Part shown: piece by piece, positions 1 through 64,000 of the stretch
How the letters are laid out: each line of letters starts with the position of its first letter
How positions within the stretch are numbered: position 1 is the first letter of the stretch
Assembly (NCBI GenBank): GCA_951406725.2
Contig: OX597814.1
Span: 49,972,001 to 50,036,000 of the forward strand
Direction of reading: 5' to 3'
Origin: Octopus vulgaris
Taxonomy: Eukaryota
DNA length: 64,000 nt
Position numbers and translations under genes: made by a program
Notes under the pieces: generated by a model
What the model saw: the letters and a program-made list of their open reading frames with translations, nothing else
Databases searched by the model: none
Told to the model about the DNA's origin: nothing

Positions 1-49
1 GCGGTTAAACAACAATAGCAACAACAACAAAATCAACAGCAGTAACAGT

Positions 50-240
50 GGAGGCGCAATGGCTCAGTGGTTAGGGCAGCGGACTCGCGGTCGTAAGAAC
101 GCGGTTTCGATTCCCAGACCAGGCATTGTGAGTGTTTATTGAGCAAAAACACCTAAGCTCCACAAGGCTCCGGTGGGGGTATGGGGGTGAACCCCGCTGT
201 ACTCTTACACCACAACTTTCTCTCATTCTTTTTTCCTATT
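50..240 (+). mobile_element. tRNA-derived SINE, 5' part (family C; resembles octopus OR-type SINEs)
   Basis: Head GGAGGCGCAATGGCTCAGTGG (A box) ... GGTTTCGATTCCC (B box) runs into a non-tRNA body; 3' boundary approximate. Confidence 0.7.
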
Positions 241-690
241 TCTGCCACAAAGCAGAGGAACCATGGTGTAACCCACTATGGCGTGGTAAACTTTCAGACC
301 CTAGTCTAGATTGCGAATCCTCTGTATCCCAGGATGTTTCAGCTCTCCACCCGTTAAAAGCCACTGTTTACAGAATGAGGATAACAACGTAGATTTCGCG
401 CCCGTGCAACCGCCAGTCTATCGCGTGTGGTGGATGGATCTTCAAGTTGCAACACGCATTCTTAGTAGCTTAGAGTAGGCTCGAATTAGAAATTATTCTT
501 TGTGGCTAATGGCGTGGGTCCTGATTGAAAGAAGAAGAAGAGAGCAGCAACAGTAACCACAACAAAAACAAAAAATATGTCAAAGCAGTTAATTTCAAAT
601 ATAATTAACTTATATTAATTAGATCAGTATTGTTTTTCCCATTCACTATTTTTACTAATATTTAAACATGTTCCCCAAAAGAATCTTTCT

Positions 691-920
691 TATTTCTGTA
701 TTGCCCACAAGGGGCTAAACATAGAGGGGACAAATACGGACAGACAAGGGGATTAAGTCGATTACATTGACCCAGTGCGTTACTGGTACTTAATTTATCG
801 ACCCCGAAAGGATGAAAGGCAAAGTCGACCTCGGCGGAATTTGAACTCAGAACGTAAAGACAGACGAAAAACTGCTAATCATTTCACCCGGCGTGCTAAC
901 GTTTCTGCTAGTTCGCCGCC
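691..920 (-). mobile_element. tRNA-derived SINE family A, full length with 16-bp TSD
   Basis: Minus strand GGCGGCGAACTAGCAGAAACG ... GAGTTCAAATTCC (B box) ... GCCTTTCATCCTTTCGGGGTCGATAAA; TSD CCAAAAGAATCTTTCT at 675-690 and 921-936. Confidence 0.9.
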
Positions 921-1327
921 CCAAAAGAATCTTTCTGATTAGATTATCACAGAAAAAAAAAAAAGATTAAGTTGAATGAATCAGCAACAAGAGAGGGAAG
1001 AAAATATTATATGGTGTAGGCGTTAGGTTGAAGTTAATAACATGAACATAAAAATATCGGGAGAAGATATTCCTACAACACGGGTGGCCGTTTAATTACT
1101 GATGTAACGTTACACAATATTTAAGGTACGGAACGAATTTCATATAAATGAATAATAGATAAAACTGATATTTTGAATTTCATAAATCTGCAGGTGTCTT
1201 TAATCAATAAAAAACATTTTCCCTTCACTTTCAATTGATGGATTGATTTTAGCTACCAAGCCATCGATGGAAATATATACGTGCTCATGTTCATGCGCGC
1301 ACACGCGCGCACACACACACACACACA

Positions 1328-1370
<43 letters not shown>

Positions 1371-1602
1371 TAATGCTTGTTTTTATGTTCAGTTATAATT
1401 AATCTGATGGGTTACTCTTCGCTTTTGTAGAGAATGTTGTTGAGGCCTGCTCAACGACGATGGCTTAGCTGTTCGACACTTCGAAGTCACTGTCAACAAC
1501 ATACTTATAATATCTATCTATCTATCTATAATATATATATATATATACATTTACATACACACACGTATACACACACAGACACATACACTCACAATATATA
1601 TA

Positions 1603-1655
<53 letters not shown>

Positions 1656-1672
1656 TATATATATATATATAC

Positions 1673-1728
<56 letters not shown>

Positions 1729-1729
1729 A

Positions 1730-2040
1730 GTTCAAATTTACAGAAAAGAAAAGACGAAGACAGGTGTAGGAACAACAAGTAGGTGTATTAGTTTAACGCT
1801 TGGGAAAAATGGAAAAGTCTTTAGCGTTTCGAGCCTACGCTCTTTGGCAGAAAGGAATAAGAGGAAAAATGGAGAGAGAATGAATAAAAACGGAGAAAGA
1901 AAAACTGTGTAGAGTTCAGCGGTCCAACCTGGCGAGATGACTGGGAAAGAAAGAGGCTGAATAAAAGAGAGATAATAATAAAAAGAGGTTGAATGAAAGG
2001 GGCATACCTATAAATACTTACATACGAGGAGAGAGATAGA
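1730..2040 (-). mobile_element. Penelope pLTR-like fragment with decayed minimal hammerhead (1819-1854)
   Basis: Reverse-complement similarity to 16790-16935 (GAGCGTAGGCTCGAAACG..AAAGAC, CTAATACA, CCTGTCTTCGTCTTTT). Confidence 0.55.
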
Positions 2041-2041
2041 G

Positions 2042-2131
2042 AGGTGAGAGAGAGAAAGAAAGAGAGACATATATAAATATATATATATATATATATTTAT
2101 ATATGTCTCTCTTTCTTTCTCTCTCTCACCT
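2042..2131. repeat. Perfect 90-bp palindrome centred on (TA)n
   Basis: AGGTGAGAGAGAGAAAGAAAGAGAGACATATATAAAT...ATTTATATATGTCTCTCTTTCTTTCTCTCTCTCACCT, symmetric about 2086/2087. Confidence 0.95.
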
Positions 2132-2359
2132 GAGCTTGTTAAACCTCTTTATATTCTCAACATACTGTTGTACTTTTTTATGTCCTTAACATGTCCCTGT
2201 TACCAAAGACTGTATATATATATGTAATGTAGCAATTTGCAACAACCAATAATTAACGCAACCAAGCTTCCACTTGTTACTTTTGACAATCTTTATCCAA
2301 AGAGTGAAACCGGTAAAGTAAATAAACATCTTTTAAATTGCATTTTCAAACCTTCTTTC

Positions 2360-2425
<66 letters not shown>

Positions 2426-2614
2426 CCTTCGTAGTGGCGAATATATGTACACACAAGCACACACACGCACAAACAAACAAACACGCACACACACATACAC
2501 ACACACATTTACATATATATATATGTACATATATACACCACTACGAAGTGAATATACATATATATATATATATAGGTTTATATGCATATATTTTCACACA
2601 CACACACACATATA

Positions 2615-2845
2615 TAAATTCACTTGTTTTTTTCCAAGGTATTTAATACTCTTAGGTTGGATTTTGGGGGTCTGCCAGATTTGCACGTCTCAAGTGTAAC
2701 CGGCCGAAACTGTAAGGATAATTTGGAAATTTGACTGATGAGAGAAGACTGCTAATGGCCCGTCCTTGCTTTTTCCTGTCCGTATTTATATCGTCTATCT
2801 GTCCACTTGTTTTATTGTCGTTTGTGTTTCAATTTTGGGATTTAT
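2615..2845 (+). mobile_element. 3' part of (TA)n-associated non-coding repeat (family D)
   Basis: Shares TCTCAAG..TAA.C.GCCGAAA.T...GAT.AT..GG...TTGACTGA.GA with the minus strand of 17100-17190. Confidence 0.5.
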
Positions 2846-3166
2846 ATATACATAGAGCGGCGTAGTACACTTTTGCTCACCTTATATACATATATTTATA
2901 TATTCATACATATGCATACATATCTATATGCGCTTATGCATTTGCATACATATGAATATGTGTATGCATTTGTGAGTGTATGAATGTGTGTGCGCGCGCG
3001 TAGGTTAGTTTACATATTTTACATATATGAAATCAGTAAAATATGTTTTCCTTAAGTTGGAAAAGGAAATAAGAGCTAGTACCAGAAAGGGCAAGGAAGG
3101 AAAATGGAAAATACGAAAGAAAAAGTGAAAGTATATGAAGTATATTTACACACACACACACACACA

Positions 3167-3229
<63 letters not shown>

Positions 3230-3234
3230 CATAT

Positions 3235-3285
<51 letters not shown>

Positions 3286-3299
3286 CAGAGGTAGATAGA

Positions 3300-3740
3300 T
3301 AGATTCGCTTCAGTATCTGTCTGTTTCGGACTGTCTGTGCATAGGGCCCACCCGGACTACTGCCTTTGCTGTGAACAGGAATCAATCTTCTCCCTTCATT
3401 ACTTTGCTCCTTACGGCCTGAAATCGCCACCTCTCTTCATCCAACACCAACTCCACACAGATTCCCATACACCTCTTACATTCAACTGTTCCTCTCTCCA
3501 CCCCACACCGCCTTAGTCGGTACTCCCACTACACACGCCACTATACATATACTCATACACATAGTTCAACTCAGTAATCACATCGCACACCATTACGCAC
3601 ACACACCTTCCCACTCCATACATACTGGCACCCAACAGCTCTCACTACCCACACCACATAACATTATCCACACATCTACATACACTCTTCCATATCTTCA
3701 CCACCACACCACTATAGGAACACACCTACATACTGTAAAT
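3300..3740 (+). mobile_element. Penelope-like element 3' remnant (GIY-YIG C-terminus followed by C/A-rich tract)
   Basis: Translates to ...CEQESIFSLHYFAPYGLKS, resembling the REQxxIxxLxTxxPxGLN end of Penelope GIY-YIG domains. Confidence 0.5.
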
Positions 3741-4161
3741 AAAAAATAATAGAATCTATTAAACAGGGATTAAGTTTAGGGAACCTAAATAGGGCGAGAT
3801 GGTATTTTTCTTTCCAAACGGATCATATTTCTCCAGAATATTTAGATTTCGTGATATCTCTTTTAATCCTGCATTGAGGTGTGGAAGGGGAATATTATAA
3901 AAATATATTATAAAAAATATATGAGCATTGTTAGATATGCAACTATATGCATGATAATACATACACAAAACATACAAATCTTCACACATGCATGCATACA
4001 TACATACATACATACATAGCTTATTGCTGATGTTGAACTTCTAATGAAGGCGTTTTGGATCTAGGTTAGAAACCGGCTCTTTCTCTATTGGCAAGAAATC
4101 TTGAAATATAACTGAATAATGACATACATACACACATACACATATATATATGTACTTATAT

Positions 4162-4462
4162 GAGAGGGAATCCTCTAAAAGTGAACTCCCTTACGCTAGC
4201 CATTTTTGGCCTCGTGTTAATATATGGCGTGCAGTTCGACAAATTATATTCTTGACAGACTCTACTGACGATCTGCAAATTAATTGTGTAAGTAAAATTG
4301 CATAATTTATTAACAGTGAAACAATTGTATAGGGTTAATCTATGTTTTTGTTATTTTTTCATTTGTCCTGCCCGCTTACGTTCATGGTGTGCTAAAAATT
4401 TTTCTTGAGAAGAAATTTTAGTGGCTAGCGTAAGGGAGTTCACTTTTGGAGGATTCCCTCTC
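4162..4462. mobile_element. 301-bp MITE with 41-bp TIRs (Sola-like ends)
   Basis: TIR GAGAGGGAATCCTCTAAAAGTGAACTCCCTTACGCTAGCCA (4162-4202) vs 4422-4462, one mismatch; ATAT on both flanks. Confidence 0.85.
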
Positions 4463-4585
4463 ATATATATATAAATAATATTTAGTGAATCTCAGTTTTT
4501 TATGCGCTAAGCCATTGGTGTTAAACTGATATTATTAAATTAATATACAGTTTTTCATCCTCATTTTGATTTATATATATATATG

Positions 4586-4735
<150 letters not shown>

Positions 4736-5140
4736 ACACAGTCACGCGTGTTTGTTTGTGTGCATTAATATCTTATTTCATTCGACGAAAGTCCTGTATT
4801 TTAGGAGGCGCCAAGTTGAATAATTTAGAGAGTTATTGCGTTTCTACTTCTCCGATCATTCGCCTGTGAAAAGAAAGTAAGTTCCATATCGTTCTGTTGC
4901 AAAATACAAAGCCTTTGCTTGGAAGCAAAGGAAAATAAAAATAAAAAAGATTCAAAATTACTTTCTTGTTACTTTTGAGTTCTCACTCGTAATAGTCTTC
5001 CTGTTGCGAGGTTAAACATTTTAAATGAGGACCGCTACCAACAGAGTTGTAAGTAAGGAAGGTGGATATTTATTTTCTCTTGAAATATTAATATAACTCA
5101 ATAGTTTTGTACATCATCTTCTTTCTTATGTAAGCCATAG

Positions 5141-5202
<62 letters not shown>

Positions 5203-6620
5203 ATGTAATATACGTGTGTTCATGCAAACACATATGTGTATGTGTGTATCTATTCGTATAAGGAAAATGTAAACATGCATGTATACATGTATTTATACAC
5301 AGAGGGAGAGAAAAACACACATGCATGTAAAGACCATCTGCATATATGTATGCTTGCGCGTACTTTTGTGAATGTGTTTTGTGTAAGACGAGTAGTTTAC
5401 AATGTTACCCAGCTAACATTTTAATTATAGAAACCCATGTAAAGCATGTACTTTGGTGTAACGAAATTTGTAAAGCAATCTTCTTTGGAACATAAGAGAT
5501 TCCGATCAATCCCGATTTACCGCTGTGCTTAACTTTGATTTTTGTTTGATGTATTTTCCAGGCTTGAAATTACAAATGCTGTTAATACGTGATTATTTTT
5601 TACTTTAAAAAAATATTCACATTTATGTCTGAAATTTGTCATTCCTTCGATATATTTAATAACTCCTGTAGCTGAGGAAGTTTCAGCGTTCATTGTGGCG
5701 AAAAGCTTTGCAATCCTCTTGTGTATGCGTATATATATATGTGTGTGTGTACGCGCATGTGTGTGTGTGTGTGTGTATTGTTGATGTCACAAGAATTTAT
5801 AAACTTCGAAAGGACGTGAAATAATTCCTTTTTGAAACGGTAGATCCCGAAGCAGTTACAGCTATAGATGATAGCGTGTCAATATTGGGCTTTAAAAAAC
5901 CTTTTGGCAGGAAAAAGAAACCGAACGCTGAATTTGAAACTCGAACTCCTCCTATAAACGTCGCATGCGTTCCATTCAAGTGCTTTTAAACCTAATATTT
6001 ACACGCTATTTTTATAGCTTCATCTGCTTCGAGAGTTAGCGTTCAATTATACACGCGCGCACACACACATACACACGCATATATATGTTCTAATTGTAGT
6101 AGTGAACACAGATCAACACGCCCTTGTATGTTGACAACATCTACGAAGAAAATATACTGAAGATACAACTAACGGCAAAGAAACTTTCCTTCACTTTACA
6201 ACGTATATGGGTTGTGAATTTTCATGTGAAATAATGGATCTTGAGTAAAATATGATAACGTTTAAATTTAGTCAAGTTACCTAGGAAAGTAATCTATGTT
6301 TTGTTTGGACATAACATCATAAAAATTAGGTATACGTACCAATCTTATAAATAGTACTGGTTGGTCTAAAGAGAAATAGTAATCAGTATTAACCAGAGTG
6401 TTACAGAGTTATTTATATATGATTATATTTCATCTCATTATTTGGTCATAATATTTGCTTTAACTTCATTGCTTTTAACATGTTTAGATGTGGGATTTGC
6501 TCAAGTTAGATGTCAAACCAAATGTGTTAAAAGGAATACTAAATAAACGCAAAGATAGCAAAATAATGAAGAAATTAGCGTGGCAGCTAACAGGTTTCCG
6601 TTTTATTCCTGTTGATCTTT

Positions 6621-6688
6621 TAGTGCCCTTGTTGATCGAGCAAAGCCATATATAGTGGATCCGAAACGAGTAGAGCTCGTCGGCACTA
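6621..6688 (+). ncRNA. Degenerate type I hammerhead ribozyme motif
   Basis: Stem I TAGTGCC/GGCACTA, GAAA, stem III ACGAG/CTCGT, GTC triplet; core reads CTTGTTGA and stem II is imperfect. Confidence 0.5.
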
Positions 6689-7384
6689 TTCCTGTTCTAG
6701 CGTGATAGAGGTATATCTAATTCGTCCTTCTGATTAACACCAGCCCTAAATCTACTCTGTTGTATGCATTTGGGTTAGTTTTGTGACCTGCGCATAGCTT
6801 CCTAACTTCTCTCTCTCACTTGACACGGACGTCTTGAAAAGGGCTATAAGTGCAGCGCTTCTTTGTGCAAGCTTTTAAATGCTCACATACACATACACAT
6901 ACACACTCACACACGTACACACAGACGCGCACATACACACACACGTATATACGTGTTTGTGTGTATGCTACTGGCAAAGCAGTACATTAACTATCATGGA
7001 ACTTACGAGGTGTGGCAGCTAGTGGTTCGGAGAGTGGGGTAGTAAATGCAAACTGGAGGAGACTGTGTTGAAGAAGCGGGTGGCGAGAATGGAGATGAGG
7101 TATACATTAACAGTACACAACGGGCCTCAGGTTTTTACCGGTTTATATTTATGCTAAATGGACTTTGGAATCACCTTGCACATCAAATAAGTTTTCCCTC
7201 TAACTGAAAATAGTTTCAGGATGGCAATTAATAGTCTAGAGTGTATTTTCCAACTACATACCATTAAGAATGTACATACTGTTTAGTAGCAAGTTTACAT
7301 CAACGAGATCAGTTACCGGATGGTTTAATTTATCCTTCATTAAAAAAGCATTACCAAAGGCCCCAATTTTATTGATTGCCGCCC

Positions 7385-7645
<261 letters not shown>

Positions 7646-7984
7646 TTTTTAAGAGGAAGAATGACAAAAAGAATTGCACAGAGCGATGTAGAACCGGAGA
7701 TATATTTATGTCCCTTTACTTAATGTGTTTGAAATACCGTTGTTATCGACTTCACCTTCCATATTTCGTTAGCCAATACAAATTTACAACATAGGAACAA
7801 GGTTACTAATATAGAGGCAAAGATAGACGATTATTTGGAACCCAGTGCTTGACTGCTACTTGTTTTTGTGGTAACCAGAAAATTAAAAGGCGAAATCGAT
7901 TACGTGAGGATTTCAAATTAGAAAGTAAAGGGACATAAATAAATACATTTCCTGGTTTATATTGCACTCTAGATAATATACATA

Positions 7985-9192
7985 TTAGGTTGTCAAATAC
8001 GAAATTTGTAGAAAAGACAAAAAGTTTGCTAATGTTATATAAATACAGGGAATAGTTTTACTCATCAACGTATGAACCCATATTGTCAATACACCGTTGC
8101 CATTTCAGCGGTAGCTTGTCCAGCCCGGAACTGTAAAAGCCTGGCAATCTAGAGTCAATACAAATCTTGGAAGGCCTCTCTTACAGCATCGTTGGAATTA
8201 ATTTTATTTTTCCACTCAAAACGTTATCCAAATTCTGGAAGAAGTGGTAGTCAGTGGGGGCAAGATTAGGTGAGTATGGTGGATGATGGAGAACTTCCAA
8301 CTCCAACTCCTGTAGTTTCGCCAATGTCATTTTTGCGATGAGTGGTCTGGCGTTGTCTTGCAATAAAATATAAGTGAATCTGTTGACTAATCTAGACTGT
8401 TTTTTGTAAGTTTCTGCATCATTTGGTCCATTTGGTTGCAGTATAATGGATCACACCTGCGTCAGACGACCAAACACACACCATCAGCTTCTTTTGATGA
8501 ATTTTGCACTTTGGACTCTGTTTTGGTGGCTCGTCTTTATTCAACCATTGTTCTGAACATTTACACTGGATCCATATCTCATCACAAGGTACAATTCGAT
8601 TCAAAAATGATTCATATTTGTGACTAGAAAGTAGCATAATACAGGCTTCCAAACGTTGTTGTTTGTGATTTTCATTGAGTTCATGTGGAACCCACTTATC
8701 CAACTTTTTCACTTTACCGATTTGAACTAGGTGTGTCAATATTGATTGCTAGCTAACACCAAACAACAACGATAATTCCTGAGCACTTTGAGAGGGATCT
8801 GGCTTTCAGTTCGTTATTATCCTTCTTTGTTTCTGGTCGACCGCGCTGCTAATTTGTGAGGTCAAAGTTACCAGGACGAAATTTTGCAAACCAATTTGAT
8901 ACTGTTTGTTGTGTAATAACATTAGTATGAAATACTCCATTAATATTCCGAGCTGTCTGTGATACTGTATTTCCAAGAAAGAACTCATATTTCAAAACTG
9001 TACGTATTTCCGACTTATCCATCAGAAGACGATTTATAAATACATTATAAAGCGCACAATGAGTTAGAATAAAGAAATAGATGTGTCAGCTTTCTAACAA
9101 AAAATATTGTCAAAATATTATAATGGCGCAAAATGAGCAGCTGTCAAAGTCTATCATATACCTTACTACAAGTTTAATACTCGACGACTTAA
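7985..9192 (-). mobile_element. Decayed near-full-length mariner transposon
   Basis: TIRs TTAGGTTGTCAAATACGAAATTTGTAG / CTACAAGTTTAATACTCGACGACTTAA, TA flanks; motifs WVPHEL, QDNARP, YSPNLAPTDYHFF in disrupted frames. Confidence 0.92.
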
Positions 9193-10130
9193 TATTTATA
9201 CAATACTGCTTTAATTATCTCTGCTTCCTCAATTATTTTGTTTCCACATAAATTTTATAGCTTGGAACTATTAATTTACCACAATTCAGTTAGGTTGATG
9301 TCAACATTGCTAAGGTATTTATCTCAGATGAATTAGTATGATTCTCATCACAATCTGCAACACTTCTTTTATTTATAAGGAAAACGTATTAAGTAAATAG
9401 GATGGTTTAATAGTTTAAGTTTAAAGTCGATTGTTACTCCCACTTCTGAGATGGTGCTGTTACTATAACAGCAGGCATCTTCGATCCTATCTGCTCCGAA
9501 AACTACCCAACTGATTGACATGAAGTTGCTTCAATGACCAGTCCACAATTGTTCTGCCTTCTCACATTGGCTATTTCAGTGACTTCGGTTACTTGCGGCT
9601 AGTTGTTCTCGTGTCAATCCTATTCAAACTTTTCCGATTCACTCGTATCGTTTCCATTCAGCGCGCATACTGTGTCCCCACTGCAGGTCTTGTATCAACC
9701 AATGTATCGAATAGTCTTCCACCATTTTACGTCTACTCTCAAGAATTTTCTCTCTGCCGATGTTTTTGTTTGCAGTAAACAACATAGAGCTTTTCAAAAG
9801 GAACATCAAGTGCACCCCATCACACACACACACTCTCTCTTTCCCTATCTTTCTTTCTCTCACCTCCCTTTCTGTCACAAATTTCATTGGCAATTTCTGA
9901 TGCCAGAGAGGATTGTTTTTGTTTGCTGTTGCATGTGTAATCAAATCTATTTTGGTTTTCATATATTTATGTTGTTTTATTTCGTAAGTGTAAGTAATAC
10001 GTTGCTGTGCTGTTTCGAATTTAATGATATTTGTTCCGCAAAATTTAGTTGATTTAGAATGGGCGGTAAACTTCAGTTGATTAAGAATCTCAGCAATTGT
10101 TTCAGACTCCCGTGAGACTCGACGTTTGAT

Positions 10131-10790
10131 TTGAGTCCTGATGGGAAGGTTTTCTTCTGCACCTTATTGATGAGAGGCGACAACATTGTTATATGTCGCA
10201 ATTGGGGAATTGATTTCATTTTCAGATTGCAGTACCTCCAATATGTATTTGATGAAGATGATGCATTGACAAATTTCTTTGCTGTTAAGTGTAGACCAAA
10301 CGTAGATTACAGCGATGATATTGTTTCCTCAGCAAACTTTGTCTCAGAAACCATCACTCTTCTATATGACCTCGAAAAAGTATTAGAAAATACGTATGGG
10401 TCTTCATGTCAACATCTCAAACACCAAGTGCATCTGATACAACCAAGAGAGCTAATAAGCACAAACAAACTAAGCATTTTCTTATGCTTAGCAACAAAGC
10501 ATTATTCACAGGAAAATATGTGAAAATGTCTCGCGAAAGCATGAGCTGTTTTGAAGTCCTCAGTAATGTTCTGTGGGTATCATGATCTTAAGAGAAGTTT
10601 TTTCCGTGCGAATTAGCAGTTCTGAATTTTTTACATAGCTTTCTGGTACTATTTGAGAAAAGTGCAAGCACTGCTGAAGTACTGAGCAAGGAATTGTTAG
10701 CAATACATTTCTATAGAAATCTAGGATACACTAATCGTCCATCCATTAAAAACCTTCTTTATTCAGATATTTAAGAACTACACATGTTGT
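10131..10790 (+). pseudogene. Degenerate non-LTR (RTE-like) reverse transcriptase fragment
   Basis: VDYSDDIV (YADD-like), followed after a frameshift by GLHVNISNTKC (GLxVNxxKTK-like). Confidence 0.5.
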
Positions 10791-10879
10791 GTTGTCTTGC
10801 TGGTATCTTGAACATTATGCAGGATCAATATGAGCAGTAAGATTGATTCTGGTAAATCCGATCCAGCTCGACCATACAC

Positions 10880-10893
10880 TATCTATCTGTCTG

Positions 10894-10989
<96 letters not shown>

Positions 10990-11180
10990 CCTACCTAACT
11001 ACCAATCCATCAATCTGTCTATCTGTCTGTCTATCTGTCCATCCGTCCGTCCGTCTGTCTATCTGTCTACCTGTCTATATATATATCTACTAACTAGCCA
11101 CTCTATACAAAACAACCATCGGTCCACCTACCTATTTACCTACCTATCTTCTCACCTACCTACCTACCTACCTACCTACT
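10880..11180. repeat. (TCTA)n/(CCTA)n tetranucleotide array
   Basis: Direct inspection. Confidence 0.9.
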
Positions 11181-11831
11181 TATCTGAATATTATTTCTGT
11201 AAGATGTATTTTATAATTTGCACTATCATATAGTCTTTTGGAAGTTCGTATTTTTTCTTGTTAAAAGAGTATTTTCGTTAAATAAGTATTTCTTTTTGAC
11301 CGTTGCCATTAACAAGTTTGGAACTGTGAAACAAAAAGTTTCAAAATCTCAGCATATTAGCGAACTATATAGATCTGAACTATGCACAACTTCGCAGTTT
11401 TAATCCAGAGATAGCAAAAGCTAAACACCTTCCATAATTATAGAGCTGAACTTTACCTATAACATAAATTTCATGTTATATAACTAGAGAAAGGAGGCTA
11501 ATTTAATTCATCTGTCAAAAAGCTGCTCCATCAAAAGCTAAAATAATTAGCTTAGAGACTAATCCACTACTGAAACGATGTGGCGTGTACGGTTAAATTA
11601 TGCAACGAACAACACAAGAAGGAAAGCAAAGTTCAAACAATTCTATTGCTTTTGACATGTTGGTGCAAGGGTAGACGAAAAGTGAGGTTAGAAACAGCAA
11701 TGTTTGTTATACAGAAATACAATGTGATACATAAACTCAAAATATTTATCCTTATAAAATTTTGAAACATCTAAGTAGATTAATAACGTCATTACTTAAA
11801 GGGACTTTATATTTTATAATATGCTTACATA

Positions 11832-11911
11832 ATACATGCATGCATGCATACATAATCCATCCATCCATCCATCCATCCATCCATCCATCCATCCATCCAT
11901 CCATCCATACA

Positions 11912-11945
<34 letters not shown>

Positions 11946-12090
11946 CATACATCCATACATACATACATAAATACATACATATATATATACATACGCATAT
12001 ATACGTATATACATGCATACATACATGCATACATACATGCATACATACATGCATACATACATGCATACATACATGCATACATACATACAT
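11832..12090. repeat. Compound (CATC)n/(CATA)n/(CATGCATACATA)n array
   Basis: Direct inspection. Confidence 0.9.
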
Positions 12091-12096
12091 ATATTA

Positions 12097-12212
12097 TATT
12101 TCTTTATTGCCCACAATGGGCTAGACATAGAAGAGACAAACAAAGACAGACGAAGGGATTAAGTCGATTACATCGACCCCAGTGCGTAACTGGTACTTAA
12201 TTTATCGACCCC
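12097..12212 (-). mobile_element. SINE family A, 3' half only
   Basis: Matches 691-805. Confidence 0.85.
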
Positions 12213-14079
12213 ACATATATACATACATACATAAATACATACATACACATACATACGCATATATACGTGAGTGCGTCTGTATGTGCATATGCATAAATAT
12301 GCATCTGTGTGGGCGTGAATGTGTCTATACAGGTAGTAGACATACATATGTCCGATTCAACACATCTTGTTCTTTATTACGTGATAGTATGACCGGGTAG
12401 AAATATTGGACAAACTCCCCCTACCTTCAAATCTGACGTTACCTTAAAATGGAAGGACACAATTATGATACTATAAGATATACTGGTCATGATTTCATCA
12501 TATTCTTGCTTGCATAGAGCTGTCCTGGGGCTAAATGACCACAAAAACAACAACAGCAATAGCAAAGAGAGTAACAACATACAAGTTAAGATAACCAATC
12601 GAATTAATAAGTTTCAGCCAACGAACTAAGAAGACGATGGAACATTTAATCATAGGTGTCTTATCATTTTTCGTTTTTGGTCTTGCACTTAAGTCTCATT
12701 ACAAATTTAAACACCGGCTGCATTGTTGCAGTGGTTGGTTTGTGGCGTTGAATTCAGTTTCCCCTACAAGGAAAGCCACATCTAACTGACTAGCTTCTTA
12801 TCCAGAGAAAATTTTACTCTCCTTCACTATTGTACTAAATCTCTGTTATTTGGGAAGGATTTACTGTTTTCGAAATTACAATAAAATAATGATTTCAAAA
12901 TTGTGGAGAGGCTATGGAAAGATATTTTTTTAAAAGTAATTCTTTACAAAGAATTTAGTTGAAATACTCACAACAGGAAGAATTTTTTAAAGGATAGTGG
13001 ACATTAAGAAATAATAAATATGAACAGGTGTTCGAATCTCTAACAGTGGTTCAAAACAACTCGGTTAGTGATTGCTGGAAGCAATACTATTGGTGATAAG
13101 ATAAGCGAAATCAAATTCTCAAAATATATCAGATCGAACATAGTGCCGTTGAAGCTGAGCAAATATTAAAGCAAATTACTCTAAAATTATCATACAGTTC
13201 ACCATTGCAGTGCATTTTTATTTCCCTGCTAAGCCTTTATAATTAACGCTTCTGACTGAAATGATGTACAAGTTTTAAGCACCCAAACCGCCAAAGGCAA
13301 CACGCTTTTAGACTTCTTCGCCTGGAGCTAACCGAACAGCACTGTGGGATATTAGCAATGAAATTTCCGGATCTATAAAGTTAGTTAATAGGAATACAGT
13401 ATTTTTTCTTCACTCTGGCTGCAAGAAATCAAATTACTAGAAGAGATCGACTATGAAATCTCGTTACTTTGGGTAGAATGTATTTTATAAAGCGTTAGTG
13501 GTGTTTTAAGATCGCCGATGTTAATGTCAAGTTATTTAGAAGATATTACAAAATAAAACTTTGGACATTTTAGCAAGTTTTTATTGGCACTAAATCCACA
13601 CAACCTAATAGAGAATTTATGTTGCAAATAAAATAACTAAAATTTAACCTTAATGTCAGAAAATGAAATTTGCAGAAGATGGTAGCTTGGAGCAAAACAT
13701 ATATTAATGGAATAAGAACCAAATTATTTGATAAGAAATGTTTCATTAAATAGTATTTGGTGTAGCAAAGTTTAGGAATTTGCACATGTTGTATACTGTT
13801 TATTTAATGTTTCCTCTACTTCACGACTACAATGGTTTTGAGAGTAGCATTCTACATTCGCTACCTATTTTGCATCCAACTCCACACTTCACATACGGGG
13901 AAAAGTCCCCTTCAAAACGATTCCTACAAAACTATCCTTTTCCATTACACCAAGTTCAAGCCCATGCTTACATAAACATTAGGTACAAAAACATTAAGTT
14001 AGCCACTGTTAACAATCAGCTTTGACAATGCCCCTTCTGCTATTCTCAATTATTCACCCCAGAACTAGCTAGCCTCTAT

Positions 14080-15030
14080 ACTCAACTCTGCAATCTCAGT
14101 CTTTTTTTTGTCTTTCTTTTATGTATGGAAACACCCTATACAGGGGTAAATTCTCTGAATACCATCAGGGCTAAATCCGCTGATTGAATCTCCTTTTATG
14201 ACCACCAGTACAGCTTTCGTTAAGTCAAATCAATATGTAACCAACTTGAATACGTCACTCTAATGTGGGCTGTTACACTCGGGAAATCTTGTGATAGTGT
14301 TATTGTCTTCAACATAAACAAACCTTTCGACTGTCTCTACACTAGTATCTTCTGTTAAAATTGATCACACACGGGCTCCATCCATCTATCGTCTCTTAGA
14401 TAAATGTCTCATTGTCAGCTCACACTATCGCGACATGTTATAACGAAGTACACTCTCAACCACAATCTATCAATTCTGATATATTGTAGGATTCAAATCC
14501 CTACCGACACTCTCTTCCTCCTTTACATGAATGATATACTAATATCTTCAACCAATTAATTTTCCCCACAAGCTATACCACCCTTCTCTTTCCCACACCA
14601 GTGCCATTTTATGTAGACTAAATACCTCAAATTGAATTTGCACTGACACGATTGGAAAACTCGAAACATCTAATAGGTTGTGCCAATATTGTCTTCAACA
14701 GAGAGAAAAAAAACTCACTGTACATATCAGGCTACGTTATCGCACCTCGTCCCGGTTAAACTTGAGCAGCATGTAATTAGAATTCTCTTGAATGATCGCA
14801 CATCTTTAACATAGCAAAAAAGACGTATCTCAAAGACTGGATTTTCTCTTAAGAGCGAGAAAAAATACTTCATCCCACTCTCCAACGACTGCTAACGATA
14901 TTCATATAATATTCACAATAGAGTGCCGCTGTCACACTGGGATACAGCTGCTGCTGTTATATATGCATTTGATCCGTGAAAGTATCCCAAGAAACGCATC
15001 TAATAATAGAATTAATTACTGCTCTGGGAA
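14080..15030 (+). pseudogene. Degenerate CR1/Jockey-type LINE RT remnant
   Basis: VFNINKPFD (LDISKAFD-like) and TLFLLYMND motifs in broken frames. Confidence 0.5.
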
Positions 15031-15534
15031 GGTTGACACTTCTATTACTGTAATGTAAGTTTTCGTTAGGTTTGTGATAAGGATGTGATGTGTGTGTTAT
15101 TTCAGCTTTCGTAAGGCACTACACTTTTGCTTGTTACCATTTTAGGGTTGATAAAACAAATTACTAAGTACTGGGTTCGATGAACTCGATTAAATTCCTT
15201 TCGTTGGCCTTGTGTCAAAATATGAAACCATTCTTAGAGTTGTTGTTGTTTTGCTATTGTTTACAGTATACTGACAATATCAACATTCATAATTACAACG
15301 GTTATCAATTTGGAGTTTAAAGATAATTTTATGAAAGAAAAAAAAGAACAATTGCAGCGTGGAAGGTGTTTATAAACCATTAAAAAAACAAAAAAAAGCT
15401 TTAGATTCACTTCAAAATTTAAATTTGATTTGTGTCAAAATATTTTCGTCGCTTTGAACCCGTGACAAAAATTTGAACACTGACAAAAAGTTCGTGCTGC
15501 ATCTGAGAAAGTAACAGTTAGTTCATGATTTGTA

Positions 15535-15657
15535 TGCATGTATGTATGTATGTATGTATGTATGTATGTATGTATGTATGTATGTATGTATGTATGTATG
15601 TTTGTATGTATGTATGTATGTATGTATGTATGTATGTATGTATTTATGTATGTATGT
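15535..15657. repeat. (TATG)n microsatellite
   Basis: Direct inspection. Confidence 0.95.
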
Positions 15658-15787
15658 GAGAATTTAGGTAAGTGTGTAGACGTGTCTGCATGTATGTATA
15701 TGTGTAACGGTTTATGCAAACGAATATTTATGTACTGATGTGTGTGTGTGTTCAAATTGTATATATGACTGTTACTCTATCGAAGCT

Positions 15788-15835
<48 letters not shown>

Positions 15836-16141
15836 TTCCTCATCACCGTCTAACGGGGTGAATGGATATAATGTCTTAGATACATGCATGCAAATATAAG
15901 CTTGCCTATACATTTGATTTTACAAGAGTTTATATTTCATAATCTCATATATTTCAAATAAAAATAATCAGCGTACGTCTTTGTTTTTCTTACAAAATAT
16001 ATCTTGTACATATTATAGTTTCTGTGACGCTTGGTTTTACTGATTACCATCCTTAAGCTACATCTTTTTCAAACCATGTATTTTTGCTGGTTTTATGTTT
16101 TCCTGCGACGTTTCTAATTCTATTTCTTTGCTGTCTTTGTA

Positions 16142-16273
16142 GGTACAGGCTGGCTGTGTGGTAAGAAAATCGCTTCGTAACCATGTGGTCTCGGGTACAG
16201 TTCTACTGTGCAGGCCGACCAAATCCTTGTGACTGATTTTGTTAGAGAGAATCTGAAAGAAGCTCATCGTCGT
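16142..16273 (+). mobile_element. SINE family B 5' part (tRNA head plus CORE-like domain)
   Basis: Matches 39525-39686 and 41042-41200 (TGGCTGTGTGGTAAG ... GGCCGACCAAA.CC.TGTGA). Confidence 0.75.
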
Positions 16274-16367
<94 letters not shown>

Positions 16368-16369
<2 letters not shown>

Positions 16370-16454
16370 GAAAGAGAGTTTGATAATGCAGAGATCTTTT
16401 AAAGAATCACTAAATATCATTAAAAGACCTCTGCATTTTCAAACTCTCTTTCCT
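16368..16454. mobile_element. 87-bp hairpin mini-MITE in (TA)n
   Basis: Arms 16369-16402 and 16420-16453 are reverse complements at 32/34; ATAT on both flanks. Confidence 0.8.
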
Positions 16455-16459
16455 ATATA

Positions 16460-16960
16460 TTTTCATTCGTGCGGTACCTTGCAAGTTTACTTTGTTTCGC
16501 ATCATACCGGACCACACACCACTACACCTTACACCGCAATACCACACAACACACCATCAAGCACACATAAGCACTGACCACTTCCCAGACCCACATTTTC
16601 ACACCTACACATACACACACGCACACGTCAAGATCACCAGCCCTCTTCTACACACACATACAAACTCTCTTATACATACGTACGCGCACCTTCGTTTTGG
16701 GATCACCACCACTTTATCATCTCCCCTTCTCCCTAGCTCTCCCGTGTGACCCTTCTGTCCGGCCTTCGCCATGATAGATCGCTAGCCACTACACATTCTT
16801 TATTTTCTCTCCTTGTTTCTTTCTGTGTTCCTTTCTGTGGAAGAGCATAGGCTCGAAACGTTAAAGACTTTTTCACTTCCCGATCGTTATACTAATACAT
16901 CTGTTTGTTGTCTACATCACCTGTCTTCGTCTTTTTTTTTTTGGGGGGGGGAATTCTCCC
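16460..16960 (+). mobile_element. Penelope pLTR-like element
   Basis: C/A-rich tract like 3480-3730, followed by a minimal hammerhead; second copy at 1730-2040 (-). Confidence 0.55.
16831..16866 (+). ncRNA. Minimal type I hammerhead ribozyme variant
   Basis: CTTT-CTGTGGA-A-GAGC(ATAG)GCTC-GAAA-CG-TT-AAAG: stem I CTTT/AAAG, stem II GAGC/GCTC, palindromic ACGT in place of stem III; non-canonical core (A6->U). Confidence 0.55.
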
Positions 16961-16971
16961 ACCCCAAATAA

Positions 16972-17018
<47 letters not shown>

Positions 17019-17022
<4 letters not shown>

Positions 17023-17543
17023 GGTATGTAGAAAAATACAACATGGACAAGAACGTATAACTCTTAGAAGACGATACAATAAACACGGACAGGACATTCG
17101 AAACCCTCAGTCTTCAGTCAAGAACCGGATCATCGTAGTAATTTCGGCTGATTAATCTTGAGATTACTAGATCACGGCCAGCCCTCCAAGAAAAACTAAG
17201 CAACGAGCATTAGAAAAACTAAGCTGGAAGCGTAGATTTCCTGGAAGAAGGATCGAATGCATACGAACACCAGGACAGCAAAAGGGACAGATATAAAAAA
17301 ACAAAAAACAATAATGGAATACAGAAACATGAAATACAGAAGCATTAACGGTGAAAACAACAAGTGTCTTACGACTGATAACAAGCAAACAAATTTTTTC
17401 TCTGGCGCATTGGAAGAAGCCTTTATAGCGGCGGACGAAAAACAACGATGTTAACACGACGAGGGTCAGGAGCTGAAAGGCAGATTTCGGCCAACAGTCA
17501 CGTGACAGAGAAGAGGGAAAAGAAAAGAAAGAGAAGCAAAGGA

Positions 17544-17576
<33 letters not shown>

Positions 17577-17918
17577 GAGGGACAAACGCAACAAAGAGAG
17601 AGAAGAGAGAGAAAGAAGGAATCAGAGAGGAGAAGGGATGGGTGTCGAAGAATGACCTGTGAGTGCAGAGCGAGACAAAGAAATAGGAGGGTAGTGGAAG
17701 ACTAGACCAAAGAATCAGAGGAAAGAGAAGAGAAAAAGAGGATGAGTAGAGAGAAAAGAGAGAGAGGGGGACAGATCAAGTAAAAATGAGAGAGAGAGAG
17801 AGACAAACAGAGAGTCGTACCAATTATTAAGAATATGTGCTCACATTAATGTTAAGGGGGGTACGGGGCGCCTGGAATATATGTTAAGGTATGTAGAAAA
17901 ATACAACATGGACAACAT

Positions 17919-17923
<5 letters not shown>
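17019..17923 (-). mobile_element. Terminally redundant non-coding element (family D) in (TA)n
   Basis: 32-bp direct repeat TTAAGGTATGTAGAAAAATACAACATGGACAA at 17019-17050 and 17884-17915; (TA)n on both sides; strand inferred from similarity to 2615-2845. Confidence 0.7.
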
Positions 17924-18010
<87 letters not shown>

Positions 18011-18044
18011 AAATATATATATATATATATTTATAATATTTGTC

Positions 18045-18572
18045 TTTCGTGTTCAGTCCTTAATTGGTATATATAAATATTTAATCTTCGGATTCTTTTT
18101 TTAATATGCTAGACCACTGGTTTTAATTGATAAATATTGATTTCTACCCTTAATTAATTTTATATAAATAAATATGTTCTCTAACCGATAAATTGAAAGC
18201 TGCTAATTATTAGCTACAGGCTATTTTTTTCTTCGGGTCACAACGCGCCAAAGTAAAGGCATTTGAAAGATACATTCGAATGTAATAGGTTGAACTCCAC
18301 GCACATGATACTCCGGTATCGTTTTTGCGTCTAGTTCAGCAAATTGCATTTATATCGGCCATGCTGACGAAGGCTACAGGTATCCTTACGGATAATAATA
18401 GCCGAAACTGAATCAGTACATGGATAAGTATTGTATTTCGTATATTTTCACTTGTTTATTGCTTGGGTTTGTGTTGAGTTTGATTTGAGAACATAATCTT
18501 TTGTGGAGAATGGCGATTTGACGTCTATATCTAGCATGTTGACTGTCCACTTTTCGTGTTCAGTCCTTAATT

Positions 18573-18582
<10 letters not shown>
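18045..18582 (+). mobile_element. Retrozyme-like / solo Penelope pLTR-like unit (507-bp period) carrying a hammerhead
   Basis: Direct repeat TTTCGTGTTCAGTCCTTAATTGGTATATATA at 18045-18075 and 18552-18582; (TA)n flanks; internal hammerhead. Confidence 0.7.
18359..18423 (+). ncRNA. Type I hammerhead ribozyme with intact core
   Basis: Stem I CCATG/CATGG; core CTGACGA (18364-18370) plus extra A; stem II GGCTA/TAGCC with inner TATCC/GGATA hairpin; GAAA 18404-18407; stem III ACTG/CAGT; GTA triplet, predicted cut after 18418. Confidence 0.85.
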
Positions 18583-18612
<30 letters not shown>

Positions 18613-18734
18613 AGCGCACGAACTCGCGGACATTAAGTCATTCTGCTGCTTCTGCTAAATATTAATAAAATATATATATATACATGTATATATGTATGTG
18701 TGTGTGTGCGTGTGTGTGTGTGTGCGTATGTGTG

Positions 18735-18945
18735 TGTGTGCGTGCGTTTGTGTCATGCTTGCACAACCATCGCTTGACAACCGGTGTTGTTTGTACACGT
18801 CCCCGTATCTCATAGGTTCAACAGAGAAAAGACTAATAAAATAGGTACTGAGCTCGATTTGCTCGACTGAACCATTTAAATCCGTGCCCCAGCATGGCCG
18901 CAGTCGAATGACTGAAATAAGAAGAAGAGGAAGGTAAAAGAATAA
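18735..18945 (+). mobile_element. SINE family B 3' half
   Basis: CAGCATGGCCGCAGTC.AATGACTGAAA tail like 41275-41318; follows a (TA)/(TG) microsatellite. Confidence 0.65.
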
Positions 18946-19307
18946 ACCCAGTTGATTTACTCACGTGTGCGCAGTGTGTGGTCTTATAAGTAACCATTAT
19001 AAGAAGTTAAATACAATCATTTACATCGGAAGAGGATGGGGTAGATTAATTGTATAATTACTGTGAATTTTCCGTATTGAAGTGCCGTTTATTGTTTTAC
19101 TTACTCTAGTTATAATATCGTGTAAATTTTATGAAAGAAGATATTGGGTTTATGGGATATTGATGCCTTTTACAAAGACATGTCCAGTTACTTATATATG
19201 CCAATTACTTATATATGTACTTGCATACACATCAATACATAATACGTGATTTATTTTCTGTCTCACTCTTTCTCTCACAGATATTTTTACAACGATACAC
19301 GCTCATT

Positions 19308-19640
<333 letters not shown>

Positions 19641-20812
19641 AACACATTCAATGATAGGTATGTTCGATCGGAGTCCTTTTGGGGGTTAAAAAACAATATT
19701 CAAGACATTGTTTTTCCAAAAACAAAAAAAAAACGTTTTAAAAAAATACTGTTTATCCCTTTAGTGGATCGTGGTTAAACTCATATCTGAACACTGCAAA
19801 TTTATGGAGGAATCTGTTTAATTTATTTGAACGTTAATGACTAATAACTTTAAGAAACCATGCATCTATCATGCATATTAGCTTATTGATTTGTAGATGA
19901 CATTTCGTTCAACAGATTTGTTGTTTTGAAATAATCCTCTGAGACAAACCGATTTCCCTTTTACTAACAGGCATATTTTTGTTCATTTCCGAAGTGGCTT
20001 TAATTACTAGCAGCATTAACAGCTTGTCCAATACATATAGCTATTAATTCTTTCTTTATCTTGGCGATCTTACGGTGTGCTTTAATATCATTAAGGACAA
20101 ACGGAATATTTTGTCCCATCGGATAATAGCAAATAATAGCTTTTTGCCAAATATCGTCAGTGAAATAATGGTTTAGAAATGATCGTTTTTATCTGTTAGT
20201 AGATGAGAGATGTTATATCATGCTACATATTTCCAATTCTTGATAAAATACTTCAAAATCAGATATCCTATTTAGCTGAATCTGCTGTAAATTCTTCACA
20301 TTCAAGCACACTATCATTCTTACTTACAATTCTATAAACTTTTTATGTTTACAGGCGTCATTTCTACTTATTCTCAACTTCAATTTTTCTAGTAAATCGG
20401 AATGTTTTTTTGGGTGGGTGGGGGTGTTTAGTTTAATAGGCTATCAAATTATAAGAAGCATCATTGCTTTGAAACAAATTTACTTCATTTTAGAGTTCGG
20501 AGCCAAATATTTAGGCAGAGAACTGTTTACGTTTGTCATCACATGTGATGTTTCTGTTAAAGATTACCGCATATGATCGTTAATATGTTGTGCAGCCATG
20601 TGCAGCAAATAGCTACTCTTCCTACTCAATAGAAGGACCTTCATCCGACACATTAGACGTTTTCAGTTTTCACAGCAATCAAACTTAAGACTATTTCAAA
20701 CTGTCTTTAGGTAAATATGTGGAACAGCAAACTTAAAATGCAAGACTTTCCAAGACTATACCATTACTCTTCTTTATACAAAACGTGTAAGAACATGATT
20801 TGAAATATAATA

Positions 20813-21376
20813 TTGGGTTGTCCGGAAAGTTCGTGCCGATTTTTAAAGGAAAGAAAAAGACCAATAAATTCTTGTCATTACATTTTTAATCAACCATATA
20901 TGAACCATTTTGTTGCACAATGCGTCTCCATCCTTAACTTGAAAATACCTCCTTCCCAGAATTGAGTGGGTTTCATGACAAATAATTCATCAAGGTATCT
21001 TTTTACATCATCCAAGGAATTGAAACTTTTACCATTAAGACTATTCTGCAGAGACCTGAATAAGTGGAAATCCGAAGGAGCAATATCTGGTGAATATGGA
21101 AGGTGGGGTAACATATCTCAGCCGAGCTGCTGCAGCAATTTTTGTCTGGTTCCCAAAGCATCAAGTGCCGAAAATGAACTTTCTTATCTTCCATTTTAAA
21201 GGGTTACAGAATTAACACAGGTTATAGGAACATAAATCTTCTTCCACGAAAAGATAGCTTAAATTGTGATCTAAATGGAGGTGTAGTCAAATCCTATTTT
21301 ATAGACTCAACCATGTTCTAAAATAAGTCGAAAGGTAAGCTACTATAAATCGGCACGAACTTTCCGGACAACCCAA
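20813..21376 (-). mobile_element. Internally deleted mariner (564 bp) with perfect 30-bp TIRs
   Basis: TIR TTGGGTTGTCCGGAAAGTTCGTGCCGATTT (30/30), TA flanks; N-terminus MEDKKVHFRHLML joined to C-terminal YSPDIAPSDFHLF. Confidence 0.95.
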
Positions 21377-22523
21377 TAGATTTACTTTACTTAGATGTAC
21401 TGTAAATAAATCTAAAAGCTTTAGTACATTTACTAATGCAATAACCGAGAATCACATAACAAGAACATGAGATCACATCCATATGAAAAACGAACAGCTG
21501 ATATATATTGAAATAATGATACTGTAAGAATGTTCTCATCAAAATTTTTCAGTTCAAATATGAAAGTATTTATACAACTTTCAGAATGAATAACATAAAA
21601 AGTGAATTCTTTTGCTGAATGAAAAATAAAACTAAAATATAAAATTAATGTAAGAAAATTAAATGCTGTAGAACTTCTAGCGTCTTACTTGAACAACATT
21701 AAATGTATAATTCACCGCAAGTTATCGAAAATAACGAAGAGATCATTATACATTCTATCCATGTTATGAAGACACATTGTGTTTATTTCCTGCAATTATA
21801 ATACACACTTGTTTGTTTTACTTTCCTTACAGAGAAAACACCTTCAAGCGTATTGAAGATATAGATAAGTGTATTGGCAGGAATTACTGAAATAAAAAGA
21901 GAGAAAAACGGAGGCGAAGTGCGTTGTTTGGGAGATAACTACGGGCTGTTGGACATGTTTTGAATTGAGAATTACAGATAATTACTGGAAATTATTGAAA
22001 TATAGGCAAGACAAAGATGTTGAGATGTTGCGGTGCAATTTTTTTCACTGGGTGTGATTTCTTTCTACACCCAAGGAGAAAAAAAGAAAGAAAAAAGTAA
22101 AGAATTTGAACGCAATTTACCGCCAATTCATATCTTGCCCACAGACGTGTGTGTATAAATGTGTGAGCTTCAGATGACTTGTTTGTATGTATGTGCATGC
22201 ATTTATTTATGCGTGTGGTCGTGTTTGTGTATTTGGTGTGTGTATGTAAATAAATGTATATATATGTAATACATAAAATACAATCCAATGATATCTGTGA
22301 AACTACAGCGACTTCGAGAATGCAAATGAGAGAAGTACTTGACGCCAACAGTAACTTAAACTTTGCACTTAAATTTCTAGCGGAGAAATAAAATAATGTT
22401 TACATAGCAATGAGACTATCAGAATAAAGCATCAGTAAAATGCGACGTCTGATGACTGGAACATGCTAGTGTTCTTCAAAACAAAATATAAGGCTGGCTA
22501 CATATGAAAGGGTGCTGAAAAGT

Positions 22524-22570
22524 TGGTTGGAGGCCTGGTTGGAGGCCTGGTTGGAGGCCTGGTCGGAGGC
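22524..22570. repeat. 12-bp tandem repeat (TGGTTGGAGGCC) x~4
   Basis: Direct inspection; explains the PPTR-repeat ORF. Confidence 0.9.
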
Positions 22571-25500
22571 TTAACCATCCGAGTTCTTTTACTGGGCTTT
22601 ATTGTCAGGGCGTGATTTTTGTAAGATTTGGTTGCTGTTTCTTGTAGGATGATTGAACACCTAGGGGATCCCTTCCCTGATTGGTTCGTTGATGAATGAG
22701 TAGTGAATGAAGTCAGAAACTTCAATTTCAATTTTTATAGAGTGATAAAATAAAATAGATATAAAATAAGACGCAATGTTTATATTAATAAGAGTGGAAA
22801 GATCAACAATTATATATCTTTTAGGCCATATCCAATCTAGTGAGATTAATGTGCCTCATGTTTAGGTTGAAACCAACATTAACTTTTCCAGGAAAGTCGT
22901 GGACCACAATCTGACACGGTCGGCTCTATGTGGCGTTACGACTTGCAAGAAACACCATTCAAATATCCTTCAAATGACATCTTTGAGAATTAACTGAATA
23001 AGTGCAGGTCGAGTAATGTAGTCCTAGGCACACCGTATTTGAAAACAAAAACGCGATGGTCCCGTTAGAAATGCCAGTGATCATAGATCTGTAGGATTAA
23101 GATTGATCTGAGGATAATAACAAAGACAAAAAGAAAATTCTAATTCTGTAGAGGAATGTTTTGAAAAAGTATTTAATAAAAGATCTAGGCGTGAGACACA
23201 GTTGGAATGAAGTGTAAGAGTTACGAATAAGTAAGAGATGGTATAGATGAAGAAAGGTAGGAACAGAAAGATGGCGAGGTGTGTCTGTGACTCAGTTTTG
23301 GTGAATGAATCATTGTAAAGCCAGAGGGTCGTTTTTTCAAATCAGGCAGTCAGACATATTTGCTCGTGTAGCGACTATACCGTTCCAAATATATAAGCAT
23401 TATTCCATTCCAAATGAAGACTATTTGACTGATTAATGACGATTCATTAGCAAGTGAAGAATTATTTTAGGGGTTGAAAAATGAATTGCTTTCGCCATAA
23501 TATTGTGAGGTACAGCATTTAGAGTGGATGTGAGAGCTGTAGCGAGGATGTGGGATAAGACTTTCTCTTTCATGTATACAGAAATTATGTTTCCATGGAA
23601 TTTAAAAGAACCATCGCGTCTTTTTTCAAATATAGTGTGTATAGGACTACATTGTTCGACGTGTGCTTATTTTGTTAATTGGGAAAGATGTCTTTTAGAT
23701 ATTTCAATGCTGTTTCTTGCAGGTCGTGACTCCAATTTGAGACTACTGTATCAGATTGTTGTTCACGACTTTCCAAGAGAAGTCGATGTCGGTTTCACCG
23801 AATATATTTCTCATGGAAAACAACTATGTTTGGTGACGCAAAGAACTCAATAGAACATCTGAACATAGATAATTAAATACAAGATAACACGATAGAAGAC
23901 TCTAACCTATGTGAGGAGAAGGCAAAGATGTGACCTACACCTGCTTAATCAGTAGTAACGAAAGGCTTGACCAAAAAGACTTGTGACAAAAACAGGGGAA
24001 AATGTGTTCCAACCACCATTGGGAGCTGCTTCTAAAATGTGAATTTCAAATTTATCTAAGTGGTATCAGCATGAGTTCCATAATGTTGATGGAATAATCA
24101 AGGGAAACTTTAAAATAGAAACGTAGAATCGTACTAGTGCTTATGTAAAAATGTGATATGTCTTTAAATGAGAAATATGGGATGTTTTTGGAGTATGAAT
24201 GACCCGAGAAGAAAGTTAGTTCTAATCGGGCGTTAACTGACAGGAGGATTTTCTGACTTGGTACTTTAGATAGTATTTCATAGTAGCAGTTGTAGGTAGT
24301 AATTAAATAATCCCTCAGAGCAACATTCGTGATGAAGAACAGGCCGAGTGCCAATCCCGCGCCGCATGCATTGTAATGTTTAAGCCTTTCCTAAGCGTAT
24401 TTTCTTAGGTTCTAACTGGGTCTTTCTCTAATCTAGCATTTACTATAACCGGTCCCTTAATAATCCTTATCAGTTCTTTAATCTCTTTTTCAGAGCGAAT
24501 CACCATTTGCTGTTCACAGTTGTCCCGGTAACATCTGCTAAGTCGGTTTCTGTTATCATTGCGCGCTAAGAAAAACTCATTCATCTTCCAGAAACCGGGT
24601 CCCTGTCAATGAAGCTATTTGTGTCGACTGTACAGATCGCAAATTTGAAGTTTGTGACCTGCGACTTTAAATTAATGACCATCTACGTTATCCTTATCAA
24701 CTGACCTACAGAATATTCTTGATACGATATGGATGACCCGATGCTGTGTGTTCATATCCACCTTGGCACATTCATAAAACCCAGTCGGTCAGACAGTTGG
24801 AAACCTCTAACCTCATGATGCATCATGATGCATCCGAGATCACAATTTACAAAACTAGCACTACAGAAAAAATGCTCCTAAGACTTCTGAAGTTGCCTAA
24901 AGAAATGGTGCTGCTTCGTTTCTGTTGGATGAAAAAGGACGTACCTAGATTGACGTTCCAAACCATAGTTACCTGTCTCTGGTTTCCTGCCAAAAATTTC
25001 GACGCTGTGCTTTTATTGTTTGTAAATAGTTAAGTTTGAGAAAATGTTTTTTAAAATTCTATCCCAAAGGATCAAAACAGAAAGGAACTGACTAGTCACT
25101 TAGGATTCCTCTGAATTTAACGACAAAATTCAACAAAATAACAGAATAAGCAGACGCAAAAAAAATACTGCTCAACACCTGAAATACCACGAAGAAAGTT
25201 GTCCTGCGTGCTAACGCTACTGCCAGCTTGCTACCTTGATAATAGTAATAATAATAATGTAATAGATATCAAGCATATATTATTCCCGGAATAAATTATA
25301 GTTATAATATCCTTAACTAGAAACTAAGTGAATTAGTAAGACTATACAGAAAAACTAATGATTGTATTTTGAATAACATCACTGAAAGCCAACTTAGAAA
25401 AATTATATTTACCAGTAATACAGGAAGATAGGCTTCTTCTGCTTCTATATTATTATACAATAAATACTCTAGAATTATAAAACATATCTAGTAAAGATTA

Positions 25501-25903
25501 ATGGGAGACTAATACACAAAGCCAAAAGTATATGAATGAAGAAATAATTACTGTTTTTGTCTTCAGGGTTGCTAATAAATATACAACAGAGGCCGCGGTA
25601 ACAAGCAGCTTTGAGGAAGATAAAGAAGCAATAGAAGAAACTATTATAAGCCTAAACAGTAAAGTGTAAATGGGATTTCAAAATGTCATAATGAAACAAT
25701 ATCGAGGGGACTATGCACAGCCACTTACTTTATATAGATGTTATTAAGTTATATCGACAATCCGAATAACAAAGTGAAAACATTTTCCAAATTATAAATT
25801 GTGTAACTGTGACTACAATATAGACTTGCCAAATGCATCAGGACCACTTTGAAAACGAGTAAGGCGACCATGTCGATAAATTCTGGCAATAAAATTAATC
25901 ATA

Positions 25904-27174
25904 TTGGCTTCACAACTAAGTTCGAACCGATTTTTTAAATTTAAATTTTTTAAAAGGTTTAATAAAAAAATAACAACTAATTAATCGATAATGTATTCAC
26001 CTTTGTTGTTTACAACTTCTTCCCTACGTTCAACAACATTTTCAATATTTCGTTGGTAGAAATCACCCAATTTCAACTCGAAAAACTGATCCAACAAAGC
26101 TCTCAATTCTGCATCAGTATTGAAAGAAACTCCGCGCATAGCGTTTGAAAGAGATCGAAAAAGGTGGAAATCCGTTGGTGCGAAATCAGTGAGTACGGTG
26201 GGTGTGGCAGCACTTCCCGCCCATGCGTTTGAATGGCTTCCTTGGTCATATTGGCGATATGAGGGCGGGCGTTGTCGTGCAGCAGAACTCCATGTTGCGG
26301 ATTAGGTCTTTTCTCTTGAATAGCCGTGTTGAGTCATTCCATCTATTGAACATATAGTTCCGCGTTGACCGTTTGGTTCCGTTCAAGCAATTCGTAATGG
26401 ATAATCCCTTCCAAGTCCCATCATACGCACAACATCGTTTTACGCGGATGAAAATCTTGTTTCACGCGCGGTGCCGCTTGTTTACCAAGGCTAAGCCATT
26501 CCTTACACTGCTTCATATTGATGTACAGGCACAATACTTCGTCTCCAGTAACGCCTCGTTAAAGAAATCGTTGCTTATGTCCATGAGTTGAATGATGACG
26601 AGCAAGCAAACCAGCGGGGATTGTGACTCGTTGATTTTTGTTGTTGTAACTTAAAGCATGCGGAAACCATGCTCCATACTTCTGAACCTTTCCTATCGAG
26701 TGAAGATGCTTCTCTATAGCAGTGTGGGAGCATTTCATTTTCTTTGCCAGTTCCCTTGTCGTTTGACGAGAATTTTCGTGCAAAAGTTGGTTTAATCGCT
26801 CTTCATGGCACTCAACTGGACGGCCAGGACGAGGTGCGTCTTTGAGGTCCAAATTTCCATTTTTGAACTTGGCATACCAATCACGAGCAGTTCTTTCAGC
26901 TATGGCATCCTCTCCATACACAGCCCAAATGTCGCGAGAAGCTTTTGCGGCCTCAGAACCTTGATTAAAGTGTCGAAAATGCTCGTTTTTCTTAACTTGA
27001 CATTCCATTTTAATGATCTGAAAACAAACAAAAATTAACTAAAATTAACTACAAAAAAAAAAAAATTCCAAAATGATTCAAAAATAGAATTCTCGAAGAA
27101 AATAGATTCCAAAATTTAAAAATGCAATAAATTCCAAAATTAAAAAAAAGGCGGTAACTTAGTTGCCAACCCTA
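25904..27174 (-). mobile_element. Decayed full-length mariner (mellifera-like)
   Basis: Imperfect TIRs with TA flanks; ORF 26559-27008 MECQVKKNEHFRH...PRPGRP...WFPHAL; frameshifted APTDFHLFRSL near 26150-26190. Confidence 0.92.
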
Positions 27175-28038
27175 TATATTAATGGTGTTAAAAACAGACG
27201 GGATATACAGATATCTGGGTATCAACGAATATGGACAAATTCAGTACGGTTGGATTAAAGAACTAATCTGAAAAACATACATATGATGAACTAAGATGAT
27301 TCTCAAGAAACAAATCTATATAAAAAAGGATATCTCTAACACACTTGCTCTCTCAACAGTACGATGCTGTTTCAATGTAGCAAACTGGAATATGAAAGAG
27401 AAAAGAAGAAATGACAAATACATAAAAACTACTGACGATATTCAGTCTCCACCGTCAAAAACTGACAGAAATAGTATATACAACCTTATGCAGAATGGTT
27501 GCACTCAAACACTATACTCTCGGGAAATGCACTTGATGAACCAGTATCCAAAGTAAGTGTGTCCCCAACTGGAAAGGTAAAACAAATAAAAATACAGATA
27601 AACAAATTAACCACCAATACACTAAAAATAAATGGGGGCAAAAGCCACTGCATGGAAAATACCCTATGAGAGCTAGGGGCCCAGATACATACTAAATTCT
27701 TACTCATCAGGGGCTGGTATGCTCTGATCTCAAGCCAAAAGCTGAAGGTCATATTATTGCTGCTCGGGATCAGTGCCTTTCAGCTGGGAATTAGTAGAGT
27801 AATTCTCTGAAACATGAAAGTAGTCTATTGTGCCGCATATTCAGAATCCATCCAAAGACGACCACATATTTTCTGGATTCGCCCGACTGACGCTAACAGA
27901 GTACTTGCAAAGACATGACAGGGCAGCTCAGTATGTATGCTGGTTAATATTCCTCACATACAGCCTATCCCACAAAGAGAATTGGTGGGAACATGAACCA
28001 CCTCAAGCAGTCTAGAATGCTGAAATTAATACACTTTA

Positions 28039-28271
28039 AAGGCGGCGAGCTGGCAGAAGCGTTAGCACGCCGGGCGAAATGCTTTGCGGTATTTCGTCTG
28101 TCGCTACGTTCTGAGTTCAAATTCCACCGAGGTCGAATTTACCTTTCATCCTTTCGGCGTCAATAAATTAAGTACCAGTTTCGCACTGGGGTCGATGTAA
28201 TCGACTTAATACGTTTGTCTGTCCTTGTTTGTCCCCTCTGTGTTTAGCCCCTTGTGGGTAGTAAAGAAATA
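28039..28271 (+). mobile_element. SINE family A, full length with 17-bp TSD
   Basis: GAAATTAA(T/C)ACACTTTA at 28022-28038 and 28272-28288. Confidence 0.92.
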
Positions 28272-28301
28272 GAAATTAACACACTTTAGAATTCCAGAGT
28301 T

Positions 28302-28477
28302 CAGGACCTTTACAATAAGGATAGGAAGGGGCTCATTGCAGTAGTATTTGGAGAGGATGCGGTGCAGGGATGCCCAATCCCTGTACCCGCTATGAAGCTT
28401 TTCTATAGGGTTAGGCTCTCCACTCCGGGCCTTGAGGTGGATCACTCCGACTACTCGTCCTCCTCAAAGGTGGATAA
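28302..28477 (+). repeat. 176-bp copy of R2 sequence matching 32567-32742
   Basis: Manual alignment, 4 mismatches, no indels. Confidence 0.95.
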
Positions 28478-29505
28478 AAAAATCATCATAGCGGACCAGA
28501 TATGATTGTAAATGATTCATGTTGAAAACACATGTCATTTGATTGATGTTGCAGTCTCAGCTGACAAAAACTCATGTCTGAAAACGTTTGAGAAATTGAG
28601 CAAATATAAGTACCTAGAGATTGAAATTATAATAATGTAACATCTCACATAATGTGGCATCTCACAGCTGACTTGGAGCCAAGAGTATATGTCATTATCT
28701 ATGTCACTTATACTATCTCTAAAGGTTCAATGCCCTATTCTGTCGTCCTAAGTGTTGAGGTATCTGCCTCATGGAATGTGTGTCGCTTGTTTTCCTACTT
28801 TACTGTTAGTCATGAAAACCAATCACCCACTTCCTCATAGAACACATGTCATGTTAGAATCGTCAAAAGATTCTCATAACTGCTCCTTTAAGAGAATATA
28901 GGAACATTGTCGGAGTACGTAAGCTTCCTGCTTGCTTGTTCTTTAGTGAATTTCTTAGGCAAAGTAGCACACATTTGTGACGTAACACCACCACGCTTCC
29001 TTCTTTGACTTGATTTGACCAATGTCTAAAATCCCACTTTGTCTTTTAGCGCTAGCAAAGGATTGTTGGAAGTACTTTCATTTACATCATTCAAGTGTGC
29101 CTTGTTGATATTGATATTGCTAGTATTTTTGTTTAAGTCTTGCAAGTTTATATTTTTGGCTGTCAAATTGCGACTTCCTATATTTTTAAGTGTATCTATT
29201 CGCTTCATGATTAGTTTTTACTGTTTGTCGTTTGTGAATTAGTTTGCATATTCTCAAATAATATTCTTGTTTCTTTTTTGCTAGCAATTCTTCGCGCTAC
29301 TTCTGCAAAAGAAGTGATATAGAATGAAACATGAATAAGAAAATGTTCTTTTTAACATGCATTAAATATATTATTTCATGTAGATCTCCATACATATCAA
29401 AGTCTTTTATTTGCAAAATAATGCAATAAACATTTTCAATCTGTAAAATTCGGAAATAATTTAATTTTCTTTATGCGGACTTAAAACATATATAGTCACC
29501 AAATC

Positions 29506-29558
<53 letters not shown>

Positions 29559-29770
29559 CCTTTCTACAATAGGCACAAAGCCTAAAATTTAGGGAGGAGG
29601 ATAGTCTATTACATTGACTCCAATTCTCAACTAGTACTTATATCATCGACCCCGAAAGGATGAAGGACAAAGTCGACCTCGGCGAAATTTGAACTCAGAA
29701 CGTAGTGACGGGGGAAATATCGCTAAGCATTTCGTCCAGCGCGCTATGATCCTCCTGCATGCTCACCGCT
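29559..29770 (-). mobile_element. SINE family A (alternative 3' tail)
   Basis: ATCGACCCCGAAAGGATGAAGG.CAAAGTCGACCTCGGCG core; tail differs from 691-760. Confidence 0.85.
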
Positions 29771-29772
29771 TT

Positions 29773-29924
<152 letters not shown>

Positions 29925-29925
<1 letters not shown>

Positions 29926-31085
29926 AGCTTAATACATTGCTTAATAGAGAAGAAATCCCAGACCGGTTGACAAAAGGAGGAATGGTGTTGTGTCTGAAGG
30001 ATGCATCGAAACGAAATACTGCTGACAATAATAGGCCAATTTCTTGCCTCCCATTAATGTGGAAGTTACTCTGAGAAGGAATTGCAGAAGAACTATACAA
30101 ATTTCTTGATGAGAACGATAAATTACCCCCGGAATAAAAATGCTGTAGAAGGAGTTGTAGAGGTACCAAAGATTATTGATAGACAAAATGGTAATGCAAG
30201 ATTGTAAACGAAAGAGAACAAATTTGGGAATGGCCTGGATCGACTATCGCAAAACATATGATATGATTCTACATTCGTGGGCCATCGAGTGCTTAGATCT
30301 GTTTGGAATTGCGAGGAATGTAACGTGTTTCCTCAACAGAAGTATAGTGGGGTGGAAAACTGAACTGACATCCTACGGAAAAGTTTGTGCACCATGGGCC
30401 AGAAGAGGGATTTTCTAGGGTGATAGCTTATCTCTGTTGCTTTTTGTTCTCTGCATGATCCCTCTGACTTTGGTACTTAAGAAAATGAACCTGGGATATC
30501 AGCTTAAAGGAAAATCTCAAACAGTCAACCACCTCATCTTCATGGTTGATTTGAAACTGTATGGCGAGGATGAGACACAAGTGAGTTCCTTGGTGAACAT
30601 GGTCTACTGTTTTAGTGCTGATACTAGAATAGAATTCGAACTCAAGAAATGTGGAATAATCTCCCTAAAATGAGGCAAGGTAGAGTCCCTAGCAAGGAAA
30701 GAATTACCGAATAGAGAAGAGATTAAATAAATTGAAACAGGAGGCTACATACCTTGGCACATTAGAGTTCAACGAGATGATGGAGAAGGAAATGAAAGAT
30801 CAACTGAGGATGGAATATTTCCGAAAACTAAGGTTGTAGTTGCTCTCAAAATTGACGGGATGGAATAAAATCCAAGTGGTTAGTACATGGGCGATAGCAT
30901 CACTCCGGCAAGGAGCTGGAAGTAAAAAATGGCAAAAGAAAAAACTAATGAAAATGGATCTGAAGACAAGAAAAAACGTTTACAGTGTACGGAGCCTTCC
31001 AACTTAAGAGTGACACCGATAGGCTGTACTTGTCCAGATAAAAGGGTGGGAGAGGTTTGGTTAATTGTTAGGATCGTATCGGAGC
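29925..31085 (+). pseudogene. R4/Dong-type LINE reverse transcriptase remnant
   Basis: [44 protein letters not shown], then an RLYL..GGRGL-like region. Confidence 0.88.
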
Positions 31086-31169
31086 GGAATGACGATGATG
31101 ACGACAACGACGACGATACTGATGAGGATTTTATTTTTGTTTAAAAATTACCAACCCATTAAGTGTTTA

Positions 31170-31680
31170 CTCTTTATTTGCAGAAGAGATATGATACTGT
31201 TTATATGAGAAACAATGTCTGTAAACAGAAAGCTTGTCGAAAAAAGAACATAATAACAGAGGACGAAGATCGATCCAAATAGTTTTGAGAAATATAAGAA
31301 AGAGAATGACAAATTTATGCACTATGTGGATCGATCATAGAATATGACCTAGTTCCATACTCGTGGATCAAAAGTTGCCTAGAGATGTTCAATTTCTGGA
31401 AAATGTTTAGATGTCTTTTAGAAAATATAATGCAACATTGGCGAGAAGAATTAACTTCGAGCGGAGAAACGGTGTTAGATGTATAGATTAGAAGGGAAAT
31501 CTTTCAAGTGGGCAGCATCTCTTCTATCTTATCTGTAATAATACTGATCTCTTTGTCGATTATATTAAGCAAAACAAAAGAAGGACATTCAGGAGAAAAC
31601 AATTGGGAAAAATAAATAATCTGCCGTTTATGAAAGCTTTATGGCCAAGTCAAGAATCAACTAGATTCTTTAGTGCTATT
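31170..31680 (+). pseudogene. Older, heavily decayed R4/Dong-type RT remnant
   Basis: WID.., IRREIFQVGSISSILSVIILISLS (RGIFQGDSLSPLLF-like). Confidence 0.5.
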
Positions 31681-32420
31681 TCTGTGAGGTTTTCTTGACA
31701 TGTAGCAATTTCCCTTATGGGTCATATATACATACATGATACTGTAAGGTGTGATTCTTGGGACATGTAGCCGTTATTTCTACCAGGTGAAGATAGCATG
31801 TAAAGATTCTCACGTTGGCCAATACAGGCATATATATATGCACGCACATATATTAAAAAGTTGAGTATGATAAGATGAATTGTTTTCACGTCTCAATAAG
31901 AAGCTTGCATAGCTTACTTACAGAGTAACAGTTAGGTGGATGGGTCTGAAGAAATCTTTTGAAATAATCTGCAGATATACGATTAATTTCGAAATCTGGA
32001 GATCGTTAAATTGTATTATTGAGATGATTGATGTATCAGATCAATACTTATAAGAACTGTGGTGTATATGACTTTTTGGTCAAACTAAAGTGTCTGACTC
32101 GAGCAAAAAATTAATTAAAAATTAGTGTAATAGGTATAAACTAACTTGCTGTAAACGAATATGAAAAAAAAATCGCTCTCGCGAACGGGGTCTGGGGGAC
32201 TCGGAATATTCACATCGTGAATTTTCCGAGTCGTCTCACCACAGAAAAAAAAAATTAGTGTAATAGGTGTACAACAACATGTAGTAAACGAATATGAAAA
32301 AAAATTGTACGCTTGCGAACGGGGGTGGGAGAGAGGTCTCGGAAAATTCACATCGTCAGACAATGACCTTTAAACTCTAGTGTTTGACCGGAGCAAAAAA
32401 AAATAATTAAAAATTAGTGT

Positions 32421-35022
32421 GGAATTCTTTCATTAGAAATGTAGAGGACTGGGTGAAGCATTATAGGTTGCACAGTATGGAGGCTACTAGAGGGTACAAA
32501 GGAACAAAAAATGAGAACCGCTCCAAATTTCGGCGGCGTGAAAAGTTGTTTCGATTTGCACGCCACCAGGACCTTTACAATAAGGATAGGAAGGGGCTCA
32601 TTGCAGTAGTATTTGGAGAGGATGTGGTGCAGAGATGCCCAATCCCTGTGCCCGCTATGAAGCTTTTCTATAGGGTTAGGCTCTCCACTCCGGGCCTTGA
32701 TGTGGATCACTCCGACTACTCGTCCTCCTCAAAGGTGGATAACGATCCTATTTTGCGACCGTTCTCTGGGAAGGGGGTGAAAATTAGTCGGAGACAAATG
32801 AATCCTTTCTCAGCGGCGGGTCCTGATGGACTTAGCGTTCGTGAGGTTAATTCCATGGACCCCTGTATCCTCACCAACGTGTGTAACTGCATGTTGCTGA
32901 CCGGGAAGGTTCCCAATATCCTGTAGCGAGGAAGATCCGTCCTCTATACCTTAGAAGGGGAACGATCCTATGGACGTCACCAATTGGCGACCACTGACGA
33001 TATTTTCTGCGGTGTATCGTACGGATTTATCCGGGCTGATGGCTGCAGCGAGAACTCTTTTCTCCTGCGGCAATTGGTCAACCGAGCGATGGGGAGGCCA
33101 GCACTGCTGAGAATACCGCGTCTAGAGGTGGCTTTCATGGATATCGTCAAGGCCTTCGATACAGTCGCGCACTCGTTGGTGTACGTGGGACTGCGAAGGC
33201 TTAGCTACCACGAGCACGTTATAGCGCTCGTGGAGGGGATCTATGTAAGTAGCGCTACCAGATTCTCAGTCGGTGGGCAACTTAGCGAGCCCATCGAGAT
33301 TTGGGGTGGTGTTAGACAAGGGGACGCACTGTCGCCAGTCCTCTTTAGTATTGCGACCGACCCGCTGTTAGATGTTCTGTCAGACAGCGGAGGTCTCAGT
33401 GTTGAGGGGATCAGAATAGCAGGGCTCGCGTACGCTGACAATTTGGTCCTAGTTGCTGGGTCGCACGATGGTCTCCAAACTCTTGTGGATAGATACCTGG
33501 AGTTCTATCGCGCAATCGGGCTAGGTATCAACATCGGTAAACGTGCGTGATTCTCCATTCGTGGCTGGGACAAGTCCTATCTTGTCAACGATAGCACTCC
33601 GCCGAGTCTCGATGGTATTGCGATGGAAAACGTAGAACTGGGAGAGAAGGTGTCCTACCTAGGACTTTATATTCCTAAATGGACTTCCAGCTCGAGTCGG
33701 GAATTTTGCTTAGATTCAGTGGGGCAGGTGTCCCTGAATATCGATAAGATTTGCAGGGCTCCACTGACACCCCGACAGAAATTCCTCTTGTTACAACAGT
33801 ATTATTTGCTGAGACTATTTCATAGTCTCACGCAGGTGCTACCGTCAAAAGGAATTCTCCTTGAACGGGCTTCAGTGTGGGAGCTAGGCGGATTCTTCAT
33901 TTCCCGGATACCATTTCTTCCTTTCTATATAGCATCCGGCGTGATGGCTGGTTAAGTGTTCACCAGATGGTGAAGATGACCCCCAAATGTGTCATCCGCC
34001 GTAATCTTCGCCTTCTGACGTCGGGATACGCCTCCGTGAAAAAGATTGCTGATTCTGCAGGATTAGCTGAACAGAATCAGCAATTAGTAGCTTCCATCGA
34101 CTTGCCGTTGCTCCCTGCTGACAATACCGAATACGACCCGGACATCCGGCTGGTGCACTCCCATAGATGCACGGGGGCGTGTGCGGCGGTGTTTCGTGGG
34201 AATGCAATTGGCAATAGTTGGATAAGTAGACCGGGTGCTGATTACGGAGAAGTGCTTCTTGAGTTTATTCAAGATGCGCTCCAACGTATTTCCCTCCCGA
34301 GAGATCTTGACACGTGGTGGCCGAGGGGACTTCGCGTGCCCAAGATGTAGTGTAGGGGTGGCGACAATATCTCACGTCAGTGGAATTTGCAGATGCAACA
34401 AAATCTGTAATCTGGTAACGAAAGAAGCTGCCAACTATGGCTAGAGTATCAGCGTGGAGGCTTCGTACATTGTTGGAGGCTCCAGGCTGATACCCGACTT
34501 AGTCTTTAACCATCCTAAGAAAATAGTAGTAGTAGTAGTCGACGTGACAGTCCGGTTGGAGCAGGGAGATGCCTTGAGAGAGGTATCTCTTGAGAAAGAG
34601 CGCAAGTATCGACCGCTCATACCATTGCTGTTTTGTAAGAGTTTAATCGGTCGGTAGAAGTGCATGGACTCCCAATCGGTGCCTGTGGTGCCTGGTGCTG
34701 GCCTGCGAGTGCGACACTAGTTGCTTTGGGCATTAAGGACAGGTCATTCCGACGACTTCTCAGCAGGACGGCTCTCAGCATGAGGATCTTGCGGACAGGA
34801 TCCCTGTATGATGACTAGGAGTAACTAAAATCATAAAATATGACAATAATACCGGATTGACAAAATAGGTGGTTCACATGTACCCTTGGCGGGTTAGTAG
34901 GAGTCTCCCTAGGAATGACACTTTTCTAGTGCCTGCGTTCGTGCGTGTGGCTAATGACGGGGCATTAGTGGGACCGCCCACTATAATCAAAGGGAAAGAA
35001 TTGGCAAAGTCAATACACACAA
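32421..35022 (+). mobile_element. 5'-truncated, frameshifted R2-clade non-LTR retrotransposon (RT + CCHC + RLE + 3' UTR)
   Basis: SAAGPDG, GFIRADGCSEN, FMDIVKAFD, GVRQGDALSP, LAYADN, APLTPRQK, CPRC..TISHVSGIC, IPDLVF, VVDVTV, EKERKY, VHGLPIGACGAW; stop at 34816-34818; followed by the 28S target sequence. Confidence 0.88.
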
Positions 35023-35038
35023 TAGCCAAATGCCCCGT
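35023..35038 (+). other. 28S rRNA R2 target-site downstream flank (15/16 match)
   Basis: TAGCCAAATGCCCCGT vs the conserved 28S AAGG^TAGCCAAATGCCTCGT, at the R2 3' junction. Confidence 0.85.
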
Positions 35039-35959
35039 TTGTTGTACACCTATTACATTATTTTTTTCTTTTTTTTTTGTTCGGGTCAAACACTAAAGTT
35101 TAAAGATCATTGTCTGACGATGTGAATTTTTCCAGTCCTCCCCTACCCCCGTTCGCGAGCATTTTTGTTTTCATATTCGTTTACAGCAAGCTCTTTTACA
35201 CCGACTGCACTAATTTTTAATTATTTTTTTGCTCGGGTCAAACACCTTAGTTTGACCGATTTTTCTTTAAAGATTCAGTACCATATGTTGTTTAAAAAAA
35301 CATTTGAAAAGAAAAAGGAGTTCTTCATAGAATACAAAACCTGAATACAATCCATTTTTTACATATGTAACAAATTATTACAAGGACTACCATTAAAAAA
35401 AATCACTTGGCGCATGCAGACATCTCACCGATTTCCATTGATACAGGAATTCGGTAATGAAGAACTGAAACATTTTGACGTTATATTCATTATTCTTTTT
35501 TGCTTTACATTGTAGTTCATGGAAACTTGGTCCAACCAATAACTGTCGCCAAGTCAGTCAAGTCGATATATTCACTATTTATCGTAGAACTTTTTAGTTC
35601 AATACCTGGTTGTAGGGAAAAAAATTCCTCATGGAGAATGTTCCAGAGAGCTGTAGTTCAGGAATAAATGCGATCAATAGGCAAGTTTAAGGAAGAAACT
35701 CAGTACTCTTAACAAGAGGATGAAATTAAACTTTTGTGCTATAGGATTAGATAGATCTTGATAGAAATATTACACACCTTACCTGTCCAGAAAAGCATAC
35801 AGTGTTGTAGAATAGCAAATAGAAATTGCTGATGAGTGTAGAATAACTCTTCAGCTATGATAACCGATCTTCTTGTTCTTCTTCTTTCCAGGGAAATAAT
35901 GGGTTCCAAGCAGAGGCAACGGGCTGTCAACGAGATCTTTACGAAGAAGGTGCTGCATA

Positions 35960-36250
35960 CAGACTAAGATCCATAGAAGGCTACATTGAAGGTTGTTTAC
36001 GAAGATGATCAAATTGATAAGAGCAATGTGTATAAATCAATGAAGAAGATTACAAAGAAAGAAACTAGCATTGAAGACAAGTCACAGTGGAAAACCATCA
36101 ACTTTGACCACTGACACAAGTCGTCAGAGAGTGAACGAATTTATGTGAGTTTTCTGCACGAATAGACTATAGTCAATAAATTACAGATGATGGTGGAATG
36201 CATTATAGTCAAGGAAACCAGTTACATCCCTACTTCGAGATATTTCACTT
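35960..36250 (+). pseudogene. Mariner transposase N-terminal HTH remnant
   Basis: LKVVYEDDQIDKSNVYKSMKKITKKETSIEDKS..GKPST (VYG...EDxxRSGRP-like). Confidence 0.5.
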
Positions 36251-38070
36251 TCAGCTAAAATTAGAAGTCATTATGATGCTGCATTATCTGAACCCAACGA
36301 AGTGTGGTTACTTGATCTGCTAGAAATAGTTGCCAAGCCACTTTCAAATCACAACCATATCTTTAATACAGAGGGGAAAACGCTTTGAATAATGCAGTGC
36401 CAGATAAATTATACCTAAAAGAATTGATAGGATACTCATGGCTAGAATGCATATGCTTATAGGTCCGCACGATCAAGGCTGTATAGGAGTTAAACAACAA
36501 CTGTAAAAAAAGCTTGTATTGAAAAATACATTACTTTTGATAAGCTGCAGTATAACATGTCTATATAGTACTATTATTGTATTTTTTCAATGAATTTATT
36601 TCTTAGAGAGTTTCATGTTTTTCTTACTTTTATTATCTGTTAGTTAAATCTCAAACGCTATTTTCTTTTGAATCGACTCTCTAAAATTCTTAAATGAACA
36701 TTTGTTCTGCAACTTTACTTCAGAAGTTTAATTATTTAACAGTAGAAGCAGACAGTAGAAGCTCCTGGGTTTAGAGACCCATCCCTGTTGGAGAGAGAAA
36801 ATAATAATAAATAAAACAGAATGCAGTTAGTGCTAGTAAATTCCCAACTGATTCTGCTGATGTTTATTATACAGCACTTCATTTACTTACTCACTCCATA
36901 TATACACACATACTACTACTGCTTAGAAGTGGATCACAGGTTCGACTCCTTAGTACCCACCTACCGTTAAGTATATATGTCTCTCTCTCTCTCTTTATAC
37001 ACATAAACACACAAACACACACACGTGCGCACATCTATTATTAAATAGTTCACAAAGTTATATCCATTATTCAGATTTCCCATAAGAAAAAAAAAAGAGG
37101 AAAAAAAGAAAAGCATGAAAATATGAGGTACATACTTAATATGGGGACATCTGTTAATGATATAAAACGTACCTCTAAAAGTATATTCCTCTCAAGTTTC
37201 CTACACATCGTTGAATCTTCCGGACACTGTTGGAGCTCCGCTCTAGTTAGACTATCAGGACCTTACCAAAGCTTATATAATAAGCAATTAACTAGCAACC
37301 AAGAAAGTAGTGGTTAAATAAACTCTCAGAATTTATGCCCCATAATATTCAAATTTTTATCTATACTCTTGTTTGTTTCTCAGTAATGTACTCAGTCGTG
37401 TAAAATACCGAATGAATGATATAAAATTACGTGAATGGATTGGATTGGATAACTGCAGGGGCTGTTAGCTACCAAGAAACATTCAACCTCTGTATTAGAT
37501 GGAAAGGACAAGTGTTACTTTACTAACTGTGAGGGTATGTTTTTATTTTATTAAATAACCAAACTGGTAGAAAAGATATCACCATTCGTCAGTATTTGTG
37601 TTATTTGAATACTCAGTAGCACATTCTAGTAAAGTCTGTTCTCGAAGAATTTACATAAGCGCGGGCATGGCTATGTGGTAAGAAACTTGCTTCCCAACCA
37701 CATTTCGCATGCTTTCAATGAATGTGACATAGAAATTACGCGTAAACGGTTCTTTTCCCTAGAAAAGGAAAGATTTGGCTGCTATTTCTTGCATGCCCTG
37801 CTACCACGTAACTACTCGAAAGGCAAGAGTTTCTTCCCTTTCAGGATTAAGTTAATTTCGGAGAATTTTCCCATTATGCACCGTTTTGGGTATATATACC
37901 CCGAAAACCCCTAATATCTCCACATCCCCTTGTCCGATTTACGCGAAGTTTGCTTTATCCCGTGTGTGTGTAGTGTGTGCGCATGTGTGCACGTGTGTGT
38001 TTTTGTGCATGCATACATATCATATATATATATACGCGCACACACACACATATATGTATATATATACAGC

Positions 38071-38113
<43 letters not shown>

Positions 38114-38497
38114 CTATATACATATATATACATATTCATACATAAAAGATACACACATATATATTAGGGCCACTCAGGATCTAAAATATAGTTTTGTAAG
38201 AAGCAGCATGCTCCTTGCATCAGCTTATATCCTACGCAAAGAGCAAACATTAAAGGAATGCACAATCTCCACCCAATAAAATGGCACAATATACAACGCA
38301 TATTCATCACTAACACGGGCACTGTACATATCTTACACTGCGGTGGAAATAATAAAACTGCACCAGAAAGTGAAAACCCATAGCAAAGTAAAATTAATGC
38401 GATATGCTTATACGGGCCTACTTTTCCAAACACAACGCAGCAGAAACTTTAGGAAAAAGGGAGCTGCACTTGCTGATGTAGTAGAAATATACATGAA

Positions 38498-38549
<52 letters not shown>

Positions 38550-38588
38550 TGACGACGACGACGACCACGACTACTACTACTACTAATA

Positions 38589-38870
38589 ATAATAATAATA
38601 ATACTAAACATCTACGCAACATCCCAGGAGAACCATGCTACAGAAAAATCCGAAAGATTTTTCTGACGCGTACTGCCCACATCCTTAGGAAAACCCTATC
38701 AATTTAAATGTATGTGTTGTATACATGACGATATTTCGCTACTACCATTGCCATTTCCAGTTTCCAAGCATTCAGTCATACTGTAACACCTCTTATCCTT
38801 CTTCATTCGCCCCAGGACGCTGAGTGTTCGCCGGCAAATGATTGTAACAAACATACAGATTATTGTTGTT
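38589..38870 (+). mobile_element. R4/Dong-type LINE extreme 3' end
   Basis: NIPGEPCYRKIRKIFLTRTAHILRKTLSI*, matching the C-terminus of ORF 40013-40483; preceded by (TAC)n(TAA)n. Confidence 0.7.
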
Positions 38871-39524
38871 GGTGTTAGTCGGAGCCAGAGCAATGCTATT
38901 GTTTGTGGTGGTGTTCATATCGTTGACCGAAGTAGCCAATAATGTTAAATAAGATTTTACATGACAGAAAATTACCGGAGACATAACACGTGTTGTTTAC
39001 AAATATTGACAACACGTGATATTTTCAGAATATTGACGACAAAATGTGCAGTCACGCATAAAATGATAGCTTCCAAATTCTGTTTCCTAACTAGGTGAAA
39101 ATGATCAAACCTTAAACCTCTATAACTTTTTAAAAACATTTTCTGGAAAAAATGAAGTAACTCCAGCAATTCAATTTGGGTAAGTATATTATTGTGCCAA
39201 AATTTAAGATTTCGGTAAACTTTAATTTTTGGAGTCGCTAGCAACCAAAACAGAAAAGGTCTCCAGGGGGTGACACACATGGATTTTGATCTTAACTGAT
39301 TGGAAGTGTTATCATGTACTCTGTTTTGTCTTGGTGTAAAACATGGGCTACAGCAAATATTCCACTCAATACCACAGATTTGCTGGTCACTTGCTTGACC
39401 TTACCAGTTGAGCATATGTCCCTTAGTGGCTGAATATATGTGCATCTCTGATCACAGGCAGAAGTAGTTGGGGAGCATCATTGCTATGTGTTGAGAAGAA
39501 TTCTTTGGGGTTTGAATAATTATA

Positions 39525-39686
39525 GGCGCAGGACTGGCTGTGTTGTAAGTAACTTGTTTACCAACTACATGGTTCTGGGTTCAGTCCCACTGCGTGTCAT
39601 CTTGAGCAAGTGTCTTCTACTATAGCCTCGGGCCGACCAAAGCCATGTGAGTGTATTTGGTAGAGAGAAACTGAAAGAAGCCCGTC
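39525..39686 (+). mobile_element. SINE family B 5' part (tRNA head plus CORE-like domain)
   Basis: GGCGCAGGACTGGCTGTG ... GGTTCAGTCCC ... CTTGAGCAAGTGTCTTCTACTATAGCC. Confidence 0.85.
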
Positions 39687-39702
39687 ATATATATATATAT
39701 TT

Positions 39703-40650
39703 TAACTGCAAAGACAAAAGCACATGAAAAGTTGCTAGCAGATGGGAACAGAAACCTCTGCATGGCAAGTATGTGGCCCGTAGCAAACAAGCTGATGTCG
39801 ACCAGAAACACACGCATCAATGGTTACGAAGCTAAGGGCTAAAAGCAGAGTGAAGGTTTCATATTAGCTGCTCAAGACCAAAGCTTATTAATCCGGAACT
39901 ACCAAGCCAATGTGATAAAAAATGGAGCTGACCCCAAATGCCGATTCTGTAACGATGAGATTGAAACTATAGACCACCTAATCTCAGGGTATAGAGTTTT
40001 AGACATGACAGAGTGGGACAGTATTTACACTGGACAATATGTCAGCATTATAAAATCAAAACCGCTGACAAATGGTATAAACACCATCCTGAAGCTGTGA
40101 CTGGGGAAGAAAATGTGTTGATACTCTGGGACTTCCCCGTACATACCGACAGAACTATAAAAGCTAATAAACCGGATATTATTATAAAAGATCAGGCAAA
40201 AAAGGCGTGTTTGTTAATTGACATGAGTATTCCTTGCGATCACAATACAGCAGCGAAAGAATTTGACAAGATCAGTAAATATAAAGACTTGCCAATAGAA
40301 ATTGAAAAAATGTGGCATCTCAAGGCGACTACAATACCAGTGATTGTAGGATATCTAGGAATGATAAAAAAAGGTACTGAAACCTATTTGAAAATGATAC
40401 CAGTCTTACCATCCCAACAGGAAGTGCAAAAAATCGTATTAACTGAAACGACTCATGTACTGAGAAAAGCATTATCGCTGTGAAAACAACATCCATTCGT
40501 GAATTTATATATTTATCAATTTTTTAAATACATATTCTACTTGTGAATTTGCGTGTGTAATCTGAGAATGCATACAATGAGCTCCTCTGCCCTAGGTGTA
40601 CGGAAAACACTCGGCAAGGAATGGAAGAAAATTTGAAGAAAGAAGGAAAA
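39703..40650 (+). mobile_element. R4/Dong-type LINE 3' part (CCHC + RLE + 3' UTR) ending in (AAC)n(AAT)n
   Basis: KPLHGKY, EGFILAAQDQ, CRFC..ETIDHLISG, ILWDFPVHTD, KPDII, LIDM, KISKYKDL, IPVIVGYLG. Confidence 0.92.
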
Positions 40651-40695
40651 AACAACAATAACAACAACAACAATAACAACAGCAACAACAATAAC

Positions 40696-40758
<63 letters not shown>

Positions 40759-40935
40759 ATTTACAATTTCGCTATAGATTCTTCGAAATATACCCGACAA
40801 CCGAAAGTAAAAAGAAGCATTTTAATTAACTCATCACATGTCGAAGAAATTGCACGACGAACCATAGTAACCCATTCACTAGACATTGAACATATTACAT
40901 CTCTGCTCCTCTCACAGATTGCTGAACTTAATATA

Positions 40936-41041
<106 letters not shown>

Positions 41042-41198
41042 GGCGCAGGAGTAGCTGTGTAGTAAGTGGCTACCAGCCACATGGCTTCGGGTTTAGTTCC
41101 ACTGCGTGGCACCTCGAGCAACAAACTTCTACTATTGCCTCGGGCCGACCAAAGCCCTGTGAGTGGATTTGGTAGACGGAAACTGAAAGAAACCCGTC

Positions 41199-41232
<34 letters not shown>

Positions 41233-41318
41233 AATAAGTCCGGGGGTCGATTTGTTCGACTAAAGGCGGTGCTCTAGCGTGGCCGCAGTTAGATGGCTGA
41301 AACAACTAAAAGAAAAAG
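41042..41318 (+). mobile_element. SINE family B with internal (TA)n and 3' tail
   Basis: tRNA head, CORE-like block, CCCGTCG(TA)n, then GGGGTCGATTTGTTCGACT ... GGCCGCAGT ... CTGAAACAA tail. Confidence 0.85.
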
Positions 41319-42171
41319 ATGTATATATGATTAACTATTTGTGGCAGAAGCAGTACTGATATCAAAAGGCAAATCTTTATATCCAACTTAACGAGGACAC
41401 TGAGTTAGAACTCCAATACAACGTTATATATATATATATAGAATTCCAGTGTCTATTCAGATATTGATATTGCAGATAGACAGTGGGCTTATTAAAAAGT
41501 AATTAATAGTGGCAAAAGCAATATTATTATAAAAAGTTAATATTTATATCCAACTTAATATGGACGTTGTATTGGAATACAAAATACTGCGCTATTTACC
41601 TTGAGAAGACATCTCATACGGATTCATGGTGCATAAATGCACTCGTATTTATATCATTGACAGACAATATATATACGTGTGTGCGCGTGTCTGCATGTAC
41701 GAGTGCGAGTGCGTGTGCGTGTGCATGCGCGCGTGTGTGCGCATGCGAGTATATGTATGTGTGCCTGCTCGTGATCTATGGTTAACAGTTCACTTAAGAA
41801 ATATCTACACTAGTGTAGGTGATGAAATATTACTGGCGCAGATTAACTTCCTTGCTGAAATGGCTTTTTAGTTCATCATTTGCACAGGGGGAGGGAAAGA
41901 TAATCTTATGAGAAAACCGATCGTTCTCAAATGTAATGAATATGATGTGTGCTGTTGTCTACCTTTAGTAATGAATAGGTGCGAGTATTGGAGGAGTTAG
42001 TTATCCGACCCATATTTCAATAGTTTTGGTAGGGACTAATTCTACGCCTACAGAGTAACAGTATTTTGTATTTCTTTTTTAACATACTGAAACGTTCAGA
42101 TATAACGCTTATATGTGAAGCATCGGTAGGATGTCTTTCGTCAATTTCGACCTAGAATCGAACTGTATATA

Positions 42172-42720
42172 TACAAACAGTGTCCAAGAAATGTATACAT
42201 ATATTCCACAGCTGATAGTTTACTTAATTTTCATGCCTATTTAGATTGATCCCATTAGAAACAATAAAGGGCATTATTCTAAGTTTCGAACAAAGGAAAT
42301 TTATTGAAAAGTGCGACTGGGAGTTCGAGAACACAATTAAAGTGCAAATAGAGTTTAGGAGAGGTTTTCAAACAGATATCTCAAGACTTACCATTAGTAC
42401 GCCGAATTAGAGATAAGCTTGAAGCAGATGGAACTGTTTAGAATGTCTACAAGAAACGATGAACGAACACCACAGAGCAACTATTGGTAGTGTTCAAGAT
42501 AATCTGTAACGCAAGCGAGTTGTGTGGTTGAAATTTCTAAACCAAGGTCCATCGCAGTTTGAAGTGCTGTCATTGGAAAAGTTACATTCTAAAAGTAGTC
42601 CACGCTCCCAATATTGATGATACGGATCGGAAATCAAGTTTGCGAGTGGCACTTAGCAAGAGGTATAGCTGTACAGTTTCAAGCTAAGATTGCTTGTTGT
42701 GATGAGGATCAACTTACTAT
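42172..42720 (+). pseudogene. Tc1/mariner-superfamily transposase remnant (DUF4817-like HTH)
   Basis: LSFEQRKFIEKCDWEFENTIKVQIEFRRGFQTDISRLTI..RIRDKLEADGTV. Confidence 0.6.
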
Positions 42721-43209
42721 CATAACTTACTTGCCTAACGAAGAAAACAGTCTTGGAAACCTACCAGAAAGACTAAAACCAAAGATTTGATGAGACAGAA
42801 ACCAACAAACCATTACACTTCCACAGTCTACACCAACTCAATTACAAACATCCTCAACATTACAAACACCTCAACAAATGAAAAAATATAACAATCCAGA
42901 CTACCAAAATGAACCACACACCCAAGGCATCGCTAATTACACGGTCATAGACACAAACAACAACTTAATAATACATGTTGAAAACTACACGGCCATCACT
43001 CTAAATGAATACATCGTATCCCCGCATACCACTATTCACATAAGAATTATAAAACAACGCAACAAGTAACAAACTGAAAGAAAAGCATATGTGGCCCAAT
43101 ATACCCATCATGACTACTCGTCTGATAAGGGTGTACCAGGCACATGCATCACAACCATATGGGTGTGACATGGTGATCTTATATCAAGATAAACAGCGCA
43201 TGATCTTGC

Positions 43210-43440
43210 AGAGCTCAAGGAGGTCGAGGCTTGATCCAGTTTGAAATCTGCTACAAAACCGCCACAATTGGACTGGCAAAATATCTTGAAACATCGAAAA
43301 ACTGGATGCTAAAGTGCGTTGAAAACCATAAAAGACACAAGAAGCTTCATTCTGTTGTGAAGGGGATCAAAACATTTTCAGGTGAGTTTATGCATAATAC
43401 CCAGGTTGAACAGTGTGACTGAAGTGCGGCAACAATAGTT
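43210..43440 (+). pseudogene. R4/Dong-type LINE fragment (post-RT region)
   Basis: RAQGGRGLIQFEICYKTATIGLAKYL. Confidence 0.7.
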
Positions 43441-43783
43441 TATACCAAGACAAAATAATGTACATGATAGCACTTCCGATGAGTTAAGATCAGAAGCCGT
43501 GAGAGCCACTGTCTCACTATTAAAGATATGTTGGGGGACGGATTAGCAGAGTCGCTATCATTAAAGCAACAGCAATAATGTCGTGATATTTTGTTGTGTT
43601 CCGTTATGAGTTCAATTCCTGCTGTCTTTTACTCTTCTGGAGTTGATAAAATTAAATACTACTCAAGTACCAGGGGTGATAAAATGTATTGTTCTCTTCT
43701 TTACAAATTTCTAGTCTTGTGCCTATATAAGAAATATTTATTAACATCATGTGAGGTATTCGTTGCTCTTTCATTACGTTTGT

Positions 43784-43837
<54 letters not shown>

Positions 43838-44487
43838 TTCATACGCACACATACACAGAAACACACCAGTGTATATGAACAAATATGCTGTTCATTCTAT
43901 AATATATATGCCTGTCTCTCCCCTTCTCTATATATATCTATGTATTTATGTATGTATTCATTGTGTGGGTGTGTATATGTGTGTATGTGTGTGCACGCGC
44001 ACGTGTGTTTGTGTGTCCAAAGTGTATGCATGTATATTCGTATGTTTTATGTATAATTTAAATAGCCGTCTTTTATAGATCGTTAAACACAAAACTTTCT
44101 CTGTGCTTTCCACACATAAAATGCATCTATGCTGTTTAGGAATGATGTAAGCAATAATTTCCCACACGGCATATCAACCACGTTAGTTACAGCTGGGTCC
44201 TCGTTAGTAAGTATATCATCTTGACATACAAACCAATTTAGATTTTGATGTATCCGACAACTATAGCCTTGCTCTTAAGTTCTGGCTTTTGGTTTCTATG
44301 AAAATCAAATATTGCTGACAAGTTGATTATACAGCTCCAACTTCGTTTCATAAAACTAGTCTCTTTCTCATTGTGCTTCTCTTTCTTTTTTTCTTCACTC
44401 TTTCTCTCTTCGCTCCATGTCCAGTGTTTCGTCATCTGTCTACATTCTGTTTCTTTTGTAAACACTCCTCTCTGTCTCTGTCTCTGT

Positions 44488-44550
<63 letters not shown>

Positions 44551-44695
44551 CAGCATTCACATTAGTATACTTCAGCACGACGATGAAACTAATTAAAATC
44601 CAAGTTTTAACGTAAATAAAATGCTTGTTACAGAGATGTTGTTGTTACTGCTACTGCTGATGAAGATGATGATGATGATGGGGATAATAATAATG

Positions 44696-44734
<39 letters not shown>

Positions 44735-44864
44735 TGGCGCCCCATGATACTGGGGGTGTCTTGGCAAGTGACTGTAACAAACATGCAGATTAATTGTATA
44801 TAAAATCATCATCATCATGATAATAATAATAATAATAACAACAACAACAACAACAGCAACAATA

Positions 44865-44914
<50 letters not shown>

Positions 44915-44918
44915 AATG

Positions 44919-44978
<60 letters not shown>

Positions 44979-44981
<3 letters not shown>

Positions 44982-46131
44982 TATCTCGTGCAATTGCAGT
45001 TGTTCGGTGTGTCGCTGGAATCCTGAAGTGGACAGATCTAAAGGAGATAGACAGGAAGTCAAGAAAGCTTCTAACGATGCATGTTGCCAATCACCCACGT
45101 GCGGGCACTGATCGCCTATACCTGACGAGAGCAAATGGAGGAAGAGGATTGATAAGTGTGTGAGACTGCGTGCGTATCGAACTCGTGAGCTTAATGAGAT
45201 GTCTAGCCCAATGTAAGGAAACCTTGCTAGTGACAGTTAGGAACGAGGGAGTATTGAAAGTATGAAAAAAAGGAAAGCAAAGGAAGAGATACAAAAAGGA
45301 CATGAAAAATTACGCAACAAGGGACTACACAATCAATTCCATTTACCCACAACAGAAGTTGCGGGGAAAAATAGGTGGGATTGGCTGACGAAAGGAATCC
45401 TAAAACAAAAAGACCGAAAGCACCATATTGGCAGCGTAAGACTGAGCTTTGGCCGCGAACTGGAGGATCAACCTTAGGAATGAGCGAGTGACTCCGCTGT
45501 CATATCTGCAACAGAGTGGGTGAAACCATTGCCCATGTCACAAACGAATGTCCTAGGCTTGCCCAAAACCACGACAATTGTTGTGACACGACCAGGTAGC
45601 GAAAGTGCTACAGTGGAAACTGCGAAAAGTTGGGGCTAGAGAGAGGCAAGATGTGGTATGAGCACAAACCGCAGAGAGTGGCAGAATAAGAGTCTAGTAA
45701 AATCAGATCAGGTGCTAGAGCATAACAGACCAGACCTAGTGGTGGTGGACAAGATGCACTACATATGCTATATAGTTGATGTTGCATGTCCCTTTCCACC
45801 CACGAATAGTCAAGAAGGAAGACGAAAAGATAGATACAACCCTCTTAAGTACGAAATAGCCCGGATATGGGAAATGAAGAAAGCGAAGATAGTGCCAATT
45901 ATTGTTGTGTCCTTAGGAACAGTATCAGAAGGCATCAAGGGGGATATAAAGGAAATTGGAATAGAGTGCCCAGTAGAACTGTTACAAAAGGTTTACCTCC
46001 TTGGCACCGCCAGAATAATCAGTGTTAGATAGCTGAAAAGAACGAATAGCATTATACTGTAGGCTGCATGTAGTGAGCTTGCTATGCATGTAAGACTTCA
46101 GGAGCTCCAACAAAACCTGTGACAAAGAGAA
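44979..46131 (+). mobile_element. 5'-truncated R4/Dong-type LINE inserted in (TAA)n
   Basis: HPRAGTDRLYLTRANGGRGL, HNRPDLVVVDK, IVDVACPF, KYEIARIW, IVPIIVVSLG; (TAA)n on both sides. Confidence 0.9.
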
Positions 46132-46206
<75 letters not shown>

Positions 46207-47089
46207 TTGTTTATTGGCGACATACATAGAAATTTAATGTTATAAGTAGTGTTACAAAAACATATGAGGATAAGCAAGACAAAATCATACAAAACGAGGG
46301 GATTGATATGGACGCTATATAACTGGCACATTTAATATTTGATAGAAATTAAACACATTGAATATATGATTATATAAATATGAACAATAATTATAACAAA
46401 CAGTACAGACAAAAAAGTAATACTTCAAACGAAGTATAGCCGTGAAAACAGCAGAAAGATTGGGTATTATTACCCTTATAGTACACAAAATAGTTGGCTT
46501 GTCCGTTGACAACTTTTTCCTGTCTTATAAGTGTAATGATATCCAATCCCTCTGCTGTTTTCACGGCTATACAGCGTTCGAAATATTATCTTCTTGTCTA
46601 TGCAATACGATAAACATTCGGCGCTTCTAAAAAGGAAAATAAAAGTTTGCTTACATATGTATAACAAGATATAATCAAAATATATGTTAAACACAAATAG
46701 GGCAGCCTACCCAAATATGGGTGGAAAACAACTTTCTAGGTCGGATCAAAACCTCAACAAGTCCTTACACCACAAGAAAGAAAATCAATATCGCTGCCAA
46801 TCTTTCTAGCAATGATTCTTCTATTCTGCCTCTCTTGATCGACTGTGGCATGAATCTGCAGACAAAAATGTGGAGTAAAAAACTCAGCTTGTTGTCCCCC
46901 GCCCCTGATTCTTTCCTTTACCCATTCAAGAGTACACTAGAAACTGCTATCGTTTTCGATAGGCAAAGGTATGTAACTTTTTTTTTTGTTATTTGTTCTG
47001 TCTGGAAGAAAAGTTAGTACCAGTAACTTTTGGAGGTCCTCTGAAACCGATGAACTTGACGTTGTTGATGTTCCGTTTAAACAGTTGCA

Positions 47090-47330
47090 AGTTAACAGGA
47101 GAGATATAAACAGATGGAAGGTTCTAATGGGCCCATGGTGAAGGACTGGGGATATTTTAATGCAGTGAGAGGGTTGAGAAGAGCGAAAGCATGCGGTCTG
47201 TGGATACCTCAGCAGAGACAGTACGAGGCATTATAGTAGCGATAGAAAGACAGAGAGAAGAATCCACACGTCTATTAGCCAGAGACTAGAATGTGTCTAT
47301 TAGTGATTTAATACCAAGCAATCTTACCAT
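47090..47330 (-). pseudogene. CR1/Jockey-type LINE 3' remnant
   Basis: SLANRRVDSSLCLSIATI-like C-terminal motif, similar to 56818-57045. Confidence 0.5.
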
Positions 47331-47810
47331 TCCTTCGTAGAATAAAAAAAAATGTCGGGCAAGGAGGCAGAATATTTCGTGCCATTTTGTAACTGTTCTG
47401 CAGTTATTTTGTGTTTTTGGCACATATTTACTTTTTACAGGTATCAACAAGAAGAAAAAAAAAGAAGTTTTTGTTATCGTCCTCATTATTGGTCACTGTT
47501 TGTGAAATTGTTGTTCTCCCTGCTTAAGGAAATGTCTGTGCTTGTTTTTTTTTCATTTGCTTGTGAAATTGTGTTTTGTATTCGTTTACGTGCTATCAAA
47601 ATGTTTGAAGATTTTTAAAGTGTACAAGGGTGTATCAGTGCTATTTCCTTTCTTGATATTTTATATCTCCAGTGTTCAAGACGAAGTAGCCATTTTAAAA
47701 ATATGTAAATAAATATTTTGAAAAATGAATAAAAAGACATTTTTGTTTACCCCAAGGTAACGGGCAGAACTTAAAAATCCACAGGTCTTTTTAAGCAACA
47801 ACAATAATGA

Positions 47811-48018
47811 TTTCAAATTTCGGCTCAAATTCCGCACGTTTGGGGGAGTATGTAAGTTGATTACATCGACCTCAGTGCTCAAATGGCACTTATTTAATCG
47901 ACCCCGAAAGGAAGAAAGGCACAATCGACCTCGGTGGAATTTGAACTCACAACGTAAAGACAGATGAAATGTGTTAAACTTTTTGCTGACGTGCTGACCA
48001 TTCTGCCAGCTCACCGCC
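47811..48018 (-). mobile_element. SINE family A (older)
   Basis: ATCGACCCCGAAAGGA ... TTTGAACTCA ... CTGCCAGCTCACCGCC. Confidence 0.85.
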
Positions 48019-48921
48019 TTAACAAAAGCAGCAATAATACAGGCTAGCAATTTTAGGGGAAGTGATAAGTCGATATCATCGACTCCTTGGCTGAGAGATG
48101 TTAGTTAAGTTGGGTTAACAAAAGTAAAAGCGTAAACATATACATCTACGGATATGTTGCTGCAAAATATGCAAAGCCCACTGGATGATAATTAATCAGA
48201 TTGGATAAGTTGTCATAAAATCTGATCGACTGAACCCTTATATTCTGTTTACTGTTCTCTTACAGATGACAATCAGAGACATGGGAAAAGTTTCATGTGG
48301 CTTGTAGTCACCTTAATATCGCAGTATGGGCGGGTGGTTAGTATAGTAGTGTTGAAATGATATGTGGTCGGAAGGGGTCGTGAGAGATTTGCAAATCTTA
48401 TTGACCTCCGAACATCACAACGCCCCTCCTCCAAACAACAGCAATCCCACCCTTCTCTGAATAATAATGAAGACAGTATGATGCGAGCAAAGAACCCTCG
48501 CGTAAGAAACAGAATTACATATTTGCTGTGCAAATATGTGACTTTTCTCTTGGAATAGACCCTCATCAACCTCATATTTTATTTCAAATATGAACGTAAA
48601 TGGAAGATGTTGCATTCCATTGAATTTGAAAAAGTGTTTGCAAAAGTGTCACGAATGACCCGCATCGTTCTCAACAAGTACATTTAGACTAGAGGTCACT
48701 AGTGAGAGAGGATGATAACCCCTTGCAATTGGTAATCAGGATAATTTTGAATCTGTTTTGTTCCTTGATTAGCTGTACGTAAATACCTCTTGAAACCTTT
48801 CATTTTCATATTTTCCGAATACTTTTTTCTTTCATGTATACCTCATTTTTCATGATCGACTCTGCGTTTTTGTATGTTTTATAATTTGCTTTCGATATAT
48901 CCATTTCTTCCGTAGCTCTTG

Positions 48922-49040
<119 letters not shown>

Positions 49041-49822
49041 CCATTATCGTTACTTATCATGTTTACTTATGCACATGCTGGTTGTTTCTTCTCATTGTTC
49101 TAATTGTTGTTAGTTGTTTCGTTACTTGAGTTTTCATAAAATATTCGTTCTTTTAAATGTTCTATTTCAGCTTCTGGCATTTTTTGGTTTTGACGATGCA
49201 TTTTTTAAAGTTAGGCCCGTCGCGTTCAGTGAAGTGCTTCTAAATATCATAACAATATATTGAAAATACAAGCGATGCTGTAAATTATGCATGTAGAATA
49301 GAAAGATGTTCTCATGTTCATTTATGCATCTGTTGTTTTATTAGCGAAACTTAAGGAATAAGGTCCATTCCTTTATTTAAAATTTCGGTAATTTCATTGG
49401 GTGTCGATGTATTTTGTTCCTTTGAAGTTGATTTTCGTGTGATAATTTTTCCGTATACTATGAGTATCAAATTCAAAGTATACAATTCACTATTTAAAGA
49501 AATATGGCTTAATGATATATTTTTAAAATTTGAATTATTTGTCATTTCTTTGTGACTGATCGTGGGGAGAAGAATCAATTTGGTATTACTATGGATCGTA
49601 GTTTAATAAGTTGTTTACACTTGGTATGAAGTACTATGTACATTTATAAAGCATCAATTAAATGTTGTAATGATCAATAAATTTCACAAAGTTATCCTTA
49701 GCATTTTGGCAAGTTTTTTGTCATATTTTTGTTACTTTTTGAATCATTGCTATTGGATATTGCTCAGAACCATCTATAGTGTTCTTTCTAGTCCATATAA
49801 CCTGTATTATTATTATTGTGAA

Positions 49823-50036
49823 GGTGGTGAGCAGGCAGAAACGTTAGCATGCCAGGCGAAACGCTTAGCAGTATTTCGCCCGTCGCTGCGTTCTGAGTTC
49901 AAATTCCGCCGAGGTCAACTTTGCCTTTTATCCTTTCGAGATCGATAAATTAAGTACCAGTTGAGTACTTGGATCGATGTGATCGACTGTCACCTCTTCC
50001 CACAAAATCTAAGCCCTGTGCCTATAGTAGAAAGGA
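49823..50036 (+). mobile_element. SINE family A
   Basis: GGTGGTGAGCAGGCAGAAACG ... GAGTTCAAATTCC ... GATAAATTAAGTACCAG. Confidence 0.85.
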
Positions 50037-50058
50037 TTATTATTATTCTTGTTGTCAA

Positions 50059-50192
50059 GGCGACGAGTTGACAGAATCGTTACCGCGCCGGACAAAATGC
50101 TTAGCGGCACATCATCTGGCTTTACGTTTTGAGTTCAAATGCCACCTGACTCGACTTTGCCTTTCATCCTTTCGGGATCAATAAAATAAGTA
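50059..50192 (+). mobile_element. SINE family A, 3'-truncated adjacent copy
   Basis: GGCGACGAGTTGACAGAATCG ... GCCTTTCATCCTTTCGGG. Confidence 0.8.
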
Positions 50193-50803
50193 CGAACCCA
50201 ATTGAAATACTACACTGAAGACGGAAATAAGTGAGTATAAATTAAAATTTTACATCTCTTTAATTTAGAAACGCATATATGGTTGATCAAAGCCGGGTGG
50301 ATTCGTTATTTTTTCTCTTTACCTACGTGAATTAAGAGTATTGCTGTCTGGGAGATATCTTATGGTTGAGGAATAGTATTTAACTGCTATTTCTACATTT
50401 CGGTATGTGGTAAAGTAATTTGCTGAACCCTAATTATAATTATGTTTATAATTAGGAAATTTTTGTATAAGGTTACCGATAAATGTTCTTTTAACATACC
50501 GAACTACTTGGTAAAAATTATTAATTATTAATTAATTAATTAATTTTACCCTTTATTATTATTGTACACATATATATATATATACACGCATATATATATT
50601 CTTTTACTATTTTAGTTGTTTCAGTCATTTGACTACGGCCATGATGGAGCACTGACATATACATACCCACAATTATATGCATGCATATTTCCATGCATAT
50701 ATACATATGTGTGTGAGTGGCTGTGATCATACCTACATACGTACATATCTGCAAACATATTTTCATATAAATTGCTCGACCTTATATGTAATTGTTCAAT
50801 GTT

Positions 50804-50893
<90 letters not shown>

Positions 50894-52198
50894 ATCAAAC
50901 AAAGAATTACAGGCTTCTGCATAAATATAATCATCTTCAATAGCATTTCTTTACACCATTAAAATGTTGAAATATATATTGCTCTGTGTTTATAACTGAT
51001 ATGCTGCTACCTATCAGTAGGAATCTTCAATTTACTGACAGATGCCATCTATATTGATTGAGAATGTGAGTAAGGTAACACAATGGATCTCCGCTTGTCT
51101 CAACTGTGCTATTGCTATTCCCATGTGTTTATCAAGATATAATTACATGAATTTATTTATGCGCAAATATCTCCTGATAATTGCCAGAAAGCAATAACTT
51201 TACGAGGTTGATGAGTTCAACACTGATGAAAACTGCCGTGTCTATTTTAAGAATTGTGAGGAAGAACAGAGGAAATTCTGTTTTTTTTACTTATTTTCTT
51301 TTGTTGAAATTATTAATTTTGATATCTATTTGTTTTCTTCACTGTTTGTAAACTATGTCAACGGAACTCTCTTTGAGTGAAAATCTACTGTTAGTATCTT
51401 TAAAATGAAGTATTAACAATAAAAAGGTTAACAATAAAATAATGACACGTATTTTTTATGAGTAAAAGAAAGATTTCTAAATATAGAGTATCTAGTGTTT
51501 TTTCAGGATGTTCCATTGTGAGGTTTTATCACTAACGTTTGTTCTGAACAAACAGTAAATATATTTATACATATTCATACCTATAAGCATCTGTATTTGC
51601 TCAATCTATATTTTAATGACGCAAATCATACTTGCCAAAAATTATTCATACCTCTGTATATGTAAACATCTGTCAATTGATCGGCAGACTCGTTAATGTG
51701 TTGTATGATAATGAAGAGTAATAGATAGAAACCAGTACATGGTTGTGCTTAGTAAACAAAAACCACACTTTACTCCCCTGGCTCTAAAAGCATGTAGGTT
51801 AAATTTTGTGAGATGATTTCTTACTTTTTTTTAAAACAGAAATTATTATTTTTTTTACATGAGAATCACCAAAAACTACTACGACATTTTTCATTTTCTT
51901 TCTGCAAGAAACAGAAAACTTAATTCATTAAGAATATGTTACTCACGGTATTCGGTGCATTATATTTTGGCTTACTTAAGTTAATCCCCCTCAGTTAGTA
52001 TTTCTTTTGTAATATGTTGAAGACCCGAAGTTGAATGAACTTCGCAAGATACACTGCATGATGGCGAAGTGTTTAAGGGTGTTATGCAACTTATGATCAC
52101 CATTTTCGAAGGCAGCTTTTTTTTCTCATTATTATATACACTTACCAGAGTATACCTTTGAGAAAAATTTTCGAAAATACGAAATTAGCAAGCAAAAG

Positions 52199-52301
<103 letters not shown>

Positions 52302-53199
52302 GAAGTAAACAAAGAACTTAAGTCAAAAGCAATTCAATTACAAAATTGTTCGAAAACTCCATAAAATCAGAGTGAAAAACTAATGCAAATTATTAATAAG
52401 GCAACGTTTCATAGGAAAATAGAAATTCTTCACCGAAGAGTGGTATGAAAACATGCTGATAAAGACAACGATTTTTCTCGAAATAAACAACTAACATTGG
52501 CATGGTGTATTGTGGGAAATGTTTTTTTTTTTTAGGGCTATATAGTTCCTTCCCTCAACGTTATTTTAAAACTTTCTTGCGTAAACATATTGCGTTAAAC
52601 TATATTCATTTAATATTTATCCCTTGGAATTTAAATATAAATTACATTTCCCGAAATATAGTGAGGTATATTGTTATTCGGTTTCTATTGTCTCTAAAAA
52701 AATACCGAATGTTCCAAGTTATAAAATATTAGATAACTTTCTTAACTTCAGACCATGATGAAATCCTACTAGTGATTCTGCATCATTGGCACGAAATTTT
52801 AGATAAGATTTTGAAAATAATATTCATAAAAGACTTAGTTGTGGGATTAAGAAGTTCACTTTGCAATTACCTGGTTAAGAATTCTATCCTACTGCGTGGG
52901 TACATTGGTCAAGTTTCTTGCACCAAGGCGTTGAATTCACCATATGAATGAAAGTTTTTGGAAGGAAACATGCAGTGGTCCGTCTATGTATGTATGTATG
53001 TATGTATGTATGTATGTATGTATGTATGTATGAATGCATGGTGTATGTGCAGAGCTCCAGCATGGCTCCAGTCAAATGACTGAAACGAATATAAGAATAA
53101 AATAACACTCACACAAACATACACGCACTCACACATCTATATATTACTCAAAGAAATTCTAACATTGATTTTCACGTTTTATTTACAATCTTATAATAT

Positions 53200-54760
53200 A
53201 AGATAACACCACAACTCGCCGATTTCAAGCCTAAGCCCAGCAACTTCTATGGCTTACCGAAAACACATAAATCAAAAGATATTCAGCATGCAGAAAAAAA
53301 ACAAAAGCAAAAAAAGGGAGTACATAAAATTATTGCATCCAAACGATTTAACACTTAGACTTATTATAGCTGGTCCAGCATGCTTTACCCACCATCTAAG
53401 AAGTTTTATTGACATTGTTTTGAAATCATGTGTACCTACACACCCAGTTTCATCCGGGATGACATCGACTTCTTGTCCCATTTTCCTAAAACAACTGAAA
53501 CAAATTAACTTCTACTTAGTTTTGGTGTGGCAAACCTCTACACCAATATTACACGTGATTTAGGAATAAAGGTGATTAAATACTGGGTAGACAAACATAA
53601 AGAAGTGATCCCCAAATGATTCAGAGTGTCATTTATATTAAACATAGTCAGACTTATTCTGGAAAACATCCTTCTTCAGTAGAAAAAATTACAACGAAAT
53701 TAAAGGCACGGTGATGGGTTTGTTCCCGTTTACGCGAACTCTGTAATGAAATATTTAGATCAGCAATTACCAAGAAGTAGGAGAAAACTATTGCACTGGA
53801 TTTAGAAAGTATATTGAAAAGGCTTGGAAGAGATACCTTGACGATTGTTTCATAATCTGGACAGAATCTCTAAATACTCCGGAAGAGTTCAATATCTTCC
53901 TGAACAAACTACACCTTTCTCTCCGATTTTCAAATTACCATTCCTAGTTATAATGGTAATTAAAAAGGACACCACCATTACCACAGATATATACTATAAA
54001 CACATGGACACACATCAATACATACAAAACGCTCATACCATACTGCCTAGCCAGAAGAATTTGTAGCATTGTAGAAAATGCGAATATCAGGAACAAACAC
54101 CTAACAGAACTAAGAGAAATTTTGCCCAAACAAAAATACCCGTCTCTACTTATAAAAAATGGCATACGGCGGTCTATAAAAATATTTATACAACAGCTTA
54201 GGACAACCCACAGAAGAGGAAAACAGAAACAAGTCATACTATTTATAGTGACACACAACCCATGTCACCAGAATATTTTCAACTTGCCAAAGCAAACCTA
54301 CCAACCATTACTCAATTAAAACATATAATCACAGATCGAGCTATGGTCCTTAGTAAAAGACTTGAAAAAACTATTAGCAAAGGCAAAGACTAATCATTCA
54401 CGGTATCTAAATGCAATGATAGCCGATGTGGCACATGCCAATTCATATATACTGGCCAAGGTATGAGCGCAAAAACCGGAAAAATATTTACAAACGCAAA
54501 TATGAACTGCAAAAGCAGAAATTTAATTTACTGCATCAAATGCCCGAATTGTGAAGAACTATATGTAGGTCAGACTGGAAATGCACTATCAGAACGTTCA
54601 CGTGTGCACTGACAGCAAATCAGAGACCCAGATGCCCATCAGATACTTTTGAGCAATCATCTAGCAACATGTGGTCGGAAAATAATATATAATATTTCCA
54701 TTCTACGAACTACACAATCCAAGTGAAATTGAGAGAAGAATCAGCGAAAATAACTAACTT
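53200..54760 (+). mobile_element. Decayed Penelope-like retroelement (RT + GIY-YIG)
   Basis: FYGLPKTHK, LRLIIAG, NLYTNI, GTVMG, WKRYLDDCFIIW, LPFL, IYYKHMDT, CNDSRCGTC, NLIYCIKCPNCEELYVGQT. Confidence 0.93.
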
Positions 54761-54926
54761 AGAGATACTATTTCTACTTCTACGACCACTACCACGAACA
54801 GCAACAATATTAAATGTGTTCATGAAGACAAAAGCAGGAAAATACTAAGTCAAGATAAAAGTCAGTAAAAATAATCATATTTACCAGAGCTAAGCGTACC
54901 ATTACCACCACCACCACCACTACCCT

Positions 54927-55051
<125 letters not shown>

Positions 55052-55783
55052 AGGTGATGATAATAATGATGATAATTGAAATGTAAAAATCCCTGGGAAA
55101 TGTTGTTTACAACATTTCTAAAAATAGCTCAACAATTACTGCTTTGGCAAGGGTCAAAATACAGGTCTCTTGACATGTTCAACAAACCGTGACGCATAAA
55201 CCAAACACCAATCAACTTAAATAAATAATCTAGTAAAACCGCACACTGATTGGTCAGAAAACAGTTTGCAAAAATTAGCATTCTGGAGCCTACACAAAAT
55301 TTATTTAAGGCACACAGTTTAGCCATCTCACTGCATGAACCACTACTACATGAACCTGAAGATTGCATAGTATAAAGCATGAAAGTACGAGTTGAATCAG
55401 AATGGACATTTAATATTCAATCATTTCATTATATTATATTTTCTGCTCGAGGCACTCTCGTGCTATTTCGCTTTCTATATCCATTCAGGATTTCTTCTAG
55501 GCATTATCCATCATTCTCGCGTTTGGCCGAAAGACTATTTATTCGGCTTCGTCTATCGTTTCAATTTACATTTGTTTACTTTCGTACGTCCACGCTGTAT
55601 TGTTTTGTTTGCTCGAGCCCCAATTCTCCGCGAATTTTTGAGAAGTTCTCAGTCTTATCGTTTGGTCCATAACTGATGAAAGGTCGGAGTCCTTCTGTGT
55701 CTGTCCTGCATGTATATTTTGTAGTATTTGATGCATTTTTCATTTATTGAGTAACTGAACACTATGTATCCCGACTTTTGTTT

Positions 55784-55828
<45 letters not shown>

Positions 55829-55842
55829 ATACATACATACAT

Positions 55843-55913
<71 letters not shown>

Positions 55914-55924
55914 CATACATACAT

Positions 55925-55992
<68 letters not shown>

Positions 55993-56689
55993 TCACAGAT
56001 TCATCTCGATAAAACCCCAAACCGGTACTGTTTGAACAACTGTTTTTTGTTACGGTATTTTTTCTACTCCCTTGACATTATTGCTCAGAATTGACTCATT
56101 GCAAACATATATCCATGTATTTTATTGCTCAGTATTTGTCATATAAAATAAATACCTTCTTAAATGCAAAATATTTTTCAGGTAACTTTTGCAGCAAATT
56201 TTGATGAAATAAAGCATTAACGTGATCGCTCACTTATATGCGATTCATTATCATCTATTTTAGTACTAAATAATTAAACGATTTCTAGTAAAAGATTTAA
56301 AAAGCGAGGAAAAGAGAAATGGACAACATATGTAAATGCAAATAAGTGTAAACATAAAAAGTTCTCACATTTTTTCCTTCGCATTGCAAAATCCGGGGAA
56401 AATTAAGTGTTCAGTTGTAACAATTTATTCGTCATCATTTGTATGGATGTCTCTGTTTCCCAGGTTCCTTTAGTAAATAACTATGCACCGTCTATATCTG
56501 TAGTGTAATGGATTCAGTGAAGAATTACTTTTCAAGAAAAATTACACTTTCAAGATGAATTCAAAGTTCTCTGTCTAGTTGTGTTGTCTATAATATGGTC
56601 AAATCTGTGTAAAGTTGTTGGTTAATTTGATAAACGAAGATTTAGAGTAGGTAAAATTGCGAGAATTATTTGTTTTTTGTACTGAAGGC

Positions 56690-57200
56690 AAAACATGCTA
56701 AATACCTATTTCTTTTTCTAAACTTTGAAAATATATTTTCTACTTGTGGAGGCCCGAGGAAGTGGCCTGAAACCGGCAAGCTTGACGCTGTTAATATGAG
56801 ATGAGCAGGGAAAAATTTCAGAGGATCGATGTACTGGTAACAAAGGTCTGGGCATAATGAAGTTGTTGAACGCACCAAGTGTGACGAGAAGTGGAAAGGT
56901 AGAGCGAGTGTCTGGGTAGTAGAGTTACGAAGTCAACCAGAACAAAGAAACAGAAGCCTTTATAATACTGATCGAAAAGACAGAGAGAAAAAGCAGCACG
57001 CCTGTAGGTCAGAGATTGAAACATGTCTATTAGTGATTGAGTCAAGTGACATGATCATTCTCTGGATGTTGTCCATATGTCTGCATGCATAGCAGCAGCG
57101 CTATCCCAGAAGCAGGTTTAGTACTTCATTGTGGGCCAAACTTGTGTCTTGTAGAGAATCAGCAACTTTTGGAGCTGAAGGATTTTATTTTCCGGCTCGT
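56690..57200 (-). pseudogene. CR1/Jockey-type LINE 3' remnant
   Basis: FQSLTYRRAAFSLCLFDQYY (LQxLxxRRxxxSLxLFYRYY-like). Confidence 0.6.
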
Positions 57201-58380
57201 TGGTATCATATTTAGAATTAAATCCGTTTTCTGACTGTTGCAACAGGAAATTTGCTGCACTTATTTATTTGGGTTCGCTGATAGAAAAAATTATAAGTGC
57301 ATTTTATGAGTCTAAATGTCTTAGCGATAAATGGTTGAAATATTCCTTTTTCGATATCAAATAAGATGTGAATTTCATACTGGGCTAAGATGTTTAAGCT
57401 TATGAAATACGCCAACAGTCCCTTATCAGCGAAAACAAATACAGAAATGTACTCATCACCTGCTGTAAACTTCTGTTTGCATCAGCAGGGAGATAGAATT
57501 AATCCTGAATAAGCACCAAAAATAAGAAAGAAGTAGAAAAATAATGTGCAATTTATTTTCCCCAAAGCCTCACTTTTATGCTTCTCACTTATGCTACAAA
57601 TGACAGTTGTGCATTTTAAATGTTTTCAATATGATCTCTTAGGAGAAATAATGGTGATCATTTATGCAATCCTGATTCATTTTACCAAACCCCACTGGCC
57701 TGCGAAACTTAGAATGATATTCCTCTCGGTAGTTGTGTAAAATGCTTTGGAGACTAATCTGTTAAAACATTTATCTATTGATCTATTCAATTGTAATTTG
57801 GAATGTTCTTTATGAAATATTTCTACGCTCTGCTAATAAACTGCATCATTGACTCTTAAAAAGTGAAATTATATTCTGTCCGAAAACTGCATTGCAGTGT
57901 CTATTAATGAAATTCTGTTTAATATCCCAGAACTGGAGAAAATTCCCAAGTGCTAAGCTTTCTATTTCATACATTCTCTATAGATATATACTCAGTAGTA
58001 TTTAGTAATTTGATGTATCTTTTAATAGCTGACTGCTCAACACTGTATCACACTCAGCTAATCAGAATATTTGCCACAAAAGTATCCTGTATTTGTAACT
58101 GATGTTTGAAGTAGAGACAATACTGTCGAAACTAGTAGAAAAACTGGGGATTTGTTGCATTTTCATTCCTGGGGGGGTTTTTGTAAAAATTTAGAAAATT
58201 CTAAAGGAATCTGAGAAAGTAGAATTAGGGTGGGTGGAACGCAGCAGACAATTTTGTATTCGCTCTATTATTCATATCACACAGTGTTCTAATTGTTTTG
58301 CAATTGTTAACAATCAATCTGTACAACTTATATGATTATCTCCAGAACTAACGTTTTATATTTCAGCCATCAAATATATT

Positions 58381-58431
<51 letters not shown>

Positions 58432-58432
<1 letters not shown>

Positions 58433-59878
58433 TAGCAGAAATACCAGGCGTTGCTCGGGTTAAAAAGAATAATGAAATTTAAAAACGCCGTCTAGATTAC
58501 ACAGGTCTCAACTGCTAGCAGCTAAGATACTAACTTTCTACATTAATAACTCTCCCACCTATGCCAGCATGGAATATAGACGTTAAGTGAAATGTTAAAA
58601 AAAAGTTTTCAACTCTAAATGTAACTCAAAAAACACGTTTTGTGTAACTTATTTCGTAACAAAAAAACAGGTACAGATTATAAACAATGAAAGGCCGATT
58701 TTGGCGATTCATTGTTGACAGAGGTAGTAGAGAGCCAATCCGCTGATAAATCTGACATTGGATCTTGAAAGTATGCATGAATTCTCTCTGAGTTACATCT
58801 CTTGTGGCTCCAAATGATATCTGTAGTGCAGCGTTGTATTGTCTAATTTTGTTTTGGAAGTGCTTGAAATCTTGGCCAGTTGATGACAAAAGTTTCTTCA
58901 ACGGCTCTGGAGGTAGGGAGAATGCAGGGAGATTAACCTTTCAACCACTGCAGTACAGTACAGGTGTGTCTCCAGGTCACTTCATTCCTTTACAATCTAT
59001 GCACTCAGTTATTGCACCAATGGAAACTCTAGTGTCGTCTGCATAATGAACTGATGGCTCATAATTGAAAGCTGCTTCATAGAAGTTGCTTCTCTGAGCT
59101 GTTGCAACTGCCCTTCGTTCTGCAGTGGAGATCCTATTGCTTGTCAGCCGTGAATACCTCTGTTCCTTACTCTGAGATGCTTTGGCTTTTGTAGTGCACA
59201 ATCTGTTCGTTTCTTGGTAAGCTTCCCTTTTTGTAGCTGTCTCTCATTCCCTGAACAGATACATTCTTTTGGCTGACCTTAACATTGTTGACAAATTTGA
59301 CACTTTCCTTCTAGGTATGGTTATATACGTATACAGAAATACACGGTGCAGAAGAGAGTAAACAATGAAAATAACTGGGTAACGGAAATTATATTTCTTA
59401 ATTCGACGGGCAAAAAGCAAAGAAGAAATTTTTACGGAAAATATAGAATTGTACGGGTTGAATCAAAATTTGTCAGTGAACCAAAAAGCCAGTATCGAAG
59501 AACCAGAAAAAAGCTGTTAACAACAGAAAAACACAAAACCGTTGCAAAAGTAAATAAGAAATTTTTGGGAAATTAACTAAGTGTACGGATTGTAGCAAAA
59601 TTTTTGAAGTTACTTCTGACAGTAAATTATGAACTTACTTTTATCAGTAATTCCGCAAAAAAAAAAAGAAAAAACACAAAAAACGTTGCAAAAGTAAATA
59701 AGAAATTTGTAAGCAAATTTAACGAAGTGTATGGTTTGAAGGGACATTTATGAAGTTACTTCTGTCAGTAAATTCTGTATGAAATTACTTTCATCAGTAA
59801 TTGTGAAGTTTCTGTCAGTAATTTGTCGTTGTTGTTTGTGAATACCGATTGAAGACTTAAAGTGAAAACAATAGAGAG
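58432..59878 (-). mobile_element. Internally deleted Helitron
   Basis: 3' end CCCGAGCAACGCCTGG hairpin plus CTAG|T in (TA)n; Rep-associated peptides AAFNYEP, CIDC, LPPEPL, KIRQYNAALQISFGA, FKIQCQIYQRIGSLLP; 5' end approximate. Confidence 0.88.
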
Positions 59879-59896
59879 GGAGTGAGATATAGAGAG

Positions 59897-59958
<62 letters not shown>

Positions 59959-60148
59959 CTATTTAGACAAATAAGAGAGGTATAGATAGAAAAGATATAG
60001 ACAGATAGAGATGGATAGACAGACATAGATAGCCTTTAGGTATTTACGCTTAGTCCGATTAATTCTCTTATCAAAAAACAAATAATCACAGTTTAATGCA
60101 ATGCTCTTTATAGATTCGAATGATAACCTTAGAGATATTTAATAATAG

Positions 60149-60357
60149 TTTCAAAGTTTCGTACAAGACCAGCAATTTCGAGAGAGGGGTTAAGTCGATT
60201 ACATTGAGCCCAGTGTTCAACTGTTACCTATTTTATCGACCCCAAGAGGATGGTAGGCAAAGTCGACTCCAGTGTAATTTGGTCTCAGAACATAAAGACG
60301 GACGAAATGTTGCTCAGCATTTTGCCCGGCGTGCTAACGACTCTGCCAGCGCGCCGC
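60149..60357 (-). mobile_element. SINE family A (older)
   Basis: Similarity to 47811-48018. Confidence 0.8.
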
Positions 60358-60547
60358 TTAAGAGACACATTTTATTTACACAGTCCTGAGCAAAGTAATT
60401 TCACACGAAGAATATTTAACAAAAATGAAGTAATATATATTTACATTGATATACATAAAACTTTTTGTAGTAATCTTGTGTATATATTAATGTAATTTTT
60501 ATTGTTATGGTCGAATTATTTAAAAATCATTTCTTGTAACCAATTTA

Positions 60548-60635
<88 letters not shown>

Positions 60636-60699
60636 TGTGTATACAGAGTTGCCAGGCTGATTTCCACGAAGAAAATCAGAATTATGTGTAAATCATATA

Positions 60700-60933
60700 T
60701 ATTTCTTTACTACCCACAAGGGGCTAAACATAGAGGGGACAAACAAGGACAAACAAACGGATTAAGTCGATTCCATCGACCCCAGTGCGAAACTGGTACT
60801 TAATTTATCGACCCCGAAAGGATGAAAGGCAAAGTCGACCTCGGCGTAATTTGAACTCAGAACGTAACGGCAGACAAAATACGGCTACGCATTTCGCCCG
60901 GCGTGCTACCGTTTCTGCCAGCTCGCCGCCTTG
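60700..60933 (-). mobile_element. SINE family A, full length with 19-bp TSD
   Basis: TSD ATTATGTGTAAATCATATA at 60681-60699 and 60934-60952. Confidence 0.93.
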
Positions 60934-60997
60934 ATTATGTGTAAATCATATAACTGTGTCTGTGTGCGCGTGCGCACGCTTTTGTATATGAGATAAA

Positions 60998-61470
60998 TTG
61001 ACTCGGTGAAACAGATGAGCTACTGGGAGAGGCTACAGGAATTGAAGCTCTAATCCCTGGAGAGAAAGCAACAAAGGTATATAGTAGAGATATACATATG
61101 GAAGACCCTGGACTTAAAAGCTATACCAACCATCGAACTGGACGGCACTGTATAATACCAAAGATACCGTCTTCTTCATCTCGGATAAGGACCCAATATT
61201 GCAACTACTTGCGTTTCAGGGGACCACAACTGCTTAACTTCCTGCTAAGGAACCTACAAGATCTGCAAGGTGTAGATGTGAAGAGGGTCAAATAATACTT
61301 GGATAAATTTCTATCTGAAATCCCAGATGAGTCCACATTGCGGCAGGAGGCATAAAGAAAGGCAGCTTCGTCCAACTCGTTTCTTTACCAAAAACGGTAC
61401 CGAAAGGAGACCCTATAACACGGAAAGGGAGTGCTTCAGCATGACCCCAGCCTCTGACTGAAGCCAGTGA
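60998..61470 (+). pseudogene. CR1-type LINE 3' end
   Basis: YWERLQELKL*SLERKQQRY, RTGRHC, RGPQLLNFL, LDKFLSEIPDE. Confidence 0.8.
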
Positions 61471-62939
61471 AGGAAGGAAGAAATTGAAGCTAGGAATATA
61501 TATACACATACGCACACACATAAGGTTATATATACATACACACATTCACACACATATATTCATGTACGTATGTATAGCTGCATGTTTGTATAGATGTAGT
61601 TATGCTTTTTTAATTTAACAAAATTCGAAAGTATATATATGTTAATATATTTTTTTACTGAATAATGTATAATTAAATTAATCTTTTCCGTGTTCTCCCC
61701 AAGAGCGTTATCGCATTTAAAAATATACGTTATCGCACTTGTCGAAAATTTATAGTAATAAGTGAAACGCTTTTTGTTCGTGTCAAACCATCCTGAAAAT
61801 GTTTCTGCTTATAACTATGTATTTCGTCTCTAAAGCAACGTATTTTACTACTGTCGTTCAGAGCGAACTTTGGGGTGAAAACCCATTTTTAGATTCATGA
61901 ATCTTAATGAATCTTTCAAAGAAAGAAAAGGAACAGCAAATAGGAATTTCAAAATCAGCGTAACAACAAGTGGAATTGACAAAATTTTAGATTGTAATAT
62001 TAATGGAATAACCATCTTTAAATGCAAAATCTTTAAAAACTCTTAGTGCAATTTGTAACTATATATTTATGTGAAAAACATTTCACTCCATATAATGTCA
62101 AAGAAGAAATTTATATATAGACCGAATATAGAAGCTGATTACAAATAACATCCAAAATTCTAAATATCATAAAATACTCTGTGACTTGAGGCAAGCTCAT
62201 TCGAGTCATTAACTATTGATATTTTAGTTATAAATTTGAATTTTTGAAAATTACGAAGTAAAAAAATATTTATATTATACTAACACAATGTTATTTTAAT
62301 GTGTATTGCAGAATCTCTACAATATTTTTTCAAATCAATTTTAGTTTCCGAAATTTGTTTTCCAAAGCTAGATGATTCTATGAATGCGAACATTTCCCGA
62401 AGCCCTACTCTCTTCTAAAAGCTAAAGTACCTTCTTTATCTGCAACCCAAATAGATGAAATCAAATTTATTAGATGCAAGGTAGCTAATAAATAATCTAA
62501 GGGATTCCTTTTTACTTTTTTCCTACTATTCTGTAGATTGTTGATTTGCTGAATTGTAAGTGCCAGAATGTATACTCGACAAGTTTTATCGTTTGCACTC
62601 CATAATCAGTGCTACGTGAAAGCCCAAGAAACCTAATTTTCAAATGATCCAAACCATTTAGCTTTAAATACGTATCTAAGGACACGAAACACTGGTAGAA
62701 GAAAAGATGCTACATAAGTAACGAGTATGCCGTCAACCTACAAAAGAAAAAGAATATACTCCGTCAAGCTTAATTGTTTTAGATACCCCAAGAAGAGACA
62801 TACTGGCGGCGAGCAAGTCATGCTGCTGTCACATAGAACAAGAACTGAAACTAAGAGGCTTCCTCCTATCTTTAAAAAAGCTATATTACTTACATCTCAT
62901 GATCATTGTATCGCTCTATCGAACAGACGGTCGGATGTT

Positions 62940-63135
62940 ATTATACACCACTAGTCATAATGCACTTCTTCGCATTGTTGTTGCTTTCAAACGATATCTT
63001 CTCATTGGCTAGGCGGGCAGGCCAAAATACCCCTAGAACAGAACGCCAGTCCATTGCAGAGTTACCTATTTACAGTTGAGTGGACTGGAGCAACGGGAAA
63101 TGAAGTGTTTTTCATAGGAACACAACGCACCGCCC
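62940..63135 (-). mobile_element. SINE fragment with CORE-like and V-like blocks
   Basis: Minus strand CACTTCATTTCCCGTTGCTCCAGTCCACTCAACTG ... CTGCAATGGACTGGCGT. Confidence 0.5.
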
Positions 63136-63679
63136 ACAATATATTTATATAACAGTATAAAATTGATTTTTAAAAGGCACAGTCGTATTAAAGAAATTTC
63201 TATATCAAAGAATTGATTTGCAATAGCAGGAATAGAAATGAATCCGAAGCGAGGAGGTAAACATGGAAAAATTTGTCTACTAATATTCATAAACTATAGA
63301 ATTATTTTTGTCATTTATATAAACTCTGAACTTCAGCAATTCTCTGATTGTCGGTCTGTATAGATCTCTCTCTCTTTCTCTCTCTCTCTCTCTTCCTATA
63401 AACTGCTTTATCTTAATTTTTTAACTGTTTGATTATACAGCTGATAAAGATAATGTTGAGTGCACGATTTTCAATTAGTTTTCTATCTTTCAGGTATAAG
63501 GTTAGCTTTCGTTTAGTTGGAACCTAACAAATTGAATCCTGAACGATGAAACTGGGAATTGGATAACATAAAAAAATATTCTACATACTATTCTCTGAGG
63601 TCAAGATCGGTGAAACAGAAAAAAAACAACACATTACACATTTTTGAATAAATAATGCTACTAATGCTCATTAAGAATG

Positions 63680-64000
63680 ATTTCCAATTTTTGAGGGAGG
63701 GGATTAAGTCGATTACACCGACCCCACTGTTTTACTGGCACTTAATTTATCGACCCCGAAATGATGAAAGGCAAAGTTGATCTCAGTGGAATTCAAACTC
63801 AAAACGTACCGACGGGCGAAATACCTATTTCTTTACTACCCATAAGGGGCTAAACACAGAGAGGACAAACAAGGACAGACAAACGGATTAAGTCGATTAT
63901 ATCGACCCCAGTGCGTAACTGGTACTTATTTAATCGACCCCAAAAGGATGAAAGGCTAAGTCGACCTCGGCGGAATTTGAACTCAGAACGTAGCGGCAGG
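63680..64000 (-). mobile_element. Two nested or adjacent SINE family A copies (second runs off the window)
   Basis: Older copy 63680-63823 breaks at GGGCGAAATAC; a younger copy's tail TATTTCTTTACTACCC starts at ~63826. Confidence 0.85.

Follow-up and report, generated by a model that had tools for sequence, protein, structure and literature searches.

In capture of the Pack-MULE type, TIR arms enclose foreign sequence and move it. RICKSHA, a MuDR-type composite of mammals, is a non-autonomous TIR element into which a retroelement's 3′ part has been taken up, and an empty relative of it exists (PMC1431705, PMC5753468). In the hobo_AC elements of Anolis, the turnover of nested sequence is fast, and composites built from other copies arise (PMC3014272). 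Merlin elements have GG ends, an 8-bp duplication, internal tandem arm units and a PF12762 transposase (PMC8101967). In Drosophila, R2 copies outside the 28S gene occur in five species, and as much as 14 nt of downstream 28S sequence is attached to R1 insertions made off target, a feature ascribed to the copying of RNA that ended in a short piece of rRNA (all PMC2718515). Furthermore, there are non-specific R2 families, termed R2NS, as well as fish R2 with a 28S-derived 3′ UTR (PMC5035012). Among the articles searched, none was found to describe a Merlin element with an R2 as its cargo, and there is no such case in the partial texts of PMC13188248, PMC6895275 and PMC13282606.

Here, we analysed a window of 64,000 nt of Octopus vulgaris DNA (contig OX597814.1, positions 49,972,001 to 50,036,000 of the forward strand), in which a non-autonomous Merlin derivative encloses R2 sequence. 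This composite resembles RICKSHA in that a TIR element carries the 3′ part of a retroelement, but the carrier is a Merlin, the cargo is a site-specific non-LTR element together with its target junction, and at least three copies were found. With hobo_AC it has in common the nested and composite behaviour of a DNA transposon; hobo_AC, however, is an autonomous hAT element, and R2 is not mentioned in the partial text of its description. Non-autonomous derivatives of the Merlin superfamily (related to IS1016/IS1595) have the same GG ends, 8-bp duplication and tandem-unit arms, with a transposase in relatives that have the same arms, whereas the window copy has no transposase and its whole interior is an element of another class. 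Canonical 28S R2 and the Drosophila R1 and R2 copies outside rDNA share with the cargo the reverse transcriptase, motifs of the endonuclease and a 3′ end that joins 28S at +1; the window copy differs from them in being 5′-truncated, in lying inside a DNA transposon and in having likely been multiplied with it. Like R2NS and the fish R2, it is an R2 outside the canonical setting with a 28S-like 3′ end, but R2 in the octopus genome still uses the canonical site (contig C20), and the tail begins at +1 but its length differs from one copy to the next, so the R2 UTR does not include it as a constant component. Pack-MULEs likewise enclose foreign sequence, but here the cargo is a retroelement with an RNA-like end and not a set of host gene fragments.

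Structure of the composite element

The composite occupies positions 32078-35257 of the window (G000:C1:50004078-50007257) and consists, in this order, of a left arm, a dead 5′-truncated R2, 16 bp of 28S sequence and a right arm, with an imperfect 8-bp duplication outside (Table 1). Positions 32078-32218 and 35117-35257 form an inverted repeat of 141 nt with 80% complementarity, further arm pairs exist besides, and both ends of the element read GGTCAAACTAA inward. The inverted arms made of repeat units that the first-pass annotation had described are present, but the units are not uniformly ~160 bp long: they measure 133-159 bp and alternate between two kinds. The possible degenerate 8-bp target-site duplication that it had noted, GACTTTTT on the left and GATTTTTC on the right, held up: 6/8 positions match, the chance of a match this good is 0.7%, and 8 bp was the best fit among the lengths of 5-11 tried at this element. 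The interior (32421-35038, 2618 bp; base 32420 is common to the left arm and R2) had been read as R2 throughout and free of transposase. R2 sequence was indeed found there, and tblastn detected no Merlin transposase remnant in the element, but the 16 bp of 28S also lie inside; captured host gene fragments are absent from the interior, which holds only R2 and this 28S piece.

Table 1 Features of the composite element and their positions in the window
Feature	Position	Strand	Remarks
Left target-site duplication copy, 8 bp	32070..32077	.	6/8 identical to 35258-35265
Left arm, non-autonomous Merlin-family element	32078..32420	+	GG end; ~2.3 subterminal units of 133-159 bp
Dead 5′-truncated R2	32420..35022	+	~residues 440-1276 of the ORF, then 3′ UTR
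Reverse transcriptase core, flanked by two stops	32927..33547	+	Pfam RVT_1, E 1.9e-15; R2 proteins as top PDB matches
Zinc knuckle and restriction-like endonuclease remains, two frames	34226..34657	+	Translations; tblastn with the intact rDNA R2 ORF
R2 3′ UTR, start approximate	34800..35022	+	Genome-wide R2 3′-end motif at 34968-34996
28S rDNA, 16 bp, +1..+16 behind the canonical R2 site	35023..35038	+	15/16 identical to own-genome 28S
Right arm, inverted, ~1.4 units	35039..35257	-	Inner edge identical in C4 and C12
Right target-site duplication copy, 8 bp	35258..35265	.	See left copy

The structure is real at this locus, and the original observation of an R2 inside Merlin arms is confirmed. 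We compared contigs from 4 runs of 4 other studies (4/24 listed runs) at the window locus. The left flank-arm end is bridged in 3/4 of them, the arm-R2 junction in 2/4 with 31 or more letters on either side, and the stretch from R2 through the 28S piece and the arm into the right flank in 4/4, one with a gap, so that the junctions described in the first-pass annotation both have support from independent samples. Among the contig pieces listed, none spans the whole element.

A degraded R2 as cargo

The best PDB matches of the interior were R2 proteins (E 1.8e-25, versus 2.5e-4 for LINE-1), and the reverse transcriptase part is 48% identical to the ORF of the R2 found in the rDNA of the same genome, which itself matches R2 proteins at E 3e-157, bearing out the assignment of this reverse transcriptase to R2. 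The cargo is colinear with approximately residues 440-1276 of that intact 1276-aa ORF and interrupted by stops and frameshifts, and the N-terminal part, with the zinc finger and Myb region and the 5′ ribozyme region, is missing. At the C-terminal end, frameshift-broken remains align to the C-terminus of the intact ORF and contain the series PDLV...DVT...KY, which we take to be the zinc knuckle and restriction-like endonuclease motifs; these pieces had no Pfam match.

The copy had been called dead on the grounds of a YADD to YADN change, stops and frameshifts. Stops, frameshifts and the truncation stand, but YADN belongs to the allele of this assembly only, as does a 61-bp deletion at 33020: all four other samples read G at 33440, which gives YADD, and two of them retain the 61 bases. 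We also considered YADN as a mark common to the composites and rejected it, as this CpG-type change also turns up in free R2 copies and is absent from the other samples. Truncation, stops and frameshifts leave the copy dead in any case, and it is a passenger, unable to retrotranspose alone.

The 16 bp behind the R2 end match 28S +1..+16 at 15/16 positions (own-genome 28S, L128; Rfam RF02543), and R2 relatives join the 28S at the same base. There is no Rfam match in the window, where these 16 bp are the only rDNA; the R2 is thus not a resident rDNA insertion and does not lie in a 28S gene.

The Merlin carrier family

The arms had been assigned to the Merlin family, and GG ends, 8-bp duplications and arms common to elements bearing PF12762 agree with this. 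Terminal 5′-GG is present at both ends of the window element and of the C4 composite described below, whereas the left end of the C12 composite reads TG. The arm family is large, with 1101 first-look candidates, the best 40 of which were scored, and PF12762 matches adjoin several arm matches. At three loci (L184, L186, L188), homologous arms flank ORFs for a PF12762 (DDE_Tnp_IS1595) transposase above the Pfam cut-off; of these, L186 is complete, 2.3 kb long, with both arms present and a duplication matching at 7/8 positions. These transposase-bearing copies form a sister subfamily with GGTTAAAC ends and arms ~70-75% alike to those of the composite. At four complete elements other than the composites, the duplications match at 7/8, 7/8, 5/8 and 4/8 positions. 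Among the 30 best PF12762 loci, 28 had no arm match and 1 a short arm match only, which indicates that there are many other Merlin families in the genome. Judged from its sequence, the window element is a non-autonomous Merlin derivative and not an autonomous element, and no tblastn match to a transposase ORF of their own was obtained in any of the C1, C4 and C12 composites.

The subfamily to which the window element belongs has a piece behind the left arm that is presumably a SINE, and its members vary widely in their interior and in the inner arm edge; the interior of L189 contains a piece of a Helitron PIF1 helicase, that of L191 LINE pieces and a transposase remnant. A search for TIR relatives had been suggested, and it yielded the transposase-bearing ones but no empty pre-insertion element among 8 R2-free members (L189, L191-L197), in 5 of which the far arm fell outside the sequence examined. 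Consequently, the R2 insertion site and its duplication were not seen.

R2 inside and outside the rDNA

The rDNA array on C20 contains seven units matched by the target pattern, six of them empty and one with an R2. This R2, of the kind that the first-pass annotation had proposed to look for in the rDNA, is 4.75 kb long, is joined at exactly 0 and +1 and has the intact 1276-aa ORF, in which three zinc fingers and a Myb-like stretch can be read by eye; its best PDB matches are 9nl2, 9dou (R2Tg) and 9nl3. R2 in this genome is therefore canonical and uses the 28S site.

A motif of the R2 3′ UTR had 44 matches in the genome versus 2 in the control. After 4 of the 44 had been dropped as likely chance matches, 40 R2 3′ ends were read, the window copy included. 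Only one (1/40, on C20) lies in the assembled rDNA array. Behind the R2 end, 10/40 have at least 230 bp of 28S, a class that includes the array copy and may include some stray or unplaced rDNA; 4/40 have 91-212 bp, 8/40 have 12-45 bp and 7/40 have 3-7 bp, the shortest of which (3-4 bp) may be chance and some of which lie within one tandem array; the remaining 11/40 have no or unclear 28S. With its 16 bp, the window copy falls into the 12-45-bp class, and its 3′ junction is an ordinary member of the short-tailed dispersed R2 ends, although the tail could also be a longer one trimmed by deletion. R2 outside rDNA had been regarded as an exception, a view that finds no support here: the assembled array does not contain most of the 3′ ends found, many of which have short 28S tails, and copies outside rDNA had already been published (PMC2718515, PMC5035012). 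If RNA ending in a short stretch of rRNA was copied, dispersed ends would be expected to cluster near the R2 terminus, as they do. At its 5′ end, one dispersed R2 has only ~10 bp of upstream 28S, which would fit an RNA cut by the ribozyme.

The composite at three loci

The DNA searches scored the best 40 candidates, so that the number of composites is given as at least three. The junction of R2, 16 bp of 28S and arm was found at C1:50.007M (the window), C4:99.9006M and C12:46.0524M, with 3/74 matches spanning the junction. Searching for the junction pattern with two mismatches allowed gave 4 matches, the same three and one at C20:30008548, which is a chance match with neither R2 nor arm present. 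The second composite (C4:99899332-99909996) is 10.7 kb long and the third (C12:46052102-46059944) 7.8 kb. Their duplications match at 8/8 and 7/8 positions, compared with 6/8 in the window, and all three differ from each other; between the 3-kb flanks of the three loci, no match of at least 60 bp occurred in 12/12 comparisons. A genome search for both junctions had been proposed. The right one does recur, with different flanks and different 8-bp duplications, but the left arm-R2 junction is unique to the window locus (1/62 matches listed). The same junction at three loci with unrelated flanks and their own duplications suggests that the composite likely transposed as a unit.

C4 and C12 are ~90% identical and colinear over 4.4 kb up to the junction. 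They have a common left interior and keep the SINE-bearing interior of the family and an RTE-like LINE piece, and their R2 begins at the equivalent of 33197, preceded by an inverted 129-bp LINE piece. We had considered this last piece as family sequence, but it is an inverted bit of a common LINE; likewise, a LINE piece common to L191 and C4/C12 was discarded as a family mark, as its neighbours differ and a common LINE may have inserted separately. The window R2 is 85% identical to that of C4 and to that of C12 and contains 0.8 kb more R2 than those. Near the R2 3′ end and the junction, C4 and C12 have identical runs of 169, 103, 92 and 88 bp (expected number of 169-bp runs 5e-6), which suggests later conversion or, alternatively, polishing error.

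An R2 tree of 18 rows, from which 10/28 extracted copies were omitted as near-duplicates, too short or too distant, groups C4 and C12 at 100/100, while the window copy and two free copies arise from an open fork. A single clade for the R2 of all three composites is compatible with the data but not demonstrated by them (p-AU 0.49; present in 16% of bootstrap trees), and trees with and without CpG columns both leave the window copy unplaced. Among 1529 columns, 5 private non-CpG letters are common to all three composites versus 20 for C4 and C12, and the window copy has 6 and 7 such letters in common with two free R2 copies. A common origin of the window copy is therefore suggested by the base-identical junction and tail length and not by the tree.

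Origin of the composite

We favour, with a probability of roughly 0.6, one off-target insertion of R2 into a Merlin derivative near the right arm, followed by transposition in trans and then by separate internal deletions. An R2 in rDNA, transcribed together with 28S, would give rise to RNA carrying a short downstream 28S tail, as the tails of the dispersed copies suggest, and a Merlin derivative may have received a copy of one such RNA, made by the enzyme of R2 itself or of another LINE, at the inner edge of its right arm or close to it. The composite would have retained both GG ends and made at least three insertions on three contigs, to judge from the observed loci and duplications, with a Merlin transposase supplied in trans as the likely agent of its movement. 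Its lineages would subsequently have lost different parts of the left interior, such that the arm meets R2 at 32420 in the window, the C4 and C12 cargo starting at the 33197 equivalent. The common ancestor would thus have held at least 2.6 kb of R2; instead of both lineages having lost left parts, C4 and C12 may also have arisen by recombination with an R2-free member.

Both this route and capture of the Pack type had been put forward in the first-pass annotation, and the microhomology of 0-2 bp at the R2-28S-arm junction is compatible with either. For capture, gap repair after excision would have started from the right arm and switched to an R2/28S junction in the rDNA or in a dispersed copy, and the composite would then have transposed. 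The patchwork interiors of the subfamily (the Helitron piece of L189, the LINE and transposase remnants of L191) and the inverted LINE piece ahead of R2 in C4 and C12 are in line with such a process, as are a 176-bp templated copy of the window R2 found 4.3 kb upstream in the window and the lack of half of an interrupted arm 5′ of R2. However, a DNA template switch has no reason to end 16 bp behind R2, breaks occurring at random in rDNA would seldom land this near its end, and with a dispersed donor the flank of that donor would come along, whereas dispersed R2 ends commonly have short tails. As 28S tails are frequent on these ends, off-target retrotransposition is the better fit, and we consider capture unlikely.

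A different course, which appears improbable, is that the three loci first held R2-free Merlins and that the R2/arm segment spread by gene conversion or template switching, the composite never having moved whole. The long identical runs of C4 and C12 amid 90% identity and the different left half of the window copy point in this direction, but conversion over several kb between contigs would be needed twice, and for the C4/C12 pair, colinear over 4.4 kb with its common left interior, copying of the whole element is simpler. Even less credible is a secondary R2 target in the Merlin arm unit with repeated insertion there. Close to the junction, at a distance of a few bases, the arm does have TTTAAAGG, which by eye bears a loose resemblance to the 28S site, and the window copy is not firmly grouped with C4 and C12 in the tree; however, the tail is 16 bp long in all three composites and of varying length elsewhere, and an arm adjoins none of the 39 R2 3′ ends read besides the window copy, despite more than 1000 first-look arm candidates. 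Finally, an assembly artefact or a segmental duplication can practically be dismissed, for although repeat arms are prone to mis-joining and no listed contig covers the element from end to end, the bridging contigs of other studies already refute an artefact at the window locus, and the three loci have unrelated flanks and a separate target-site duplication each.

The preferred off-target insertion can be extended by a tentative idea, which we regard as possible rather than expected: the Merlin vehicle may have carried a then-long, perhaps complete R2 with its 28S junction across chromosomes, and the dozens of dispersed ends with tails of 3-45 bp may be a fossil record of template RNA ends in vivo, made off target by R2's own enzyme.

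Conclusions

The octopus composite offers a clear example of part of a site-specific retrotransposon being multiplied by a cut-and-paste element, in which three separate duplications date the junction. Two known processes are paired in it in an unusual way, and nested cargo of DNA transposons was already known. The composites are few, old and dead, nothing suggests a function, and the composite itself matters little. 28S tails raise the efficiency of R2-based gene insertion (PMC6795142, PMC12203849). The side result of our analysis, natural off-target R2 copies with graded 28S tails, may matter more than the composite, as such copies bear on the 3′ ends of R2 templates and on off-target rates, and hence on R2-based gene insertion.

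A probable local R2 patch and identical runs between composites

A 176-bp duplicate of the R2 interior, 97.7% identical to its source, is embedded in old LINE-like sequence 4.3 kb upstream of that source, with 3-4 bases in common at its left end. Its appearance suggests a local patch that arose by templated repair and is younger than the composite (the Merlin-family element with its dead R2). Over the 3′ end of R2 and its junction, the further composite copies on contigs C4 and C12 share identical runs of 169, 103, 92 and 88 bp against a background identity of 90%, reflecting either inter-contig conversion or a polishing error.

Coordinates of the features in the Octopus vulgaris assembly (G000)
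Feature	Location	Stretch
R2 duplicate	window 28302-28477	
Source of the duplicate	window 32567-32742	
Composite copy	C4:99899332-99909996	
Composite copy	C12:46052102-46059944	
rDNA array	C20:23.95-24.07 Mb	
R2 tandem arrays	C18:79.80-79.85 Mb and C29:25.63-25.70 Mb	L035-L038, L142-L144
Merlin element	C8:72.08 Mb	L189
PIF1 helicase piece	2638-3102	L189
Merlin element	424-3623	L184

Other Merlin elements

L189 belongs to the composite's Merlin subfamily, has a target-site duplication matching at 7/8 positions and contains a PIF1 helicase piece that probably derives from a Helitron; part of its interior is repeated in stretch L194. The L184 element, the left half of which is duplicated in inverted orientation, carries two transposase pieces facing each other.

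R2 copies and atypical 28S junctions

The rDNA array consists of 18.4-kb units, one of which holds an intact R2, and many types of R2 3′ UTR occur side by side in the genome. R2 also forms tandem arrays off the rDNA array, with a period of ~5 kb, in which some copies have long ORFs and some have 60-200 bp of upstream 28S in front of them. In stretches L112, L113, L116 and L121 (around 1500), the 28S ahead of short R2 5′-end pieces spans ~-10 to +25..+39 (+1 being the first 28S base behind the R2 3′ end), i.e., beyond the canonical site. Behind the R2-like 3′ ends in L217, L223, L230 and L237 stands not 28S from +1 but a degenerate match to +37..+92, reminiscent of the fish R2 with a 28S-derived 3′ UTR (PMC5035012).

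What the first reader, a model, noticed from the sequence alone, without database searches (positions are those of the whole stretch)
34948..34966. R2 3' UTR contains an antisense copy of its own 28S target site
Seen: TGGCTA+ATGACGGGGCATT. The reverse complement of the 28S downstream target TAGCCAAATGCCTCGTCAT is ATGACGAGGCATT+TGGCTA: the same two blocks in permuted order, with 18/19 identity and the one difference compatible with a G-U pair. ACGGGGCATT (34957-34966) pairs perfectly with the local flank AATGCCCCGT (35029-35038), including the base that deviates from 28S, and encloses a TAGTGGG/CCCACTA hairpin (34966-34983). Hypothesis: the UTR pairs with read-through rRNA to define the RNA 3' end, or captures the displaced target strand during TPRT as an internal guide. 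The two pairings are probably alternatives.
Basis: partly seen in the sequence, partly recalled or inferred. Interest (0 to 1): 0.8.

Follow-up and report, generated by a model that had tools for sequence, protein, structure and literature searches.

The report
R2 tail mirrors downstream ribosomal RNA
The untranslated tail of this R2 jumping gene, and of many R2 relatives from moths to birds, carries an in-order mirror copy of the ribosomal RNA that follows its landing site, so the transcript likely folds back on its own run-on ribosomal tail, which offers a testable answer to how the element's copying end is set.

Summary
The letters and coordinates are right, but the block is not permuted. 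It is the last of four collinear blocks (34880-34966) complementary to 28S +7..+101. The apparent permutation rests on one base private to this copy (1 of 14 copies).

This copy is a dead, truncated, ectopic octopus R2. The feature is family-wide: three R2 lineages of this genome carry it, including the intact rDNA-resident element, where it is weaker; two lineages lack a significant signal. It also appears in 13 of 42 unrelated R2-type 3' ends, against 0 of 42 and 0 of 39 controls. One has a near-continuous 75-nt copy whose changes are mostly A>G.

Published UTRs of silkworm, bollworm, several fish and birds show the same words by eye, in two cases matching host-specific 28S variants. I found no mention in nine answered literature searches, but key older papers were unavailable.

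Best reading (0.55): a cis duplex with read-through 28S that shields the tail and leaves about 5 nt free for priming. Function is untested. The scan had not noted this on other DNA.

The parts
32421..34818 (+). 5'-truncated, broken ORF of an R2 non-LTR retrotransposon (RT, zinc knuckle, restriction-like endonuclease); stop codon 34816-34818
   Evidence: RVT_1 E 1.9e-15; best solved-structure hits are R2 proteins, E 1e-25 to 1e-23; 47-56% identity in four frame pieces to the intact 1276-aa element L150; in-frame stops and frameshifts
34819..35022 (+). R2 3' UTR (204 nt)
   Evidence: between the stop codon and the 28S junction; 16 related places in G000
34880..34890 (+). Block A, antisense to 28S +91..+101 (10 of 11)
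34891..34907 (+). Block B, antisense to 28S +50..+66 (13 of 17 here, 15 of 17 in L002, L004, L006)
34934..34953 (+).
34954..34966 (+). Block D, antisense to 28S +7..+19 (12 of 13; the difference is A>G)
34966..35022 (+). Terminal module shared by all five element groups of this genome: hairpin 34966-34983, GGGAAAG at 34992-34998 and a short 3' stem; likely the protein-binding pseudoknot-hinge-stem of lineage-A R2 (inferred)
   Evidence: architecture and hinge motif described in 10.1101/2024.11.11.623112 (passages)
35023..35038 (+). 16-nt remnant of 28S +1..+16 with one copy-specific change at +13
   Evidence: compared with the 28S flanks of L016-L033
35039..35260 (+). Tandem ~145-nt repeat units, mirrored in inverted orientation at 32078-32420; shows that this copy lies outside rDNA
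   Evidence: same 3' junction in L002 and L004

Best explanation
The 3' UTR of this R2 holds an in-order antisense copy of the first ~100 nt of 28S downstream of the insertion site, which is predicted to fold back onto the read-through rRNA tail and likely shields that tail while leaving its first few bases free to prime reverse transcription. Shown: the complementarity, its collinearity, its position just 5' of the terminal module, and its recurrence in distant R2 lineages. From the literature: R2 is co-transcribed with rRNA, its native 3' end is unknown and expected to run into 28S, and 4-5 nt pair with the primer. Inferred: a long interrupted hairpin forms whose loop presents the protein-binding module and +1..+5. 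This would keep the tail from forming an over-long hybrid or from entering ribosome assembly, and might mark it for trimming. Likely origin: snap-back or template-jump copying of the downstream bottom strand, more than once, followed by A>G drift (G-U tolerance, possibly ADAR editing) and block-wise retention. The window copy itself is dead and cannot perform this.
For: Window and family: (duplex z -7.7 window, -9.1 L007, -8.0 L154, -3.2 rDNA-resident L021; upstream-28S decoy between -1.2 and +0.3). Predicted folds of UTR plus 28S +1..+110 give about 40-66 expected cross pairs for lineages 1-3. Blocks persist between lineages 1 and 2 at 77% amino-acid identity and 40% four-fold-site difference, and more weakly to lineage 3 at 58% and 66%. 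Unrelated R2-type ends: 13 of 42 with z<-2, against 0 of 42 for the upstream decoy and 0 of 39 for coding sequence of the same loci (paired p 5.6e-4). L082 pairs almost continuously over +1..+75 with A>G 9 of 18, C>T 1 of 15, G>A 0 of 22, T>C 1 of 21; changed A's avoid a 5' G (8 of 10 vs 1 of 6, p 0.024), which is the recalled ADAR preference. Host tracking: L082 has C opposite its own 28S variant G at +59; at +46 a fish UTR has C opposite G inside a 19-nt exact match and a moth UTR has A opposite T. Published UTRs read by eye: R2Bm has exact words of 10, 12, 8 and 8 nt in order; zebra finch 17 of 18 over +60..+77, ground finch 11 exact, medaka block B. Short rRNA tails outperform R20 in PRINT (PMC11371274).
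Against: No RNA data: nothing here shows the duplex, read-through or editing in vivo. The feature is patchy: 29 of 42 metagenome ends show no signal, lineages 4 and 5 of this genome give z 0.4-0.8, L028 gives -1.1, and I saw none by eye in the Drosophila simulans UTR. Blocks C and D also form an internal hairpin, because that 28S segment is itself a hairpin, and lineage 3 keeps the internal pairing while block D drifts. Substitution spectra in this genome's copies are mixed (lineage 1: A>G 35/118 but G>A 26/186; lineage 3: T>C 24/95). In L082 the +1..+6 bases are also paired, and +1..+5 is only partly free in several predicted folds. A positional profile did not single out +1..+100 cleanly. 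The region is dispensable for R2Bm TPRT in vitro. Published UTRs were found by motif search, so they are a selected set, and related rows are not independent.
Confidence: 0.55

Rival explanations
1. The blocks are fossils of inverted (snap-back) captures of downstream rDNA. They pair incidentally, and persist only as internal UTR hairpins or not at all; pairing with the tail has no selected role.
For: Snap-back synthesis onto nearby rDNA is documented for R2 proteins (PMC11371274). L082 looks like a young, contiguous capture. Distribution is patchy. Blocks C and D, and A and B, have internal partners. A>G drift shows pairing, not purpose. Host-variant matching is also expected from independent captures.
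Against: Blocks stay complementary while spacers diverge between lineages. Moth and fish UTRs share both the antisense words and an adjacent non-28S motif, which suggests long retention. Fully compensatory changes that would keep hairpins but break tail pairing are not the shared changes in lineages 1-2; the near-fixed ones are A>G.
Confidence: 0.25
2. The blocks pair in trans with nascent pre-rRNA of uninserted rDNA units and tether the R2 particle next to its target in the nucleolus.
For: The same complementarity serves equally in trans; sequence alone cannot separate cis from trans.
Against: A tether could use upstream 28S equally well, yet 0 of 42 UTRs pair with the upstream decoy. Engineered templates lacking this region still insert efficiently.
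Confidence: 0.1
3. The blocks act as an internal guide that captures the displaced top DNA strand while the read-through tail pairs with the bottom strand, a double R-loop at the target.
For: The geometry is right for block D, which begins at +6/+7 just past the primer duplex. A 100-nt rRNA tail rescued R2Ol insertion from 12% to 96% when vector sequence followed (PMC6530143).
Against: It would need unwinding to +101. In the R2Bm structure downstream DNA stays paired and these UTR parts are unresolved and dispensable. A>G accumulation suits RNA:RNA pairing better (inference).
Confidence: 0.07
4. A chance match, or a template-switch artefact local to this dead copy.
For: The particular 19-nt 'permuted' form and the perfect local pairing are specific to this copy.
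Against: Shared by 14 of 16 first-pass copies, by the rDNA-resident element and by unrelated R2s, with clean controls.
Confidence: 0.03

Closest known systems
R2-1_OVu and other lineage-A (three zinc finger) R2 elements (Hassan et al. 2026, PMC13188248 Table S2)
   Same: The intact relative L150 has the same 1276-aa length and the same first ~400 displayed residues as R2-1_OVu; same 28S site.
   Different: The window copy belongs to a separate, dead lineage (58% amino-acid identity in the RT stretch). The main text has no occurrence of 'antisense' and the passages seen do not mention UTR:28S complementarity.
3' homology (R4/R5 read-through) priming in R2Tg, R2Bm, R2Ol (PMC12222951, PMC10499050, PMC11371274, PMC6530143)
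   Same: Depends on a transcript that runs into downstream 28S.
   Different: There the rRNA tail pairs with the target DNA primer over 4-5 nt; here an element-encoded antisense is predicted to pair with the tail itself from about +6 to +101.
Fish R2 families with 28S-like 3' UTR sequence (Kojima et al. 2016, PMC5035012, sections 14 and 17 read)
   Same: 28S-derived sequence inside an R2 3' UTR, proposed to stabilise an intermediate by binding the gene.
   Different: There the text ties it to replacement of 110-130 bp upstream of the site (sense orientation is my inference; figure not seen). Here it is antisense to downstream 28S, with normal junctions in L150.
R2 5' HDV-like ribozyme that borrows upstream 28S for its first helix (PMC3774820, listing and abstract start only; mechanism recalled)
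   Same: Element sequence pairs with flanking rRNA in the co-transcript to define an end.
   Different: Opposite end, a few pairs rather than 40-75, and catalytic; no catalytic motif is claimed here (Rfam found nothing in the window).
Group II intron EBS and IS110 bridge RNA guides (recalled; EBS also in the passage)
   Same: Element RNA complementary to its target sequence.
   Different: Those guide DNA recognition; R2 recognises DNA by protein, and a guide role here is the least supported rival.

Membership tests
R2 non-LTR retrotransposon | R2-type reverse transcriptase | tested here: met
R2 non-LTR retrotransposon | [quoted passage not shown] | tested here: met
   motifs visible in broken frames at 34226-34657; aligned to L150 residues 1083-1276
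R2 non-LTR retrotransposon | 3' junction at the canonical 28S site (TAGCC) | tested here: met
   35023 onward; same junction in other copies
R2 non-LTR retrotransposon | Residence in an rDNA unit | tested here: not met
   The window copy has 16 nt of 28S and no rRNA family hit; it is a displaced copy. Met by its relative L150, with 28S on both sides beside uninserted units. No lineage-1 copy inside an intact unit was found.
R2 lineage A | Three N-terminal zinc fingers and Myb domain | tested here: inconclusive
   Lost from the truncated window copy; three finger-like motifs read by eye in L150
R2 lineage A | 3' pseudoknot-hinge-stem that binds the protein | tested here: inconclusive
   Hairpin, GGGAAAG and 3' stem are present in all five groups; the pseudoknot itself was not tested
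R2 non-LTR retrotransposon | 5' HDV-like ribozyme | not tested
   5' end absent from the window copy
Fish R2 with 28S-like 3' UTR (Kojima 2016) | UTR similarity linked to loss of 110-130 bp of upstream 28S | tested here: not met
   No sense-upstream signal; L150 keeps 200 of 200 upstream bases
RNA-guided target recognition (EBS or bridge RNA type) | RNA pairs with target DNA and reprograms the site | not testable with these tools
   needs biochemistry

The most novel reading that the evidence does not exclude
Across animals, R2 elements encode a self-complementary 'tail catcher': a conserved, host-tracking antisense copy of downstream 28S that folds the read-through co-transcript into a long duplex, is edited by ADAR, and defines the template's 3' end. 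It is the 3' counterpart of the 5' ribozyme and has been overlooked in the best-studied elements (R2Bm, zebra finch and ground finch R2) because assays use short or no rRNA tails.
Probability: 0.4. Interest if true: 0.92.

Novelty: new variant of a known kind. Interest (0 to 1): 0.8.

Why it matters
How the native R2 RNA ends at its 3' side is stated as unknown in PMC11194090 and PMC12222951. R2 3' UTRs are described as having little sequence conservation. A collinear antisense copy of the downstream rRNA supplies both a hidden conservation rule and a concrete, cheap experiment in systems that already work in vitro and in cells. It may also explain why rRNA tail length has opposite effects in different R2 gene-insertion designs, where the antisense region is often trimmed away.

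Tried and rejected
Permuted-order reading: rejected. Sense-strand similarity as the source of the match: scores at the shuffle mean. Rfam: 0 hits in the window.

Expression: no RNA holder listed. The four runs laid are contigs only, so read-through and editing in RNA remain open.

A first block count without gaps was too crude for lineages 2-5. The first tree held wrong-frame rows and was redone. The positional helix profile was inconclusive. An exact pattern search gave only 4 already known copies. The protein atlas placed L082 only among eukaryotic clusters, so whether its host has ADAR is not settled.

A by-eye '+71..+81' block in lineages 4-5 did not reach significance and is not claimed.

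Rows dropped from the 73 metagenome loci: 8 with native or 28S-like upstream sequence, plus those with under 300 nt upstream or duplicate ends, left 57. Of these 15 had no endonuclease-region hit, leaving 42. Three of the 42 were too short for the tree and three lacked enough coding sequence for the control.

Literature: nine searches answered. PMC1370589, which I recall as the Ruschak 2004 paper on R2 3' UTR structures, is not held. Mathews 1997, Luan and Eickbush 1996 and the 2015 Eickbush review were not read. Supplement cells over 400 characters are cut, some PDF supplements had no text, and bioRxiv supplements are closed, so a prior mention cannot be excluded.

Full report
What is there. 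The window holds a 5'-truncated, broken R2 retrotransposon on the + strand (about 32421-35022). Its RT stretch hits RVT_1 and solved R2 proteins best. It ends at the canonical 28S junction at 35023, but only 16 nt of 28S follow, then repeat DNA; Rfam finds no rRNA in the window. So this is a displaced, dead copy. An intact relative, L150 (1276 aa), sits in an rDNA array with 28S on both sides. It matches the published R2-1_OVu in length and in the ~400 residues displayed, which makes the host an octopus.

Checking the observation. The interpretation as a permuted 19-mer is not. Of 16 related places in the genome, 14 cover the block, and only the window copy has the G at 34949 that creates TGGCTA. 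Aligned to the reverse complement of this genome's own 28S, the UTR shows four in-order blocks matching +91..+101, +50..+66, +25..+44 and +7..+19. The window scores above all 500 shuffles (z 6.8), 11 of 14 copies do, and sense scores are at background. The 'perfect' local pairing joins a polymorphic A>G in the UTR to a T>C private to this copy's flank. In four other runs the orthologous copy keeps both, but position 34966 reads G. The hairpin is real and is predicted to coexist with the block:flank helix. It opens a terminal module shared by all five element groups of the genome, which resembles the protein-binding pseudoknot-hinge-stem of lineage-A R2 (pseudoknot untested).

Within the genome. 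Duplex energy with 28S +1..+80, against 60 shuffles: window z -7.7, L007 -9.1, L154 (lineage 2) -8.0, rDNA-resident L021 -3.2, L032 -2.7, L028 -1.1, and four copies of lineages 4-5 between 0.4 and 0.8. The upstream decoy gave -1.2 to +0.3. Lineages 1 and 2 differ at 40% of four-fold sites and lineage 3 at 66-68%, yet the blocks persist, more weakly in lineage 3. Folding UTR plus tail predicts about 40-66 cross pairs for lineages 1-3, with the terminal module in the loop. Against my reading: blocks C and D also pair with each other, because that 28S segment is a hairpin, and spectra in these mostly dead copies are mixed.

Beyond the genome. A scan for 28S junctions not preceded by G gave 73 metagenome loci, of which 42 unique ones carry an R2-type endonuclease region. 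Thirteen of 42 UTRs have z<-2 for downstream 28S, against 0 of 42 for upstream 28S and 0 of 39 coding stretches of the same loci. Signal is richer in the clade that holds the octopus elements (7 of 13 rows vs 6 of 29; p 0.0018; quick tree, midpoint root, rows not independent). The strongest case, L082, lies outside that clade on a long branch. It pairs almost continuously over +1..+75, with A>G 9, C>T 1, G>A 0, T>C 1, and its changed A's avoid a 5' G (p 0.024). That pattern shows pressure from RNA pairing, by G-U tolerance or ADAR editing (neighbour rule recalled), but not function. Twenty-nine of 42 show nothing, and a positional profile was inconclusive.

Published elements, read by eye from supplements after motif search (a selected set, not scored by script). 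R2Bm has exact antisense words to +90..+99, +49..+60, +40..+47 and +24..+31 in order, then a near match to +8..+17. The expected numbers of chance words of 12, 10 and 8 nt are 0.0013, 0.021 and 0.35. By my count the last of these words lie inside stem P2, a region unresolved in cryo-EM and dispensable in vitro. Helicoverpa has the same series. Denticeps has a 19-nt exact match including the vertebrate-type base at +46 (chance 7e-8), where the moth UTR matches the insect-type base. Zebra finch matches 17 of 18 over +60..+77 of a vertebrate 28S (salamander row; bird 28S not seen), ground finch 11 exactly, and medaka and poeciliid fish carry the +49..+66 block. I saw nothing in Drosophila simulans.

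Mechanism. R2 is co-transcribed with rRNA, its native 3' end is unknown and is expected to extend into 28S, and 4-5 nt pair with the primer. I infer that the UTR folds back on the first ~100 nt of the tail, presenting the terminal module and roughly +1..+5 to the enzyme and masking the rest (0.55). Snap-back synthesis onto nearby rDNA is a documented activity and a plausible origin. The main rival is that the blocks are such captures, kept only as internal hairpins (0.25). Trans tethering to nascent rRNA (0.10), a top-strand DNA guide (0.07) and chance (0.03) follow.

What I saw of each paper. PMC5035012: passages plus sections 14 and 17. PMC12222951: passages and a supplement search. PMC13188248: abstract, outline, passages and Table S2 rows. 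PMC11194090: passages and Table S1. PMC10499050: passages and section 8. PMC11371274: passages and supplement rows. PMC6530143: passages and a supplement search. PMC6795142, PMC3414825, PMC13586686, PMC13580325, 10.1101/2023.04.07.536001 and 10.1101/2024.11.11.623112: passages only. PMC3774820: listing only. None of the passages mentions UTR complementarity to downstream 28S; the October 2026 review has no occurrence of 'antisense'. Nine searches found no such report, but the older RNA-structure papers were not available. The scan's own notes held no like finding; one of them led me to PMC13188248.

Verdict. It appears unreported, its function is unproven, and it makes an acknowledged open question directly testable. 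Interest 0.8.

Noticed in passing
window 32078-32420 and 35039-35260; L002, L004: The R2 fragment with its 16-nt 28S remnant is enclosed by inverted arrays of a high-copy ~145-nt unit, and L002 and L004 share the same 3' junction, so the dead fragment was probably re-amplified as cargo of a foldback or MITE-like element or by duplication. The 5' sides of L002 and L004 were not reached.
   Followed up: partly
G000, L018-L037, L150-L162: At least five R2-related groups with one shared 3' terminal module coexist in this genome, with clusters of copies on C18 and C29.
   Followed up: partly
   Followed up: partly
L082 (metagenome locus), last 96 nt before the junction: Near-continuous 75-nt antisense copy of its own downstream 28S, closed by a 21-nt loop and dominated by A>G changes; an ideal single construct for testing.
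   Followed up: yes
L087 and L088 (one contig): Two different R2 elements in tandem on one 5.3-kb contig, separated by a short 28S piece, both with the antisense blocks.
   Followed up: partly
L094, L138: Junctions preceded by sense upstream-28S-like sequence within 400 nt (z 14.6 and 57); possibly short insertions or UTRs of the Kojima type.
   Followed up: no
window 29950-31050 and 28293-28490: Decayed fragment of another LINE-type RT (weak RVT_1 hits) and a short R2-like piece (42% identity over 66 aa).
   Followed up: no
published avian UTRs: Just 5' of the antisense words the three bird UTRs share a short sense-like word resembling 28S +86..+94; seen by eye only.
   Followed up: no

Follow-up and report, generated by a model that had tools for sequence, protein, structure and literature searches.

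A decayed R2 retroelement with a 28S rRNA footprint between the inverted arms of a TIR element in Octopus vulgaris

Here we describe a decayed, 5′-truncated R2 retroelement of lineage A (32421-35022) which, together with a short 28S rRNA footprint at its 3′ end, is enclosed by both inverted arms of a TIR element, that is, stands as captured sequence between TIR arms, within a 64-kb stretch of the Octopus vulgaris genome (the whole of the DNA analysed, referred to below as the window; Table 1). The 28S remnant is genuine but ordinary, and the nesting in a TIR element is the sole unusual part. As to its origin, we give a probability of about 0.55 to the reverse transcription, at a break near the centre of a transposon, of an R2 RNA that had read through into a short stretch of 28S, followed by movement of the composite to at least one further locus. 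Judged mostly by titles and abstracts of papers and by passages of a review, with the curated repeat libraries (Repbase/Dfam) outside the scope, we found no description of an R2 with its footprint as the cargo of a TIR element, and none of such a nested element, again going by titles and abstracts, in the main texts of papers on octopus R2.

Table 1. Positions of the nested R2 copy, its footprint and its container in the window
Feature	Position	Strand	Remarks
Left 8-base flank, candidate TSD	32070..32077	+	6/8 match to 35258-35265
Left arm, non-coding TIR element	32078..32420	+	~2.3 diverged units of 140-155 bp, begins GG
Decayed 5′-truncated R2 ORF	32421..34818	+	Linker, RT, thumb, CCHC knuckle (partly deleted), restriction-like nuclease
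R2 3′ UTR	34819..35022	+	~204 nt, no poly(A)
UTR stretch antisense to 28S +4..+19	34954..34970	-	13 pairs, 2-nt bulge, 3 pairs
Hairpin, purine-rich hinge-like stretch and terminal stem	34965..35014	+	Predicted folds
28S rRNA footprint	35023..35038	+	+1..+16 downstream of R2 site, 15/16; 16/16 in other copies
Right arm, TIR element	35039..35257	-	~1.45 inverted units, ends CC
Right 8-base flank, candidate TSD	35258..35265	+	Paired with 32070-32077

The 28S footprint and the R2 element

A sequence-only reading of this DNA had placed a 16-nt 28S footprint directly after the UTR at the R2 3′ junction. Its assertion was borne out: 15 of the 16 positions are identical to the reference 28S downstream of the R2 site, which was taken from the available part of PMC13188248 Table S2 and from the metagenome loci L001, L002 and L005, and the footprint is the single match in the whole window even with up to three mismatches. 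A match of at least 15/16 would arise by chance with a probability of 6.4e-9 at any one position, 2e-6 within the 300 nt that follow the ORF and 8e-4 across the whole window. The stretch was partly present in 20 of 24 sequencing runs, with five organisms, and four of the runs were examined (X1, X5, X8 and X14). The mismatch at 35035 is due to later decay, because contigs from other copies read the 28S base there: five of them, from three runs, do so (two in X5 with 49.7 of 67.5 depth, one in X8, and two in X14 with all depth). The final two to four bases of the footprint may be common to the arm, which leaves 12-16 bases as purely 28S. The absence of upstream 28S at the 5′ junction, also asserted from the sequence, was upheld: such a motif is absent at up to two mismatches throughout the window, where Rfam likewise found no rRNA.

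For comparison, 80 metagenome loci were available, four of which match the query R2 over long distances at no less than 38%. Three of these four include a 3′ end. In all three the ORF is followed by a UTR of 160-230 nt and then directly by the same 28S. Because these relatives run from the UTR straight into the same 28S, we take 35022 to be the true R2 3′ end and the 16-mer to be target and not UTR; the contrary case, ordinary UTR sequence in a family whose other copies do not abut 28S, is at odds with three of three relatives. The lack of a poly(A) that had been pointed out was confirmed, yet it has no diagnostic value, since none of the three related 3′ ends has one.

The element is best assigned to lineage-A R2, since its protein (RT and nuclease), its geometry (ORF, ~200-nt UTR and 28S flank) and its footprint agree, and the footprint does, as previously suggested, support R2 identity apart from the protein, the three grounds being independent. 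Pfam identifies RVT_1 in the ORF, the RT is nearest to R2, and a C-terminal CCHC knuckle and restriction-like nuclease are present. The best solved RT relatives are the A-clade R2 structures 9nl3, 9dou and 9nl2 (E 5e-47 to 3e-46), as against 8gh6 at 1e-32 and L1 at 1e-4, and the C-terminal nuclease piece matches these three structures only (E 1e-10 to 3e-10). Homology extends to about 10 residues short of a relative's C-terminus, leaving a UTR of ~204 nt. The ORF has in-frame stops near 32924 and 33548 and frameshifts after about 33900; it is without zinc fingers or a Myb domain, the N-terminal region having been removed by truncation, and the CCHC knuckle of this copy has a deletion of about nine residues. 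Lacking an intact ORF, DNA-binding domains and a transposase, the element is inert now. Its 5′ end does not lie against upstream 28S and the copy is outside rDNA, which makes it a relocated derivative, not an rDNA-resident member.

Relatives of this R2 are distant. Among 1.84 billion representative proteins the closest full-length ones are ~35% identical, and word-index protein searches gave at best 32% over most of the RT. The closest by identity (47% over 148 residues, in the linker) is CAI9736399.1, a rearranged Octopus vulgaris R2 fragment; this annotated protein of 811 aa is composed of repeated R2 Myb and linker segments with no RT. A tree of 68 RT segments puts the element on a long branch (1.56), outside the one-finger clade and with no firm placement, and three of the five rows nearest to it in that loosely placed position bear three finger-like motifs. 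The linker is homologous by eye to Octopus sinensis and Eledone R2 proteins. We take the element to belong to another R2 family than those described from the rDNA of O. vulgaris and O. sinensis, because its UTR, compared by eye, differs from those of R2-1_OVu and R2-1_OSi: it is 204 nt long vs 700 nt in these two, and is unlike them over their first 400 bases (PMC13188248, available part).

The TIR container and its copies

The two arms, 343 and 219 bp long and ~80% alike, have a GC content of 36% vs 50% for the R2 cargo. Their termini are GG and CC, with 11 of 12 bases mirror-identical, and the element may extend outwards by another 1-2 bases; the 6/8 match of the flanks has a p of about 0.007-0.009 against local flank pairs, at this one locus. 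Each terminus (32078-32099 and 35236-35257) is palindromic over a short length, with arms of 8 bases; an additional inverted segment of 35 bases lies in the left arm at 32198-32232. The arm units are visible by alignment and were not called by Tandem Repeats Finder. One stretch of arm unit, 32155-32456, is very abundant in X1, where its summed depth is 51,705 vs ~60 in the unique flank and the summed depth of the left arm rises to as much as ~900-fold that of the unique flank, summed contig depth not being a copy number. Contigs of the arm unit contain many unit-skipping and back-jumping joints, like a variable-unit MITE family or satellite. A hit of mir-989 (Rfam) on the left arm, at 32.5 bits below the gathering score of 59, was treated as chance on a hairpin-rich repeat. 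The arm motif had no match in metagenome, viral or prokaryotic collections, and the intact R2 target none in viral contigs.

As a candidate assignment, the container may be Merlin-like. Merlin elements have GG termini, an 8-9-bp TSD and internal tandem repeats and are abundant in an octopus, according to the available text of PMC8101967, and the superfamily is annotated in O. vulgaris. The container has GG termini, an 8-base candidate duplication and internal tandem repeats in common with them; unlike the Merlin elements of that account, it has a duplication of 6/8 only and no transposase with these ends, such as the DDE_Tnp_IS1595 type expected of an autonomous Merlin partner, is seen in the window, so that Mutator or foldback-type elements are further candidates.

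The passage from footprint to TIR arm that the sequence-only reading had described was recovered in all four runs. Because contigs in every one of them span the UTR-footprint-arm join, the join is no assembly artefact. Contigs were compared with an 80% identity cut-off (X1 was read to 80%), and all counts given here are among the matches listed. One contig (X8 record 29), with 11 differences in 373 bases, continues into the unique right flank and is the ortholog. Another (X8 record 30) aligns to 34878-35130 without gaps, differs at 44 of 253 bases and keeps the R2-28S-arm join; at 17% divergence we read it as a paralog, whose flanks could partly fall below the 80% cut-off, and it is, among the matches listed, the one contig that is a clear paralog across the whole 3′ join. 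Depth of the right flank is single-copy (8-20 in X5), as against 68 in the UTR bin. Many diverged contigs map to the ORF region; over the footprint there are one to three contigs per run, and those that can be traced continue into the arm. Organism E has both flank-arm joins (records 8 and 15) at 6-7% difference, and the insertion is therefore old.

Depth at 35035 compared with 35016, in the UTR, was 58 vs 103, 67.5 vs 67.5, 14 vs 19 and 54.5 vs 54.5 in the four runs, and the arm bin next to the footprint had a depth of 154-1763. Since depth at the footprint never exceeds that of the UTR despite the abundance of the arm, no contig of the four runs carries the 16-mer without R2, among the matches listed, which speaks strongly, if not conclusively, against a decoy target. 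A joint between 32172 and 35081 was considered as an empty element and set aside, its short side of 22 letters being too weak.

The surrounding DNA holds other repeats. A 176-nt copy of 32567-32742, with four differences, lies at 28302..28477 (+) within another decayed LINE, with short shared words at each end; at four of four alleles checked, where the majority of other copies read differently, it agrees with this element, and it is likely to be a patch from repair, copied from the R2 element 4.3 kb away. A Mariner-type transposase fragment lies at 26559-27038 (-; HTH_48, E 5e-13), further LINE remnants of RT or nuclease-like character, weakly matching R2 relatives, at 29930-31100, 39860-40465 and 45430-46020, and SINE-like repeats at 28039-28206, 29592-29746, 47844-47970 and 49821-49991.

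Possible routes into the transposon

The 3′ end is complete and carries a short piece of target sequence, and the 5′ end is truncated; this combination points to reverse transcription of a read-through RNA. The template would have been an RNA ending about 16 nt into 28S, priming possibly occurred by a 4-base match of the tail (+13..+16) with an arm unit, and cDNA synthesis would have halted after 2.6 kb with the transposon centre lost. A transposase, probably of Merlin type, could then have multiplied the composite in a common ancestor of organisms A and E, all copies decaying afterwards. A-clade R2 requires primer and template to pair over ~4 nt, and no more than this is shared at its off-target sites (PMC11371274, passages available); footprint positions +13..+16 align with a 4-base word in all three other arm units. 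Several points count against this route. Only one contig is a clear paralog over the full join, among the matches listed, and flanks or a duplication of that paralog were not seen. The 4-base microhomology requires a 9-10-base deletion alongside it, and otherwise only 1-2 bases are common; avian R2, on target, leaves the rRNA tail uncopied (PMC11371274, passages available); and the arms meet across the R2 without spacer or duplication. The sequence-only reading had named either an rDNA locus or a read-through co-transcript as the source; its choice of two still stands, and we favour the co-transcript.

The other of these two sources corresponds to DNA capture of the Pack-TIR kind, in which a break in the transposon was repaired by a template switch onto R2-bearing rDNA and the composite then transposed. 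The arms stop at unequal unit points without a spacer, and gap-repair capture likewise leaves arms without spacer or duplication. Repetitive TIRs are break-prone, animal Pack-TIRs arise by gap filling with a median microhomology of 2 bp, and multicopy Pack-TIRs are known (all from the available text of PMC8277862). This route, however, needs a breakpoint that by chance or stalling falls within 16 bases of the R2 end; for a DNA tract of 2.6 kb we would put that at roughly a 1-in-100 coincidence, though the inverted match between UTR and tail might stall synthesis near +16. No other rDNA sequence is found in the window. On balance we think capture as DNA unlikely, while still holding about one chance in four for it, which makes it the main rival.

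A more speculative form of the RNA route concerns the length of the tail. The octopod R2 UTR could fold, at 34954-34970, onto its own 28S read-through tail (+4..+19) and so guard a tail of 16-19 nt, with the DNA transposon as the vehicle out of rDNA. The duplex with a 20-base 28S tail has -23.7 kcal/mol, and one of 500 shuffles was as strong; with a 16-base tail the statistic is weaker (23 and 34 of 3000 shuffles), and the antisense strand has a rival partner within the UTR near 34927-34938. This match was found post hoc, may be chance and is not general: among five other R2 UTRs, none beat its own shuffles, and the Eledone R2 UTR has a weaker look-alike by eye. The hairpin and terminal stem next to it are predicted with z of -0.5 and -1.5 by folding without pseudoknots; the 34965-35014 region resembles the pseudoknot-hinge-stem 3′ end of A-clade R2 in the available part of PMC12180492, its pseudoknot part being putative, and shares with the Eledone UTR, by eye, a hairpin and a purine-rich motif near the end. 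We consider the fold-back doubtful. If it were true, it would account for the length of the footprint and would offer a natural counterpart to the template tail that is hand-tuned in R2 gene-insertion tools; judged by titles and abstracts, we found no description in the literature of a UTR complementary to the 28S tail.

Two further explanations are improbable, and about equally so. By the first, the 16 bases would be a permanent part of the 3′ end of an R2 family that inserts non-specifically, one copy of which entered the transposon; fish R2 lineages with 28S-like UTR sequence would be the parallel. Seven R2 families have 28S-like 3′ UTR sequence and two families have lost specificity, in the available portions of the literature; many diverged contigs cover the ORF region, and annotation places a rearranged piece of R2 on an 84-Mb contig of Octopus vulgaris. 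On the other hand, other copies match 28S at 16/16, whereas UTR-resident 28S-like pieces are described, in the same portions, as diverged; the footprint directly follows the terminal stem, where true 28S stands in three of three relatives; and the few contigs over the footprint enter the arm wherever they can be traced. By the second, no transposase moved the composite, and what we see would be a segmental duplication of a single insertion or chance flanking repeat arrays. It would suit this reading that flanks of the paralog went unseen, that the two 8-base flanks have just six positions in common and that the arms are ~80% alike; it is opposed by terminal words that are mirror images at 11/12, by the p of less than 0.01 for the flank match, and by a flank depth that is single-copy where that of the interior is not.

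Least probable of all is a decoy, in which site-specific R2 insertion used a short 28S-like target already contained in the transposon: the R2 of locus L002, lying between ~55-base 28S pieces in non-rDNA, suggests that short dispersed targets may be used, and a 5′ deletion could have taken the upstream half, but depth at 35035 does not rise above that at 35016 in any of the four runs beside so abundant an arm, the motif is absent from three other arm units, upstream 28S is absent from the window, and the check proposed from the sequence, run on contigs, found no 16-mer in empty arm copies, so that the footprint was captured and the decoy is largely refuted on contigs.

Significance and comparison with known systems

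In the footprint a natural R2 template RNA can be said to have left a fossil trace of its 3′ end. Such an end normally escapes view, since the tail pairs with the target and stays uncopied. If the RNA route is the true one, native lineage-A transcripts reached at least 16 nt into 28S and were able to prime at a break with ~4 common bases, which bears on the off-target behaviour of R2 in gene insertion. Nesting would be one way to disperse an rDNA-locked element, and the copy adds a separate, octopod family to the R2 families on record for Octopus. The element is dead and low-copy, with no sign of host function, and its significance is limited accordingly.

Retroelement ends with pieces of 28S also occur at other loci. 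In L002 a full-length lineage-A R2 stands between ~55-base 28S pieces (605-657 and 5089-5141) in AT-rich, non-rDNA sequence. In L061 two element ends (3527-3568 and 6785-6823), each with 38-42 bases of 28S, are followed by other retroelement-like sequence. The latter were not counted as strays, since their 28S ends at about what we take to be the insertion site of R4-type elements; they are possibly doubly inserted rDNA units. In Drosophila, R1 copies at sites other than 28S have been found with as much as 14 nt of downstream 28S attached, which was taken as evidence of read-through (Stage and Eickbush 2009, PMC2718515, available text). R2 strays with 28S remnants are thus, going by that text and L002, ordinary, and the present copy likewise joins a retroelement 3′ end to short downstream 28S in non-rDNA, often repeat, sequence. 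It differs in that the 14-nt precedent belongs to R1 and not R2, and in that those copies are not described as TIR cargo in the available text.

Among named elements, the relatives of the cargo are the lineage-A R2Tg (PDB 9dou, 9nl3) and 9nl2, and in cephalopods R2-1_OVu, R2-1_OSi, R2-1_ORu and R2-1_ECi (PMC13188248 Table S2, available part). Unlike rDNA-resident lineage-A R2, the copy described here is dead, 5′-truncated, outside rDNA and within a TIR element. As a composite it is closest in kind to Pack-TIR and Pack-MULE elements such as Ssk-FB4 (Tan et al. 2021, PMC8277862, available text), with which it shares a foreign, GC-richer cargo between repetitive arms and, counting the paralog, the presence of more than one copy. 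In contrast to those Pack-TIRs, for which DNA template switching is described, its cargo is an rDNA-specific retrotransposon together with a footprint of its target, and was likely acquired via RNA.
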